Below, in pieces: positions 1 to 64,000 of a stretch of 64,000 bases of DNA (the stretch's first letter is position 1; every line of letters begins with the position of its first letter). The stretch lies in NCBI GenBank assembly GCA_963706025.1, contig CAVPLM010000005.1, forward strand, positions 800,001 to 864,000. Reading direction: 5' to 3'. The notes beneath the pieces were generated by a model. It saw nothing but the letters and a program-made list of their open reading frames with translations, was not told where the DNA came from and searched no databases. Source of the DNA: an uncultured Actinomycetes bacterium. GTDB lineage: Bacteria > Actinomycetota > Thermoleophilia > RBG-16-64-13. Position numbers and translations under genes: made by a program.

Positions 1-553
1 ATCCGGACATCATGGTGCTGGACGTCGATCCCCCGGAAGACGACGCCGCGGCGGCGCGCCCGCCGGCCAGGCCCAGGCACCCGCCGGCGCCGACGCCCCC
101 AAGTCGGCGACGCCCTTCCGGCGGGCGGTAGAGGTGGCCTTCTTGTTGCGCGAGCAGTTGCGCGAGGCTGGGTTGGAAGCAGTGGTCAAGACCTCTGGAA
201 AACGCGGCCTCCATCTGGCCTTCCCGCTCACCGGCGGCCTGGACTACGAAGCCGCCCGTGCTCAGCTCGAGGCGCTATTCGCGGATCTGGCGGCCCGTCA
301 CCCCGCCCTGCTCACCACCCACATCCGCAAGAACAAGCGGGGAGGCCGGGTCTATCTGGACGCTCTACGCATGTCGCCGGGCGCGACCATCGTGCCGCCA
401 TACGTGGCTCGGCCCACGCCCGAGGCGACGGTATCGATGCCCGTCACGTGGGAGGAGTTGGAGACCCTGAGCGACGGGCGGGGTTTCACCATCAAGACGG
501 GCATCGAGCGGCTGGAGAAGACCGGCGATCTGTGGGCCCCCCTGGTCTCGTGA
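1..553 (+). CDS. ligD: LigD-type primase-polymerase domain protein (NHEJ), 5'-partial, one frameshift near 60-130
   Basis: PDIMVLDVDP read from position 3; VKTSGKRGLH, RGGRVYLD and PY..RPTPEATVSMPVTWEEL in ORF 134..553. Confidence 0.8.
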   Translation, partial: SGHHGAGRRSPGRRRRGGAPAGQAQAPAGADAPKSATPFRRAVEVAFLLREQLREAGLEAVVKTSGKRGLHLAFPLTGGLDYEAARAQLEALFADLAARHPALLTTHIRKNKRGGRVYLDALRMSPGATIVPPYVARPTPEATVSMPVTWEELETLSDGRGFTIKTGIERLEKTGDLWAPLVS

Positions 554-601
554 TGGGAGCGGTCCTGTTGCGGCCCCGTTTGGGTCCGAAAGGAGAACGG
601 C

Positions 602-1603
602 GTGAAGATACTGGTTTCGGGGGCCACTGGATTCGTGGGAGGTGTGATCACCAGGCACCTGCTCGACGCGGGCCACAGCGTACGTGCGATGAGCCGATCT
701 ACAGGCAGGGCCATGACCGCCTTCGCCGCGACCGAACCGGGGCGGCGGGCGTTGGCCGACGGACGGCTGACCTTCGTTCAAGCCGACGTGACCAACCCGG
801 CCACTCTCGGCGCAGCCGTGGAGAATGTTGAGGCCGTGATCCAGGCCGCCCAGTTCAGCGGAGCCCCCGTGGAAGACCCCGCCCGGGGACTCACCTACAT
901 GAACGTCGACCGCAACGGCACCCTCAACCTCTTGGGCGCGATCGCCCTCGCGTACGGGATGCCGACCGCAGGGCCGGCCATGGCCCGCTTCCCGGATGGA
1001 GCGCCCCGTTTTCTCTACATGAGCGGCATCGCCGTATCGGCCGATAGTCCCTATACGTGGAACCGGGCCAAGTGGCAGGCGGAGGAGGCCATTCGAGGCA
1101 GCGGCCTGGACTGGACCATCGTGCGCGGCAGTTGGGCGTACGGGCCGGATGACTCCGCCCTCAACCGCATCCTCGGTTACTCCGACTACCTGCCGTTCGT
1201 GCCCATCTTCGGAAGCGGGAATGGTCTGCTGACCCCGGTCTTCGTCGAGGACGTGGGGCGGTTCTTCGCCCTGATCGCCTCAGATCCCGAGAAAGCAGCC
1301 GACACTACCTTCGGCATCGGCGGGCCGGATCTGGTCACCCTGAACGACTTCCTACGGCTCGCGCTGCGGGTGATGGGCCGCCAGAGACCCATCCTTCACA
1401 TCCCCAAGAAGGTGGGGAGACTGCAGGGAGCGTTGATGCAGCACTTCCCAGGGCGCCCGCTCACCCCGGACGCCGTGGATTTCGTGAGCCAGGAGGGGGC
1501 CGCCACCGACGCCGACCGGAAGTTGCTGGCGGAGCGGTTCCCGGAGTTCCAGGTGACACCGGTGAGGGAGGGGCTGGGGAGCTATCTGGGTCCGGCTCGG
1601 TGA
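602..1603 (+). CDS. NAD(P)-binding atypical SDR / NAD-dependent epimerase (NDUFA9-like)
   Basis: N-terminal GATGFVG Rossmann motif; K..AEEAIRGSGLDWTIVR; RBS AGGAG upstream. Confidence 0.85.
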   Translation: MKILVSGATGFVGGVITRHLLDAGHSVRAMSRSTGRAMTAFAATEPGRRALADGRLTFVQADVTNPATLGAAVENVEAVIQAAQFSGAPVEDPARGLTYMNVDRNGTLNLLGAIALAYGMPTAGPAMARFPDGAPRFLYMSGIAVSADSPYTWNRAKWQAEEAIRGSGLDWTIVRGSWAYGPDDSALNRILGYSDYLPFVPIFGSGNGLLTPVFVEDVGRFFALIASDPEKAADTTFGIGGPDLVTLNDFLRLALRVMGRQRPILHIPKKVGRLQGALMQHFPGRPLTPDAVDFVSQEGAATDADRKLLAERFPEFQVTPVREGLGSYLGPAR

Positions 1604-1617
1604 CGAGAAGCGAGCCC

Positions 1618-2648
1618 TTACATCCCCACGTACTTCGCGTATAGCGCCCTGGCCAGCTTCTCGTCCCGGGTGCCTCTGCACGATGGTGCGGCCGTCGTAG
1701 AAGATCACCAGCTCCTGCTCGCCCACCGAGAAGCGCACCATCTGCTCGCTGCCTTCCACCGGTCCGAGAGCAGCCAGGCGCTCCCCGATCTGGGCCAGCG
1801 GCATGCCCACCGCGGCCGCGTTCCAGATCTGGACCGCGTTCTGCCCGCAGAGACTCGTGACCCGGGTGCGAGGCCGGCCCTGGAGGAATTCGTAGGTCCC
1901 TCCACAGGCAGGGCACTCCTCGTTGGCAAATGGGGCCAAGGGAAGTGATTCGAAGGAGCGCGTCCACACGTCGATCACCACCAGGTCGCGGCTCACCGGG
2001 GCTCGTTGTTCGTCGCCGATCAGGATCTTGAGGGCCTCGGCCGCCTCCAATGACCCGACGATCCAGGGGACGGCGTTCACCACCCCGGCCGTATCGCAGG
2101 TGAGCGTGCCACCGGCCGGAGGAGAGCTCACGATACACCGGAAGCAGGGCCGCCCGCCGGGCAGGAAGGTGGCCGTCATGCCCGAGGACCCGATCGCTCC
2201 CCCGTACACCCAGGGGATCCCGTGCTTCAGAGCCACATCGTTGATGAGGAAACGGGCCTCGAAGTTGTCGAGCCCGTCGACGATGACATCCGCGCCCTCC
2301 ACCAGACTTCTCGGCGTTGGTGCGGCTGAAGTCGGCGACCACTCCCTCCACCTGGACGGCGGAGTTGGCCTCCCGCAGGTGCCGCTCGGCGGCGGTCGCC
2401 TTGGGCAGGTTCTCCTCGATGTCGCGCTCGGTGAAGAGGACTTGGCGCTGCAGGTTGTGGTACTCGATGAAGTCGCGGTCGATAACCCGCACTCGGCCCA
2501 CGCCGGCGCGCACCAGCGCGCTCGAGATGACCGTGCCGAGCGCCCCGCAACCCACCACGACGGCAAAACCGGCGGCCAACTTCCGCTGGCCCTCCGGCCC
2601 GATGCCCGCGAAGATGGTCTGCCGCGAGTATCGGTCTAGTTCCTCCAC
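1618..2648 (-). CDS. ThiF/MoeB-family adenylyltransferase (E1-like), about two frameshifts
   Basis: RYSRQ, VVGCGALG, DRDFIEYHNLQRQ, DGLDNF, CFRC and CPAC zinc motifs, LCGQNAVQ; RBS GGAGGAGG before GTG at 2648; TAA at 1618-1620. Confidence 0.9.
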
Positions 2649-2721
2649 GATCCCTCCTCCACGCGCCTCCGCGTCGCTCCCTCGCACGAACGCACCGCGC
2701 GAAAGATCAAGAAGCTATGTC

Positions 2722-2759
2722 AGGCTTGGGCGGCTCTCACGGAGCCGCATCAAAGGCCT
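2722..2759 (-). promoter_or_regulatory. SECIS-like hairpin directly after an in-frame UGA
   Basis: Minus strand AGGC-CTTTG-AT-GCGGCTC-CGTGA-GAGCCGC-C-CAA-GCCT; apical loop starts 17 nt after the UGA with G in position 2; no U-tract follows. Confidence 0.5.
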
Positions 2760-2866
2760 CAGCCACCACCCCCGCCGCCGCCCCCGCTGCGGGCCCTCCC
2801 CACGAAAACGAGGAGAACCACTATCACAACCACTATCACTATGGCTATGTTGGCCGCTGATTCGAT
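2750..2866 (-). CDS. Unannotated small single-TM peptide (M)ESAANIAIVIVVVIVVLLVFVGRARSGGGGGGGG[UGA]GL; candidate selenopeptide
   Basis: Manual translation: hydrophobic run, basic residues, 8 Gly, UGA at 2759-2761, next UGA at 2750-2752; AAGGGG RBS 6 nt before an ATC codon (non-canonical start or ATG error). Confidence 0.6.
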
Positions 2867-2902
2867 CTCGAGCCCCTTCTAAGAGAACGCACAGGTTCAC
2901 AG

Positions 2903-2925
2903 ATACCCACTGGGGTATGGTACCA
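2903..2925 (-). promoter_or_regulatory. CsoR/RicR-type operator overlapping an extended -10 element
   Basis: ATACCC-ACTG-GGGTAT palindrome at 2903-2918; minus-strand TGgTACCAT at 2925-2917. Confidence 0.6.
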
Positions 2926-2935
2926 CTTCCTGCCG

Positions 2936-3322
2936 CTACCAAATCACCTCGACGTCGTATCGGGCTATCTCCGGATCTGCACTCAGCAACGGTAGCCGTT
3001 CAGCGCGACTCTGCGCAACCAGCAGGCGGTCGAACGGGTCGGAGTGGACCGCGGGTAGCTCGTGGACCGCCAGCGCATGTTGCACCTCGACCGCCAAGGC
3101 ACGGAAGCCGTGCAGCGCCAAGCGCTTGAGAACGTACTCCCGTGGCTGCTCAGGTAGGAGCAAACGACCCTTGCCCGCCTTGAGCGCGATCTCCCACGCA
3201 CTGGCCGCGCTGAACCAGATCTCGTTGTCGCCGTCGGCGATGATCTCCCGCACGCGGTCGGAAAGCTGGGGGTCGCCGGTATTCCACCAGAGGAACGCAT
3301 GAGTGTCGAGGAGAGCTCTCAC
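2936..3322 (-). CDS. vapC: PIN-domain toxin (VapC)
   Basis: LLDTHAFLW, SAASAWEI, H.DPFDRLLVAQ, LLSAD motifs. Confidence 0.93.
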   Translation of the reverse strand: MRALLDTHAFLWWNTGDPQLSDRVREIIADGDNEIWFSAASAWEIALKAGKGRLLLPEQPREYVLKRLALHGFRALAVEVQHALAVHELPAVHSDPFDRLLVAQSRAERLPLLSADPEIARYDVEVIW

Positions 3323-3341
3323 CGGACGAAACCTAGTGCTG

Positions 3342-3560
3342 CTATTCGAATTCTGGGAGGGGCAGATCGAAATCGGGCATCATCTGGACCTGACCGGCGT
3401 CGTTGCCGGGTATTCTCCGTTGCCTCGTCGTGTCCACGCGACACAGCATCGCGACCGGCTTGCCGGCTCGGGCGATGACGATCCGCTCCCCGGCTTCGAC
3501 CCGGACCAACAGCTTGGAAAAATGCGTCTTGGCCTCATGGACGTTCACCATGGCACACAT
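3342..3560 (-). CDS. Phd/YefM-family antitoxin
   Basis: VNVHEAKTHFSKLL..VEAGERIVIARAGKPVA; directly upstream of PIN gene. Confidence 0.92.
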   Translation of the reverse strand: MCAMVNVHEAKTHFSKLLVRVEAGERIVIARAGKPVAMLCRVDTTRQRRIPGNDAGQVQMMPDFDLPLPEFE

Positions 3561-3601
3561 GTGAACCCTCCTGAAGGTCCGTCTACCTCCCTCTTCGATC
3601 C

Positions 3602-3625
3602 ATTATAGACTAAGTGGTGGACTAA
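3602..3625 (-). promoter_or_regulatory. TA promoter: -10 TATAAT with two TTAGTC direct repeats
   Basis: Minus strand TTAGTCcaccacTTAGTCTATAAT about 40 bp upstream of the antitoxin. Confidence 0.6.
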
Positions 3626-3776
3626 CATGCGTCGCGTGGTCCCCACCGAACCGACGGCCGGCCCGGCTGGGCCGCGGGCCCGCCAGGACCGTCTGCCGGT
3701 AGCCGGGAGCCACTCGGTATTCTGCCTTGCAGGTATCACGGCGGAATCGGTCCTTGGGAGGAGTCTGGAACCGCGG

Positions 3777-6093
<2,317 letters not shown>

Positions 6094-6222
6094 CTGGACG
6101 GCCTTTCTGGTCCGCTCTCTCGAATGGATCGACCCGGTCGCGCCGGGCTGCTGCGCCTCGCCAGGCGCCCGGACATTCGCCGGCGGTGGGGGCGCCGATC
6201 CGGCGGTCCACATGACGCGAGC

Positions 6223-6685
6223 CTATATGGCATAGTTGATCGCTTCGCATTCATTAGCAGCCCGTTCCTGTTCCACCAGGTCCCCAAAAGTCGTGCCGTC
6301 GTACACGTCCATCATGGCGCGGTGGGCCTTGTCCCACATGGGCAGCAGCACACACCCGGCCCGCAGCGGGCAGTCTCGCCCGTTGCCGCATGCATCGGAG
6401 CCGCTCGGCGCAGTCGATCGCCGACATGGGGCCCTGGATCAGCGCGGATCACTTCGCCCACCGCCAGGTCGCGGGGCGACCGGCCAGGCGATAGCCCCCT
6501 TCCTTGCCCCGCACCGACTCGACGATGCCGGCCTGCCGGAGCTGGCCCAGGATGTTCTCCAGGAAACGCACCGGAATGAACTGGGCTGCGGCGATGTTGG
6601 CCGCCTTGACCGGTCCCGAGCCTTCCTTCTTGGCCAATTCGAACACCGCTCGTACCGCGTATTGAGATTTCTGGGAAAGGACCAT
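6223..6685 (-). CDS. Rrf2-family transcriptional regulator (CymR/IscR-like), frameshifted
   Basis: SQKSQYAVRA, FLENILGQLRQAGIVESVRGKEGGYRL; Cys-rich middle; ends INYAI-TAG at 6223. Confidence 0.88.
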
Positions 6686-6740
6686 GCGCTTCTTCCCGCC
6701 TCCGCTTCGGCCGCTTGAACCGACATGGAGTCATAGGCGT

Positions 6741-6792
6741 ATAACTACACCATTTTGATAGAGATAGTAGACTCACTGCTCGGCGTTGTCAA
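6741..6792 (-). promoter_or_regulatory. Sigma70 promoter with AT-rich Rrf2-type operator
   Basis: TTGACA (6792-6787), 17 bp, TACTAT (6769-6764); overlapping imperfect palindrome ACTA-N17-TAGT. Confidence 0.75.
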
Positions 6793-6933
6793 GGAGCTGC
6801 TTCAATCCAAGGTCGCATTGTTGGACGACACTGCGCCAGATAGCCTGAGGGTAGGGAGAGACTCGTGCTGGATGCACTCGATAGGTCAGTAAATCACTAG
6901 TATATAGGTAACGAAATGCTATATGATGGTCAC

Positions 6934-7158
6934 ATGCCTTCCCTACTGATCAAAGACATACCGCCTGAGCTTCATCAGCGACTTCGTGAAGCGGCCAAGC
7001 GCGATCACCGATCAATGAACCGCGAGGCGATAGCGATATTGGAGGCTGCCCTCAACCCCGGACAGTCGGGAGAACCTGAGCTTCCACCGCCGATCAAGGC
7101 CACATTCCCTCTACGGCCCGACTGGCTGGAACGGGCTCTGGCGGAGGGCCGCAAGTAG
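6934..7158 (+). CDS. Arc/FitA-like ribbon-helix-helix antitoxin, probably leaderless
   Basis: MPSLLIKDIPPELHQRLREAAKRDHRSMNREAIAIL; TATGAT ends 6 nt before ATG 6934. Confidence 0.88.
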   Translation: MPSLLIKDIPPELHQRLREAAKRDHRSMNREAIAILEAALNPGQSGEPELPPPIKATFPLRPDWLERALAEGRK

Positions 7159-7161
7159 ACG

Positions 7162-7572
7162 ATGCTCGTCGTCGATGCCAACGTCGTCGCCTATTTCCTG
7201 GTAGAAGGCGAGAAGACCGACCAGGCACGCCTGCTTCGCTCGATAGATCCTGACTGGCAGGCACCGGCTCTCATCTTCTATGAGATCGCGAGCGTTCTGG
7301 CCCAGTTGGCGAAGCAGGGCGCGATCTCAATCGAAGCCGCTCAGCACGCCTTTGAGACCACACTCGCGCTGGTCACTCCCGTCGAAAGCCAGTGCCTCGG
7401 AGGTCGTACGATAGAGATCGCTGTGAAGCTGGACGTGAGCGCGTCCGACGCCTGCTACCTGGCCACCGCGGAGCTGCTCGGCGCACCCCTGGCTACGGAG
7501 GATGGTCGACTTCTGTGCCTTGCGCCCGAGATTGCTCGAGCTCTAGCCTCCTGGTCAGAGCCTGTCAAGTAA
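7162..7572 (+). CDS. vapC: PIN-domain toxin (VapC)
   Basis: VVDANV, YEIASV, SASDACYLATA, LATED motifs. Confidence 0.88.
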   Translation: MLVVDANVVAYFLVEGEKTDQARLLRSIDPDWQAPALIFYEIASVLAQLAKQGAISIEAAQHAFETTLALVTPVESQCLGGRTIEIAVKLDVSASDACYLATAELLGAPLATEDGRLLCLAPEIARALASWSEPVK

Positions 7573-7612
7573 GTGGTGTCTCCCCGGGGCTGGTGCGGAT
7601 CCGACCACCTCT

Positions 7613-8585
7613 TTAGGCGCCCAGGGAATCGAGCAATCCCGACAACTCCCGCAGGTCGGCCAGCACATGATCGGGGAGCACGCTTCCTCCCTCCCCACGC
7701 ACACGCTTCAGATCGGCCTCGCTCGTGACCCCGGTGAGCACCAACGCCGTGATCATGCCGGCATCTTCTCCCATGGCTATGTCTGTGCTCAGACGGTCTC
7801 CCACGAAGAGGGTCTCGCGAGAAGGGACACCGGTGACCGTCGCAAGGATCTCGGCCAATGCCAGGCCAGGCTTGCCCATGAACACAGGCTCGGTTTCCGC
7901 CGCAGTGGCTACCGCGGCCACCAGCGCGCCCGCCCCGGGAACCAGGCCGTCGGGGGTGGGGAATGTGGGGTCCGGGTTGGTAGCCACGAAAAGAGCGCCG
8001 CTCCTGATTGCCGCCTGCGCCTGGGCCAGCGTCTGGAAGGACAGGGAACGGTCCATGCCCACCACCACCGCGCCGGCCGGCGCGGGCGCCGTCTCGTCAC
8101 AGTCCCCGCCCGGGCCCTTGCCCCGCCGGGCCCTCCGACCTCGCCGGGGCCGACGCCGCCGACGTGATAGGCGGCCAGGCCGGCCTCCCGCAGCTCGCGC
8201 AGGAGCCCGTCCTTCCCCCATGACCATCACCGGGGTCCCCTCGGGCAGGCGCGCGCGCAACCACCGTCCCGCTACGAAGCCGGACGTGAGCACCCGGTCG
8301 GCCCCCGCCGGCAGCCCCATCCCCGCCAGCCGCTCCGAGACCGTCTCCCGATGGGCGGTGGAGTTGTTGCTGACATAGCGGAGATCGAGTCCCCGGCGGA
8401 CCACGTCCTCGAGTGCTTCGCGCGCTCCCGGCAGGACCATGCCGCCCCGGTAGACCACCCCGTCCAGGTCGAGAGCCACCAGCTTGATGCCGGCGCGGGG
8501 CCGGAGACCGGCGCAGGCAGGCCGACGCCGCGGCGGCCGTCTCGACCGCTCCGTGATCGTCCGCCGGCCGTGCGCCGCCACTCAT
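7613..8585 (-). CDS. HAD-IIA hydrolase (NagD-like), local frameshifts
   Basis: LDLDGVVY, VSNNS, ATNPD, GKP, VGDRLSTDI, VLTGV. Confidence 0.88.
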
Positions 8586-9805
8586 CCCGCCAGCCCCAGC
8601 CGGCTCACTACCCGGCCGAGCCCCGTGAACTCGAGGTCGATGGCCGCGTACGGGCACACTTCATGGCAGCAGTAGCAGCGGATGCAGAGGTCGTCGTCCA
8701 CCTTCGCCACCTCCTCGCCTATGCTCATGGCCCCCGTAGGACAGGCCTGCTCACACGAAGCGCAGCGCGTGCAGCGTCCTTTCTTGGGCCGAGGCATGGG
8801 AGTGAACCCTCCCTGCAGAACCCGCCTGGTCAGTATCTCCACGAGCCCTACCGGGCTGTCGCCCCGCTCTCGGGCCTGGCGCGCCGGCAGCAGGAAGTCC
8901 CGCACCTGCAGGTCGACCACCGGCACCCCCAGGGTGTCGACGTCTGCCGCGCGCCCGCTCCACAGGCCCCGCTCACGCGCGGCCACCAGCACCGGCACGG
9001 CCTCCGTGTCGATCCGGGCGACCCGGCAGCAGGCTACGTCCATGGCCACCGTGTCGGTCCCGGCCAACAGGAAGCCGAGGGGCCGGGCCTTGCCGCCGGT
9101 GCCGGGACCCTTCCCCTCCAGGCCGACGACACAGTCCATTATGCTGAGCCGGGGATGGACGAAGGACGCTACGTCCAGCAGCATCTCGCCGAAGCGCACC
9201 GGGTCGGTGAACCTACCGTGATACCCGACCTTATTGAGCCCCGGGATCACGCCGAACAGGTTCTTGGTGGCTCCGGTGAAGGTCTGAAACGTGTGGGTCT
9301 TGAACTTGCACAGGTTGATGATGCCGTCCGCCTTCATGATGGGATCCATCACCTCGAACCGGCGCACTAGACGACCCTCGGGGTACGAGACCGCCTCGTA
9401 GCCCGTATCGAAGTTGAGTTCGAAGCCGTAGCGTTCGGCCGCCTCGCGGTACCCGGCCTTGCGATAGACGCGGTCGATCAAGGTCCGAGTGTGCAGTATC
9501 CCCGAGCCGGGGCTCTCCACCACCACCGGGTGGGCCCCCGCCTCCCGGACCTCCACGGCCACCGCGGCCACCACGGCCGGATGGGTGGTGATGGCCAGCT
9601 CCGGGGCCGTCCCCAGTAGCAGGTTGGGCTTGAGCGCGATGCGCTCGCCCGGCAGCACGAACGCCGCCATGCCCCCGAGCGGGGCCAGCACCCGACGGAG
9701 GGCGGCCCGCACGGCCTCGAACTCGTACTCGGTGCAGCGCGTGGCTACCACCGGCGCCTGTTCCAAGCCGGCGTGCACCTGCGGCGTTCCGGCCTCTGCC
9801 ATCAT
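8582..9805 (-). CDS. DUF362 protein with C-terminal 2x[4Fe-4S] domain
   Basis: LKPNLL, TTHP, KFKTH..TGATKNLFG, GLEGKGP; CTRCASCEQACP and CIRCYCCHEVCP. Confidence 0.9.
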   Translation of the reverse strand: MMAEAGTPQVHAGLEQAPVVATRCTEYEFEAVRAALRRVLAPLGGMAAFVLPGERIALKPNLLLGTAPELAITTHPAVVAAVAVEVREAGAHPVVVESPGSGILHTRTLIDRVYRKAGYREAAERYGFELNFDTGYEAVSYPEGRLVRRFEVMDPIMKADGIINLCKFKTHTFQTFTGATKNLFGVIPGLNKVGYHGRFTDPVRFGEMLLDVASFVHPRLSIMDCVVGLEGKGPGTGGKARPLGFLLAGTDTVAMDVACCRVARIDTEAVPVLVAARERGLWSGRAADVDTLGVPVVDLQVRDFLLPARQARERGDSPVGLVEILTRRVLQGGFTPMPRPKKGRCTRCASCEQACPTGAMSIGEEVAKVDDDLCIRCYCCHEVCPYAAIDLEFTGLGRVVSRLGLAG

Positions 9806-9990
9806 TCCTCCTCATATGGAATCCCCGGGGGTCGACGGTCGCCCCGGTTGCTTGACTCACTTCGTTCGCCCCTGCGGCCGGCGGCCGCGGCGGCGAACTG
9901 CTTCTGCAAGGCTGTTATTCTATCCTGCAATGAGGCAGGCCCGCTCGGGCCGGTCCCTCACAAGCAGCCTGAACAGGAGGTCCACCGCCC

Positions 9991-10716
9991 ATGGCAGCCA
10001 TGACCTTCGCCAGCACACTCCTGGAGAAGATCCCGCGCAGCACCGATACCACCAGCTACCGCTTCTCCCGACCACCGGAGTACGCGTTCGCGGCCGGGCA
10101 GTGGTACACCATAGCCATCCCCTCGGCCGATGGACCGCTCGACCACCACTTCAGCCACGCCGACTCCCCCACCGAGTCGTTCGTGGAGCTGACCACCCGG
10201 CTCACCGGGTCGGAGTTCAAGAACACGCTGGACGCGCTGCCGACAGGTGCGGGGGTGGAGATCGAGGGCCCGTACGGCCGCTTCCTCTTTGGATACGAGA
10301 CCCCCAAGATAGCCTTCCTCACCGGAGGTATCGGGGTCACTCCCGTGCGCAGCATGCTGCGGTATCTCGCCGACACCGACGGCGCCGGGAGGATAGAGGG
10401 GCAAGAACTTGTCGTGTTCTACGGCAGCATGACCGAGGACGGCATCGTCTACAAAGACGAGTTCGACGAGTTCGAGCGCAAGATCGCCGGTCTGCGCGTG
10501 ATCCACGTGATCACCAATCCCACCGAGAGCTGGAAGGGCTACGGCGGGTTCATCACTGCCGAGACTATCCGCGCCGAACTGGCCGATCCCCTGGAATGGA
10601 CCTACTACATCGTGGGGCCGCCGCCCATGATCACCGCCATGGACAAGGTCATGGGGCAGCTGGAGATCCCCAAAGACCAGATCGTCGTCGAGAGCTTCGC
10701 CGGCTATACGTCTTAG
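9991..10716 (+). CDS. Ferredoxin-NADP-reductase-like FAD/NAD(P) oxidoreductase
   Basis: GQWY, EGPYGRF, LTGGIGVTP, YIVGPPPM, ESFAGY. Confidence 0.88.
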   Translation: MAAMTFASTLLEKIPRSTDTTSYRFSRPPEYAFAAGQWYTIAIPSADGPLDHHFSHADSPTESFVELTTRLTGSEFKNTLDALPTGAGVEIEGPYGRFLFGYETPKIAFLTGGIGVTPVRSMLRYLADTDGAGRIEGQELVVFYGSMTEDGIVYKDEFDEFERKIAGLRVIHVITNPTESWKGYGGFITAETIRAELADPLEWTYYIVGPPPMITAMDKVMGQLEIPKDQIVVESFAGYTS

Positions 10717-10721
10717 CGGGC

Positions 10722-12785
10722 ATGCTACTCCCTCGCAGAGCGGGGACTGCCCTCTTCACCGGCGGTGGTTGGCTGCAACACCACCGCGAAGACCGGCGCC
10801 GCCGCGCTGGTGGTGGCGCCGGCGTGCCCCCACGGCACCCGAGGAACGCCGCTAGGCCGCCCGGCACCCGGGAGACCAGGTGCTGGTCCTCTCCGATCCC
10901 TGCCGGGTGCTGGTGGCGCAGACGGTCGACGAGGTGCCGGCGGTCCTGGACGAGATCGGGGCGGAGCAGGCCCGGGGTCGCTACGTCGCCGGCTACGTGG
11001 CCTACGAGGCGGGAGCCGCTTTCGGCCTGACCGTCAAGACTCCTGACTCTCTGCCCCTGGCATGGATGGCGGTATATCCAGCGGAAGCCGCGCGGCGGCT
11101 CTCTGAATCCGAGCGGAGCCATCTGTTCGAGGCCGTGGACACCTCCCGGGTGGCGCGGATGGTCGCCGCGACCGAGCCCAAGCTGAGCGTGTCCAAACAG
11201 GAGTTCGTCCAGGCGATAGACCGCATACGAGAGCTGATCGCCGCCGGCGACACCTACCAGGTCAACTACACCGTGCGCGCCCGCTTCGACCTCGACCTGG
11301 ACCCGCTCGACTACTTCCTGGCCCTGGTACTCAGGCAGGCCGTCCCTTACGCCGCCTTCCTCGACCTGGGCGACGCCCAGGTCCTCAGCCTCTCCCCCGA
11401 GCTCTTTCTGAGGCGGAAGGACAGGCTGATCGAGAGCAGGCCCATGAAGGGAACGCGACCTAGGAGAGACAGCCCGGCCGCCGACGCCGCTCTCGCCCAA
11501 GAGCTGATCCGCTCGGAGAAGGACCGAGCCGAGAACCTGATGATCGTCGACATGGTGCGCAACGACCTGGGCAGGGTGAGCCGGGCCGGCAGCGTCCGCG
11601 TACCCGCCCTCTACTCGGTGGAGCCCTACCGCACCGTCTGGCAGATGGCGAGCACCGTCACCGGCCAGGCGCGCCGGGAAGCCACGCCGGGTCAGATCAT
11701 GGCGGCCACCTTCCCCGGTGCGTCCATCACCGGCGCCCCCAAGCATCACACCATGGAGATCATCGCGGAGCTCGAGACCGAGCCCCGAGGCGTCTACACC
11801 GGGACAGTGGGTCTGTTCCTTCCCGGCGGCGACTTCACCTGCAATCTGGCCATCCGCACCCTCGTCCACCGTAGTGGCTCCTATCGGCTGGGCGTCGGAG
11901 CCGGCATGGTTTGGGACTCCGACCCTGAGGAGGAGTACGAGGAGACGCTGACCAAAGCGGCCTTCGCCCTGCCGCCGGCCGGGAGCCGGTGGGAACCGCT
12001 CCCGCCGGCCGAGCGGGTCCGGGCCGACTCCATCGGACTGTTCGAAACCCTGCTGCTGGAGGAGGCGGAGGGGGAGGCGGACGTGGCCGAGCGCCGGGCT
12101 GGGCGGCGCCGCACAGACTGTAGGCCGGGCGCCGGCGCGCGCGGAACCATCGCCCGGAGGCACGGGACTCCCGGTCCTTTCCCGCTACCGCTACCTCACC
12201 GAGCATCTCGACCGTCTGGCGGCCTCGGCGCGGGCGCTGAGGCTGGTGTTCGACCGAGCCGACGCGGAAGAACGACTTTCCGAGCTGGCGCGCTCCAGCG
12301 AAGGGTCGGTCGTAGTCCGGTTGGACCTCGAGGCGGACGGCGCGCTCCACCTGGCTGTCCGCCTCGTGCCCGAAAAGCCGGCCGGGCCGGTGGCCCTCCT
12401 GGTCTCCCCTTTTCGCACCGACCCCCTCGAGCCGCTTCTCGCCCACAAGACCACCGCCCGGCACCTCTACGACCAGGAGCGGGAACGGGCTCAGGACTGC
12501 GGCTGCCAGGACGCACTCTTCCTCAACTACCTGGGCCGGCTCACTGAGGGCGCCGTCACCAACGTCTTTGTCCGCCAGGGCCAGGACTGGGCCACCCCGC
12601 CGCTGACGGACGGACTGCTGCCCGGTATCTGGCGGGCCGGCTTTCTTCGGGAGACTGGTGCGGAGGAGCGCTCGCTCTCGCTGGACGAGCTGTTCGGCGC
12701 TGATGAGATCGTCATCGGCAACTCGGTCCGCGGAGCGATGCGCGTGGACACCTTGGTGGTCAATTCGCTGGAGGGCGTGGCATGA
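10722..12785 (+). CDS. pabB: Fused aminodeoxychorismate synthase component I + ADC lyase (PabB-PabC), frameshifted
   Basis: GDTYQVN, SPELF, PMKGT, AENLMIVDMVRND, SITGAPK; then HKTTAR, LTEGAVTNVF, GLLPGI, NSVRG. Confidence 0.9.
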
Positions 12786-13153
12786 ACGAGGAAAGCTCCG
12801 ACCAGAGCCAAGGACTGCACGAGGTGGCCCGGGCGCTTGCTCCTTCAGGTTTGTTCGTCCTTGCCGACCACTTCGTGACTCCTCTTCAGCGGGTTTTCTT
12901 CTCGACTCCCGCGCGTAGGAAACGTTTCCACACTCCGCGAGAGATCGACGGGTTGCTGGGGGCAGCCGGCCTCACAGGCCAGACGTGGCGCGATATCTAC
13001 AGCATCGGTCCCCTCCTTCTCGTCACCGGGGTGACCGCCCGGAGGGCTCCCACGGGCGGGGCTACTAGGCGTAGAGCCGCCCAGGTGAGGGGCAACCGGC
13101 TGTCCAGGCTCGAGACAGCGCCGGATCCGTCGGATCTATACTCCCTGCCGTGA
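12782..13153 (+). pseudogene. C-terminal fragment of a class I SAM methyltransferase
   Basis: DQ..GLHEVARALAPSGLFVLAD resembles late class I MTase motifs; SAM-binding GxG motif absent. Confidence 0.55.
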
Positions 13154-13241
13154 ATGGCGTTCGGGGTCATCGTTATCTGAGGGAACCTCTCCTCCTGGTA
13201 ACGCGACCAAACGCCGAGTCTGCCCAACCGCTCACAGTGAG

Positions 13242-13673
13242 GTGAACATGCGCCGTAATCTCGGAACCGCTCTGACACTCGTAGTACTCCTCGCCCTAAC
13301 GACGGTCGTTACCGCCGGCTGCGGAGGCGATGAACAGGGGCTCGACGGAACCTCCTGGAGACTGCAGGGCTGGTCGGTCAGCTCCTTGTTCCCGGGTGAC
13401 TTCGAGATCACCGCCGCCTTCACCAGCGATCAGATCACCGGCACCGCCGCGGTCAACACCTACGGCGGGCCCTACACAGCCACCGCGGATGGCGAATTCG
13501 CCGTCGGAGATCTCGCTCGGACGTTGATGGCCGGGTCCGAGGAGGCCATGAGAGCCGAAGACACGTACTTCCAGCTGCTGGCGGAGGCCCAGACCTACGT
13601 GATCGACGGCGGCCAACTCATCCTGAGCGACGCAAACGGAAACCAGTTGCTGATATACGATCCCCAAGAGTGA
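13242..13673 (+). CDS. META/HslJ-domain lipoprotein
   Basis: Lipobox TAGC; LDGTSWRL, GTAAVNTYGGPY, TLMAG. Confidence 0.88.
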   Translation: MNMRRNLGTALTLVVLLALTTVVTAGCGGDEQGLDGTSWRLQGWSVSSLFPGDFEITAAFTSDQITGTAAVNTYGGPYTATADGEFAVGDLARTLMAGSEEAMRAEDTYFQLLAEAQTYVIDGGQLILSDANGNQLLIYDPQE

Positions 13674-13696
13674 CAGCCGTAGCCCCGCTCGATGTT

Positions 13697-13724
13697 TTGA
13701 CGGCGGGGAGGGCCCTGGTATGCT
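13697..13724 (+). promoter_or_regulatory. Sigma70-like promoter for the yihY-family gene
   Basis: TTGACG-N16-TATGCT with extended TG. Confidence 0.55.
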
Positions 13725-13759
13725 TTCTGAGAATTTGTTGCTGATCGTTATCAAGCGTC

Positions 13760-14815
13760 ATGCGTGGTGAGATGGGCAAAGCCCTCAGAAGCCTCGGCAG
13801 GGTGATCAAGAGACTCTTTCGTCCGCTCGCCCCCTTCGGCAGGCTGCTGAAGGAGGCGGTCGTAGGATTCATGACGCACAACGTCAGCCGCATGGCGGCC
13901 TCGATCGCCTATTTCGGCGCTTTCAGCCTCGCACCCATCCTGGTGATCGCGGTCACGCTGGCCTCCCTCGTCTTCGGCAAGGCGGCCAGCGAGGGATTGG
14001 TCTTCGACCGGCTCGCCGAAACCTTCGGGAAGGACATCGCCCGCTTCATCCAGTCCATGCTGGCGGCGATCTACAACAACAGCGGAGGCCTCACCGTGGC
14101 TACTGTGCTCGCGATCCTCCTACTCATGTGGGCGTCGACGCGCATCATAGGTTCCGTGCGGGGAGCCCTGAACGATATCTGGGGCGTTCCCGGGCACGGC
14201 GGCACCGGCTTCCTGGGCTTCGTCTTCGGAAAGCTTATTGACCTGGGTTTCGTACTTGTGATCGGAGTCATGTTCCTGGCGGCGATGCTCGCCAATACTG
14301 CCGTGAGCGCCCTCACCGAGTACTTCTCCGACCTCCTCCCCCTGCCGGGCTGGGTACTGCAGCTGATCGGGATCGTCTTCTCGCTGCTAGTGACCACGAT
14401 TTTCCTGACGGTCATCTTTCGCTTTCTCCCCAACATCAAGGTCCGTTTCGTCTACATCCTCATGGGGGCGTCGGTCACGGCCGTCCTTTTCAGCATCGGC
14501 AACTACGTGATCGGGCGCTATCTGGGGCGGACCAGTCCGGGGTCGACCTTCGGCGCGGCCGGCTCCCTGGCCGTGATACTGATCTGGATGTACTACTCGG
14601 CCAACATCGTCCTGTTCGGGGCGGAGGTCACCCGAGCCTATGCACGGCGAGGAAAGCTGCGAACAGCCCCGGAGGGCGCGGGCCAGTGCGGTTCCGGTGG
14701 AGCCTTGGACGAAGGCACAGCCCCGGCCCGACAAGCCGTGTCCGAAGGCATCCCGCCCGAAGCCAGAGACGATCCCCCTGAGGGGTCTAGCAGTCAGGCC
14801 GATCGCCCAGCTTGA
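13760..14815 (+). CDS. YihY/BrkB-family membrane protein
   Basis: AASIAYFGAFSLAP, FGAAGSLAVILIWMYYSANIVLFGAE; multiple TM segments. Confidence 0.92.
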   Translation: MRGEMGKALRSLGRVIKRLFRPLAPFGRLLKEAVVGFMTHNVSRMAASIAYFGAFSLAPILVIAVTLASLVFGKAASEGLVFDRLAETFGKDIARFIQSMLAAIYNNSGGLTVATVLAILLLMWASTRIIGSVRGALNDIWGVPGHGGTGFLGFVFGKLIDLGFVLVIGVMFLAAMLANTAVSALTEYFSDLLPLPGWVLQLIGIVFSLLVTTIFLTVIFRFLPNIKVRFVYILMGASVTAVLFSIGNYVIGRYLGRTSPGSTFGAAGSLAVILIWMYYSANIVLFGAEVTRAYARRGKLRTAPEGAGQCGSGGALDEGTAPARQAVSEGIPPEARDDPPEGSSSQADRPA

Positions 14816-17621
14816 GGCGTAGCACTCGGGGCAGCACCCCACCATGCTCGAAATACTCCACATCGACGCTCGAGTCGAGACGAGCCCGGCAGGCGAGCAT
14901 GAGGTCGTCGGCGGCCACATAGTGCACCGTCATCACCACGTTCGCCCCGGGAGCCAGCCCGGCGCCGATACCATCGACATCCACCGTCTCCGCGCCGTCC
15001 AGTCCCAGGCTCTCCACGGTCACACCCGGCTCCAGCTCCAGAGGCAGCACGCCCATCCCCACCAGGTTGCTGCGGTGGATGCGCTCGAAGCTCTCGGCTA
15101 TCACGGCACGAACCCCTAGCAGGGCGGTACCTTTGGCCGCCCAGTCGCGGGAACTGCCGGTGCCGTACTCCTTGCCGGCGAAGATCACCAGCGGCACCGA
15201 CTCGGCCCGGTAGCGCATGGCCGCGTCGTAGATCGACAGCAGCTCGCCCGAAGGATGGTGGATCGTCCAGCCTCCTTCGCGGCCGCCGGCCATGAGGTTG
15301 CGCAGGCGGACGTTGGCGAACGTGCCCCGCAGCAAGACCTCGTGGTTGCCGCGCCGGGCGCCGTACGTGTTGAAGTCGCACTGCTCGACTCCCTGCTCTT
15401 GCAGGTAACGGCCGGCCGGACTGTCCAGGGCGATCGATCCCGCCGGCGAAATGTGGTCGGTGGTGACCGAATCGCCGAGAATGCCCAGCAGCCGCGCGCC
15501 CCGGATGTCGCGCGGCGGCGCCGGCTCGGCGGTGAAGCCCTCGAAGAAGGGCGGCTCCCGAACGTACGTGGAATCGGGATCCCACTGGTAGAGTGCGCCC
15601 TTAGGCACGGTCATGAGGCGCCAGGCCTCGCTCCCTTCGAGCGCCGCCCGGTATTCCTCCAGAAACACCTCGGGGCGCAGGACGTCAGCGGTCAGCTCCG
15701 CCACCTCGCTCGCGGAAGGCCACAGATCGGCCAGGAACACCGGGCGGCCATCGGCCCGGACGCCTAGAGGCTCGCTGGTCAGGTCGATGTCCACCGTCCC
15801 GGCCAGGGCATAGGCCACCACCAGGGGCGGCGAAGCCAGGTAGTTGGCCCGCACCAGAGGATGGATGCGGGCCTCGAAGTTGCGGTTGCCGCTCAGCACG
15901 GCCGCGACCACCAGCTTGTCCTCGACGATCGCCCGCGACAGGGCCTCCGGCAGGGGCCCGCTGTTGCCGATGCAGGTGGCGCAGCCGTAGCCCACGGCCG
16001 CGAAGCCCAGGGTTTCCATCGGCTCCAGCAGCCCGGCCTCGGTCAGATAGCCGGTCACGGCCCGGGAGCCCGGAGCCATGCTGGTCCGCACCCAGCGAGG
16101 GGGGGTGAGACCCAGCTCGACCGCGTTCCGGGCCAGCAGGCCGGCTGCCAGCATCAGCGCCGGGTTGGAGGTGTTGGTGCAGCTCGTGATCGAGGCGATG
16201 ACGACGCTTCCGTCCGCGATCGTCTCCCGCTTCTCGTCCAGCTCCACTTTGGTCTTGACGATGTCGCTCCTGCCCTGACTGAGCGCGGGCAGATGCTTGT
16301 GAAAACCTTCCCTCACCTTCCCCAGCTGCACGCGCTCCTGCGGGCGCCGGGGGCCGGCCAGGCTCGGCCGGACCTCGGAGAGGTCGACCTCCGCCACCCA
16401 GGAGTATTCGGGGTCGGGTGAGCCCGGCTCGCGCCACAAGCCCTGGGCTCGACAGTACGCCTCGACCCGGGCGCAGACGTCTTCGGAACGCCCCGTCTGG
16501 CGCAGGTAGGCGACCGTCTCCCCGTCCACGGGGAAGAAACCGCAGGTGGCCCCGTACTCGGGAGCCATGTTGGCCACGGTCGCCCTGTCGGCCAGGCTCA
16601 GAGTCTCGGCACCGGGACCGAAATACTCCACGAAACGGCCGACCACGCCCAGACCGCGCAGCAGCTCGGTCACGGTAAGCACCAGATCGGTAGCCGTGGC
16701 CCCCTCCGGGAGCCGGCCGACCATCCGCACCCCCACCACCTGGGGGACCAGCATGAAGTACGGCTGTCCGAGCATGACCGCCTCGGCTTCGATGCCTCCC
16801 ACCCCCCAGCCGAGCACACCCAGACCGTTGATCATGGTGGTGTGAGAGTCGGTGCCGATGACGGTGTCGGGATACGCCCAGGGTAGGTCGCCGTTTGGCT
16901 CCCCGCCGGCCGGGGCGGCCCCGGCGGCGGCCGCGCGCGCGGCGCCGGCCCGCGCGGCGCCGGCTCCGCCGGCCCGCGCCGCCGCCTCATCCCGCCTCAC
17001 CACTTCCGCCAGAAACTCGAGATTGACCTGGTGGCAGATGCCCGTCCCGGGCGGCATGACCCGCAGATTGCCGAACTCACCCTGGGCCCAGCGCAGAAGG
17101 GAATAGCGCTCGGCGTTGCGGTCCATCTCCAGCCCCATGTTGATGCTGCAGGCGTCGGCCACGGCGCAACAGTCCACCTGCACCGAATGGTCGATGACCA
17201 GGTCCACCGGCACACTGGGATCGATGCTCTTCGGGTCTCCTCCGCTCCGCGCGACAGCCGAGCGAAGCGCGGCCAGGTCTACCACACAGGGCACCCCGGT
17301 GAAGTCCTGAAGCAACACCCTGCCGGGCATGAAGGCCAACTCCGGTCGCTCAGCCGCGGAGGCATCCCAGTCGAGGAGGGCCAGCACGTCCACCTCTTCC
17401 ACCGCTCCAAGACCGCAGTGGCGAGCGGCGTTCTCGAGAAGCACTCGGATGGAATAGGGGAGCCGCCCCAGGTCGCGCCCGGTCGTCCGAGCCAAGTACT
17501 GCAGGTCCGCCACCCGGGCAGCGCCGCCGGGTAGATCGAGCGTCCGCCAAGCCCCGAAAGGACCCTCGCCCCCCGATCGGTTTCCTTCCCGTGCCGGCGG
17601 GAAGCTGCCACTCAGCGCCAT
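14787..17621 (-). CDS. acnA: Aconitate hydratase A
   Basis: LQDFTGVP, DHSVQ, GTDSHT, SCTNTSNP, GCATCIGNSG, TTDHISPAG, GTGSSRDWAAKG. Confidence 0.97.
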   Translation of the reverse strand: MALSGSFPPAREGNRSGGEGPFGAWRTLDLPGGAARVADLQYLARTTGRDLGRLPYSIRVLLENAARHCGLGAVEEVDVLALLDWDASAAERPELAFMPGRVLLQDFTGVPCVVDLAALRSAVARSGGDPKSIDPSVPVDLVIDHSVQVDCCAVADACSINMGLEMDRNAERYSLLRWAQGEFGNLRVMPPGTGICHQVNLEFLAEVVRRDEAAARAGGAGAARAGAARAAAAGAAPAGGEPNGDLPWAYPDTVIGTDSHTTMINGLGVLGWGVGGIEAEAVMLGQPYFMLVPQVVGVRMVGRLPEGATATDLVLTVTELLRGLGVVGRFVEYFGPGAETLSLADRATVANMAPEYGATCGFFPVDGETVAYLRQTGRSEDVCARVEAYCRAQGLWREPGSPDPEYSWVAEVDLSEVRPSLAGPRRPQERVQLGKVREGFHKHLPALSQGRSDIVKTKVELDEKRETIADGSVVIASITSCTNTSNPALMLAAGLLARNAVELGLTPPRWVRTSMAPGSRAVTGYLTEAGLLEPMETLGFAAVGYGCATCIGNSGPLPEALSRAIVEDKLVVAAVLSGNRNFEARIHPLVRANYLASPPLVVAYALAGTVDIDLTSEPLGVRADGRPVFLADLWPSASEVAELTADVLRPEVFLEEYRAALEGSEAWRLMTVPKGALYQWDPDSTYVREPPFFEGFTAEPAPPRDIRGARLLGILGDSVTTDHISPAGSIALDSPAGRYLQEQGVEQCDFNTYGARRGNHEVLLRGTFANVRLRNLMAGGREGGWTIHHPSGELLSIYDAAMRYRAESVPLVIFAGKEYGTGSSRDWAAKGTALLGVRAVIAESFERIHRSNLVGMGVLPLELEPGVTVESLGLDGAETVDVDGIGAGLAPGANVVMTVHYVAADDLMLACRARLDSSVDVEYFEHGGVLPRVLRLKLGDRPDC

Positions 17622-17634
17622 CCCGGGCTCCTAG

Positions 17635-17796
17635 GAGCTCGTTTCAGAATGACGCTTTGCCGACAGGGTGCGATCGGCGCGAGTGAGGCGAGGACGCAGG
17701 GAGCGGTCGTAGCAGCGCTACGGGCGCGACTGAGGACGATGGATCGCTCTGCCCAACGCGGACGAGGCGGCCGAGACTTCATTCTGAAACGAGTTC
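17635..17796. mobile_element. Palindromic MITE-like element, copy 1 (162 bp)
   Basis: Terminal inverted repeats GAGCTCGTTTCAGAATGA / TCATTCTGAAACGAGTTC; related copies at 36820 and 42760. Confidence 0.85.
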
Positions 17797-19365
17797 TAAA
17801 GGTAGACCCGGTCGCCACGGGCGCCCCCGGCTTCCCTCTTAGTGGCCACGTTGTTGAGCGCCCTCACGTAGGCTTTGGCCGAAGCCTCCAGCACGTCGAT
17901 CGAGACCGCCTGCCCCGCATAGCGTTTGCCGTCGACCTCCACGACCACCCGCACCTCGCCCAGGGAGTCCTTGCCCGAGGTGATGGAGCGCACCTGGTAG
18001 TCCATCAGCCTGCCCGTCACCCCCACAGCGTCGTCGATGGCCAGGAAGATCGACTCCACCGATCCTCCGGAGAAGGCCTTGCCCGCTCGCTGCTCGCCCT
18101 GCTTGAGCACGCCGACCTGGCTGGAGGAGATGATGTCGGTGCCCGCCGAGACATACACGTGCTCGAGCGAGTACACGTCCTCGCGCTCGCGGAGCTCCTC
18201 GCCTACCAGGGCTTCCAGATCGGCCGTGGTGACTTCCTTCTTCTTGTCGGCGGTCTCCTTGAAGCGGCGGAAGACTTCGTCCAGCTCGGCCCCGTCCAGA
18301 TGGATGCCTATTTCGGCCAGATGTGAACGCAGCGCGTGGCGGCCGGAGTGCTTGCCCAGGACGATGTCGGAGTCGGCAAGTCCGATGTCCCGGGCGTGCA
18401 TGATCTCGTAGGTGGTGCGCTCCTTCAGCACCCCGTCCTGGTGGATGCCGGATTCATGTGCGAACGCGTTCTTGCCCACGACCGCCTTGTTGGCCTGCAC
18501 CATGTGGCCGGTGAAGCTCGAGACCATGCGGCTGGTGCGGGCGATCTCGGTGGTCACGATGTTGAACGGTCGCTGGATGATGTCCCGGCGGGTGACCAGG
18601 GCCATGGCGATCTCTTCCAGGGCGGCGTTGCCCGCCCGCTCGCCCAGGCCGTTCACGGCGACCTCCACCTGGGTGGCGCCTCGCTCCACCGCGGCCAAGG
18701 AATTGGCGACGGCCAGCCCCAGATCGTTGTGGCAGTGGACGCTCAATACCACGTTCTCCAGACCCGGTACCTTCTCGTACAGCTGGTCCATGAGCGCCGC
18801 GTACTCGGTGGGCAGGGCGTAGCCCACCGTGTCGGGCACGTTGATGGTGGTGGCCCCGGCCTCGATGGCGGTCGCCAGCACTTCGGCCAGGAAATCCACG
18901 TCGGAGCGGGTGGCGTCCATGGCCGAGAACTCCACGTCGTCCGGGCAGAGGCGATACGCACAGCTCCACCATCTCCTGGGTCAGCCGGATCACTTCCGCG
19001 CGACTCACGCGCATCTGATGCTCCAGATGGATGTCGGAGGTCGACACGAACGTGTGGATGCGCGGGCGCTCGGCGTCTTTGATGGCCTCCCAGCACGTGC
19101 GGATATCGCTCTCGGTGCAGCGGGCCAGGCCGCAGATGACGGCGCCCTTCACCTCGCGGGCGATCGTCTGCACGGCGGCGAAATCTCCGGGGCTGCTGGC
19201 CGGGAAGCCGGCTTCGATCACGTCTACGCCCAGGCGCACCAGCTGATGGGCGATCTCCAGCTTCTCCGACGCGTTCAGGCTGCTGCCCGGCGACTGCTCG
19301 CCGTCGCGCAGAGTGGTGTCGAAGAAGACGACGGGTACTCCTATGTTGCGGCGACTCGTGGACAT
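17796..19365 (-). CDS. leuA: 2-isopropylmalate synthase (frameshift near 18940-18960)
   Basis: [43 protein letters not shown]. Confidence 0.95.
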
Positions 19366-19368
19366 GGT

Positions 19369-19555
19369 CCTACCTCCTGGCTCTACTGAAGATGATAGCT
19401 GCTGAGATGCCGGATGGCGCCGGCTTCGCGAGTATCTCCCCCTAACGGGGGAGCAGGAGGAGGAGGCCAAGAACGAGAGCACGGCGAGCATCGTCACTCG
19501 GTGCGGTCGACCGGCGGGCGACGCGGCAAGCCTGGAATCCTGTTCTGCTCTCCAT
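19369..19555 (-). promoter_or_regulatory. LEU element (translational attenuator) with a 37-aa Leu-rich leader peptide at 19555..19442
   Basis: Leader [37 protein letters not shown]; Leu codons TCCTCCTCCTGCTC are complementary to the leuA RBS GAGCCAGGAGGTAGGA; TGcTAAACT just upstream of the leader ATG. Confidence 0.85.
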
Positions 19556-19620
19556 GGCAATCGAGTTTAGCAGGAGGTGCCGGGAAAAGGTACACTCGCG
19601 GCTCGCACCCGGGGGGAGCT

Positions 19621-20160
19621 ATGGCGCTGAAATTGCAGGGAAAGCAGGTATGTCTGCGGGCACTCGCCGCCGATGATCTGGGACCATTGGCGCAACTCCT
19701 GCAGGCTCCGGCCGTTGCGAGGTGGTGGGGCGCCTATGACGAGGATCGGCTGCGTCGAGAGCTCTTGGATGACCCCACAGCGGAGGCCTTCGCCGTGGAG
19801 GCAGAGGGCCGGCTGGTCGGCGTGGTGGATTTCCGCGAGCAGCAGGACCCCGACTACCACAACGCCGCCCTGGACATCTCGATAGGGGCGCCATATCAAA
19901 GACGAGGCCTGGGGTCCGACGCTTTCCGGACTCTCATCGCCTACCTCGTGGACGAGCGCGGGCACCACCGCCTCACGGTCGACCCCGCTGCCGATAATCT
20001 CGAGGCGATACGCTTCTATCACAAGCTCGGTTTCGAGCGAGTAGGGGTCATGCGATGCTACGAGCGCCTGCCCGGTGGAGGCTGGCGCGATGGTCTGCTG
20101 ATGGAGTTCATCGTGTGCGATAGTGAGCCCCAACCAAACGTGCCCGAGCGAGAGGAGTAG
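19621..20160 (+). CDS. GNAT N-acetyltransferase (RimJ/AAC(6')-like)
   Basis: VARWWG, QRRGLG, TVDPAADN.AIRFY.KLGF. Confidence 0.88.
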   Translation: MALKLQGKQVCLRALAADDLGPLAQLLQAPAVARWWGAYDEDRLRRELLDDPTAEAFAVEAEGRLVGVVDFREQQDPDYHNAALDISIGAPYQRRGLGSDAFRTLIAYLVDERGHHRLTVDPAADNLEAIRFYHKLGFERVGVMRCYERLPGGGWRDGLLMEFIVCDSEPQPNVPEREE

Positions 20161-20166
20161 ACCCAG

Positions 20167-20691
20167 TTGCACCATCAAGCAGACGCAGGCGAGACGCCGG
20201 CGATCCCCACTTTGGCAGCCGTGTGCGGCCTCTTCTGCGAGGCCTGCAGTATCTACATCGCCACCCGGGAAGATCCTGAGAGACTGGCGCTCCTGGCAGC
20301 GCGCTTCGGGCAGAGCGAGGAGGAAACGTACTGTGAGGGTTGCCGAGCCGGGAAGCGCATGGCCTACTGCCGTTCGTGCACCATGTTCGTTTGCGCCTCT
20401 GAGCGAGGCCTCGCCTTCTGCAGCGAGTGCGTGGAGTATCCCTGCAAGGACCTACTCGCCTTCGGCGCAGAGCGTCCACACCGGGCCGATATCGAGAAGG
20501 ACCTCGAGCAGATCGGGCAGATCGGGGCCGAGGCCTGGATGGACGAGATGCGCCGCCGGTACACGTGCCCCGAGTGCGGTACGATCAACTCCGCGTACGA
20601 TCTGAAGTGTCGCCGGTGCGGGCACGAACCAGGCAACGCCTTCGTGGATGAGCACCGCGAGGCCATCGTCGAACGGCTCTCCCAGCTTTGA
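20167..20691 (+). CDS. DUF3795-like Cys-rich metal-binding protein
   Basis: CGLFCEAC, CEGCR, C..C...C, FCSECVEYPC, CPECG...CRRCG; start uncertain. Confidence 0.8.
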   Translation: MHHQADAGETPAIPTLAAVCGLFCEACSIYIATREDPERLALLAARFGQSEEETYCEGCRAGKRMAYCRSCTMFVCASERGLAFCSECVEYPCKDLLAFGAERPHRADIEKDLEQIGQIGAEAWMDEMRRRYTCPECGTINSAYDLKCRRCGHEPGNAFVDEHREAIVERLSQL

Positions 20692-20802
20692 GACACTAAA
20701 CGCCCCGGCTTGCGGCATGGGCCGACCCGACGATAGACTCACCGGGGAAGTAACTAGGCACTCACGTCGTCGCCCACACGACCTCTTGCGAGGAGGCCTC
20801 CT

Positions 20803-21933
20803 ATGCCGAAGGAATACCCGAAGTTTACCGCCGCGGCCGTCCAGGTCGCTCCCGAATACCGCGACAAGCCTGTCTACTTCGACTCCGTGGCCACGCTGAA
20901 CAACGCCCTCCGCCGCATCAACGAGGCGGCCTCCAACGGAGCCACTCTGATCGTCTTCCCCGAGCTTCACATCCCGGGATACTGCCACTTCGCCATCGAT
21001 CTGACCAAGGGACCTGAGTACACCGGCATCTGGGCGGAATACCTGCGGCACGGCATCGAGGTGCCGAGCGAAGAGACCGACCTGCTCTGCAAAGCCGCCC
21101 GGCAGGCGAATGCGAACGTGGTGATCGGTATCAACGAGCGGGATAAGAAGTACGGAGGACGGCAGTACAACTCCATCCTCTACATCAGCAACCGGGGCGA
21201 GATCCTGGGGGTCCACCGCAAGATCAACATCACCGTGCAGGAGTTGATGATCCACACCCGCGGCGACGGTGGCCAGAACCTGCGCGTTCACGAGATGGAC
21301 TTCGGCGCGGTCAGCGGCCTGATCTGCGGGGAGCACGATCAGCCGCTGCTCAAGCAGTACTACATACTCCAGGGGACCAAGGTGAACTGCTCGCTGTGGC
21401 CGGGATACCTGGGCGGCGCCGAGGAGCTGCCCTGGGTCACGCCTGCCATGACCACGGCGATGGCTGTATCCGGTGCCTGCTGGTGCGTGCTTGCCGCCAA
21501 CTACATCCCCCCGGAGAAGCGGCCGACCGACTTCTATCCCAACACCGATTTCTACCAGAGCTTCGGGGGCAGCGCGATCATCAACCCGTTCGGGGAGGTA
21601 GCTGCCGGACCGGTGCGCGACCAGGAGACCATCGTCTACGCCGACATCGACCTCAAGCTGAACGAGATGGCCCGGGGAATCATCAACATCACCGGTCTCT
21701 ACAGCCGGTGGGACATCCTCAGCCTGCTGGTGCGGGAGAACGAGTACGAGCCTACAGTGCCCATGGAGTCGCTGGAGGCCGGCTCGCCCCGAGCGCAGGA
21801 CCTGGACCTCAAGGAAGGAGCTTCATTTGGCGCGGCGGGGACGGCTTCGGAAGCGGATGAGCTCACCGAACTGCGCAAGCGGGTCTCCGAACTCGAGAGG
21901 AAGCTCGGTTTGCTGGAGCCCCGTGGACAGTAG
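20803..21933 (+). CDS. Carbon-nitrogen hydrolase (nitrilase family)
   Basis: Catalytic triad motifs FPE, HRK, LICGE; RBS GAGGAGG. Confidence 0.9.
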   Translation: MPKEYPKFTAAAVQVAPEYRDKPVYFDSVATLNNALRRINEAASNGATLIVFPELHIPGYCHFAIDLTKGPEYTGIWAEYLRHGIEVPSEETDLLCKAARQANANVVIGINERDKKYGGRQYNSILYISNRGEILGVHRKINITVQELMIHTRGDGGQNLRVHEMDFGAVSGLICGEHDQPLLKQYYILQGTKVNCSLWPGYLGGAEELPWVTPAMTTAMAVSGACWCVLAANYIPPEKRPTDFYPNTDFYQSFGGSAIINPFGEVAAGPVRDQETIVYADIDLKLNEMARGIINITGLYSRWDILSLLVRENEYEPTVPMESLEAGSPRAQDLDLKEGASFGAAGTASEADELTELRKRVSELERKLGLLEPRGQ

Positions 21934-21950
21934 AAGGACCGATCTGAAAG

Positions 21951-23126
21951 ATGTGGGCCGTGCGCTTCTTTGACGCCCACTGCGACACCATTGGCAAGAT
22001 CCTGGAGGACAAGGCGGACTTCACCCGGACCGGCGATGACGCCGTCGAATTGGGCGATGGCGCACACGGGGGCGACCGACCCGGCACCGGCAGACTCCAC
22101 GTCACCCTGCCTGGTCTGCGTGCCGCCGGCGTGTGCGCCCAGGTTTTCGCCAGCTGGGTTTGGAGCGAGAAGCATCGGGGACGCGAGCTCGAGGTGGGTC
22201 TGGAGAAGGTCGAGGCCGTCCGGCGTCTGTGCGAGGAACACCCGGCCGATCTCTTCCTTGCTCTGACGGGTGCGGAGGTGTCCGGAGCATGTGAGAGATC
22301 CGGGCCGGCCCAGTCGGGCATGCAAGTGACGCGGGGCGGGGTGTCCGAGCCGGGCCTGTCCGTGACGAAAACCGCCATCATAGCCAGCTTGGAGGGAGCG
22401 GACCCGCTCCAAGGCGACGTGGACAATCTCGCCGTGTTCTACCAAGCGGGAGTGCGGCTTCTCACGCTTGCATGGGGTGACAACGCGTTCTGCGGCTCGA
22501 CATACGGTCCCGGGACCGGTCTTACCGTCCGGGGCGAGGAGCTCGTGGCGGCCTGCGAGGACTTGCGCGTGTTGGTCGATGTCTCCCACTCGTCCGATCA
22601 GGCCTTCGCCGACATCTGCCCGGTCGCCACCCGGCCCTTCATCGCCAGCCATAGCAACTGCCGGGCGCTCTGTCCCAGTCCCCGCAATCTCACCGACGAG
22701 ATGATACGGGCGCTGGCGGACCGCGGAGGCGTGGTCGGCATCACCCTTGCTCCGGGTTTCCTTTCGAGGAGTTTCTTAAAGGAGGAGCGTCCCCTGAGCG
22801 AAGCCTTCTTTCGCGCTATCGCGGCCGGGACCGAGTCGTTCGAGGAGGCCGTCAGGAAGAGCTCCATGGCCACCGCGCAGATCCCCCGTCCGCCCCTCGA
22901 GCTGATCGTCGACCACGTGCGGTGGGCCATGAACGTCGGCGGGGAGGACGCCGTGGGCCTGGGTGGGGACCTCGACGGCATCGATGCTCTCCCGCTGGGT
23001 CTCGAAGGAGTGGCGGATTATCCACGCATTGCGGAGTTGTTGACGGAAGCAGGCCTGACCGCCGCCCAGGTGGATAAGGTCTGTCACGGCAACTTCGTCC
23101 GGGTCTTCCGAGAAACCCTAGCCTGA
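21951..23126 (+). CDS. Membrane dipeptidase (peptidase M19)
   Basis: DAHCD, SLEG, VDVSH, ASHSN, RNLTDE, GGDLDG. Confidence 0.9.
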   Translation: MWAVRFFDAHCDTIGKILEDKADFTRTGDDAVELGDGAHGGDRPGTGRLHVTLPGLRAAGVCAQVFASWVWSEKHRGRELEVGLEKVEAVRRLCEEHPADLFLALTGAEVSGACERSGPAQSGMQVTRGGVSEPGLSVTKTAIIASLEGADPLQGDVDNLAVFYQAGVRLLTLAWGDNAFCGSTYGPGTGLTVRGEELVAACEDLRVLVDVSHSSDQAFADICPVATRPFIASHSNCRALCPSPRNLTDEMIRALADRGGVVGITLAPGFLSRSFLKEERPLSEAFFRAIAAGTESFEEAVRKSSMATAQIPRPPLELIVDHVRWAMNVGGEDAVGLGGDLDGIDALPLGLEGVADYPRIAELLTEAGLTAAQVDKVCHGNFVRVFRETLA

Positions 23127-23231
23127 TATCACGCGTCAACGGCATACGGACCGTCCAAGACCGAGAAGGAAACCCCCTTCACACGCAGAAGACCTGACCT
23201 GGACCGGCGCACCCAATCACCCGGGGATCGC

Positions 23232-23330
23232 ATGGAGAACGTGATCGTCATCGGTACTCTCGCCGCTCTGGCGCTGGCTTCCGAGTGGTGGCTGAGAAGA
23301 CACAATCGGACCGCCGGCCGCCGCGCCTGA
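23232..23330 (+). CDS. Putative 32-aa single-TM peptide MENVIVIGTLAALALASEWWLRRHNRTAGRRA
   Basis: ATG with GGGGA upstream; hydrophobic run followed by basic tail. Confidence 0.4.
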   Translation: MENVIVIGTLAALALASEWWLRRHNRTAGRRA

Positions 23331-23394
23331 ATCATCTGGAGAACGAGCCCTCCGCGTACGATGGGAGCCGCCTCGCCGAGGGGCTGTCGCCAAC

Positions 23395-24123
23395 CTACAA
23401 CGAGCGCGAGTTGACGACCCGGTCGCGGCCCGGCCATATCAAGCGTCTCAGCCTTCCCAGCGACCGCCTTTCCCCGTAGCCGAGGATCAGCAGTACGCCG
23501 ACCAGAAGGATGATCTTCTGCATAAGCGGCATCGGCGTCCAATGGTAGGCGACCCGCTGCTCGATGATCGCTCGCAGCGGGATGCGGTCCGGCAGACTGG
23601 CCAGCCACCCTTCCCCCGAATCGGACACGAACGAGGTAGCCGAATCTTCCAGGTCCGTCGCCTGCTTGCCCGGCCAGTCCACCCATACGTGATCGAAGGA
23701 ATAGCGCATGGTGTATGGCATTCCCTTGGCTTCGAGGATGCTGGCCGTCAGGATCGCCTCAGCCTGGCAATCACCGGCCCGATCCCGCAACACCTCGGCC
23801 ACCGTGGGGAAGTACCAGGGCAACCCGTACACGGTCCAGGCCGGTTTGAAGGCCACGAAATCCGAGGCGAACTGCTCGATGGTCGCGTAGTCGGAGGGCA
23901 GACCGGCACCGACGGCAGACGCGGCCTGGGCGTCCACCGGCGGATTCCTCAGCCTCTCCACCGAGCTCGCGAAGGGGCGCGGATCGGGATACACGACTGC
24001 TCCGATCCAGACCACGATGGCGACCGCCATGAGAAGCCGCCTGGCTACTCCCCAGCCCAGGTTACGACGTCTGCGCCCGCTGGGCGTCGTAGCGAGGGTG
24101 GGCGCGCCTTCCGGCGCGCCCAC
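23395..24123 (-). CDS. Membrane-anchored transglutaminase-like domain protein (start uncertain)
   Basis: GDCQAEA and DHVWV motifs; N- and C-terminal TM segments. Confidence 0.7.
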   Translation of the reverse strand: MGAPEGAPTLATTPSGRRRRNLGWGVARRLLMAVAIVVWIGAVVYPDPRPFASSVERLRNPPVDAQAASAVGAGLPSDYATIEQFASDFVAFKPAWTVYGLPWYFPTVAEVLRDRAGDCQAEAILTASILEAKGMPYTMRYSFDHVWVDWPGKQATDLEDSATSFVSDSGEGWLASLPDRIPLRAIIEQRVAYHWTPMPLMQKIILLVGVLLILGYGERRSLGRLRRLIWPGRDRVVNSRSL

Positions 24124-24181
24124 CCTTCCAAGGCCCAGTCTCCGCAAACCGCCTGTCGGCCAAAGGCCGGCCACGCCGCCG

Positions 24182-24865
24182 TCAGTCCTCCGGCCCCGGT
24201 CCGTAGGCGTCCAGCTTGACCGTATCGGAGACGACGTAGTCCATCTCGGTACAGGCGGCGATATCCTCGGGCGTATGGCCTCGAGCCACTTCTTCCAGCA
24301 CGAACCCCTTGTCGGGATAGCGGCGGAATACAGCCCGTTCGGTGATGATGACGTCGGCCTCACCGGCGCCTGTCAGGGGGAACGTGCACCTCTTGACCAG
24401 TTTGCTCTTGCCGTCCTTGGAGCAATGCTCGGTAATCACGTTGACGATCTTGGCTCCGGCCAGAAGGTCCATGGCGCCCCCCATGCCTGCCACCGCCTTG
24501 CCGGGGATGGCGTAGCTGGCGATGTTGCCCTCGCCGTCCACCTGGAACGTCCCCAGAAAGGTCATGTCCAGGTGACCACCTCGTATCATCCCGAACGAAG
24601 CGGCCGAGTCGAAGAAACTGGCTCCGGCGGTCATGGTGATCGGCTTTCCACTGGCATTGCCCCGGTCGGGGTCGTCACAGTAGGCCTCCGGAGCCGGCCC
24701 TACGCCGATGGCCCCGTTCTCGCTGTGGATGACGACGTCGACTCCGGCCGGCAGGTGATTGGCGATCAACGAGGAGACCCCGATGCCCAGGTTCACGATC
24801 TGGCCGTCCTTGAGTTCCTGGGCCGCCCGGGCGGCGATGACGTTCCTTATGTCGGGCACTCCCAT
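24182..24865 (-). CDS. Family I CoA-transferase beta subunit (pair 2)
   Basis: VNLGIG, HSENG (catalytic Glu), GMGGAMDL. Confidence 0.92.
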   Translation of the reverse strand: MGVPDIRNVIAARAAQELKDGQIVNLGIGVSSLIANHLPAGVDVVIHSENGAIGVGPAPEAYCDDPDRGNASGKPITMTAGASFFDSAASFGMIRGGHLDMTFLGTFQVDGEGNIASYAIPGKAVAGMGGAMDLLAGAKIVNVITEHCSKDGKSKLVKRCTFPLTGAGEADVIITERAVFRRYPDKGFVLEEVARGHTPEDIAACTEMDYVVSDTVKLDAYGPGPED

Positions 24866-24869
24866 CTCC

Positions 24870-25574
24870 TTAGGTAGCGGAAGGCGAACAGATGTCAAGC
24901 GACGATCCCCGGTAGAGCAGATCCGCCCTCACCACCGCATGCACGAAAAGACCCTGGGTGTAGACGGTCTCCGGAGCGATCTCGCCCGGACTGTAGAGGT
25001 ATTCCACCTCAGCGATGGTGTACCCGGCGCAAGCGGCGCACAGTGGGTTGAAGTTCATGGCCGTGCCTCGATACCTGAGGTTGCCCCAGGTGTCGCCGTC
25101 GTGCGCGCGCACCAGGGCGACGTCTGCGCGGATAGCCTCCTCCAGCAGATAGGTCTTCCCGTTGAGTTCGACGTGCTGCTTGCCCTCGGCTGCTACGGTC
25201 CCCAAGCCGGTGGGAGTGAGAAAGCCACCCAGCCCGGCACCCCCGGCCCGTAGCTGCTCCGCCAACGTGCCTTGCGGCACCAGTCGCAGTTCGATCTCCC
25301 CTGCATGGTAGGCCTTGACGACATCCGGAGTGGTGCCGATGTGAGTGGTCACGATCTTGCGTACCTGGCCCGCCTTCACCAATTCCACGATACCGCGGTC
25401 CCCGTAGCCCGCGGTGCTCGAGATGATGGTCAGGTCTTTCACACCAGAGTCCTGGAGCCCGTGGAGCAACGTCAGCGGATCGCCCAGGGCCAGGAAACCC
25501 CCGACTGCTATGGTCATCCCTGATTCGACGTGGGAAACAGCCTCTTTGAGGCTTACGACCTTGTTCCTAAGCAT
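24870..25574 (-). CDS. Family I CoA-transferase alpha subunit (AtoD/CtfA-like)
   Basis: VGGF, PQGTLAEQLRAGGAGLGGFLTPTG, NFNP. Confidence 0.92.
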   Translation of the reverse strand: MLRNKVVSLKEAVSHVESGMTIAVGGFLALGDPLTLLHGLQDSGVKDLTIISSTAGYGDRGIVELVKAGQVRKIVTTHIGTTPDVVKAYHAGEIELRLVPQGTLAEQLRAGGAGLGGFLTPTGLGTVAAEGKQHVELNGKTYLLEEAIRADVALVRAHDGDTWGNLRYRGTAMNFNPLCAACAGYTIAEVEYLYSPGEIAPETVYTQGLFVHAVVRADLLYRGSSLDICSPSAT

Positions 25575-25606
25575 CGCCTCTCCTCGGCCCCGCGCCGGGG
25601 CCCTTG

Positions 25607-26263
25607 CTAAACCGCTATGCTCCTGAGATCGCCGCTTACGATCAACTGCGGCTCGGTCACTTTCTGTATGTCCTCGGCGGTCAGCCCCGGGGCGACCTCG
25701 CGAAGCAGGAGACCCTCGGACGTGACTTCGATGACGGCGAGGTCGGTCACGATGAGGTTGACACACTGCTTGCCCGTGAGCGGCAGGGTGCACGCCTTGA
25801 GTATCTTCGGCGCTCCATCCTTCGTGCAGTGATCCATCATGATGATCACGTGCTTGGCCCCAGTGACCATGTCACCCGCGCCGCCCATCCCCTTGATCAT
25901 CTTGCCGGGGATCATCCAGTTCGCCAGGTCGCCCTGCTCTGAGACCTCCATGGCGCCCAGAACGGTGGCGTCCAGGTGACCCCCGCGGACCATCGCGAAC
26001 GAATCGGCATTCGAGAAGTAGCTGGCGCCGATCAGCTCGGTGATGGTCTCTTTGCCGGCGTTGATGAGGTCTGGATCTTCCTCGCCCTCATAGGGATAGG
26101 GACCAGCGCCGAGGATGCCGTTCTCGGAGTGCAAGAAGATGTCCATACCCTCCGGCAGATAGTTGCTCACGAGGGTGGGCATGCCGATCCCCAGGTTGAT
26201 GTAGTAGCCATCCTGGAATTCAACCGCGACCCGCCTGGCCTGCTGTTCCCGAGTAAGTGCCAT
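25607..26263 (-). CDS. scoB: 3-oxoacid CoA-transferase subunit B
   Basis: [29 protein letters not shown]. Confidence 0.9.
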
Positions 26264-26304
26264 TGTTGCCTCCTGATGAATAGTATGCGGACGAGGAACA
26301 GCGT

Positions 26305-27003
26305 CTACGGCTTCGGCCGGACCGTGCGCCTTTCGATCCACTTCTCATAGAACTCACCCTGCACCACGCGATCGACGTAGATGCCGGGAGTGTGCACCAG
26401 ATCTGACTCGATCTCACCCGGCTCCACCAGATGCTCGACCTCGGCTATGGTGATGAGGCCGGCGGCGGCCACCAGAGGGTTGAAGTTGCGCGCGGTCTTG
26501 CGGTACACCAGGTTGCCGTACCTGTCGCCCTTCCAGGCGTGGACGATCGCGAAGTCGGCGCGCAGGCCTCTTTCCATCACGTATTCCCGGCCGTCGAACA
26601 CCCGGACTTCCTTGCCCTCCGCCAGCATGGTCCCGACCGCGGTCGGCGTGAAGAAGGCCGGGATGCCGGCGCCTCCGCAACGTATGCGTTCGGCCAGCGT
26701 GCCCTGCGGTACCAGTTCGACCTCGAGCTCCCCACTCAGGAACTGCCTCTCGAAGTTCTTGTTCTCGCCCACATAGCTGGCGACCATCTTGTGCACCTGG
26801 CCTGCCTGGAGCAGGATCCCGAGCCCGTATTCGTCGGTGCCGCAGTTGTTGCTTATGATGGTCAGGTCCTTGACGCCCTTCTGATGGAGAGCGCGGATAA
26901 GGTTTTCCGGGTTTCCGCACAGGCCAAATCCACCGCTCAGGATCGACGCCCCATCCTCTATGTCGAAGATGGCGGCCTCGGCACTCGGGAACACTTTGTT
27001 CAT
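26305..27003 (-). CDS. scoA: 3-oxoacid CoA-transferase subunit A
   Basis: [32 protein letters not shown]. Confidence 0.92.
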
Positions 27004-27193
27004 CGTCCGTCGCCTCCAGACACCGTTGACATCTGGGCATTTATAGCATACGCGGCGGGCAGGCGCCGCGAGTGCGCCCGCAGCGAGCGGGGCGCGCGCG
27101 AAGGCGGGACTCCCGGGACCTCCCGGACAGGTCCCTGTCGGCCCGGGTCTTGTAATCGTCGCCCGGGAGCCATAACCTGTCAGGGATTTGCCG

Positions 27194-28312
27194 ATGCCAT
27201 ACTGCTACTACACCTGCAACCTACTCCCGGCCGCATTCCTATCTCGCTCGGGGTACGAGCCGAGATGGTTCGGAGCCCTTGCTTTGGACGCGGAGTTCGC
27301 CGGCCGCTTCGACTCCCCCAACGTGCATCCGATGACCTGTCCCTTCGTCACCAGGCTCGTGACGGCCGCCGAGAGGTTGCTCGGCGAGGGGCCGGCCGAC
27401 GACCGGGTCGTCGTTCCCGGCGGCTGCGACGCGATGCGCCGAGCCGGCGATCTACTCGCGTCGGCGTATCCGGATCAGGTCACGACTTTTCGACTGCCTC
27501 GATTCTCGGACGAGGGAGCACTGCGCGAACTCACGCGGGAGCTTGAGAGACTGGAGCAGTGGCTTGGTGCGCCCGCCGAGTCCCAGGCGGAGCGCCCCGA
27601 CCCTGCGCATGGGCACCCGCTCGAGCCCGGGACGAGGGACCATGTCGCGGAGGATGCCCAAGCCGTCACGGCGCTTGCTGGTCCCGGCGCCACGCTTAAC
27701 GATCACCCGCGCGGGTTCGACCTGCCCTCGGCGCCAAGGCCGGGGGGCGTGTTCGTCGTCGGCGGCCCGCTCAGCGATGACTCGCTCCTGAGATTCATCT
27801 TCAGACTCGGTTCACACATCTCCGGGGTCGAATCGTGCACCGCACCGGCGCGCTGGCGCGCGCTCGATGGACCAAGCGGGGAGCCCGGCGGCGGCCGCGA
27901 GGAGAGCCGCGACGTTGACCGCGGCGGCGGCCCCGACGAGGAGCCTAAGGCGACGCCCCTGAACAACCCGCTGCTAGAAGAGACCGCGCGCCTGATCCTC
28001 AGCGCGGGAGTTTGCCCCCGTCGTTCCTCAGCGGACCGCCGCGCCTATCTGGCCCAACGCATGACCGAAGCCCGACCCTCCTCAGTCATCTACGCCCGCC
28101 AGAGCTTCTGTGACCCGGGCGCTTACGATGCCCTGCTGGTCGCCGAGTTGGCCGAGAAGGAGGGTCTACCTTTTCTCGAGGTCGAGGTCGGGTTCCCGCT
28201 CGAGATCAGCGGCCCGCTGCGGACCCGGGTCGAGGCCTTTTTGGAAGCCCAGTTGCTCGACGACGACCTGTTGGATGACTTGGGCGACGACCTTATGAGA
28301 GAGGAGGACTAG
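27194..28312 (+). CDS. 2-hydroxyacyl-CoA dehydratase-family subunit
   Basis: CPFV, GCDAMRR, CPRR, FCDP, RTRVEAFLE. Confidence 0.82.
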   Translation: MPYCYYTCNLLPAAFLSRSGYEPRWFGALALDAEFAGRFDSPNVHPMTCPFVTRLVTAAERLLGEGPADDRVVVPGGCDAMRRAGDLLASAYPDQVTTFRLPRFSDEGALRELTRELERLEQWLGAPAESQAERPDPAHGHPLEPGTRDHVAEDAQAVTALAGPGATLNDHPRGFDLPSAPRPGGVFVVGGPLSDDSLLRFIFRLGSHISGVESCTAPARWRALDGPSGEPGGGREESRDVDRGGGPDEEPKATPLNNPLLEETARLILSAGVCPRRSSADRRAYLAQRMTEARPSSVIYARQSFCDPGAYDALLVAELAEKEGLPFLEVEVGFPLEISGPLRTRVEAFLEAQLLDDDLLDDLGDDLMREED

Positions 28313-28317
28313 CCAAC

Positions 28318-29559
28318 ATGCCCGGCATGGCCGACGTGACCGGCGATTCCCTCAGCGCCTCTCTCATCCGCACGGCCTTCTTGGCCCAGACTAGGTGGAA
28401 GGCCCTGAAGTCCTCCACCGCTCGTCGCTACATGGAACTGCACGCGCTGAGCGCTTCGCTCGAGCTTTTCAAACCCGGGGCCATCGTACCCTGGGTCTCA
28501 TACCTCTTCCCCACCGAGCTGCTGAGTTCCTACGGGATCACGCCCCTGATCCCTGAGATCGGATCGGCTACCCTGACCGGCAGTGACCTCCGCGACCAGG
28601 TGGAGGCCGCCGCGGCCCGTATGCCCCTGGCCCGCGATGTCTGCAGCTACCACCGCATCGCCCTAGCGGCCGTCGAGAACGACCTGCTGCCCGCGCCCTC
28701 GATGTGCCTGGGCACTACTCCCCTCTGCCTGGGAAAGGAGTGCCTGCTCGAGATGCTCGCCACCCGGCACAACGTGCCGTTCCGGGAGATACGGGTCCCG
28801 CTTCCACCGGACGAGGGCGAAGCCGCACCCGAAGTGGTCGCCGATGTGGCCGATCAGCTCCGCGTGCTCCACGACGACATCGGCCGCTGGACCGGCCTCA
28901 AGCCCAACCTCAAAAAGGCGATGGAACTCTCCAATAGGGCCTCGGCGGCCTGGGGCCGCATCATGGAGGAGCGCCTCGCGGGTCGTTTGGAGATGAACGG
29001 GCGCAGAACCTTCGCGATGGTGTTCCTGGGCCAGCTCCTGTGGGGTACCGAGGCGGGCGCCAAGGACTTCGAGCGGCTGCTGACCGAACGAGGCCGGCGT
29101 GACCTCATGGCGCCTGTGCCGGACGGCGGCCGAAGGCTCAAGCGCCTTCTGTGGCTGCACACCGTCCCCCACCACGATCGTGACCTCTTTGAGCTCATGG
29201 AGAAACGCGAAGCCGTGGTCATCTTCGAAGAGATGGGCCAGATGCACTTGGAGACCATCGATCCCGAGCATCCGTTCCCCGGCTTGGCCAAACGTCTCAC
29301 CGACCACACCCTATGGGGCACCTCCGCCCGGCGCGCCCGGCTGAACGTGGCCCTGGCCAAGCATCTGAAGGTCGACGGGGCCGTGCACTTCAATCACTGG
29401 GGGTGTCGCCACGGTCTGGGCTCGGTGCCGGTGGTCCGCTCCGCCTTCTTGGAGGCGGGTATCCCCTTCCTGGCCATCGATGGCGACGCCCTGGCCCGCG
29501 GAGGACCGAACCAGGAGAAGTCAGTACAGGCGATGGAGAGCTTCCTGGAACTGCTGTAA
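28318..29559 (+). CDS. 2-hydroxyacyl-CoA dehydratase-family subunit
   Basis: DVCSYHR, VDGAVHFNHWGCR, IPFLAIDGD, MESFLELL. Confidence 0.88.
   Translation: MPGMADVTGDSLSASLIRTAFLAQTRWKALKSSTARRYMELHALSASLELFKPGAIVPWVSYLFPTELLSSYGITPLIPEIGSATLTGSDLRDQVEAAAARMPLARDVCSYHRIALAAVENDLLPAPSMCLGTTPLCLGKECLLEMLATRHNVPFREIRVPLPPDEGEAAPEVVADVADQLRVLHDDIGRWTGLKPNLKKAMELSNRASAAWGRIMEERLAGRLEMNGRRTFAMVFLGQLLWGTEAGAKDFERLLTERGRRDLMAPVPDGGRRLKRLLWLHTVPHHDRDLFELMEKREAVVIFEEMGQMHLETIDPEHPFPGLAKRLTDHTLWGTSARRARLNVALAKHLKVDGAVHFNHWGCRHGLGSVPVVRSAFLEAGIPFLAIDGDALARGGPNQEKSVQAMESFLELL
29470..29559 (+). repeat. 90-bp gene 3' end duplicated at 37111..37200
   Basis: 77/90 identical by manual codon alignment. Confidence 0.9.
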
Positions 29560-29577
29560 CTGGGCTGCTCGCCTCCG

Positions 29578-29976
29578 TCAGGCCTGCTCCAATTCCACAA
29601 GGACCCCTGAAAGATCCCCCGGGTGAAGAAACAGCACGGGCTTGCCGTGAGCTCCTAGCTTCGGCTCGCCCAGGGGCCGGGCTCCCGCCGCTTTCAGCGC
29701 GTCGCGAGCAGCGACGACATCCTTCACCTCGAAGCAGACGTGGTGTAGGCCCCCGGCCCCGCTACGCTCCAGGAAGGAAGCTATAGGGGAGTCCTCGCCC
29801 AGCGGTTGGAGCAGCTCGATCCTCGTATTTGGGAGGTCCACGAACCTTACCGTGACCCCGTGTTCGGGCAGGGGGGTCGGTTCGGACACATCCACGCCCA
29901 GCACATCGCGGTAGGCGGCTGCCGCCGCATCCAGGTCGGGCACCGCGATGGCAATGTGATTCAGTCTCCCGATCAC
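29578..29976 (-). CDS. mce: Methylmalonyl-CoA epimerase
   Basis: IGRLNHIAIAVPD, GGLHHVCFEV, GAHGKPVLFLHP, VELEQ; GTGA overlap with meaB stop. Confidence 0.95.
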   Translation of the reverse strand: MIGRLNHIAIAVPDLDAAAAAYRDVLGVDVSEPTPLPEHGVTVRFVDLPNTRIELLQPLGEDSPIASFLERSGAGGLHHVCFEVKDVVAARDALKAAGARPLGEPKLGAHGKPVLFLHPGDLSGVLVELEQA

Positions 29977-30966
29977 GTGCACCCTCCTTTGCCCAGAAAG
30001 ACCTCCAGCAGCCTTTGCGCGGCCTGGGTAGGGGGTATGCCGCCCTCCTTGACCGCTTCTTCCAGAGCCGGCAGCTCTGCCCGCACGCCCGGGTCCTTCC
30101 GCAGTTCCGCTAGGAGTTCTTCCGAGGTCTCGCTCCAGAGCCAGGCCTGGGCCTGTTCGGCCCGGCGCGCGGCCAGTTCTCCGCTGGCGCTTGTGAGGTT
30201 TCGGTACTGCTCGACGTGTTCCCAGACCTCCCGGATACCCTCTCCGGTGACTGCCGAGCAGGTGTCCACGGGGACGGTCCAGCTCTGGCTGCGCCTGCGC
30301 AACAGAGAGAGGGCATACGCATAGTCGCCCGCGGTGCGGCGCGCGGCGGATCGGAGCTCGCCGTCCGCCTTGTTCACGACTACCATGTCGGCCAGCTCGA
30401 CGATGCCCCGCTTCATCCCTTGAAGCTCGTCCCCTCCTCCAGGCTGCAGCAGGAGAAGGAGCATGTCGGTCATGTCCGCGACCATCGTCTCCGACTGGCC
30501 CACGCCCATCGTTTCCACGAGGATGGCGTCGAACCCGGCGGCTTCGCACAACAGCATGGCTTCCCGCGTTCTCCGGGCGACGCCGCCCAGGGTCCGGCCC
30601 GCGGGTGACGGCCGGATGAAGGCCTCCTGGCGCCGGGCGAGCTGCTCCATGCGGGTCTTGTCCCCCAGGATGGAACCCCCGGAAAGGGTCGAAGAAGGGT
30701 CGACGGCCAGTACGGCCACCCGGTGGCCTCGATCGATCACGTAGCCGCCCAACGCCTCGATGAAGGTCGACTTTCCCACCCCTGGGGCGCCGGAGATGCC
30801 CAGACGGATCGAATGCCCGGTCGCTCCCATGAGCAATTCCAAAACCTCGGTGGCCCGGGCCCGATGGTCCGCCCTGGTCGACTCCACGAGGGTGATGGCC
30901 CGCGCCAGAGGCCCGCCTATGGCCTGCGCGCACTGCCTCAGCAAGGGTGGCGGCGGTGCTGGACAT
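29973..30966 (-). CDS. meaB: Methylmalonyl-CoA mutase GTPase chaperone (frameshift near 30915)
   Basis: GAPGVGKST, AVDPSS, GDKTRM, ETMGVGQSE, NKAD. Confidence 0.93.
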
Positions 30967-30985
30967 GCGAACGGCTCCCCCCGAC

Positions 30986-32970
30986 CTATTCGAATTCGAG
31001 GATGGGCTGGTTGGCAGCCAGACCGGCGACCGGTTGAGCTAACACGCACTTGACCTTGCCATCGCGCGAAGCGCGAAGCACGTTCTCCATCTTCATCGCC
31101 TCGATGACCGCCAGCTCCTCGCCCGCGCGTACCTCGTCGCCCACCTTGACCGACAATCTCAGCAGCAGGCCCGGCATCGGAGAAAGCAGGAACGGGGAGA
31201 GGTCGTAGGAGGCTTGTGCGGTGCGAGTCGGTTGAACTCGACCGCCCTCCTCGTCAGCACCTTGGCAAGCACCCGGCGGCCGCGGTGCGAGACACGATAG
31301 CCGATGCCGTCGGGTTCCACTTGGAGACAGACAGGCTCTCCGTTGAAGGTGCCGCGGAACAAGGGCCGACCCGGTTGCCAATCGCTCAGAACCTCGAAGG
31401 CCTCCCCATCCAGAATGACCCTGTGACCGTAGCCTCCCGCCTGTACCCTAACCGGGAACTCTGCGTCGCCCAGCAACACCACCCAGTCATCCGCCACCCC
31501 AGTCTCAAGCCCGCGGGTCTGGCCGCTTGTGCGCGCTGCCTGCTCGGCGTGTAGACGGTGGACGACGGCGGCGACCGCTACCAGCAGGGCAGGATCCCCC
31601 TGGGCCGCTTCTTCAGGGTGGAAGCCGAACGGATACTCTTCGGCGATGAAGCCGGTCGAGAGGCGCCCCTCCACAAACCGGGGATGCACCAGCAGGGCGG
31701 AGAGAAAGCTTATGTTGGGAGAGACCCCCTTGATATAGAACTCGTCGAGCGCCTTGCGCATGTGCTCGATGGCCTCGGCTCGGGTAGCTCCGTGGGTGAC
31801 GACTTTGGCGATCAGCGGATCGTAATAGAGGGAGACCTCGCTGCCTTCGTGGACGCCGGTGTCGACCCGGACGGACTCGCTCTCGGCCGGGGGCAGGTAG
31901 CGCACCAGGCGCCCGGCGGAGGGAAGGAAGTCCCGCAAGGGGTCTTCGGCGTACACTCGGGCCTCGAGCGCCCAGCCGCTCATCTCGACGTCGTCTTGTC
32001 GGAAGGGCAGGGGCTCTCCGGCGGCCACCCGGATCATGATCTCCACCAGGTCGAGCCCGGTGACGAGTTCCGTAACAGGGTGCTCCACCTGGAGCCGAGT
32101 GTTCATCTCCAGGAAGTAGTAGTTCCGATCCGCGTCGACCATGAACTCGACCGTCCCGGCCGACTCATACCCCGCCGCTCGGGCCAGGGCCACCGCCTTC
32201 TCGCCCATGGCCCGGCGCATGGTTTCATCGACGAGGGGCGAAGGGCATTCCTCGATCACCTTCTGGTGACGGCGTTGCAGCGAGCACTCCCGCTCTCCCA
32301 GGTGGACCACGCCGCCCTGCTTGTCGGCCAGCACCTGAATCTCGATGTGCCGTGGCTCATGGATGTATTTCTCCACGAACACCCGCCCGTCGCCGAAGCT
32401 GGACCGTGCTTCACTGGTGGCTCTCTCGTACCCCTCGCGGCACTCCGTGTCGCTCCAGGCGATCCGCATGCCCTTGCCGCCACCCCCGGCCGCCGCTTTG
32501 AGCATCACCGGATAGCCTAGGGCCTGAGCTACTCGCACCGCGTGCTCGCCATCGCCGATCACGTCGGTGGAGCCGGGCACCGTCTTCACCCCGGCCTTAA
32601 GCGCCAGCTTCTTCGAGGCGAGTTTGTCTCCCATGGTGGTAAGAGCGTGGACGGTCGGTCCGATGAAGACTATCCCCTGCTCCGAAAGGGCAGCGGCAAA
32701 TGCCGGGTTCTCCGCCAGAAAGCCGTAGCCCGGGTGGACCGCCTCGGCTCCCGTCTTTTTGCAGGCCCCAATGATGCGATCTATGGCGAGATAACTCTCA
32801 CTCGAAGGGGGAGGCCCGATCAAGACCGCCTCATCGGCCAGTTGCACATGCAGGGCATCCTTGTCCGCCTCCGAGTAGATCGCCACGGTGCGGAGGTTCA
32901 TCCGGCGGGCCGTCCTCATCACCCGGCAGGCGATCTCACCCCGGTTGGCGATGAGGATCTTGTCGAACAC
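30986..32970 (-). CDS. pccA: Propionyl-CoA carboxylase alpha (biotin carboxylase + BCCP), frameshifted near 3' end
   Basis: ILIANRGEIA, GGGGKGMR, EMNTRLQVEH; EAMKMEN biotinylation motif. Confidence 0.92.
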
Positions 32971-33004
32971 CTGTGGGCTTCCAGACCGCGCTTCGTGACC
33001 GCGG

Positions 33005-34538
33005 CTACAGCGGGATGTTGTCGTGCTTACGCCAGGGATTGTCCAGCTTCTTTTCCCTCAGCATGGCCAGCGACCTGCAGATCCTCTTGCGCGTGGTATG
33101 CGGCATGATGACGTCTTCGATGAATCCTCTGCGACCGGCGACCAAGGGGTTGGCGAACTTCTGCCGGTACTCTTCGGTCAGAGCCTCGATCCGGGCGGCG
33201 TCGCCGACATCCTGGCGGAAGATGATCTCGACAGCGCCCTTGGGACCCATGACCGCGATCTCGGCTGTGGGCCAAGCCAGGTTCACGTCGCCGCGCAAGT
33301 GCTTGGAGCTCATGACGTCATAGGCGCCGCCGTACGCCTTGCGGGTGATGATGGTCACTTTGGGCACGGTAGCCTCGGCGTAGGCGAACAGCAACTTGGA
33401 GCCGTGCTTGATGATGCCCCCATGTTCTTGGGCCGTGCCGGGGAGAAAGCCGGGCACGTCGACGAAAGTGACTATGGGTATGTTGAAGGCGTCGCAGAAG
33501 CGGACGAAGCGGGCCCCCTTGATAGAGGACCTGATATCCAGGCAGCCGGCCAGGACCAAGGGCTGGTTGGCAACGATCCCCACCGTCGACCCCTCCATGC
33601 GCCCGAAGCCGACGATGAGGTTCTCCGCGTAGCCGGGCTGCAGCTCGAAGAAGTCCTCCTGGTCCACCACTTTGAGGACCAGCTCCTTCATGTCGTAGGG
33701 TTGGTTGGGGCTGTCGGGCACGAGGCTGTCCAAGGACATCTCCAGGCGGTCCGGCGGATCGGGGGTCGGGCGGACCGGCGGCTTCTCCCGGTTGCTCGCC
33801 GGGAGGAAGTCCATGAACCGGCGAAGCATGAGCAGCGCCTCGACGTCGTTATCGAAGGCCCCGTCGGCCACCCCCGACTTGGTGGAATGCGTGACCGCGC
33901 CACCGAGCTCGTTGTGAGTGACCACCTCGTGGGTGACGGTCTTCACCACCTCCGGCCCGGTGACGTACATGTACGAGGTGTCTTTGACCATGAAGATGAA
34001 GTCCGTCATGGCCGGCGAGTAGACCGCCCCTCCGGCGCAGGGGCCCATGATCACCGAGACCTGAGGGATGACCCCCGAAGCCAGCACATTGCGCTCGAAC
34101 ACATCGGCGTAACCCGCCAGCGACGCCACTCCCTCCTGGATGCGGGCGCCGCCGGAGTCGTTCAGTCCGATGATCGGAGCTCCCACGTTCATGGCATGGT
34201 CCATGACCTTGCAGATCTTCTCGGCGTGGGCCTCGGAGAGCGCACCGCCGAACACGGTGAAATCCTGGCTGAACACGAACATCACCCTGCCGTTTATGGT
34301 GCCGTACCCCGTCACCACCCCGTCACCGGGGATGGCCTGACTCTCCATGCCGAAGTCCGTGCACCGGTGCTCCACGAACATGTCCCATTCCTCGAAACTC
34401 TCGGGGTCTAGGAGCAGCTCGATACGCTCGCGGGCGGTGAGCTTGCCGCGGGCGTGCTGGTCGCTCGATGCGCTTCTCGCCACCGCCGAGCCGCGCCGCT
34501 GCACGCTTCTCGTCCAACTTCTTGAAAATGTCGTGCAC
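33005..34538 (-). CDS. pccB: Propionyl-CoA carboxylase beta (frameshift near 34470)
   Basis: [41 protein letters not shown]. Confidence 0.95.
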
Positions 34539-34597
34539 CGGTCTCCCCCCTCCGGCCTCGTCCGCGGAGCCGCCTCGGCGACAGTGGCACCTAGTCC

Positions 34598-36751
34598 CTA
34601 GGTGTGCGCCCGACGCTCGCGGATCAAGCGCAGGATCTCCCTGGCAGCACTAGGGATCTTGGTTCCCGGACCGAAGATAGCAGCTACTCCCGCCCGCTGC
34701 AGCATGTCGTAGTCCTGCACCGGGATGATACCCCCGCACACCACGACGATGTCCTCGCCGCCACCCGCGTGCAGCGCCTCGAGGAGCTGCGGCACCAGGG
34801 TCCGGTGCCCCGCGGCCAGCGAGGACACACCCACCACGTGGACGTCGTTCTCCAAGGCCTGTCGGGCCGCTTCTTCCGGCGTCTGGAACAGCGGACTGAT
34901 ATCAACGTCAAAGCCGATGTCGGCCAGGGCGCTGGCTATCACTTTGGCGCCCCGGTCATGCCCGTCCTGGCCCAGCTTTACCACCATGATGCGCGGCCGC
35001 CGCCCCTCCGATACTGCAAAGGCTTCTACTTCTTTCTGGATCTCCATGAATGCCTCGTCCCCCTCGTAGGCGGAGCCGTAGACCCCCGTGATCGACCTCA
35101 CCTCGGCGCGGTGGCGGGTGAACACCCGCTCGAGGGCCAGGGAGATCTCTCCCACCGTGCCTCGGGCGCGGGCGGCGTCGATGGAGAGGGCCAGCAGGTT
35201 GCCCTCTCCGGTGGCCGCCGCCGCCGTCAGCGCTTCAAGGGCGGCAGCGCAGGCGCCGGGGTCACGGCCGGCCCTTACCTGCTGCAGGCGACAGATCTGT
35301 TTCTCACGTACCGCGGTGTTGTCGATATCAAGGAGGGTGACGGGCGTCTCCTCCGCGGGCGGATACTTGTTCACTCCCACCACCACGTCCTCACCGCGAT
35401 CGATCCGCGCTTGTCTTCGGGCGGCGGATTCCTCGATGCGAAGCTTGGGCAGGCCCGCTGCCACCGCCTTTGTCATGCCTCCCAGCTCCTCCACCTCCTC
35501 GATCAGCCTGCGGGCCTCCAGGGCAAGATCATGGGTCAGACGCTCCACATAGTAGGAGCCGCCCAGCGGGTCCACCACCCGGGTGATCCCTGTCTCCTCC
35601 TGGAGGATGAGTTGGGTGTTGCGAGCGATGCGGGCCGAGGAATCAGTGGGGAGAGCCAAGGCTTCGTCGAAGGAGTTGGTGTGCAGCGACTGCGTGCCGC
35701 CGAGAACGGCCGCCAAGGCTTCGATGGTGGTGCGTACGATGTTGTTGTGCGGGTCCTGGCTGGTCAGGCTCACCCCGGAGGTCTGGCAGTGCGTGCGCAG
35801 CATCAGCGACTCCGGCCTTTGGGGCCGGAAGTGCTCCTGCATCAGCTCGGCCCAGAGTAGTCGGGCTGCGCGCAGCTTGGCGATCTCCATGAAGAAGTTC
35901 ATGCCCATCCCCATGAAGAACGAGAGCCTGGGCGCGAACTCGTCCACCTGCAGCCCGGCTCGAACCGCCGCCCGTACGTATTCAAGACCATCGGCCAGCG
36001 TGTAGGCCAGCTCCTGAAGACAGGTGGCCCCCGCCTCCTGCATGTGATAGCCGGAGATGGAGATGGGGTTGAATCGAGGCATATGGCGCGCCGTGAAACC
36101 TATGATGTCGGCTACGATCCTCATCGAGGGTTCCGGCGGGTAGATGTAGGTGTTCCGGACCATGAACTCCTTGAGGATGTCGTTCTGCAGGGTGCCGGAG
36201 AGTTGCTCCGGTCTCACCCCTTGTTCCTCGGCCGCCACCACGTACATGGCCATGACCGGCAGTACCGCCCCGTTCATGGTCATCGATACGGACATTTGCT
36301 CGAGCGGGATCTGGTCGAAAAGGATCTTCATGTCCTCGACGCTGTCGACAGCCACCCCCGCCGTGCCGACATCGCCGATCACCCGGGGGTGGTCGGAGTC
36401 GTAGCCACGGTGGGTGGGAAGATCGAAGGCGACCGAGAGCCCCACCTGACCCGCCGCCAGATTCCTGCGATAGAAGGCGTTCGACTCCTCGGCCGTGGAG
36501 AACCCCGAGTACTGGCGGATCGTCCAGGGGCGCCAGGCGTACATGGTGGCACGGGGCCCACGCACATACGGGGGAAGACCCGGCAGGCTCTGCAGATGGC
36601 CTACCTCGTCTAGATCGGCAGCAGTGTAGAGGGGTCGGACGGCGATACCTTCGGGACTCTGCCAGGCAAGGTCGGCCTGCGACCGGCCCCTGGTCTCCGA
36701 CTCTACGAGAGCCGCCCAGTCGTCAATGCTTCTCTTGGGAAACTCCGTCAT
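34598..36751 (-). CDS. scpA: Methylmalonyl-CoA mutase (B12-dependent, fused type)
   Basis: [32 protein letters not shown]12-binding motif. Confidence 0.97.
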
Positions 36752-36819
36752 TCCACCGTTTTCTCTTGCTCAGGACCCAAGTGCCGCGCATGGCCGCCGG
36801 GCCGGCATCATACCACCTG

Positions 36820-36939
36820 GAGCTCGTTTCAGAATGACGCTTTGCCGACAGGGTGCGATCGGCACGAGTGAGGCGAGGACAATGGATCGCTCCGCCCAGC
36901 GCGGACGAGGCGGCCGCGACTTCATTCTGAAACGAGTGT
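36820..36939. mobile_element. MITE copy 2 (120 bp; 42-bp internal deletion relative to copy 1)
   Basis: Near-identical to copy 1 except for the segment between two GAGGAC repeats. Confidence 0.88.
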
Positions 36940-37064
36940 TAGTCCACTGCCCAGCCACCGTCCTCCGCCGGCGTGACCGGTCATGTCGCTCGAAGCACGC
37001 GACGCCGGGAACGCCACCGGCCCGGATCGGCCCTCTTGCGTCGCCGAGTCGGCGCGTCGGTTAC

Positions 37065-37099
37065 CAGGAATGAGAGAAACGTGCAAGAATTCGTCCGAA
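37065..37099 (+). repeat. 35-bp direct repeat, copy A
   Basis: CAGGAATGAGAGAAACGTGCAAGAATTCGTCCGAA; 33/35 identical to 38285..38319. Confidence 0.9.
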
Positions 37100-37110
37100 A
37101 CTCCGAGTAC

Positions 37111-37200
37111 CTGGCTATGGGCGGCGACGCCTTGGCCCGCGGAGGACCGAACCAGGAGAAATCCATGCAGGCGATGGAGAGCTTCCTCGAACTACTCTGA
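37111..37200 (+). pseudogene. Orphan 3' end of the dehydratase subunit gene
   Basis: LAMGGDALARGGPNQEKSMQAMESFLELL* versus LAIDGDALARGGPNQEKSVQAMESFLELL*. Confidence 0.88.
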
Positions 37201-37219
37201 TGCCTACCGGGCCTGAGCG

Positions 37220-38266
37220 ATGCTTCGCGACTCCTACGATGTCGTCATAGTGGGAGCCGGGGTGGCCGGATGCGCAGTCGCCCTTTCTCTGCCGCCCGGC
37301 ACCCGCGCTCTTATCGTGGACCGCGCCGGTCCGGAGTCCGAGCGGTGCTGCGGGGGGCTTCTCGCGCCCGACGCCCAGGCAGCTTTGGCCGCGCTGGGAT
37401 TGAGACTCCCCGACGACCTGCGCGTTCGACCCGAACCACGGTTCGTCCACGTACACGACCTTGACAATCGTCGCCACCAGACCTATCGCCGCGACTATCT
37501 CAATCTGGACCGCCCCCGCTTTGACGCCTGGCTGCTCGCTCTGGCCGGAGAACGGGCCGAAGTGAGCAGGCAAACCAGGTTCGTCGGTGCCGGTTCTGGG
37601 CCTGGTGAGGTACGGCTGAGGCAGGGCACTCGAGCGGCGGTGGTTCAGACCAGGTTGCTGATCGGCGCCGACGGCGCGAGTTCCACCGTGCGGCGGTATT
37701 TCTTCCCGGACCGTCCCGGCCCGCCTACCATGGTGGCCCGTCAGGTGACGCTCGCCTATCCAGAGCAATCCCAGGCCGGTCTCGAGGCCCACGAAGTCCT
37801 TTTCGCGAGTGCTCTCACCGACTTCTACGCCTGGGCCATCCCCAAGGGTGAGACCATGCTCATCGGTTGCGCTTTCGAGGAGACGGAAGGCGCCAGGGCC
37901 CGTTTCGAGCAGATCCTCGCCTGGTACGGGGAGCAGCTTGGACTCGATGGGAAGATCCTGGGCCGCTCTGCACGACGCTTGTCACGACCGCGAAGACGAG
38001 CCGAGCTGTTTCCCGGCCGGGCGGGCGTCCTGCTCATCGGCGAGGCCGCCGGACTCGTCAGCCCTTCGAGCGGTGAAGGCATCTCCTATGCGTTGCTGAG
38101 CGGCCTGGCCTTGGGTCGAGCCATCGCCACCGACAGCCCGGAAACGGCATACAGGCGGGCCTTTGTGCATCTCGAGCGTCGAGTGGCGGCAAAGACGCTC
38201 AAGGCCAAGGTCATCTACTCCCCCCGCCTTCGGTCTTTGGCCTTGCGCTTTCCCTGGTACCCATAG
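37220..38266 (+). CDS. FAD-dependent oxidoreductase, CbrA/geranylgeranyl-reductase-like
   Basis: GAGVAG, CGGLLAPDAQ, GADGASS, YAWAIPK, IGEAAG.VSPSSGEGIS. Confidence 0.85.
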   Translation: MLRDSYDVVIVGAGVAGCAVALSLPPGTRALIVDRAGPESERCCGGLLAPDAQAALAALGLRLPDDLRVRPEPRFVHVHDLDNRRHQTYRRDYLNLDRPRFDAWLLALAGERAEVSRQTRFVGAGSGPGEVRLRQGTRAAVVQTRLLIGADGASSTVRRYFFPDRPGPPTMVARQVTLAYPEQSQAGLEAHEVLFASALTDFYAWAIPKGETMLIGCAFEETEGARARFEQILAWYGEQLGLDGKILGRSARRLSRPRRRAELFPGRAGVLLIGEAAGLVSPSSGEGISYALLSGLALGRAIATDSPETAYRRAFVHLERRVAAKTLKAKVIYSPRLRSLALRFPWYP

Positions 38267-38284
38267 ACACCACGCCCCGCGCCA

Positions 38285-38319
38285 CAGGAATAAGAGAAAC
38301 GTGCAAGAATTCATCCGAA
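38285..38319 (+). repeat. 35-bp direct repeat, copy B
   Basis: CAGGAATAAGAGAAACGTGCAAGAATTCATCCGAA. Confidence 0.9.
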
Positions 38320-38367
38320 GAAAGAAACCCTGGTGCCGCTGTTTTGGGGAAGGAGCACCGAATACAC

Positions 38368-39129
38368 ATGACCGAGACCGAACGTACCCTGGCCGTCTTC
38401 ATCGATTTCGAGAACCTGGCCATCGGTTTCAAGCACCGGCGCGGCGAGTTCGACATCCACAAGATCCTCGAGCGCCTGGTGGAGAAAGGCAAGGTCATCG
38501 TCAAGAAGGCCTACGCCGATTGGGGGGAATACAAGCAGTACACCAAGCCGCTACATGAGAACGCCATCGAGTTGATCGAGATCCCGCGGCGCTCTATGAC
38601 CGGCAAGAACTCGGCCGACATCCGTCTGGCCGTGGACGCCATGGACCTAGCCTGGTCGAAGGAGCACATCGACACCTTTGTGATCGTGTCCGGCGATTCC
38701 GATTTCTCGCCGCTGGTCTCGAAGCTCAAGGAGAACGGCAAGCATGTGATCGGCCTGGGCATGAAGGAGTCGACCTCCGATCTGCTGGCCGGCAATTGCG
38801 ATGAGTTCATCTTCTACGAAGACCTGGAGAAGCAGCCCGCCGCCGCTCCTCCTGGCCCGCAGGCGGTGGATATCCCTCCGGAGAAGAAGGAGGTCTTCGA
38901 CCTGCTGCTGGAATCGATCGCCGCCCTCATCCGGGAGAACAAGGACCCCATCTTCGCCTCCATGGTCAAGGACACCATGCAGCGCAAGAAGCCGTCGTTC
39001 AACGAGTCTGCCTACGGCTATCGCAGCTTCAGCAGTCTGCTCGTGGACGCCGAGAAGCGCAAGTACATCAAGCTGCACCGCGACAAGAAGGCCGGCTGGA
39101 CGTACGTCGTGGAGGGCTTCGTCGAGTAG
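38368..39129 (+). CDS. NYN-domain (LabA/DUF88) protein with OST-HTH domain
   Basis: FIDFEN, KNSADIRLAVD, SGDSDFSPL, FNESAYGYRSFS. Confidence 0.92.
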   Translation: MTETERTLAVFIDFENLAIGFKHRRGEFDIHKILERLVEKGKVIVKKAYADWGEYKQYTKPLHENAIELIEIPRRSMTGKNSADIRLAVDAMDLAWSKEHIDTFVIVSGDSDFSPLVSKLKENGKHVIGLGMKESTSDLLAGNCDEFIFYEDLEKQPAAAPPGPQAVDIPPEKKEVFDLLLESIAALIRENKDPIFASMVKDTMQRKKPSFNESAYGYRSFSSLLVDAEKRKYIKLHRDKKAGWTYVVEGFVE

Positions 39130-39379
39130 GGGGTTACTGCTTCAGCTGCGCAGGTGCGACCCTTCCGCAGCAACCCCCTACTCTCCTGATCTTTACTTCA
39201 GCTGCGCGCCAGAAGCCCACTGCGCTACGTCCGGTGACCAAGGGCGGCTCGTGAGACGCGGCGTTCGCACGCTGCGCAACCACCACCACCGGTCCCCACC
39301 CTATTCCGTCCCGTGTCTCATAGCCGCTTGAAGGAGGAATCGCACCTGCGCAGCCGGGACAAGGGGCTGTGAGACGCGG
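39124..39379. repeat. Cluster of palindromic units with a shared GCTGCGCAGGTGCGA core
   Basis: Stems 39124-39140/39167-39183 and 39311-39325/39365-39379; perfect 15-bp inverted repeat at 39145-39159/39340-39354. Confidence 0.75.
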
Positions 39380-39655
39380 ACCGCACTCCTCCGGCGAGGG
39401 TACGGGCTCGCCTACCGCAGCCAGGAAGAAGTAGGCCGACGTGTCGCCGAGGAACTTGAAGTTCCTCTTGAGGTCGGCGACCGTTGCGGCGAAGTCCGGG
39501 TGCGATCCCAGGTATCCGGCGAATCCGCCGGGGGCCCGGTCCAATTCCAGCAGTCTGCCGGCGTTTTCCACGATGCCCTCGAGCTTGCGATGATTCCTGA
39601 TCACCCGCCGGTCTGCGGAGAGACTGTCGACATCGGCGGGTCGCACGTCGTCCAT
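39380..39655 (-). pseudogene. DNA-3-methyladenine glycosylase I (Tag-like) C-terminal fragment
   Basis: VIRNHRKLEGIVENA, LKRNFKFLG; N-terminal half absent; ORF runs on into the repeat cluster. Confidence 0.65.
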
Positions 39656-39678
39656 GTCGTCCCCTTGTTCCGCATTTC

Positions 39679-41793
39679 CTACTTCCCGTACTGATCCCGC
39701 AAGAGACGCCGCATGACCTTGTTGGACGCCGTCCTCGGGAGCGCGTCTACGAGTACCACGTCGTGGACCTTGAACAGCGGATTGAGACCCGTCGCGATGG
39801 CCCGTTGCATGGCCTTCTTGAGGGATCCCGTCTCGAGTGACGCGTCGGGAAGCGGCACCGCGTACACCACCAACAGGCTGGGTCCCCCTTCGGGTGGGTT
39901 GAAAGCCACCGCCGCCGTTTCGAGGACGCCTTGCACGGATGCAAGCGAACGTTCGATCTCCGAAGAGCTCACCTTGATGCCGCCCAAGTTCATCGTATCG
40001 TCAGCGCGACCGTGCCCGCGATAGTAGCCGCCCGGTAGCTCCTCGACTTCGTCTCCGTGTCTTCGCAGGAGCTCTCCTCCGGGTCCGGGGGGAGTCCCTT
40101 TGTAGTACAAGTCGTGGTGGTCGATGTTGAGAAGGGTGTTCGAAAGACCGATCGAGGGCGGGACGATGAACAGCTCCCCACTCTTGGCCGGTTGCCCGTG
40201 CTCATCCAGGATGCAGAAATCGAGACCGAAGGCGGGGCTGGAGAAGGTCGCCGGTGAGGCCGGACGAACGATCGTGCCCGACATATACCCGCCGCCGATC
40301 TCCGTTCCTCCGCAGTATTCGACGACCGGGCGGTACCCGGCGAGGGACATGAGATATAGGTAATCATCCGCGTTCGAGCACTCTCCGGTGGAGCTGAAAA
40401 GCTTGATCGCCGACCAGTCGAGACCGCGGACCGTGTCCGTGTTCCGCCATGCTTTGACGAGGCTCGGGACCAGACCGAGCATCGCGACGCGGGTGTCCTG
40501 CACGAACTCGCAGAACTCCCGAGTGACCGGAGATCCATAGAAAAGGGCCATGGTCGCGCGGTTCAGCAGGCTCGCGTAGAGAAGCCAGGGCCCCATCATC
40601 CAGCCGATGCTCGTCGGCCAAGCGACGACTTCGCCGGGCTTGATGTCCTGGTGAAGCGAGCCGTCCATCGCGCACTTGATCGGCGTTGTGTGGGTCCAGG
40701 GGATAGCCTTCGGGTCACCGGTCGTCCCCGACGAAAACAAGATGTTCGTCACGTCGTCGGGGTCGCAGGCGACAGGTTCGAAGGTATCGTCATCCGCGAT
40801 GAAATCATCCCAGGTCACATCGTGTTCGCGAAGCGTCACCCCCTCCGCCGCTCCGGAAGAGACGACGATCGCCCGCTCGACTCCGGCCTCCACGACCTTC
40901 TGGTACATCGGCAGCGTCTTGCCTGCTCGAAGCATGACGTCCTCTGTGACAGCGACGCCGGCCGACGATATCCTCACACGCGTCTCGATCTCGTGGGGAG
41001 CAAAGCTGTCCGCGATGGAGGCGACGACATACCCGGCCTTGATGACCCCGAGATAGGCCGCTACGGCCTCCAGAGTCATCGGCATCACGATGGCGACGCC
41101 GGCGCTCCGGGGCAGGCCCGACGCGACCAGGCCCCTGGCGAACCGATTCGAGAGCCGGTCGAGCTCGCCGTAGGTCGTTACCTCGGTCCTGCCGCCCTCC
41201 GGTTGGTGCAGGATGGCGGGAGCGTCGGCAGGCGCCTGGAAGCAGCTCTCGGCGATGTTCAGTCGCGCTCCAGGAAGCCAACGCGGCGACTCGATGCCCA
41301 TCCGGAGATCGACCACGGCGGACGGGCGTTTCTTGAACTTGATACCTAGGGAGTCGATCATCTGCTCCCAGAACGCCTCCCGATGGTCCGCGGACCACCG
41401 ATGAAGCTCGTGTACCGAAGCAAGCCCCGCTCTTCTTGCGAACGCAGCGATGTTCGACGCCGAAATCTCGCGCTCGGTGGGCGTCCACGCAGGGGGCGGG
41501 CCCTGCGAGACATCCCAGTCGCTGAAGATCAGTCCGTATAGGTGCCTGTGCACCGCGAAGGGCATATCGGGAGAGAGAACGTCGCGCGACACGCGGCCCC
41601 ATAGCTCACCCGCCGGCACGTCCCAGCCCAACAGACCGAGCTTCTGGGCCGTTTCGCGTGCGGATTCAGGTGCGAGTCCCAGGGTACGAAGGGTTTCCTC
41701 AGAGATCTCCAGCGGCAGAAGGCCCCCCCTTGCCGAGCAGGTCGCCAGGTAGGGGCCGATGGTAACAGACTCGCCGAGGTTCCGGAAGTCCAT
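39679..41793 (-). CDS. AMP-dependent acyl-CoA synthetase (AAE17/18-like)
   Basis: ILFSSGTTGDPKAIPW, YCGGTEIGG, RHGD, GRADDTMNLGGIK, LPRTASNK. Confidence 0.9.
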   Translation of the reverse strand: MDFRNLGESVTIGPYLATCSARGGLLPLEISEETLRTLGLAPESARETAQKLGLLGWDVPAGELWGRVSRDVLSPDMPFAVHRHLYGLIFSDWDVSQGPPPAWTPTEREISASNIAAFARRAGLASVHELHRWSADHREAFWEQMIDSLGIKFKKRPSAVVDLRMGIESPRWLPGARLNIAESCFQAPADAPAILHQPEGGRTEVTTYGELDRLSNRFARGLVASGLPRSAGVAIVMPMTLEAVAAYLGVIKAGYVVASIADSFAPHEIETRVRISSAGVAVTEDVMLRAGKTLPMYQKVVEAGVERAIVVSSGAAEGVTLREHDVTWDDFIADDDTFEPVACDPDDVTNILFSSGTTGDPKAIPWTHTTPIKCAMDGSLHQDIKPGEVVAWPTSIGWMMGPWLLYASLLNRATMALFYGSPVTREFCEFVQDTRVAMLGLVPSLVKAWRNTDTVRGLDWSAIKLFSSTGECSNADDYLYLMSLAGYRPVVEYCGGTEIGGGYMSGTIVRPASPATFSSPAFGLDFCILDEHGQPAKSGELFIVPPSIGLSNTLLNIDHHDLYYKGTPPGPGGELLRRHGDEVEELPGGYYRGHGRADDTMNLGGIKVSSSEIERSLASVQGVLETAAVAFNPPEGGPSLLVVYAVPLPDASLETGSLKKAMQRAIATGLNPLFKVHDVVLVDALPRTASNKVMRRLLRDQYGK

Positions 41794-41979
41794 CGAGCCT
41801 CGGGCAACAGTCGGCTGGTGCTCCGCTGTGGCTGAAGGGCACACGATTGCCTGTAACCGCGACTTGCGGCGGAAATGGGAGCACGGTGTCCGAAGTCCTT
41901 GCCTCAGCTCCCGATGCTAAGATGACTGCAAAAGCGGCCACGGAAGGGCCCGCCGACCTCTACCCCAAGCGGAGAAGAT

Positions 41980-42687
41980 ATGGCGCAAGAGAATCAAGAC
42001 ACGAAACAAGACACCAAACGTGGGAAGGGCGCAACCGCGAAGGCTGAGGCGACCCCCGCGACTGAACCGACCCGCACAAAGGCCGCATCCCGCCAGAAGG
42101 GCGCCACCTCCAAGAAGGATGCCACCCCAGAGAAGGTGGCAACCGGCAAGCCCACGCCCGGACGGGAGCCCGGCGGGGCCGCCGGCGGAGCCCACGGCCC
42201 CGCGACCCGGACACCGGAACCGGCGACCCAGCGCAACCCGCGGCGGCAGCCGAAGGAAGAACCCTTCGCAGAGAACCCCATCCACCGGAAGCTCGGACTC
42301 CGATCTGGGACCATCGGACTGGTAGTCGCCCCTCCGGAAGACGACGACAACCCATTGCTGCCGCTGCCGGACGGCTTCAGAATGCTGACCGATGCAGATG
42401 CCGTCTCATCGTTCGAAGGCCAGGTCGACTACCTGCACTTCTTCGCCCGCAACCGGGGAGAACTGGCGCGGGTGCTCGCCTCACTGCGCGACAAGTTGGC
42501 GCCTGGAGGCAGCCTCTGGATCTCTTGGATCAAACAGTCGTCATCCCGCCGGGGTGAAGGGTTGCAGGGAGACCTGAACGAGAACGTGATCCGCCGGCTC
42601 GCGCTCACGAGCGGACTGGTGGACGTCAAGGTCGCGGCTCTCGACCATGATTGGTCGGCCCTCAAGCTGGTGCGCCGCAAGCACTAG
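41980..42687 (+). CDS. DUF3052-like protein with long K/T/A/P-rich N-terminal extension
   Basis: KLGL, SLWISW.K..S, GLVDVKVAALD.DWSALKLV. Confidence 0.75.
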   Translation: MAQENQDTKQDTKRGKGATAKAEATPATEPTRTKAASRQKGATSKKDATPEKVATGKPTPGREPGGAAGGAHGPATRTPEPATQRNPRRQPKEEPFAENPIHRKLGLRSGTIGLVVAPPEDDDNPLLPLPDGFRMLTDADAVSSFEGQVDYLHFFARNRGELARVLASLRDKLAPGGSLWISWIKQSSSRRGEGLQGDLNENVIRRLALTSGLVDVKVAALDHDWSALKLVRRKH

Positions 42688-42759
42688 CTCGAGCCGCTGG
42701 CGGCCGCCTCTCCGGGGCCGCCCGCCCACGACCGTGCAGTCGTCTAACCGGCGGTCTTG

Positions 42760-42922
42760 GAACTCGTTTCAGAATGAAGCTCCGCCGTCAGGGACGCCCT
42801 GGGCGAGCGCGAGAGAAGAACGCAGGGAGCGTGAATAGCAGCGCTATTTGCGCGACCGAGGACGTACAGTCGTGCCGTCCAGGGTGCACTGGGCGGCCGC
42901 GGCTTCATTTTGAAACGAGTTG
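42760..42922. mobile_element. MITE copy 3 (163 bp, diverged)
   Basis: Same terminal repeats (GAACTCGTTTCAGAATGAAG / CTTCATTTTGAAACGAGTT) and central TAGCAGCGCTA. Confidence 0.85.
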
Positions 42923-43920
42923 TTAGTGTAGCCGGGTAGCTTGATGCCCCTCTCGAGGTTCTCCTTGATGAGTATCCCCAGCGGCCGCTCAGTGCTGGCC
43001 CTGATCGAGACGAAGCACTGGTCGCAACTGTGGCGCGTTGCTCTGAACCCTTCCACCGCTTCCTTGCGGGAGCCATACTGCATATCCGGGAACATCGAAC
43101 AGGCGTTGATGAGGCCGTCCGGGCGCACCACGAGGAAGCGCCTGCCCGCCTGACACCCGTTCATGCCCCCTTCCGCGAAAAAGCGGTAGGTCTGCTCGAG
43201 GATGTTGTCCGAGTTCAGGACGATCGTCGAGCGAAGATCATGCTCCTTCAGGTAGTCGATCTGGCGGCGAAGCAGGGCCAGATCCTCGGGTGAGTTTATG
43301 CATAGGCTCGTATCGCCCGTGCGCAGGCAGCTGTAGGCGCTGAAGGAGATCTGGGTCCCCCACTCTTCAGCCTTGGCCACCAAGCCGGGGGTCTCGGCGA
43401 AATTGGCGTGGGTCAAGGCTGCGTTCAGCACGACGTCCTTCCGGCCGTACTTATGCACCAGGTACGGAATGAGCTCGTTCATCTTGGCGAACAGCCCCGG
43501 GATCCTGCGGAACTCGTCGTGCCGTTCGTCCGGGAAGTCCAGCGAGATGGAAAAAAGGGAGACGCCTGCCTCCTGGAGAGACAGATACCGTTCCTCGGTA
43601 AGAAGCCAGGAGTTGGTCACACACGCCACCATAGGCAAGCCGCTCGGACGCTTGACCGCGCGGACAATGTCTTCCAGGTCGTCGCGCAGCAAGGGTTCAC
43701 CGCCGGATAGTTGGATCACGGGTGGCTGCAGCTCTCTCGAGAAGCGCCCGTAGTCAGAGGGGCTTAGCCGGCGGGCCTCGTGCTTCAGGCCCCCCTTGTC
43801 GCAATGCACGCAGTCGGCTATGCACGAGTGCGTCACCTCGAAGGAGACGCACATGGGCCGGCCTATGGCCCGGTTCCACAGACCCCGAGTGCCGATTATG
43901 GCCATTTCGCGTTTGTTCAT
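42844..43920 (-). CDS. Radical SAM protein (twitch/SPASM-like C-terminus)
   Basis: CIADCVHC, SGGEPLLR, SISLD, CQAG..RPDG..NAC, CDQC. Confidence 0.88.
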   Translation of the reverse strand: MNKREMAIIGTRGLWNRAIGRPMCVSFEVTHSCIADCVHCDKGGLKHEARRLSPSDYGRFSRELQPPVIQLSGGEPLLRDDLEDIVRAVKRPSGLPMVACVTNSWLLTEERYLSLQEAGVSLFSISLDFPDERHDEFRRIPGLFAKMNELIPYLVHKYGRKDVVLNAALTHANFAETPGLVAKAEEWGTQISFSAYSCLRTGDTSLCINSPEDLALLRRQIDYLKEHDLRSTIVLNSDNILEQTYRFFAEGGMNGCQAGRRFLVVRPDGLINACSMFPDMQYGSRKEAVEGFRATRHSCDQCFVSIRASTERPLGILIKENLERGIKLPGYTNNSFQNEAAAAQCTLDGTTVRPRSRK

Positions 43921-44072
43921 GTCGAGAGCGTTCCCATTCCAACGAGGCCCGGCGGGCCGTTGCGTTCCCTGAGAGACTGTACCGCACGAGTCAAGTCGGC
44001 GCATGCCGTCGCCGACCACCGGCTGGCCGTATCCGCCCCCGGCCGACCGGCCGGGGGCGGATACGGCGTCGT

Positions 44073-45489
44073 TCACTCTAGCGCTGTCAGCGACTCGGCG
44101 ACAGCCAGGAGTTCCGCACGGGTCAGGTCACCCGAGACGGTCACTACCAGCGAGTCGGTCATCGCCCACACGTGAGGGACCGCCCGAGGATCGATCAAGA
44201 GCTCGGCCTCGAGGCCGTTCAACGCTCCACCCGTGAGCACGACCGTTTCCGGATGGTCGATGAAGCCCTCGCCGCTGGCCAGAGGATCGGACCACAACGA
44301 TGGATCCGCCCCCACAAGCCGCGTGGTCACGATGATCCTATCGAAGCCCCTGCGATAAGCGAGGGAGACCACTCCCCCCGCCACGGGATTCATCCCCTCT
44401 TTGCCCGTGGGTCCGCCTTCCTGCGATATCGCGATCTCGGTGAGCCGGTAGCCCTCCGGCACCACATCCGGGACGAGCGGCCGATAGCCGACCACCGCGG
44501 CCACCTCTCCGAGCGACACGCGGCGGAAGCCCTGCATCGTTGTGCTCGACTTCCACTCCCTCAGGGAACGAGAGCACGAACTCATCGACAGCCAGAACGG
44601 GATCGATCTCCACTCCCTCGAGGCGGACCTCCTGCAGCAGCCGGCCGGCCTTACTCTCGCTGACCTTCACCGGGAAGCCTGTCTGCTGGTCTACCGTGAC
44701 CTCGATGTGATCGCCGGAGACGTTGGAGAGCCTGTTGGGCTCGACTTCTGCGCTCAGCACCCAGGCCGCGCGCCCGTCGAAGGTAGCTTCGACCACAGAT
44801 GGGTCGGCGGCGGCCAGCATCGCCCTCACCACCGACCCAAGATCCCGGTCGAGCACCCAGTCCGCGGGGCCGGGATCGGGCCATCCGGGGGCGAGTCCCG
44901 TCAGCTCGCTCGCCACGAGGGGCTCGCCGTTCTCACCACCGGCGATCACGCGTTGGACGCCGGTAGAAGCGTCATAGGCGAGATCCTCGCTCCGTGATAC
45001 CCCCGTCAGGCGGAAGTCGCCTCGGGCGGTGGTCACGACGTTCCACCGCGTCTCGTCAAGCTGTCCTGTAGCTTCGTCGTAATAGCCGACCACCAGCGTG
45101 CTCTTGATCGATTCGGCTCCCGAAAGGGCCGTCACCATCTTCTGCTTGATCTCGGCGGCGCCGGCCACGTCGGGCCTGAACACATCGATGCCGAGAGGGC
45201 CTGAGAAGGCCCATAGGAGAGCCAAGATCACTACCGCGACAGGAATCGGTACCCAGGCCAGGCGGAGCCAACTGCGACGCGGCCTCTCACCGTTCCGCAC
45301 GCCCCGCCCCCGACCCGCCGGCTCCTCCCGCGCCACCGGCGCTTCTGGTCCCGTCCGCTGTTGGGAAGCGGCTTCGGCCTCCAGTCTCTCCTCCAAGGTT
45401 GCGAAGAAGTCCGGATAGTGCTCGGGCGTTTCCAGTCGCCGCAGTCGTTCCCCCAGATCGGTATCTCTGTCAGAAAGTCTCATGGTCAC
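44073..45489 (-). CDS. Membrane anti-sigma-factor-like protein with extracytoplasmic domain (frameshift near 44530)
   Basis: Overlaps the ECF sigma gene; single TM segment; beta-rich LolA/RseB-like region. Confidence 0.65.
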
Positions 45490-46045
45490 TCCTCTCAGCG
45501 AGAGTCATGCGCAGTTCAGAGCGAGCGTGATGCAGCCGGGAGGCGATAGTGCCCGGACGCACCCCGAGCACTTCTGCTGCTTCTTCGTACGTGAATCCGG
45601 CGGCGTCGACGAGCAGTACCGCCGCCCGCTGATCAGGCGGAAGCGACGCAAGAGCAGTAGCGAGGTCGCTCCTTCGCGCCACCGACTCCCCGGGGTCAGC
45701 CGTCGTCGTGGCGACAAGGCCGTCTCCGACCCCCGCGCCGTGCCTGGTACCCGCACCGCCTCCGGCGAGGGTTCCGGTCTCGGTGAGAACGTCCAGCGAC
45801 TCCTCCCGCCGCCTCCGATCGCTCCGGAGTCTGTCGACACAGGCGTTGTAGACGATCCGATGCAGCCAGGTGCGCTCCTGCGCCTCCCCTCGGAAACCTG
45901 AGAAGCCTCGAAACGCTTTGAGATAGGCATCCTGCATCACATCATCCATAGCCGTCCGATCACGCAGCAGCCGATACGCGAGCGTGCGCAGCCCCCGATC
46001 GTGCCGCTTGACCAGCTCTATGAAAGCCGCGGCATCGCCGCTCAT
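45470..46045 (-). CDS. ECF RNA polymerase sigma factor
   Basis: DVMQDAYLKAF, TWLHRIVYNACVD, YEEAAEVLGVRPGTIASRLHHAR. Confidence 0.92.
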   Translation of the reverse strand: MSGDAAAFIELVKRHDRGLRTLAYRLLRDRTAMDDVMQDAYLKAFRGFSGFRGEAQERTWLHRIVYNACVDRLRSDRRRREESLDVLTETGTLAGGGAGTRHGAGVGDGLVATTTADPGESVARRSDLATALASLPPDQRAAVLLVDAAGFTYEEAAEVLGVRPGTIASRLHHARSELRMTLAERSDHETF

Positions 46046-46201
46046 TCCCTCGCCGGCACCTCCGCCCCTGCGGGCCCCCGCACTTGGTCACGCCGCTCTA
46101 TCTGTTTAGACGTCGAACGCGCCTCTACCCTTCGCCCGATGATACGATGCTTCTGCACGTAAGCGAGAACCTGCGAGGTCAGCGAGGTCCATATCTCTAG
46201 C

Positions 46202-47353
46202 GTGCTCGACCCTATAGTCGACTTCCTCAACAAGCTCGGCATCGCTGCTCCCGGCCGGCTGGGATGGGTGACGGTCATCCTCACCTTCATCATCGCGGCG
46301 TTGGCTGCCTGGCAGTTCATGCCTCGTATCCGCTTGTTCTCGTTGCGCGTGGGATGGGCCGACGAACCCAACCCCCGCCGCATCAACAAAGAGCCCCTTC
46401 CCAACGCCGGGGGGTTGGCCATCTTCGCCTCGGTCGTCGTCGCACTGGTGATCGTTGCCCTCATCCGCGAGATCGCCGTCGAGAACGTGCAGATCCAGGT
46501 GCTCTCCATCCTCCTAGGGGGTTCAGTCCTCATCATGGCCGGCTTCATCGACGACCAGTTCGGATTGCCCGTGGGCTTCCGTCTGGTCGTGCAACTGGTG
46601 GCCGCGCTGCTGCTGGTGAGCACAGACATACGAATCGACGTCGCCTTTGGAGGGGATTTCGCCACCGCCATCTCTGTGATCCTCACTGTGATCTGGATCA
46701 TGGCCATCACCAACGCCGTCAACCTGATCGACGGGGTCGACGGCCTGGCCGGCGGGGTGAGCTTCATCACGGCCATGAGCCTGTTGGCTGTGTCGGCCCA
46801 GGATCAGGCCAAAGCAGCGGCCACTCTTCTCCTCGCAGCCCTCGCCGGAGCCGCCCTGGGGTTCCTCCGTCACAACTTCCCGCCTTCGCGCATCATCATG
46901 GGCGACAGTGGCGCCTACTTCTTCGGTTACGTCCTGGCTGCCTCCAGCATCCTGGGCGACCTCAAGGTCACCACCGTCTTTGCCCTCTTCCCTACTGTCC
47001 TCTTCCTTCTCTTACCCCTACTCGACACCTTTCAGGTGGTGCTCCGACGGCTGGTGCGCCGAGAGAACCCCCTCTCCAGTCCAGGCACAGACCACCTACA
47101 CCACGGACTTCTAGCCCGAGGTCTGTCGCAGACCCGCACCACGCTCATCCTTTGGGGCGTCACTTTGGGAACGAACCTGGTAGCCATGAAGGTCCAGGAT
47201 ATGTCGTGGCTCGTTATCCTGAGCACCGCGGTGGGTATCATCGCGCTGCTGGCGCTGATGGTCTGGCGCCGCCGCCGCGCTTTTCGGCGGGCGGCGCTCC
47301 GCCAAGCCCTGGCAGAACCCGTGGACCCGTCCGGCGGAGGGCAGGACATCTAG
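46202..47353 (+). CDS. WecA/TagO-type polyprenyl-phosphate GlcNAc-1-P transferase
   Basis: GFIDD, NAVNLIDGVDGL, IMGDSGA, DHLHH. Confidence 0.92.
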   Translation: MLDPIVDFLNKLGIAAPGRLGWVTVILTFIIAALAAWQFMPRIRLFSLRVGWADEPNPRRINKEPLPNAGGLAIFASVVVALVIVALIREIAVENVQIQVLSILLGGSVLIMAGFIDDQFGLPVGFRLVVQLVAALLLVSTDIRIDVAFGGDFATAISVILTVIWIMAITNAVNLIDGVDGLAGGVSFITAMSLLAVSAQDQAKAAATLLLAALAGAALGFLRHNFPPSRIIMGDSGAYFFGYVLAASSILGDLKVTTVFALFPTVLFLLLPLLDTFQVVLRRLVRRENPLSSPGTDHLHHGLLARGLSQTRTTLILWGVTLGTNLVAMKVQDMSWLVILSTAVGIIALLALMVWRRRRAFRRAALRQALAEPVDPSGGGQDI

Positions 47354-47445
47354 AGGCTCTCACTCTCACCGAGGCGGCCGGTCCCGAAACCGCGCGGCCG
47401 GCGAACTCGTCTCAGCGGCATGAGTCGGCGACGCAGCAGGAGGGT

Positions 47446-47899
47446 ATGGCGATGAGCAGGCGGGCTTGGCACTCAATGGGAATCACGGTCGCGGTCCTTG
47501 TCACGATCCTATCGTTGGTGGCGGTCCTATCCGCGGGATGCGGCTCTGAGGTCGACTCAGCGGAGGGCCTTCTCCAGCTGGGAGAAGCAGACAACGGCGA
47601 GACCTTTGCGGTCGAAGTCGGTGACACCATCGAGGTGATGCTCCCCGGGAATCCGACCACAGGTTTCGAGTGGGCGGCTGCGATCAGCGACGAAGACGCT
47701 ACGCTGATCAAACAAGCAGGGCGAAGCCGAGTACGTGGCCGAGTCGACCGATCCGAGCGTGGTCGGCTCCGGCGGGATGTACACCTTCACCTTCAAGACC
47801 ACGGACAAGGGAGAGGCGGTCCTCAAGCTCGAATACGCCCGGTCTTTTGAGGACGTGGCACCCGAGCAGACGTTTGAAGTGACGCTGACGATCGAATAG
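47446..47899 (+). CDS. Chagasin/I42 protease-inhibitor lipoprotein (frameshift near 47720)
   Basis: Lipobox SAGC; GNPTTGFEW; VGSGG and LEYARSFE after the shift. Confidence 0.85.
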
Positions 47900-47973
47900 T
47901 GCTCTAGCGGGGCGCGACCGCCGACACCAAGGGGTGGCGGGTGCGCCCGGGAGGCACGGAGTACGTGGGGGCG

Positions 47974-48006
47974 GCAGAACGGGCCGGGCATGACGGCCCG
48001 TTCTGC
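47974..48006. terminator. Hairpin between convergent genes
   Basis: 13-bp stem GCAGAACGGGCCG/CGGCCCGTTCTGC. Confidence 0.55.
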
Positions 48007-48029
48007 GTTTCGATGGGGCAGCGAAGCCC

Positions 48030-48929
48030 CTATTGTGTGACGAGCTTCAGCGTACCCACGCTCATGTCGACGGTGATGGTCAGAGTCTTTGTCGGCCCAG
48101 CCTGCTGCGCAGCCGGTGTGCTGGAGGTCTTGCCCGTGGTGGTCCAGTCACCCTCGAGGGAGACGTCGGTCAGAGCTCCTTTGACGGTCACCCGGGCGGC
48201 GGTCTGTGCCGGCACCACGATGCGCACGGATCCCACCCCGGCTTTGATGCTGACGGTGCCATCGGTGCGCAACTGCCCGGAGAAGTCCATGGTGTAGGAG
48301 CCGGCCCCGCCCTTGAACTCGAAGGTCCTGAAGTTGGCGTTCGCGAGACCCGTTAAGTCCACCGTAGAAGCGCCCGTCTCGTAGAGCAGCAGTTGCATCT
48401 GCCCGGGATTGGCCGAATCGAACATAACCTCTGTCTTGGCGGCTCCGTCCTTGATGGTCAGGTCCTGCAGCGTCAGCCCACCCAGATCGTAGGTACCCTC
48501 GTACGCGCCGGCAGCGACCTGCAGGCGCATGGGAGCGCTGCCGAGCTGTAGTTGCCAGTCGTTCACGATGTCGCCCCCGATCGCCTCGAGGCCGCCCCTC
48601 TTACCCTGCTCTATGGTGAGCCTCTTGTCGGTCCGCCCCACCGTCGGCTTCCAGGCGTCGACGTTGTATCTCACCACGCCGGAGACAAGACCGCTCGCTC
48701 CCGGACCGAGCGCGAGCGTCCCCGCCCCCATGTCGATCTCCACATCGGTGACCGCAGCCGATCCCAGCGGTTCGTCGATGGCCAGCTCCTGCGTGGGTCC
48801 AACGTCCACTCCCACGCTGCAGGAAAGTGCGAACGTCATCAGGCCCAGCATCGAGACCCCGAAGATAACGGCGAGCGTCATCCGCGCGGGCACTCCTGGG
48901 CTCCATCTCCTCCTTCTCGATACCTTCAT
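48030..48929 (-). CDS. Toast-rack/DUF2154-like exported protein
   Basis: Signal/lipobox ALSC; repeated beta motifs MGAGTL, GAGSYTMDF, AGVGSVRI. Confidence 0.7.
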   Translation of the reverse strand: MKVSRRRRWSPGVPARMTLAVIFGVSMLGLMTFALSCSVGVDVGPTQELAIDEPLGSAAVTDVEIDMGAGTLALGPGASGLVSGVVRYNVDAWKPTVGRTDKRLTIEQGKRGGLEAIGGDIVNDWQLQLGSAPMRLQVAAGAYEGTYDLGGLTLQDLTIKDGAAKTEVMFDSANPGQMQLLLYETGASTVDLTGLANANFRTFEFKGGAGSYTMDFSGQLRTDGTVSIKAGVGSVRIVVPAQTAARVTVKGALTDVSLEGDWTTTGKTSSTPAAQQAGPTKTLTITVDMSVGTLKLVTQ

Positions 48930-49031
48930 CAGGCACCCCCTCGCACTCCCATCATCACTCGCTGCCCTCCCGAGAATTGTAGAGGAATTCAAGCCGGTCG
49001 GCACGCGTTTGGGCGCCGTCAACGCCGGCGG

Positions 49032-49866
49032 TCAGACCAGGAGCGGGTCGGCGAGTGCTGCGGCGACGTATGAGGCGACCGCCAGCACGACCAGCAGGAT
49101 CACCAGCATCATGCGCCCCCTCCTGCTCCCCCGAGGCCGCGCGTCGGGGCACGCCCGGCGGCTCCGTTCCCACCACAGGAAGCCCGCCACGGAGACTGCC
49201 GACCACGCTCCACCCAGACACCAGCCCGCAAGGACGTCCGAGGTCCAGTGCACCCCCAGATAGACCCGGGAGAAGCCCACCGCCAGGACCACGGCGAGGG
49301 CCGCGACGAAAGCGAGCGTCATCAGGGTGATCCTGGTCCAGCGCCGGGCGCCGCGCCGTCTCGGCGAGCGGTGCAAATAACCGGAACGCGAGAAAGACCA
49401 GGAGGACGGCGAAACTCAGAGTGAGAAAGGCGTGCCCTGAGGGGAAGCTCTGGGACAGCGGGGGCTTGATCAGCATTATGGTCTCTGGAGGGCGGGGTCG
49501 CTGGTAAGCGTATTTGACGAGGCTGGAGATCACCTGAGCCACGATGATCCCACCCGCGACCAGCACCGCCCGGGCCCGCGCGCCCCAGACCAAGAGCATC
49601 ACTACGGTCGCTGCGGCCGCGGTGCCCAGGAAGAGAGCATTGCCGAGAAGAGTGACGCCCCAGAAGAACAAGTCCATGCCCGGCGTTCGCCGGGCCACCA
49701 CGGCCTCGGTGATCTGTTGGTCGAGGGTGGACAGGGCCGGGTTTCCGCTCACTTCTCCCGCGAGAACCAGGAACGCGGCGGCCAACCCCGCCGCCGCCAC
49801 GGCCAGTGCCGCCGTCGAGGCGCACCGGCGAAGCCTCCCGGCCTCATCCGGCCGGTCTGACCGCAT
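49032..49866 (-). CDS. PAP2-family membrane phosphatase (frameshift near 49330-49370)
   Basis: K...[23 protein letters not shown]. Confidence 0.9.
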
Positions 49867-50506
49867 GCCGGAGGACAGTCTTCAGATTCTCGGGCTTCGC
49901 CGTACGAGGGTCGCCCAGGTAGATCTCGTGATGGCGCCCCCGAAAGACATAGCCATTCTCCTCGGCGAATACCTCCATCTTAGCGACGGTGCGGGGCTCG
50001 TCGGCATAGGGTCCGATATGCATGATCTGCAGGCAGGACCCTTCGTGGAACGCCTCGAAGCGGACCCGGTCCAGCGACTCTGTGGGGCGCTGCTCCTTTT
50101 CGCTCTTTCGGCGGACCTGGTCCATGGCTTCCGCGAACATCTCCGGGGTGATGTGGTCGGGTTGCATCATCATCATGGTCCAGGGCCATTCGCCGGCAGA
50201 GGTGTAGTCGGTCCCCCCTGTGGGAAAGCTCCACAGCCCTTCCAGAGCCATCACGGTGTAGTCGATCGGGTCCTCCGAGCGCCGTTTGGACATGAACTTG
50301 AGGGTGTAGGAAAGGCCGTAGAGTGCGCCGATGGCCGCTGCAAAGGCCGGCGAGGTCCCCGGGGTCGCATCCGGCTCCAGCCGGCCGTCGATCATGACGA
50401 ACTTCATCTCCGGGACGTCGACGACCGTGACCTCTTTGGCGGATGGAAGGTACAGGTGCTTGAGTTGCTTCTTGAGATCGAGCTTCACCGCAGTGTTCTT
50501 ATCCAC
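49844..50506 (-). CDS. GyrI-like small-molecule-binding protein
   Basis: LEGLW, QIMHIGPYADE, HHEIYLGDPR. Confidence 0.9.
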   Translation of the reverse strand: MDKNTAVKLDLKKQLKHLYLPSAKEVTVVDVPEMKFVMIDGRLEPDATPGTSPAFAAAIGALYGLSYTLKFMSKRRSEDPIDYTVMALEGLWSFPTGGTDYTSAGEWPWTMMMMQPDHITPEMFAEAMDQVRRKSEKEQRPTESLDRVRFEAFHEGSCLQIMHIGPYADEPRTVAKMEVFAEENGYVFRGRHHEIYLGDPRTAKPENLKTVLRHAVRPAG

Positions 50507-50540
50507 GGATGCCTCCCACTCGGACTTGCGCCTACGTACA

Positions 50541-50571
50541 CGATGGTACCGTCGATAACGATAGTACTATC
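50541..50571. promoter_or_regulatory. Two related palindromes, candidate tandem operator
   Basis: CGATGGTACCGTCG and perfect GATAGTACTATC in a divergent intergenic region. Confidence 0.5.
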
Positions 50572-50683
50572 TATCGTCTCGAACACGCGGGCGTGCCGGG
50601 AACAGCCCGGCGGTTGTGAAGCCGGGGAATAATCCTATAATAGAAGGAGATCTGGCCACGTCACGGGCAGTCAAGGTGAGTCC

Positions 50684-52730
50684 GTGAGCAAGCGAAAAGC
50701 CGTATTCTCAAGAGCGCCGGGGTCCGTAGCCGCAAGCGCCGTCATTGCTGCCGCAATGCTTCTGGCGTGTTGGGTATTTGCTCCGGCCTTTTTCGTACCC
50801 CCCTGCCACGCGGCCGCCGTCTCCTTCACCGATGTCCCCACGAGCCACCCCCATGCCGTTGCCATAGCCGATCTCTCCGGACGAGGGGTCATCAACGGCT
50901 TCCCGGACGGCACTTTCAGGCCCGGCCAGCCGGTCATCCGCCAGCAGTTCGCCAAGATGATCGTGTTGACGCTTGGACTGGCGGTCCCGGCCGACATAAC
51001 CTGCCCATTCGCCGATGTCGACGAGACGCCAAACCTCAACGATCCTCTCTACCCGGCTCGGTACGTGGCCGTGTGCGCCCTGCACGGTATCACCGCCGGG
51101 AAGACGCCGACCGCCTTCGACCCTTACTCCGGCATCACCAGGCAGCAGCTGGTCACCATGGTCGTCCGCGCCGCCGCCCTGTCCGATCCCCCAGCCGTCT
51201 ACCTGCCCCCGTTCGTGACCGGTCAGTTCTCCCTGGAAGAGCACTATGTGAACGCCCGCAGGGCTGCATACGCCGGTCTGCTCGACGGATTGGGTGTGGG
51301 GCCGGACTACAGCTTCACGTCCGCGGCCAGCCGTGGTGAGTGCGCCCAAGTGCTGCACAACCTGCTCTTCCACCTGGAGCAGGGCAGCCCCGCCGATCTG
51401 CTCCATTTCTCATGGGACTGGAACGCCAACTGGCGTGTCTGGCAGACCAGGAACATCTCCCAGCTGGTAGGAGGCAAGAAGGTCGTCGGCGACCCCTACT
51501 ACTACTTCGACACGCCGGACTTCCCCGCGCGCTACATCTTCGCCACGGGAGAGGAAGGCGATCTCCTGGTGTTCGGAGCCGCCCCCGGCGGATGGGCCTG
51601 GCAAGTCCGGAGTCTCGTTGCCCCCTCCGGTCGTCGGATACGGCCGCTCCTCGGGGGCCGCGCTTTCAATGACGTCGTCATAGGTACCGAGAAGGCCGGT
51701 AGGGAGACGATCCACATCTTCGCCACCGACGCCGACGACAATCTGATCCACTACTGGTTGACGCAGCGTGAGGACTGGCACTCCGAGGACGTGACCGCCG
51801 CCACCGGCCAGAAGATGGCCAGGTTCGGTTCCGCCTGCGCGTGGGAGGACGAGTCGACCGTGCAGGTGGTCGGCACCGACATCGGGGGCGACCTCCTCCA
51901 CTTCTGGCTCGAGACGGGTGGGTCTTGGCGATCGGAGAACGTGAGCTCGCAGGTCGGAGAAGCGATCGTGGGCGAGGCCAGCTTCTACTGGGACAGCGCG
52001 AGCAGGCCGGAGACAGCGGTGGTGGCGGCCGGCCCGGAGCGCGAGCTCCTCCTATTCCACCATCGGGAATCAGGGGCCTGGAGCGTCGAGGATGTGACCG
52101 CCGCCACTTCTACAGATAGTGGTCCAGGAGTCACGCTTGGTGGCTGGCTTTCCTGGTGGTGGTGGGATTCATCCGGGTATTGGGATGGGTCGCAGTTCAA
52201 GAACCCGATCGCGCTACTCGACGCGAACGGCCACTTCCAGTTGCTGGAAAGAACGTCTCTAGCCTCACCGTGGTCGGTCACCGACGTCTCGGCTCTCATC
52301 GGGCACACGTTCCGGGCCGACACGGGCGGCGACTCGATCCTTCGCTTCCACAACCCTCCCAGCGTCCCCAAGAAGGAGATCAATTTCGCTGGGGCGGATC
52401 CGGATCAGGACTTCATTCATTTCTGGCGCGACACGGCGGGGAATTGGCATCATGACAACGTCAGCGCGAAGACGCAGCAGAAGATCGCCTATCCGGTGAA
52501 CCACTACTTGTGGTGGGGCGGATACCAGGGTGGTCCGCTCACGGCCTACGACTACGTGTGCGGCATCGCCCCCGACGGCGACCTCGTCTTCGTCTATGAC
52601 GACGTGGCCAAGCGCGACTGGCAGGCGTTCAACGTCAGCACCGTGACCGGCTACAAGGTCAGGCCTCCCGAGCTGCCGTGGGGCGGCTTCTTCCGGCGAA
52701 AGCCACTTAGTGCTCGTGGGGCTCGAATAG
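50684..52730 (+). CDS. Secreted SLH-domain protein with Trp/His-rich beta-propeller repeats (true end after a 1-nt shift near 52693)
   Basis: FTDVP, GVINGFPDGTFRP, ITRQQ; repeats LIHYW/LLHFW..W..EDV; corrected end FFGESHLVLVGLE*. Confidence 0.8.
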
Positions 52731-52750
52731 CGCCGGTCGTCCAAGCGACG

Positions 52751-52845
52751 CGGCCGTTCGGCGGCAGGGCCGTTCAGCGACGGGGCGGCGCGGCCGTTCG
52801 GCGGCGGGGCCGTTCTCGTCGGGGCGCCCAAAGGCCGTTCTCGTC
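52751..52845. repeat. Five GGCCGTTC units between convergent genes
   Basis: Copies at 52752, 52768, 52792, 52808 and 52833. Confidence 0.6.
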
Positions 52846-53755
52846 ACGTCGCCATCCCATCCAAGCGCCACAGACCGGCACGTCGCGCTTCTTCCACCGC
52901 TGAACGGTATTCCGCCGCGGTCGGTGGCCGGGAGATCTCTCTGTACCTGCGGGCCTCATAGGCCGGACGGTACTGGTCCATGACGTTCACGTACGTGTCG
53001 GGCGACAGCTCCGCGGCGATGAAGCGCGCAGCCTCGGCCGTCCCGGCCAGGCCGTTGGGGAGAACGAGGTGGCGGATCAAGAGTCCCCGGCGGGCCACGC
53101 CCCGTTCGTCGAGCTCCAGGTCGCCTACCTGCCGGTGCATCTCGCGCACGGCGGCCCGGTTGTGGCCTACATAGTCGGGAACGCCGGAGAGGCGCTCGCC
53201 GACCTGCTCGTCCGCATACTTCATATCGGGCATGTAGATGTCGACCAATCCGTCAAGGAGCCGCAGAGTAGCCAGAGAATCGTAACCCCCCGTGTTGTAC
53301 ACCAGCGGCAACCGCAGGCCCTCGTCGACGGCCAGGACCAGGGCGGCGAGTATCTGCGGCACCACGTGGCTGGGTGAGACGAGGTTGATGTTCTCGCAGC
53401 CCAGATCCTGCAGTTCCAGCATCATCCGGGCGATCGCTACCGGCTTCTGCTCCCGGCCCCGGCAGAGATGGCTGAGGTCGTAGTTCTGACAGAACACGCA
53501 GGCCAGATTGCAGCCGGCGAAGAAGATCGTGCCCGAACCCCCGTGGCCCACCAGCGGCGCCTCTTCACCGTAGTGCGGGCCGGCGCTCGCGACCCGCGCG
53601 AGGGCCCCGGTCCGGCATTCACCCAACTCGCCGGCCAAGCGATCGACCCGGCAACGGCGCGGGCACAACGCGCAGCGGCGCAGCCGCACACGTGCTCGCT
53701 GCGCCCGCGCGGCAAGTTCGCCAGAGGCCGACAATCTGAGATAGGCCGGCTCCAT
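52844..53755 (-). CDS. Radical SAM protein, PflX-like
   Basis: CALCPRRC, GSGTIFF.GCNLACVFCQN, DIYMPDMKY, RHLVLP. Confidence 0.92.
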   Translation of the reverse strand: MEPAYLRLSASGELAARAQRARVRLRRCALCPRRCRVDRLAGELGECRTGALARVASAGPHYGEEAPLVGHGGSGTIFFAGCNLACVFCQNYDLSHLCRGREQKPVAIARMMLELQDLGCENINLVSPSHVVPQILAALVLAVDEGLRLPLVYNTGGYDSLATLRLLDGLVDIYMPDMKYADEQVGERLSGVPDYVGHNRAAVREMHRQVGDLELDERGVARRGLLIRHLVLPNGLAGTAEAARFIAAELSPDTYVNVMDQYRPAYEARRYREISRPPTAAEYRSAVEEARRAGLWRLDGMAT

Positions 53756-53923
53756 CTGCTCCTTCCCGGTACCGCCTGCCCCGGCGCATGTGGCAGATAC
53801 TTCAGGATAACGCTTCGGGATGGGGCGGCACGGCCGTATACTGGAGACCGACGAAAGCCGTCCGGCGCGGACCGAGTCGAGCCCGCGCCGACTCCGCCCG
53901 ACCACCAATGGAGGAGAGGCGCC

Positions 53924-54433
53924 ATGAGAGGCCTGATCGCCTATGACACCTACTACGGAAACGGAGCCCAGGTCGCGGCGGCGATCGCCGACGAACTTCG
54001 TTCGGCCGGCCATGACGTCCGCCTGCTCAACCTGCACGAGGAGAAGGCCGACACTCGTTCCCTGGCCGCGGAGACGGACTTCCTCGTCCTGGGTGGTCCG
54101 ACCCGCATGAAGCACATCGGCCGGAGGGCTAAGCGCTTCGCCAAGCACCTCGACACGAAGGACTGGGCTAACAAGCCGGCGCTGGTCTACGACACCTACG
54201 GTCCGCTCGACCCCGACCCGGCCAAGAACGAGAACAACAGCTGGCTCTATCCGGGGGGCGTCGCCGACCTGCGCGAGATCCTGATGGAGCGCAAGCTTGC
54301 GGTCGATCGCGAAGACCTCCGCTGCCTTGTGGTCGAGCAGAAAGGTCCCCTAGCCGATGGGGCGCTCGACGACGCCCGGGCGGCGGCTCGGATTTTCGCA
54401 GAAAGACTCCAGGGTTTGGTTGCCGCACCGTAA
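53924..54433 (+). CDS. Flavodoxin-domain protein
   Basis: YDTYYGNG, VLGGPT; RBS GGAGGAG. Confidence 0.8.
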   Translation: MRGLIAYDTYYGNGAQVAAAIADELRSAGHDVRLLNLHEEKADTRSLAAETDFLVLGGPTRMKHIGRRAKRFAKHLDTKDWANKPALVYDTYGPLDPDPAKNENNSWLYPGGVADLREILMERKLAVDREDLRCLVVEQKGPLADGALDDARAAARIFAERLQGLVAAP

Positions 54434-54538
54434 GAACGGGTAAAGGATTGTCTTGACGGAGACAGCGCGGCGCGCAGAAGCCAGAGCGGAGAGCCCGGCT
54501 TCGCGGTCAGGGCTGCCTGACCAACGAGAGGAGAAGCC

Positions 54539-54844
54539 ATGAAAGACGTCCATCCCTACTACGCGGACTTCAAGGTCCGCTTCCCCGAGCTGGTGGAGAA
54601 GAACGAGGCCTTGGGCCAGTACATCCATGACCAGGGCGGACCGCTTGATGAGAAGACCCGCTGGCTGATCAAGGTGGGCATATCCGCAGCCAGCCACCAC
54701 CAACGAGCGGTCGTCACCCATGTGGAGCGGGCGCGTGAAGCCGGCGCCACGGAAGAAGAGATACTGCATACGCTCCTGCTGGTGATCCCCACATGCGGGT
54801 TCCCCACATTCATGGAGGCATACCGGATGTACAAGGGGCAGTAA
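54539..54844 (+). CDS. Carboxymuconolactone decarboxylase/AhpD-like protein
   Basis: PLDEKTRWLIK, H..RAREAGATEEEI, CGFP. Confidence 0.88.
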   Translation: MKDVHPYYADFKVRFPELVEKNEALGQYIHDQGGPLDEKTRWLIKVGISAASHHQRAVVTHVERAREAGATEEEILHTLLLVIPTCGFPTFMEAYRMYKGQ

Positions 54845-54845
54845 G

Positions 54846-57800
54846 GTGACCGAAGGGCCGGGTTCCTCCGGAGGAGACTCGAAACCTAGGACCGACGATC
54901 TGCGGAGTGCTGAGGAACAAGCCGGCCCCGAGCCGGCCGATTCGGGACTCCCCGCCGCCGAGTCCGCCGATACCGCCGCCGGGTCCGCCGAGACCGCCCC
55001 GGAGTCGAGCGGCAGCGCCACCGCATCGGCCGGCGCCGCTCCGCCCGACCTCGAGTCCCGCATCCGCGAGATCGGCGAGGAGCTGTTTGCCGCGCTGGCC
55101 GAGCAAGGCCGGCTGAGCGCAGCTTCATCGTTCCTGAGCGGACGGGCGATGCAACGCCGCATCCTTGCTCGAGCCGTCGACGATCCTCATCTCAAGACCC
55201 AGCTTTTCCGCTTCGTCGATGTCTATCCCAGCCTACGCGGGTCAGGAGACGTGGTGCGGCACGTGCGCGCGTATCTCGCCGATGGGGGCGAGCTCCCCCG
55301 TCCGCTGGACCGGCTGGTGGGCACCGGCGGCCAGCGCCTCCCCACTTGGGCGGTCGCCCGGCTGACGGAGCGAGGCATGGAGCGGATGGCGAAGAGCCTC
55401 ATCCCCGGCCGTGACGCCGGTGAAGCCATCCCCACCCTCAAGCGGCTGCGCCGCCACCACACCGGGTTCACACTCGATATCCTGGGGGAAGCCTGTCTCA
55501 GCGAGGCCGAAGCCGCCGAGTATCTGCGCCGCTACCTCGACGTGCTCGACATCCTTCCTCCGCGTGCCGCCCGCTGGTCGTCCGATCCCCTCATCGACCG
55601 GGCCCCCTGGGGCGAGCAGCCAAGAGTCAACCTCTCCCTGAAGCTCACCTCGCTCTACTCCCAGATCGATCCCCTTGACTTCGAGGGCTCCCGGCAGGCC
55701 CTGGTGACCGCGCTCAGGCCGCTCTTCATCGGGGCCCGCAATCGCGGCGTCTTCGTAAATCTCGACATGGAACGCTTCGCCTTCCGCGATCTCACCTACG
55801 CAGTTTTCGCAGACCTGGTACTTGATGACGACCTGCGAGACTACCCGCACGTGGGGGTGGTAGCCCAAGCCTACCTCCGAGATAGTCAGAGCGACGTGCA
55901 AAATCTGGTCGATCTTGCCCGGGAGCGCGGGACCCCGTTCACCGTGCGTTTGGTCAAGGGCGCCTACTGGGACTACGAGACCATCATCGCCGCTCAGGAG
56001 CATTGGCCTCCTCCGGTGTTCAGCGAGAAAGCGCAGACCGACGCTCAGTTCGAGCAGCTCACGAGACTCCTCATCGACAACTGGGAGTGGACCAGACCCG
56101 CCCTCGGCACGCACAACATCCGCAGCATGGCGGCCGGCGTGGCCATGGCCGAAGCGGCGGGACTCCCCGCGGGCGCTCTCGAGCTGCAGTTCCTGCACGG
56201 GATGGCGGATTCTATCCGTCGCGCGGCCGCAGCCCAGGGTCAGCGCGTGCGCGAGTACGTGCCGGTGGGGGAATCGATCCCGGGGATGGCTTATCTCGTC
56301 CGCCGCCTGCTGGAGAACACCGCCAACGAGTCCTTCCTGCGCCTCACCTTCGTCCAGCAGAAGGACCCGGCTGCGCTCCTGGCCGCCCCCTTGGCGGGGG
56401 CGCCGGAGGCCGGAGAGCAGTCGGCGCCCGGGCCGCAGACCGTCGAAGCGGCGGCCGCGGCTCCCGCTGAAGGCGCGACCGGCGACCCCGCTCAGGCCGC
56501 CTTCGACGCCGCTCGGGCCGCGACCGAGGAGCTCTCCCCGTTCCAGAACGAGGCCCACGCCGACTTCTCCCGCCCCGAGACCCGTGCCGCCATGGAGAAG
56601 GCCTTGGCGACCATCCGCGGCAGCCTGGGCCGCGACTACGCCCTCCTCATCGGCGATGACCAGGTGCAGACCGAACGTTCGGTGATCTCGATCAACCCGG
56701 CCCGGCCGGCCGAGATAGTCGGGCGGGTAGCCGCCGCCGGCCGGGACGAGGCCGACCGAGCCCTTGACGCTGCACAGGCCGCCTTCCCGCTATGGAGAGA
56801 CACCTCCGTCGGTGAGAGAGTGGACATCCTGCTCCGCGCGGCCGCCCTCATGCGGGCCGGCCGCTTCGAACTCGCCGCCCTCGAGGTGGTGGAGGCAGGC
56901 AAACCCTGGCGCGAGGCCGACGCCGATGTCGCCGAGGCCATTGACTTCCTCGAGTACTACAGTCGCGAGATGCTGCGCCTGGCTCCCGCCCGGAACTTGA
57001 GCGATGTGCCCGGCGAAGAGGACCTCTACTTCTACGAGCCCCGGGGAGTGGCCGCGGTCATCGCCCCCTGGAACTTCCCCCTCGCCATCCCCACGGGCAT
57101 GGTGTCGGCGGCGCTGGCGGCCGGCAACACTGTGGTCTTCAAACCCGCGAGCCCCACTCCCGTCCTCGGCTACGCCCTGGTACGCATGCTGCACGAAGCC
57201 GGGGTGCCCGATGGAGCAGTGAACTACCTGCCCGGCCCTGGAGCCGAACTGGGTGAGTACCTCGCCGGCGACCCGCGCGTCGATCTCATCGCCTTCACCG
57301 GCAGTCTGGAGGTGGGCGTGTCGATGATGCAGAAAGCTGCCATGATCGCTCCCGGCCAGAGGAACATCAAGAAGGTGGTCGCCGAGCTTGGGGGCAAGAA
57401 CGCCATCATCGTCGACAACGACGCCGATCTCGATGCCGCCGTCGACGGGGTCATCGTCTCTGCCTTCCACTATGCCGGCCAGAAATGCTCGGCCTGCAGC
57501 CGGGTAGTGGTTCTCAAAGAGATCTATGACCAGTTCGCCCACCGGCTGACCCAGGCGGTAGCCAGTCTCAAAGTCGGCGACCCGTCCGATCCGGGAACGC
57601 GTGTCGGTCCAGTGATAACCGCGGAAGCGCGAGACCGGATCCTGGCCGCCGTCAGGCACGGCAAGAGCGAAGCCGAGTTGGTCTTCCCACCGGAGGGGTG
57701 GGTGATGCCCGAGACGATGCATGTCGCATCAGCCGGGGTGCCGGCTCCCACCGGCGCGGCCGCTCCGGCTGAACCCGGCCCCCAGAGCGAACCGGCACCT

Positions 57801-58265
57801 TTGGGCGAAACGGCGCCTGCGGCCGACACGGCGCCCCCAGCCGAACCCGGATACTTGATCCCACCACACCTGTTCGTGGACGTCCCTCCCGAGGCCTCCA
57901 TCGCCCAGGAAGAGATGTTCGGTCCGGTGCTGGCGGTCATGAAGGCTCAGGACTTCGGCCACGCCATCGAGCTGGCCCTGGGAGTTCGCTACGGCCTCAC
58001 CGGCGGCGTCTACTCCCGGAACCCGGCTCACATCGCCCGAGCCCAAAGGGAATTCCGGGTAGGAAACCTGTACGTCAACCGCCCGATCACCGGCGCGATG
58101 GTCGGACGCCAGCCGTTCGGGGGCTCACGTATGAGTGGCATCGGCTCCAAAGCAGGGGGGCCGGACTACCTCCTGCAGTTCCTCGAGCCGCGGACCGTCA
58201 CCGAGAACACCATCAGGCGGGGCTTCGCGCCGCCGGAGGATGTCGATGCTGGGCCGGTGACGTAA
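54846..58265 (+). CDS. putA: Bifunctional proline dehydrogenase / P5C dehydrogenase
   Basis: LFRFVD, RLVKGAYWD, YLVRRLLEN; PWNFP, ELGGKN, GQKCSACS, QPFGG. Confidence 0.95.
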   Translation: MTEGPGSSGGDSKPRTDDLRSAEEQAGPEPADSGLPAAESADTAAGSAETAPESSGSATASAGAAPPDLESRIREIGEELFAALAEQGRLSAASSFLSGRAMQRRILARAVDDPHLKTQLFRFVDVYPSLRGSGDVVRHVRAYLADGGELPRPLDRLVGTGGQRLPTWAVARLTERGMERMAKSLIPGRDAGEAIPTLKRLRRHHTGFTLDILGEACLSEAEAAEYLRRYLDVLDILPPRAARWSSDPLIDRAPWGEQPRVNLSLKLTSLYSQIDPLDFEGSRQALVTALRPLFIGARNRGVFVNLDMERFAFRDLTYAVFADLVLDDDLRDYPHVGVVAQAYLRDSQSDVQNLVDLARERGTPFTVRLVKGAYWDYETIIAAQEHWPPPVFSEKAQTDAQFEQLTRLLIDNWEWTRPALGTHNIRSMAAGVAMAEAAGLPAGALELQFLHGMADSIRRAAAAQGQRVREYVPVGESIPGMAYLVRRLLENTANESFLRLTFVQQKDPAALLAAPLAGAPEAGEQSAPGPQTVEAAAAAPAEGATGDPAQAAFDAARAATEELSPFQNEAHADFSRPETRAAMEKALATIRGSLGRDYALLIGDDQVQTERSVISINPARPAEIVGRVAAAGRDEADRALDAAQAAFPLWRDTSVGERVDILLRAAALMRAGRFELAALEVVEAGKPWREADADVAEAIDFLEYYSREMLRLAPARNLSDVPGEEDLYFYEPRGVAAVIAPWNFPLAIPTGMVSAALAAGNTVVFKPASPTPVLGYALVRMLHEAGVPDGAVNYLPGPGAELGEYLAGDPRVDLIAFTGSLEVGVSMMQKAAMIAPGQRNIKKVVAELGGKNAIIVDNDADLDAAVDGVIVSAFHYAGQKCSACSRVVVLKEIYDQFAHRLTQAVASLKVGDPSDPGTRVGPVITAEARDRILAAVRHGKSEAELVFPPEGWVMPETMHVASAGVPAPTGAAAPAEPGPQSEPAPLGETAPAADTAPPAEPGYLIPPHLFVDVPPEASIAQEEMFGPVLAVMKAQDFGHAIELALGVRYGLTGGVYSRNPAHIARAQREFRVGNLYVNRPITGAMVGRQPFGGSRMSGIGSKAGGPDYLLQFLEPRTVTENTIRRGFAPPEDVDAGPVT

Positions 58266-58287
58266 ACGGTACTCCCGTCCTCGAGGA

Positions 58288-58692
58288 TCACGCCGGCAGC
58301 CACTCGACTCCCACTACAGCCTCGACCGCGGCGAAGTCCCGGTCACCTGTCAGAACAGCGCCTTCATGCAGTTGCGCCAAAGCCGCCACCAGGGCGTCCA
58401 CGTAAGGCAACTTGTGAACGGCCTTGAGATGGGCGGCGGACAGCGCCACAGACCGATCGACGGGAAGAATCTCGATGGGCAGTTGGTCGATCGCGGCCAG
58501 CACGGCTTGAGCCGGACGGAGGCCGAGTCGGCGCTCTGTAACGTACGCCACTTCTCCCAAGTTGACGGTGGACATGAGAGCCCGCACTTTGCCCTCACCG
58601 GCAGCCTTCAGGAAGCTTGCGACGCGCTCCGCTCCGACCTCACCCTTAAGAAAGGCGATAAGAGCATGGCTGTCTATCACTAGCGTCCGCAC
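58288..58692 (-). CDS. vapC: PIN-domain toxin (VapC)
   Basis: VIDSHAL, VNLGEV, YVDA, LTGDRDF. Confidence 0.9.
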   Translation of the reverse strand: MRTLVIDSHALIAFLKGEVGAERVASFLKAAGEGKVRALMSTVNLGEVAYVTERRLGLRPAQAVLAAIDQLPIEILPVDRSVALSAAHLKAVHKLPYVDALVAALAQLHEGAVLTGDRDFAAVEAVVGVEWLPA

Positions 58693-58707
58693 GGTATTCG
58701 CCCGCCC

Positions 58708-58947
58708 CTAGTCGCGATCCTCGCGCTCGCAATCCCTCCGCCGTTCCTCCATAAGCAGCTCCGTCAGCGACTCCGACGACTTGAGCATGCCCATAGCCTC
58801 GCGCACCGGGTCCTTCATCGCCGGCACCAAGGCTAACGTACCTCCATAGTCGACAATGTTGACCGCGTCACCTGGTTTCAGCCCGTATTTCTTCCGAAGA
58901 TCCGCGGGGATCACCACCCACCCCTTGCTTGAGATCGTAAGTCGCAT
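58708..58947 (-). CDS. AbrB/MazE-family antitoxin
   Basis: ISSKGWVVIPADLRKKYGLKPGD. Confidence 0.92.
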   Translation of the reverse strand: MRLTISSKGWVVIPADLRKKYGLKPGDAVNIVDYGGTLALVPAMKDPVREAMGMLKSSESLTELLMEERRRDCEREDRD

Positions 58948-58964
58948 GCTCCGCCCCCTCGTTA

Positions 58965-58994
58965 CGTTATACATGAGCAGTTAGAAGTATAACG
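58965..58994. promoter_or_regulatory. TA operator inverted repeat overlapping -10
   Basis: CGTTATAC-N14-GTATAACG just upstream of the antitoxin. Confidence 0.7.
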
Positions 58995-59134
58995 CAGTCG
59001 CGGCAGCGGCAAAGAAACCTGCCTCGACCCTAGAGTCGCAGGCAAGGCGAACACGGATGCTCAGCCTTTGGATGGAGACTGGCAGTTCTGGCCCAACGCG
59101 CGCCGGCGGCGGTGGTCCGCCTCGCTGTGGCACC

Positions 59135-60171
59135 CTACCCGCGGCGCCGCTCGAACACCGCGCCCACAGGTCGAGGATCAGCCGGGCGCCGTGCAGAGCC
59201 GCCAGTTGTCCCGGATCGTAGAGCGGGTTCACCTCGACGAGATCCATGCCGACGATGTTGGCCCGGCCCGCCACGGCCAGAAGCAGCGTCTTGGCTTCGT
59301 AGTAGGTGAAGCCGCCCGGCTCGGGCGTGCCTGTGCCGGGCGCGACGGCCGGGTCGAGACAGTCGATGTCGAAGGTCACCCACACATCCGCTCCGGGCTC
59401 GATGTGCTCGACCAGCCGCTCTACCCCGTGCGTCACCAGTTCCTGCTTCGCCTGCTGGCACCAGACGCTCGCGACGCCTCGCTCTCGGGCCAGGGCGACG
59501 TTGTCGGCCTGAGTATGCAGTCCCCTGATGCCGTACTGGGTGACTCCCTGGATGAGCCCTTCCTCATGGGCGCGGATGATCGGACTGGCATGAGTGAAGC
59601 GCTCGCCCCCGATGTCGTCCCAATAGTCCATGTGCGCGTCGAACTGCACCAAGTGGAGCGCCCGGCGCGCCCCACTTTCCTTGTCCGCGCCGGCTTCGCT
59701 GCCGCCGAGCACGTTGCTGCCGGAGGCCTCCGGGCCGCCGGCAGCCTCCGACCGTCCCCGGATCACCCCCTGCAGGACCGGATAGGTGATGGAATGATCT
59801 CCGCCCAAGACGACCGGGAAGAGGCCGGCGCGCACGATGGCCGCGATCCTGTCGGCTATGCGTGTGTGGTTGGTGTCCGCCGAAGCGGTCGGAGCCAGAT
59901 CCACGTCCCCGGCGTCGACCAAGCGTACGCCGCCCAGCAGAGATACACCGGCTTCACCGTCCCAGTAGGGCTCGGCCCCGTCCCGATAGGCCCAGTTGGT
60001 CGAGATCGCGCGCAGGGCCCGTGGGCCCTCGCGCGCGCCGGCGCGGCCCGTTGTGCCCTCGTCGTAGGGCACGCCGACGATCACCACCTCTCCATCGGCG
60101 GCCACCGGCTCGGGGACGAAGGGCGACTTGAGGAAAGTGGCGATGCCCGCGAACGGCATGGATTCGGTCAC
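59135..60171 (-). CDS. Agmatinase/ureohydrolase-family enzyme (frameshift near 59165)
   Basis: GAREGP, GGDHSIT, FDAHMD, FDIDCLDP..APGTGTPEPGG, VEVNP. Confidence 0.9.
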
Positions 60172-60288
60172 ATCATCCTCTCAGTCTCCGCCATGTCAGC
60201 CTCGCAGTCTTCCGGATGGATCGCCCCCCTGCACGCCTGCCTCCGAGGCCCACCGCTCGAGCCTGCCTCCGACGCCCGCCGCGCCGGC

Positions 60289-61771
60289 CTACCTCATGCC
60301 CCCTCCAGAAGCATCCTGCAGGGTCTCCAGCACTCGATCGAGATTGAACGAAGCCGGCTTCTGCCTGGGCGGGAAGTCCTTGAACGACTGTATTTGCTGA
60401 GCTACGAGGGCCTGGGTTCCGTACAGCAGGTAGGCGTGATCGATCAGCCAGTCGTAGTAGGTGTTTGAGTTCTCGTCCGCCCGCTCGAAGGGATCCCGGC
60501 GTAGATGGAACATCTTGGGGACCCGGAGCGGCACGAACGGTTCGGCCCAGCAGGCAAGCTGCTTCGCCCTTTGCTCCATGAACACCAGCTTCCAATCGCC
60601 ATGCCGCACGGCGACCAACTGGCCGTCGTCGTTTATGTAGAAGAACGACTGCCGGGGGCTGTGTTCCTCCTCCCCGGTGAGATAGGGCAGCATGTTGATA
60701 CCGTCTATCCACACTTTGAAGGTCTTGTCGCCGGCCTGGTGTCCCTTAACCAGCTTCTCCCTGACGTCGGGCTCGCCCGCAGCGGCCAGCAGGGTGGGCA
60801 GCCAGTCCTGGTGGGAGACGATGCCGTTCAACGTCACACCGGCGGGGAACTCCCCGGGCCAGCGCACAAACGCGGGCACGCGCCACGCTCCCTCCCAGTT
60901 GGTGTTCTTCTCGCTGCGGAAGGGGGTGATGGCGCCATCGGGCCAGGTGTTGTAGTGGGGACCGTTGTCGGTGGAGTACATGACGATGGTGTTGTCGGCG
61001 ATGCCCAGCTCGTCCAGCTTGTCGAGCATCTTGCCCACCAGCTCGTCGTGGGCCACCATCACGTCGTTGTAGAAGCCCTGGCCGCTCTTGCCCAGGTGCT
61101 TCTCGGCCGGATGAGTGCGGAAGTGCATGGCCGTGGCGTTCCACCACAGGAAGAAAGGCTTGCCCGGACTTGCTGTTCTCTTCCATGAAGCGAAGCGCGC
61201 GTTCGGTGACCTCTTCGTCAATGGTCTCCATGCGCTTCTTCGTAAGCGGACCGGTGTCCTCGATCCGCCCGTCGGCATAGCTGTGGATGACGCCACGCGG
61301 ACCGAAATGCTCACGGAACATCGGATCCTTGGGATAGTCGGATTGCTCCGGCTCTTCCTCGGCGTTAAGGTGGTACAGGTTCCCGAAGAACTCGTCGAAC
61401 CCGTGAGCGCTGGGCAGGTACTCGTCTTTGTCTCCCAGGTGGTTCTTGCCGAACTGGCCGGTGATGTATCCCAGGGGCTTCAGGAGTTCGGCGATCGTGG
61501 GATCCTCGGGGCGCAGCCCGATGTCCGCCCCCGGCATCCCCACCTTGGTCAGACCGGTACGGATGGGGTTCTGCCCGGTGATGAAAGCCGCCCGGCCGGC
61601 AGTGCAGCTTTGCTGGCCATAGTAGTCGGTGAAGGAGAGACCTTCCTGGGCCACCCGGTCGATGTTGGGAGTCCGGTAGCCCATCTGACCCCGGTTGTTG
61701 TGGCTGATGTTCCACCAGCCGATGTCATCCCCCCACAAGATGAGGATGTTCGGTCTCTGCGTCTCGGCCAT
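60289..61771 (-). CDS. Cys-type arylsulfatase (frameshift near 61165)
   Basis: [44 protein letters not shown]. Confidence 0.93.
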
Positions 61772-61849
61772 GGGGGATCTCCTCTGCTGGTTTGCGTTCA
61801 CTCGGTCCTTCGATGCCCGCCTACGAACTTCTCCAAACCTTGCCGATCG

Positions 61850-62040
61850 GCGCCCGTTCGGGATTCTCAGCAGCCTCGTGAGCCTCGCGATTATCGCTGC
61901 TCGCGCTGGGTGGCAGTCGTGGGCTATGTGGTCGGGCTTGTGCTGGTCTTCAACTTCGGCTTCTTCGAAACCGTGACGTTTGTGTTCCCGGCATGGGTCG
62001 CCTTCCTCAGCATATATATCCTGATCAATGCCCCCGCCTC
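61850..62040 (+). pseudogene. C-terminal TM fragment of a membrane protein
   Basis: [41 protein letters not shown] with no credible start. Confidence 0.4.
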
Positions 62041-62122
62041 AATGGAACCGGACGGGAAACAACCGGCTACATCGCCGAGACGAGCCTCCAGGCGAGCGAC
62101 ATCCCAGGCTAGCTACCTCGAA

Positions 62123-63817
62123 TCACCGGCCCGCCGACTCGCCGGCCTGCCGCCGGGATATCCATTCTTCGGCCACAGCCTGGGCCTCATACAGGGATTC
62201 CCCCACCCTGTCGGTTTGCAGGAAGATATTCTTGCCCAATACCGAACTGACTATACCGGCCCGGGATACCTGCTCCCTGACCTGCGGTGCCACCTCGGCC
62301 AGCATGAGACGGCTGCCGCGCCCCACCAGATCGTCGGCGTACCGCTGGACCACCTGCATGAAGGTGCTGCCGAGCTCGGTGCGTCCCCTGAGGTTCACGA
62401 TGACCACCGCGTCGCTGGTCGCCTCATCCATCACCGGTAGCTGATCCTCAAAGACGGGGGCGGCGGCATAGAAGAGGCTTCCGTAAGGGACCAGCACGGT
62501 CACCTGTCCGGGAGGCACCGTGCTCGGAGGAGCCTGTTCCAGGGGGAGCTGGCCTTCCTTCAGCAGCCACGCCTTGATTACCACCCGGTTGGACTGCCGG
62601 ACGACGTAGAGAACGATGGAAAGGGCGACCCCCGAGAGCACCGCGTACTGCAGCGGCACCATCAGAACCAGGACGAAGGTAATCACCATGACAATCCGCT
62701 GGATGTTGCCGGTGCGCCATACAGAGAGCATGTTGCCGGGCTTGAGCGCACGGAACCCGATGATGATCAATAAGGCCGCCAGCGAGGGCATCGCCAGTCT
62801 GCCCACCGCTCCCGAGAACAGAAAGACGGTTACGGCGATTACTACCCCGGCGAAGATGTTGGCGAGGCGGGTGCGGGCTCCGGCGGCGACGACCAGGGCC
62901 GTAGCCGAGACCGACCCTCCCACCGGCATGCCCCGGAAGAAGGAGGTGGCGATGTTGGCCGCTCCCTGCCCGATGAAATCCCGCGACGGATTGGGGAACT
63001 TCCCGTCGGGGTTCACGTAGCTCTGGCTCACCCCGGCCCCCTGGATGAGTCCGATGGCGGCCAGCGAGATGGCGGGCGTGATCAAGCCCAGTACCTGCGA
63101 AAAGTCCGGCAGCACGGGCAGGGGGAACGAACCGCTAATCTCGGCGATATCGGATACCAGCGGCACCGAATCCCAGCCAAAGAGCGGCGGGAGAAGCGAG
63201 GCGACGATGATGGCCACCACCATGCCGAGGTACCGGAGCCGCGTCTTCTCCAGGACCAGGATAAGGACCAGCGCAGCCAGACCCACTACCAGCGTGGGCA
63301 GGTCCACTTGAGTGAGGTTGAAAAGGAGATCGAGCGCGCGGGCAACCCTGTTGCTGAAGTCGCTCGCATACCCGGTGAAGTCGCCCAGTTGGCCGAGGAT
63401 GATGAGCAACGCGACTCCGTTCATGAAACCGGTCATCACCGAGTTGGACACGAAACGCATGAGTCGGCCCAGCTTGAGGAAGCCGGCGACGAGCATGAGG
63501 ATCCCGGTCATGAAAGCGAGTGTGAAGACCATCCGGCTGTCGTAGCCGGGACCAGACGCGCCGGGCACGCTCGCCACCACGAGCGACAGCGCGCTGGTGG
63601 TCTGCACGCTCAGGAAGGCCGAGCTGGCGAAGAACGCTCCAACGGGCGTAGCCACCATGACTGCGTACAGGGCGTAGAGGGGATTGATCCCGGCCAACAC
63701 GCCTGAGGCGAGAGCATCGGGCACGCTCTGCACCCCCAGGACCAGACCCGACATCAGGTCCGGGCGAATGGTCCTGCGATCGATCCTGATGCGCTTGAGA
63801 GGGCCCGGCAGCCTCAT
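62123..63817 (-). CDS. SulP-family anion transporter with STAS domain
   Basis: DLMSGL, SNSVMTGF, GQGAANI, GARTRLA, YGSLFYA. Confidence 0.93.
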   Translation of the reverse strand: MRLPGPLKRIRIDRRTIRPDLMSGLVLGVQSVPDALASGVLAGINPLYALYAVMVATPVGAFFASSAFLSVQTTSALSLVVASVPGASGPGYDSRMVFTLAFMTGILMLVAGFLKLGRLMRFVSNSVMTGFMNGVALLIILGQLGDFTGYASDFSNRVARALDLLFNLTQVDLPTLVVGLAALVLILVLEKTRLRYLGMVVAIIVASLLPPLFGWDSVPLVSDIAEISGSFPLPVLPDFSQVLGLITPAISLAAIGLIQGAGVSQSYVNPDGKFPNPSRDFIGQGAANIATSFFRGMPVGGSVSATALVVAAGARTRLANIFAGVVIAVTVFLFSGAVGRLAMPSLAALLIIIGFRALKPGNMLSVWRTGNIQRIVMVITFVLVLMVPLQYAVLSGVALSIVLYVVRQSNRVVIKAWLLKEGQLPLEQAPPSTVPPGQVTVLVPYGSLFYAAAPVFEDQLPVMDEATSDAVVIVNLRGRTELGSTFMQVVQRYADDLVGRGSRLMLAEVAPQVREQVSRAGIVSSVLGKNIFLQTDRVGESLYEAQAVAEEWISRRQAGESAGR

Positions 63818-64000
63818 TTGTGGTCAGTCCACCTCCATCGCCGCGATCACCGAAGGGAGGAAGGCGGTGAAGTAGCGAACAACCTGGTCAGAAGAGCGAG
63901 ACAGGCGGCGCCGATCGCCATGTCGAAGCCGGTGCCGAACAAGAGCTGACCGGCTTCCGTCAAGTGCTGTTCCAGTGATCCAGCGGCCCCAGATCGATCC

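Follow-up and report, generated by a model that had tools for sequence, protein, structure and literature searches.

A short UGA-containing gene of uncultured Actinomycetota most likely encodes a membrane-tethered selenopeptide

Within the window (the whole 64,000-nucleotide stretch of DNA analysed here), the minus strand of positions 2722..2925 raises the question of whether a gene of only 38 codons can encode a membrane peptide in which an in-frame UGA close to the 3' end is read as selenocysteine (Sec) rather than as a stop. An earlier note, made from the letters of this DNA alone, had proposed a metal-regulated small membrane selenoprotein resembling SelK and SelS. Analysis of the minus strand recovers every element where that note had placed it, namely an extended -10, a palindromic operator, a ribosome-binding site, a peptide with one transmembrane (TM) helix, an RARS motif and eight Gly residues, two UGA codons, and a hairpin (Table 1). 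The segment 2866-2750 most likely encodes a 38-residue single-pass membrane peptide with Sec two residues before its end, and, judged by sequence comparison, the 38-codon gene belongs to a conserved, unannotated family within one group of uncultured Actinomycetota. The overall explanation that fits the locus best, and which we regard as probable, is a membrane selenopeptide gated by a CsoR-family repressor, started at AUC, and recoded at UGA.

Table 1. Elements of the selenopeptide locus and its neighbouring genes, in window coordinates
Feature	Position	Strand	Remarks
ThiF/MoeB-family adenylyltransferase gene (thiF)	1618..2648	minus	GTG 2648-2646; downstream; frame changes near 2306 and 1677 in the window assembly
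SECIS-like stem-loop	2722..2759	minus	mostly 3' of the stop codon; MFE structures
Hairpin lower stem AGGC/GCCU	2759-2756 with 2725-2722	minus	begins within the first UGA
Hairpin upper stem GCGGCUC/GAGCCGC	2748-2742 with 2736-2730	minus	
Apical loop CGUGA	2741-2737	minus	begins 17 nt past the first UGA; G at position 2
Predicted selenopeptide CDS	2750..2866	minus	ATC, 35 sense codons, UGA, GGC Gly, CTT Leu, TGA
ORF IESAANIAIVIVVVIVVLLVFVGRARSGGGGGGGG-UGA-GL-UGA	UGA codons at 2761-2759 and 2752-2750	minus	
Predicted product (M/I)ESAANIAIVIVVVIVVLLVFVGRARSGGGGGGGG-U-GL			38 codons
Stop codon TGA (second UGA)	2752-2750	minus	
In-frame UGA, codon 36, predicted Sec	2761-2759	minus	invariant in 32/32 loci
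Start codon ATC	2866-2864	minus	
Shine-Dalgarno sequence GAAGGGG	2879-2873	minus	6 nt ahead of ATC
Palindromic operator ATACCCCAGTGGGTAT, ATACCC-CAGT-GGGTAT (ATACCC-N4-GGGTAT)	2918-2903		perfect 16-bp; CsoR-family type; sequence reading and pattern search
Extended -10 TGGTACCAT	2925-2917	minus	sequence reading; shares its last two bases with the operator
PIN-type toxin and antitoxin ORFs	2936-3322, 3342-3560	minus	between cysK and the peptide promoter; named by sequence reading only
cysK (cysteine synthase A)	3777..4724	minus	85% identity to the G036 gene (449 bits against TIGR01139)

The predicted peptide is laid out as a 6-residue N-terminus, a hydrophobic helix of about 18 residues, an RxR/RR basic anchor, a flexible poly-Gly linker, and a C-terminal Sec-Gly-Leu. 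A short contig from run X1, which is possibly the source sample, matches window positions 2733-3100 with 0 differences and 0 gaps, so that the ATC start, the G runs, and both UGAs are not artefacts of the window's assembly. The same contig reads ATC, not ATG, at position 2864, a point that the earlier note had wanted checked in the reads. In addition, a metatranscriptome contig of a related strain (run X15) covers positions 2808-2991 with 9 differences, an unstranded match that is not proof of transcription. A second X15 piece, at 2757-2790, was discarded as a 34-nt match to a G-rich contig of another organism.

Homologous loci number 32, from 25 related genomes and 7 metagenome contigs. The first homologues emerged when 60 relatives were searched at the DNA level. 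Across 401 genomes of the class, a pattern search matched 19, against 1 for the reversed control, the matches in G158, G320, and G083 being dropped for absence of the ORF; a profile search of the family's 61 genomes found 10 more, and a profile match in G024 was dropped. Carriers amount to 26 of the 61 family genomes, including a frame-broken copy (G001, where the TM and UGA frames are offset by one base) and a copy cut by a contig end (G164). Exact-pattern scans returned 13 loci in GTDB species representatives, all of them Actinomycetota MAGs, and 13 loci in metagenomes. Covariance model R1, applied to 150 further genomes of the phylum, gave matches of 23-29 bits outside the family, none of them with a TM/Gly ORF, so the gene was not found outside the family among the sampled genomes. 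Throughout the family alignments the single TM helix, the Gly-rich tail, and a Sec codon near the C-terminus are all present, and conservation at the protein level extends over helix, basic anchor, and Gly leash. Differences counted over all sequence pairs fall at codon positions 1, 2, and 3 as 5430, 3031, and 7904, and in a related strain (run X2) the ORF carries 5 differences, which by hand resolve into 4 synonymous third-position changes and 1 Ile to Val replacement.

For codon 36, the earlier note had envisaged homologues with either Cys or UGA. UGA is found there in 32 of 32 loci, none of which has TAA or TAG, while a Cys homologue was found neither by the profile search of the 61 family genomes nor among 1.84 billion representative proteins; protein libraries cover short ORFs that begin at non-AUG codons only poorly. 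The customary test by alignment of Sec and Cys forms is therefore inapplicable. The protein search yielded 3 true matches, all ended at the UGA; a further match (P0001) was low-complexity noise. The peptide has no Pfam or NCBIfam family assignment, and the selenoprotein models of NCBIfam 20.0 gave no match to 15 members at E <= 10. No report of such a peptide was found in the literature on bacterial selenoproteins and SECIS elements, Sec-containing small membrane proteins, Thermoleophilia, and CstR operators, supplementary tables aside, and no membrane terms were found in the available portions of PMC13188914, PMC12013277, and PMC13326102.

The invariance of the first UGA is accompanied by drift on either side, the flanking Gly codons varying at their third base. 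Specifically, the +1 codon is Gly in 31 of 32 loci (GGC 24, GGG 4, GGT 2, GGA 1) and the +2 codon is Leu in 27 (CTC 14, CTG 10, CTT 2, CTA 1), the exceptions at +2 being Ile in 2, Cys in 2, and Ser in 1. An in-frame stop follows in every locus, with 2 codons between it and the UGA in 21 loci and 3 in the other 11, and it is TAG in 14, TGA in 12, and TAA in 6. This interchange marks the second UGA as an ordinary stop, and the UGLUCG tail that the earlier note had entertained, by recoding of that second UGA as well, is not upheld. Comparison of the loci establishes the gene as coding and as read through its first UGA; the proposal of a minimal bacterial single-TM peptide ending GG-U-G-L is strongly supported by the invariant UGA, the wobble pattern, the conserved second stop, the covarying hairpin, and the Sec genes.

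The alternative that survives best, although improbable, is that the first UGA is the true stop of a 35-residue TM peptide with a poly-Gly end, that the hairpin serves thiF downstream as an RNA element for stability, processing, or coupling, and that Gly-Leu-stop is a by-product of the lower stem. UGA is normally a stop in the host genome, gene callers treated this one as such in the three database proteins, and thiF lies 53-167 nt past the peptide's UGA in 18 of 32 loci. Moreover, in many members the +1 and +2 codons double as part of the lower stem, and some of their conservation could be structural. Yet variation among the Gly and Leu (CUN) codons at these positions is limited to the third base, with all four of each in use, and the in-frame stop is retained at 2-3 codons in every locus while its three forms interchange, whereas the other two frames past the UGA meet their first stop after 4 to 17 codons or have none within the stretch.

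The hairpin itself also bears on this choice. Folding of 91 nt of the window sequence gives z = +1.31, with 182 of 200 shuffles folding at least as well, and Rfam at gathering score returned 0 matches for the whole window. Across the homologues, 86% of the cells are paired, as against at most 50.5% in slid controls. Compensatory changes occur in 6 of the 7 hairpin pairs, which provides the covariation that the earlier note had foreseen, and cells with double changes number 24 versus 6.7 +/- 2.5 in shuffles, of which 0 of 500 reach the observed value. G-U or U-G pairs occupy 12 cells; on the opposite strand these would give A-C mismatches, and the structure therefore belongs to the minus-strand RNA. 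The loop begins 17-21 nt past the UGA in all 32 loci, whether the tail has 2 or 3 codons, and reads CGUGN in 25, CGGGU(A) in 3, GUG in 3, and GGC in 1, with G at loop position 1 or 2 in every case. In the bacterial SECIS model, as given in PMC13188914, the apical loop lies 16-37 nt from the UGA and holds a G within its first two positions, and the fit to this model that had been claimed for the window sequence thus extends, in spacing and in loop G, to 32 of 32 loci. The genome's own Sec-type selD (GSG-U-ACK) carries a 7-bp hairpin with the loop GGAC at a similar position. As the alignment demonstrates, the hairpin is conserved and anchored to the UGA: its distance is fixed to that codon rather than to thiF or to the stop, and it is kept where no thiF follows. 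A scan of 2600-3000 for the terminator consensus returned 0, and no U tract lies behind the hairpin. The anchoring, the loci without thiF, and the missing U tract all speak against a true stop followed by an element that serves thiF or terminates transcription.

Sec insertion presupposes a dedicated machinery, and the host genome has it in full as the earlier proposal would need, with selA, selB, selD (1 in-frame TGA), and a tRNA-Sec at 79 bits. Within the family, selA is present in 24 of the 26 carrier genomes versus 20 of the 35 others. The two carriers without selA both have an in-frame TGA in selD, and one of them (G140) also has a tRNA-Sec at 78 bits, so that evidence of the Sec trait extends to 26 of 26 carriers. 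In these genome comparisons the gene co-occurs with the Sec trait and, as described below, with the repressor gene, and Sec would be the residue inserted at the UGA. Somewhat less probable than a true stop is the alternative that a near-cognate tRNA (Trp, Cys, or Arg) reads the UGA under stimulation by the hairpin. Read-through stimulated by a hairpin exists in other systems, and nothing in the sequence data identifies the inserted residue. A single base change, however, would give Trp or Cys, and the UGA is nevertheless kept in all 32 loci while its neighbours drift; in addition, the spacing and loop of the hairpin are those of the bacterial SECIS model, and the gene is found only in genomes with evidence of the Sec trait.

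The neighbouring genes vary among the carriers. In the window, thiF lies in three pieces in three frames, as revealed by tblastn with the intact G036 orthologue, which matches Pfam ThiF and NCBIfam PRK12475. The window assembly carries indels in neighbouring genes, and both thiF and metY show frame breaks. Upstream, 23 of 32 loci have cysK; its end lies 100-240 nt ahead of the peptide's UGA in G001 and other genera, where the two are not separated by a toxin/antitoxin pair, and the PIN-type pair of the window lies outside the peptide's unit and marks its upstream border. Five divergent members sit elsewhere, four of them between uvrB/mgtC and leuS. No thiF lies behind the peptide gene in 14 of 32 loci, and nine relatives have cysK directly followed by thiF, with no peptide gene; these two observations weakened the idea that ThiF is an obligate partner, or the E1 enzyme, for the Gly-Gly end. 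They also count against a reading to which we give slightly less weight again, in which the ORF, translated through its UGA, serves as a leader that senses selenium: its decoding or termination would remodel the hairpin and set the translation of thiF. Such a role would suit a short ORF placed immediately 5' of thiF, and in genus g7 (G241, G295, G300) the Shine-Dalgarno (SD) sequence of thiF starts only a few bases past the 3' arm of the hairpin. A leader, however, would have no need of a conserved helix, basic anchor, and Gly leash, and it accounts neither for the loci without thiF and the divergent members elsewhere nor for the relatives in which cysK and thiF stand together without it.

The ATC start, which the earlier note had named as its own weakness, proves to be part of a family pattern. 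In 20 of 32 loci AUA or AUC stands 5-9 nt past a conserved SD, and in 8 others that place is taken by ATG, GTG, or TTG; counted by codon, the start position reads ATA in 13 loci, ATC in 7, ATG in 4, GTG in 2, and TTG in 2. Where measurements exist for bacteria, both AUA and AUC initiate translation very weakly. In 28 of 32 loci an SD-like purine run precedes the proposed start by 5-9 nt, in-frame stops occur just 5' of the start in several genomes, and the Ser at residue 3 is encoded by both TCN and AGY codons. That the real gene is instead the plus-strand ORF 2717-2860 (47 aa, His/Tyr-rich), or that nothing here is coding, is barely credible. That ORF does have an ATG start and a GC3 about equal to that of the minus frame (hand count), and the codon-aligned antisense frame is stop-free in 18 of 32 loci. 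In high-GC DNA, however, an antisense frame without stops is no surprise, differences at minus-frame third positions exceed those at position 1, which is the plus third position (7904 against 5430), 4 of the 5 strain differences are synonymous in the minus frame only, the SD, start, operator, and G-U pairs are minus-strand features, and the plus-strand ATG lies outside the conserved block.

Ahead of the SD, the motif TGnTAnnAT directly abuts ATACC in most operator-bearing loci. A sigma-70 consensus scan of 2600-3000 found no -35/-10 pair, so the promoter function of the extended -10 is a predicted one. The operator pattern occurs in the whole genome at 4 perfect sites and 1 imperfect site, versus 1 for the reversed control, and a similar palindrome precedes the peptide gene in 19 of 32 loci, plus G003. 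A PF02583 gene is present in 18 of 18 genomes with an operator-bearing peptide gene; in genus g14, where the peptide genes have no operator, it is present in 0 of 16. The regulon comprises thioredoxin at its centre together with sulfide:quinone reductase, OsmC, and the peptide. Thioredoxin adjoins an operator in 6 of 6 genomes examined, and copA is operator-linked in 1 of 6 (G018, at a similar site). The PF02583 repressor of the host genome, encoded at C5:530824-531054 and with RicR as its best NCBIfam match at 53 bits, under the cut-off of 175, reads C...R-M-K-E-C, with Arg where the Cu(I)-ligand His is expected (C-R-C, not C-H-C). What stands of the description as metal-regulated is an operator of CsoR-family type that tracks the repressor gene; against it are the Arg in place of the ligand His and the other operator copies of the host genome, which adjoin thioredoxin and sulfide:quinone reductase, not copA. 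A conclusion drawn from the His-to-Arg change, that the repressor is not a copper sensor, was withdrawn in view of the His found at that position in 8 of 12 similar repressors aligned from relatives and of the copA gene behind a similar site in G018. With Arg in this genome and His in most of the repressors aligned from relatives, either copper or thiol/sulfide stress may act as the signal.

Collectively, the UGA-recoded selenopeptide would operate as follows. The extended -10 promoter, overlapping a CsoR-family operator, would keep the gene silent until the repressor leaves the DNA. Translation would begin at the weak non-AUG codon AUC, the UGA at codon 36 would be read as Sec through a SelB-type stem-loop that begins at the UGA itself and presents the loop CGUGA 17 nt downstream, and the second UGA would act as the true stop, placing most of the SECIS behind it. 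The positive-inside rule would place the Arg residues and the Gly leash in the cytoplasm, with the selenol tethered to the inner membrane face. The peptide would thereby join a small stress regulon of which thioredoxin is the constant member, and its selenol, recycled by thioredoxin, would most likely be redox-active or else thiophilic, reacting with persulfide or Cu(I). We infer Sec as the residue at the UGA, the topology, the inducer, and the biochemical role; a tethered selenol in stress defence is suggested by the composition of the peptide and by its regulon neighbours.

The proposed likeness to SelK and SelS holds for architecture and fails for sequence homology. SELENOK and SELENOS share with the peptide an N-terminal single TM helix, a Gly-rich disordered cytosolic tail, Sec 2-3 residues from the C-terminus, and a SECIS 3' of the stop; the SelK tail ends GGUGR and the SelS tail GGUG. 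No sequence relationship is detectable, however, and none of the 18 Pfam families touched by 15 members at E <= 10 is selenoprotein K or S. The bacterial family spans 27-51 residues, whereas SELENOK and SELENOS are larger (about 94 and about 189 residues, respectively), and the peptide's SECIS is of the bacterial type, 17-21 nt from the UGA, whereas the eukaryotic SECIS is a kink-turn. The likeness is thus one of convergent architecture, not of membership. FeoB-associated Cys-rich membrane proteins (PF12669) are similarly tiny, with an N-terminal TM helix, basic residues, and a Gly/Cys-rich tail, and no other Pfam family is matched by a majority of the members (12 of 15 match this one, at a best E of 0.0014, when U is scored as C), although all these matches are weak, the gathering threshold is not reached, and the first member gave no match. 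PF12669 proteins carry several Cys, whereas the family peptides have a single Sec and usually no Cys, and no feoB lies near the peptide gene; this likeness may be compositional. The regulatory region resembles the CsoR, RicR, and CstR regulons, in which a TACCC/GGGTA-armed palindrome overlaps the -10 and the repressor belongs to PF02583, and the M. tuberculosis RicR regulon includes small genes under such operators. The regulon here differs in centring on thioredoxin and in a repressor of its own with C-R-C in place of C-H-C. Bacterial cases in which the stop comes 0-2 residues after Sec are known from the 'UXX-star' and 'KCU-star' families and the Cys-Cys-COOH selenoprotein SaoC (Table 1 of PMC13188914), and at that distance from the stop the SECIS must sit behind the coding region. 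Unlike the peptide, these proteins consist of soluble domains, of the thioredoxin fold or of other kinds, for which NCBIfam has models.

Bacterial selenoproteins so far are almost all soluble redox domains that were detected via Cys homologues, and a 2026 review covering 119 selenoprotein families and subfamilies contains, in its available text, neither 'transmembrane' nor 'membrane protein' (PMC13188914). With no Cys homologue, no domain, no AUG start in the window's gene, and a SECIS past the stop, such a gene is missed by gene callers, selenoprotein finders, and family libraries, and the family illustrates what gene callers and homology-based selenoprotein finders overlook. We see somewhat better than an even chance that the peptide is the first known example of a new bacterial class, micro-selenoproteins built as 27-51-residue membrane-tethered selenols on a poly-Gly leash, which would form a convergent counterpart of SelK and SelS and would be gated by a CsoR-family repressor, an AUA/AUC start, and a SECIS in the 3' UTR. 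We know of no smaller ribosomally made selenoproteins. A bolder variant is that both products matter, the UGA-terminated form ending Gly-Gly like a sulfur carrier beside a ThiF-type enzyme and the Sec form ending UGL, in which case selenium supply would switch the peptide between two chemistries. If real, the family would offer a minimal, genetically simple system for the action of SelB on a UGA two codons before the stop, for the reasons why AUA/AUC starts are conserved, and for a lone membrane-tethered selenol in copper/sulfide stress, and the last of these would also bear on the chemistry of eukaryotic SelK and SelS.

The peptide gene lies on the minus strand of the window, with every element where the earlier note had described it, down to an apical loop that begins 17 nt after the UGA and carries G in its second position. 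The single-sequence fold of the region is unremarkable (z = +1.31 against shuffles), and neither an Rfam search nor consensus promoter and terminator scans of the region return a match. An independent contig from sequencing run X1 is identical to the window across 2733-3100; the assembly is therefore not in error at the ATC start, where the earlier note had asked for reads to be inspected (ATC vs ATG), at the G runs or at the UGAs, though X1 may be the source sample.

Features of the peptide gene and its surroundings in the window
Feature	Coordinates	Strand	Remark
Extended -10 TGGTACCAT	2925-2917	minus	read from sequence
Perfect palindrome ATACCCCAGTGGGTAT	2918-2903	minus	minus-strand reading
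SD GAAGGGG	2879-2873	minus	
Start codon ATC	2866-2864	minus	
35 sense codons, IESAANIAIVIVVVIVVLLVFVGRARSGGGGGGGG		minus	between ATC start and first TGA
First TGA	2761-2759	minus	followed by GGC, CTT
Second TGA	2752-2750	minus	
Upper stem GCGGCUC/GAGCCGC, loop CGUGA	2748-2730	minus	
Lower stem AGGC/GCCU	2759-2722	minus	starts within first UGA
Plus-strand ORF HENEENHYHNHYHYGY	2717-2860	plus	47 aa, ATG start, His/Tyr-rich; rejected
thiF	1618-2648	minus	spread over three frames, breaks near 2306 and 1677
PIN toxin/antitoxin pair	2936-3560	minus	
metY	about 4767-6039	minus	at least four pieces
Rrf2-family regulator ORF	6449-6685	minus	upstream of metY; named from sequence only

A DNA search among 60 relatives returns two clear matches and a number of shorter hits, every one of them to the same small gene. 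Across the class, the pattern built from these homologues matches 19 of 401 genomes, where the reversed control matches one, and within the window's own family it matches 16 of 60; three matches without an ORF were discarded as chance. A six-frame search of 61 family genomes with a 15-member protein profile adds ten further genomes, some with divergent tails, so that 26 of 61 carry the gene, including a copy truncated by the end of a contig (G164) and one thrown off frame by a single base within a G run (G001). In G001 (L052 / L025), the closest relative, the operator is lost and the helix frame is offset by one base from the UGA frame at a stretch of four G (five in the other copies), owing either to a homopolymer error or to decay of this copy. 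Exact-pattern scans locate 13 loci in species-representative genomes, all Actinomycetota MAGs and some labelled Thermoleophilia or Gaiellales, and 13 in metagenomes, while a covariance model run over 148 genomes from other families of the phylum finds no true member. The Cys homologues that the earlier note envisaged are absent from the six-frame search of the 61 family genomes and from 1.84 billion representative proteins, where the profile has four matches: one is low-complexity noise, and the other three are the peptide gene itself, predicted with false upstream starts and truncated at the UGA. The comparison set comprises 32 distinct loci. One metagenome contig (L091) bears two paralogous peptide genes, at 1220 and 2465, which flank one thiF (ThiF/MoeB-family adenylyltransferase gene), end in UGLG and UGL and have a hairpin each.

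The ORF upstream of the UGA reads as coding on the minus strand. Pairwise differences at codon positions 1, 2 and 3 of this frame number 5430, 3031 and 7904, Ser at residue 3 is encoded by both TCN and AGY codons, and four of the five ORF differences in a related strain from run X2 are synonymous in the minus frame, the fifth being Ile to Val (by hand). The plus-strand ORF is a mirror-frame artefact and not a metal-binding peptide: its codons are aligned antisense to the Ile/Val codons of the helix, such frames stay open in high-GC DNA, and its ATG falls outside the conserved block. The start position, 5-9 nt behind a conserved SD, holds ATA in 13 loci, ATC in 7, ATG in 4, GTG in 2 and TTG in 2, with one ambiguous locus (ACG or ATC) and three without a resolved start. 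Additionally, several genomes have an in-frame stop one to eight codons upstream, and the residues directly after the start are conserved at the protein level. What had been counted a weakness, the ATC start, is therefore a conserved property, with AUA or AUC opening the gene in most members. Because these are very inefficient start codons where measured, we infer that expression of the peptide is low and tightly limited.

The first UGA is invariant (32/32 loci). It is followed by Gly in 31 of 32 loci (GGC 24, GGG 4, GGT 2, GGA 1) and then by Leu in 27 (CTC 14, CTG 10, CTT 2, CTA 1), elsewhere by Ile (2), Cys (2) or Ser (1). An in-frame stop comes exactly two codons on in 21 loci and three in 11, as TAG (14), TGA (12) or TAA (6); in the other two frames the first stop is 4-17 codons off or absent within the stretch. 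The tails are UGL, UGLG, UGLR, UGLF, UGLH, UGIF, UGIG, UGC and USSC. Variation confined to third positions, together with interchangeable stop codons, is what marks translated sequence that ends at a real stop. Since the second UGA of the window is thus an ordinary terminator, the longer tail UGLUCG entertained in the earlier note is dismissed. It is highly probable that the gene is coding and read through at the first UGA, and likely that the inserted residue is selenocysteine (Sec).

The conserved UGA is accompanied by a covarying hairpin, which the earlier note had proposed looking for in homologues. In an alignment of 31 sequences, 86% of the cells of the 7-bp upper stem are paired, and compensatory changes occur in six of its seven pairs. 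Double-change cells number 24, whereas shuffles give 6.7 ± 2.5 and none of 500 attains 24, and sliding the partner by 1-3 columns lowers pairing to 23-50%. Twelve cells hold G-U or U-G pairs, which are possible in the minus-strand RNA only. Over the 32 loci, the loop reads CGUGN (25), CGGGU(A) (3), GUG (3) or GGC (1) and starts 17 nt (14 loci), 18 nt (6), 19 nt (10) or 21 nt (2) after the UGA. This distance is the same for two-codon and three-codon tails, so the hairpin keeps its position relative to the UGA rather than to the stop or the next gene. Within the lower stem of several members, the third base of the Gly codon covaries with its pairing partner, as in GGGCUG...CAGCCC in one member and GGACUG...CAGUCC in another. 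Spacing and loop agree with the bacterial SECIS consensus as given in the available text of PMC13188914, which places the apical loop 16-37 nt from the UGA and G, frequently with a G or U after it, at the first two loop positions. Most of the hairpin sits behind the stop codon, an arrangement with precedent in the bacterial 'UXX-star' and 'KCU-star' families of the same text, where zero to two residues follow Sec.

The source genome, a MAG of 3.66 Mb in 30 contigs (92% complete, 7% contaminated), contains the Sec genes that the earlier note had listed for checking: selA (506 bits), selB (304 bits), tRNA-Sec (79 bits) and selD with one in-frame TGA, translated GSG-U-ACK. This SelD (G000 C5:742679-743602, ~57 kb before the window) is a selenoprotein itself (…SHGSG-U-ACKLGP…), and its UGA is followed, at a distance like that of the peptide hairpin, by a hairpin of 7 bp whose loop is GGAC. 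Among the 61 family genomes, selA is found in 44, comprising 24 of 26 carriers of the peptide gene versus 20 of 35 non-carriers; because the relatives are non-independent and many genomes incomplete, this co-occurrence lends support but does not amount to a statistical test. Both carriers without selA hold a selD with an in-frame TGA, and one also has tRNA-Sec (78 bits). The original observation is confirmed, and its core interpretation is very probably right.

The genes usually run (rrf2)-metY-cysK-[peptide]-thiF, with a convergent epimerase gene after them; 23 of the 32 loci have cysK (cysteine synthase A) upstream of the peptide gene, and 18 have thiF 53-167 nt downstream. In the window and in one related genome (G003), a pair read from sequence as a PIN-type toxin and a Phd/YefM-like antitoxin separates cysK from the peptide promoter; in G001 and other genera the pair is absent and 100-240 nt separate the end of cysK from the peptide UGA, so the pair looks like a recent insertion. 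Nine relatives (L140-L150: G024, G015, G027, G158, G004, G034, G232, G019 and G033) have no peptide gene, and their cysK is directly followed by the orthologous thiF, 0 to ~110 nt apart; no ThiS-like gene is visible alongside this conserved pair. Genus g14 has the peptide gene without thiF, and the genes of four divergent members, each under an operator of its own, are located between uvrB/mgtC and leuS. Operator, peptide and SECIS thus form a self-contained cassette, often within a sulfur-amino-acid operon, and ThiF is a frequent neighbour, apparently not a required partner. The Rrf2-family regulator may control the metY-cysK operon. The breaks in thiF and metY, between which cysK is intact, are probably assembly indel errors and not pseudogenes; a contig of run X1, from a close strain, has one base fewer at 2305 and reads unbroken through ...NAEKLVEGADVIVDG... 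Elsewhere in the source genome, an uninterrupted minus-strand ORF (G000 C3:350005; L063:141-1373) reads H-T-N-C, believed to be the counterpart of an HxxU motif, which would make it a Cys form.

Upstream of the peptide gene, the palindrome ATACC(C)-N4-(G)GGTAT occurs in 19 of 32 loci and in G003. It is directly preceded by TGnTAnn, and the -10 hexamer ends in its first two bases. The source genome has four perfect operator sites and one imperfect site, versus one for the control, and a single gene for a CsoR-family repressor (PF02583). This gene is present in all 18 genomes with an operator-bearing peptide gene and in none of 16 genomes of genus g14, whose five complete peptide genes all lack the operator and lie directly behind cysK. 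Because operator and PF02583 gene are present or absent together, there is good evidence that the repressor uses this site; in g14 both seem to have disappeared together or never to have been acquired. The earlier label 'metal-regulated' thereby gains a predicted CsoR-family repression, while its metal component meets conflicting evidence from the repressor residues and the regulon neighbours. A thiol, sulfide or oxidant signal would fit the other operator sites of the source genome, which adjoin a type III sulfide:quinone reductase (610 bits, NF049943) and thioredoxin, the latter operator-linked in 6/6 genomes examined and OsmC in one. It would also fit copA of the source genome, which has no such site, and the genome's own repressor, which has Arg where the Cu(I)-ligand His would be. 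There is precedent for CsoR-family regulators acting on TAC/GTA palindromes to control sulfur oxidation (PMC10318464, available text). A copper signal would instead fit the His kept in 8 of 12 like repressors aligned from relatives, giving the x-C-H-C pattern that a family analysis ties to copper sensors, x-C-x-C being tied to persulfide sensors (PMC8643695, available text). The related genome G018, with a single PF02583 gene, has an imperfect site ATACCTCGTGGGGTAT ahead of the gene for a copper P-type ATPase with two HMA domains (L153, C2:295386), the sole indication that the same repressor may regulate copper export too.

Pfam and NCBIfam return nothing above threshold for the peptide, and the selenoprotein models of NCBIfam 20.0 do not match it; the proposed resemblance to SelK and SelS holds for architecture and not as a family match. 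The sole recurrent weak match is PF12669 (FeoB-associated Cys-rich membrane protein; 12/15 members, best E 0.0014), whose layout is similar, a TM helix and basic residues with a Gly/Cys tail. Searches of the accessible literature, including recent selenoproteome papers (supplements aside), found no peptide of this kind described. The peptides constitute a new family of bacterial selenoproteins with an unusual combination of features, Sec itself being a likely assignment. Their conserved parts are a short acidic N-terminus, an Ile/Val/Leu helix of ~18 residues, two to three Arg/Lys, 7-25 mostly Gly residues and Sec. With the basic residues cytoplasmic, Sec would be held on a flexible leash at the inner membrane face. 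Because most members have no Cys, a resolving partner would have to come from outside the peptide, as a second copy or the co-regulated thioredoxin; in divergent members with UGC and USSC tails, the peptide itself could supply it. Judged solely by composition and regulon, the best-supported reading is that the peptide would provide a membrane-tethered redox-active or thiophilic selenol, induced by thiol, sulfide or copper stress.
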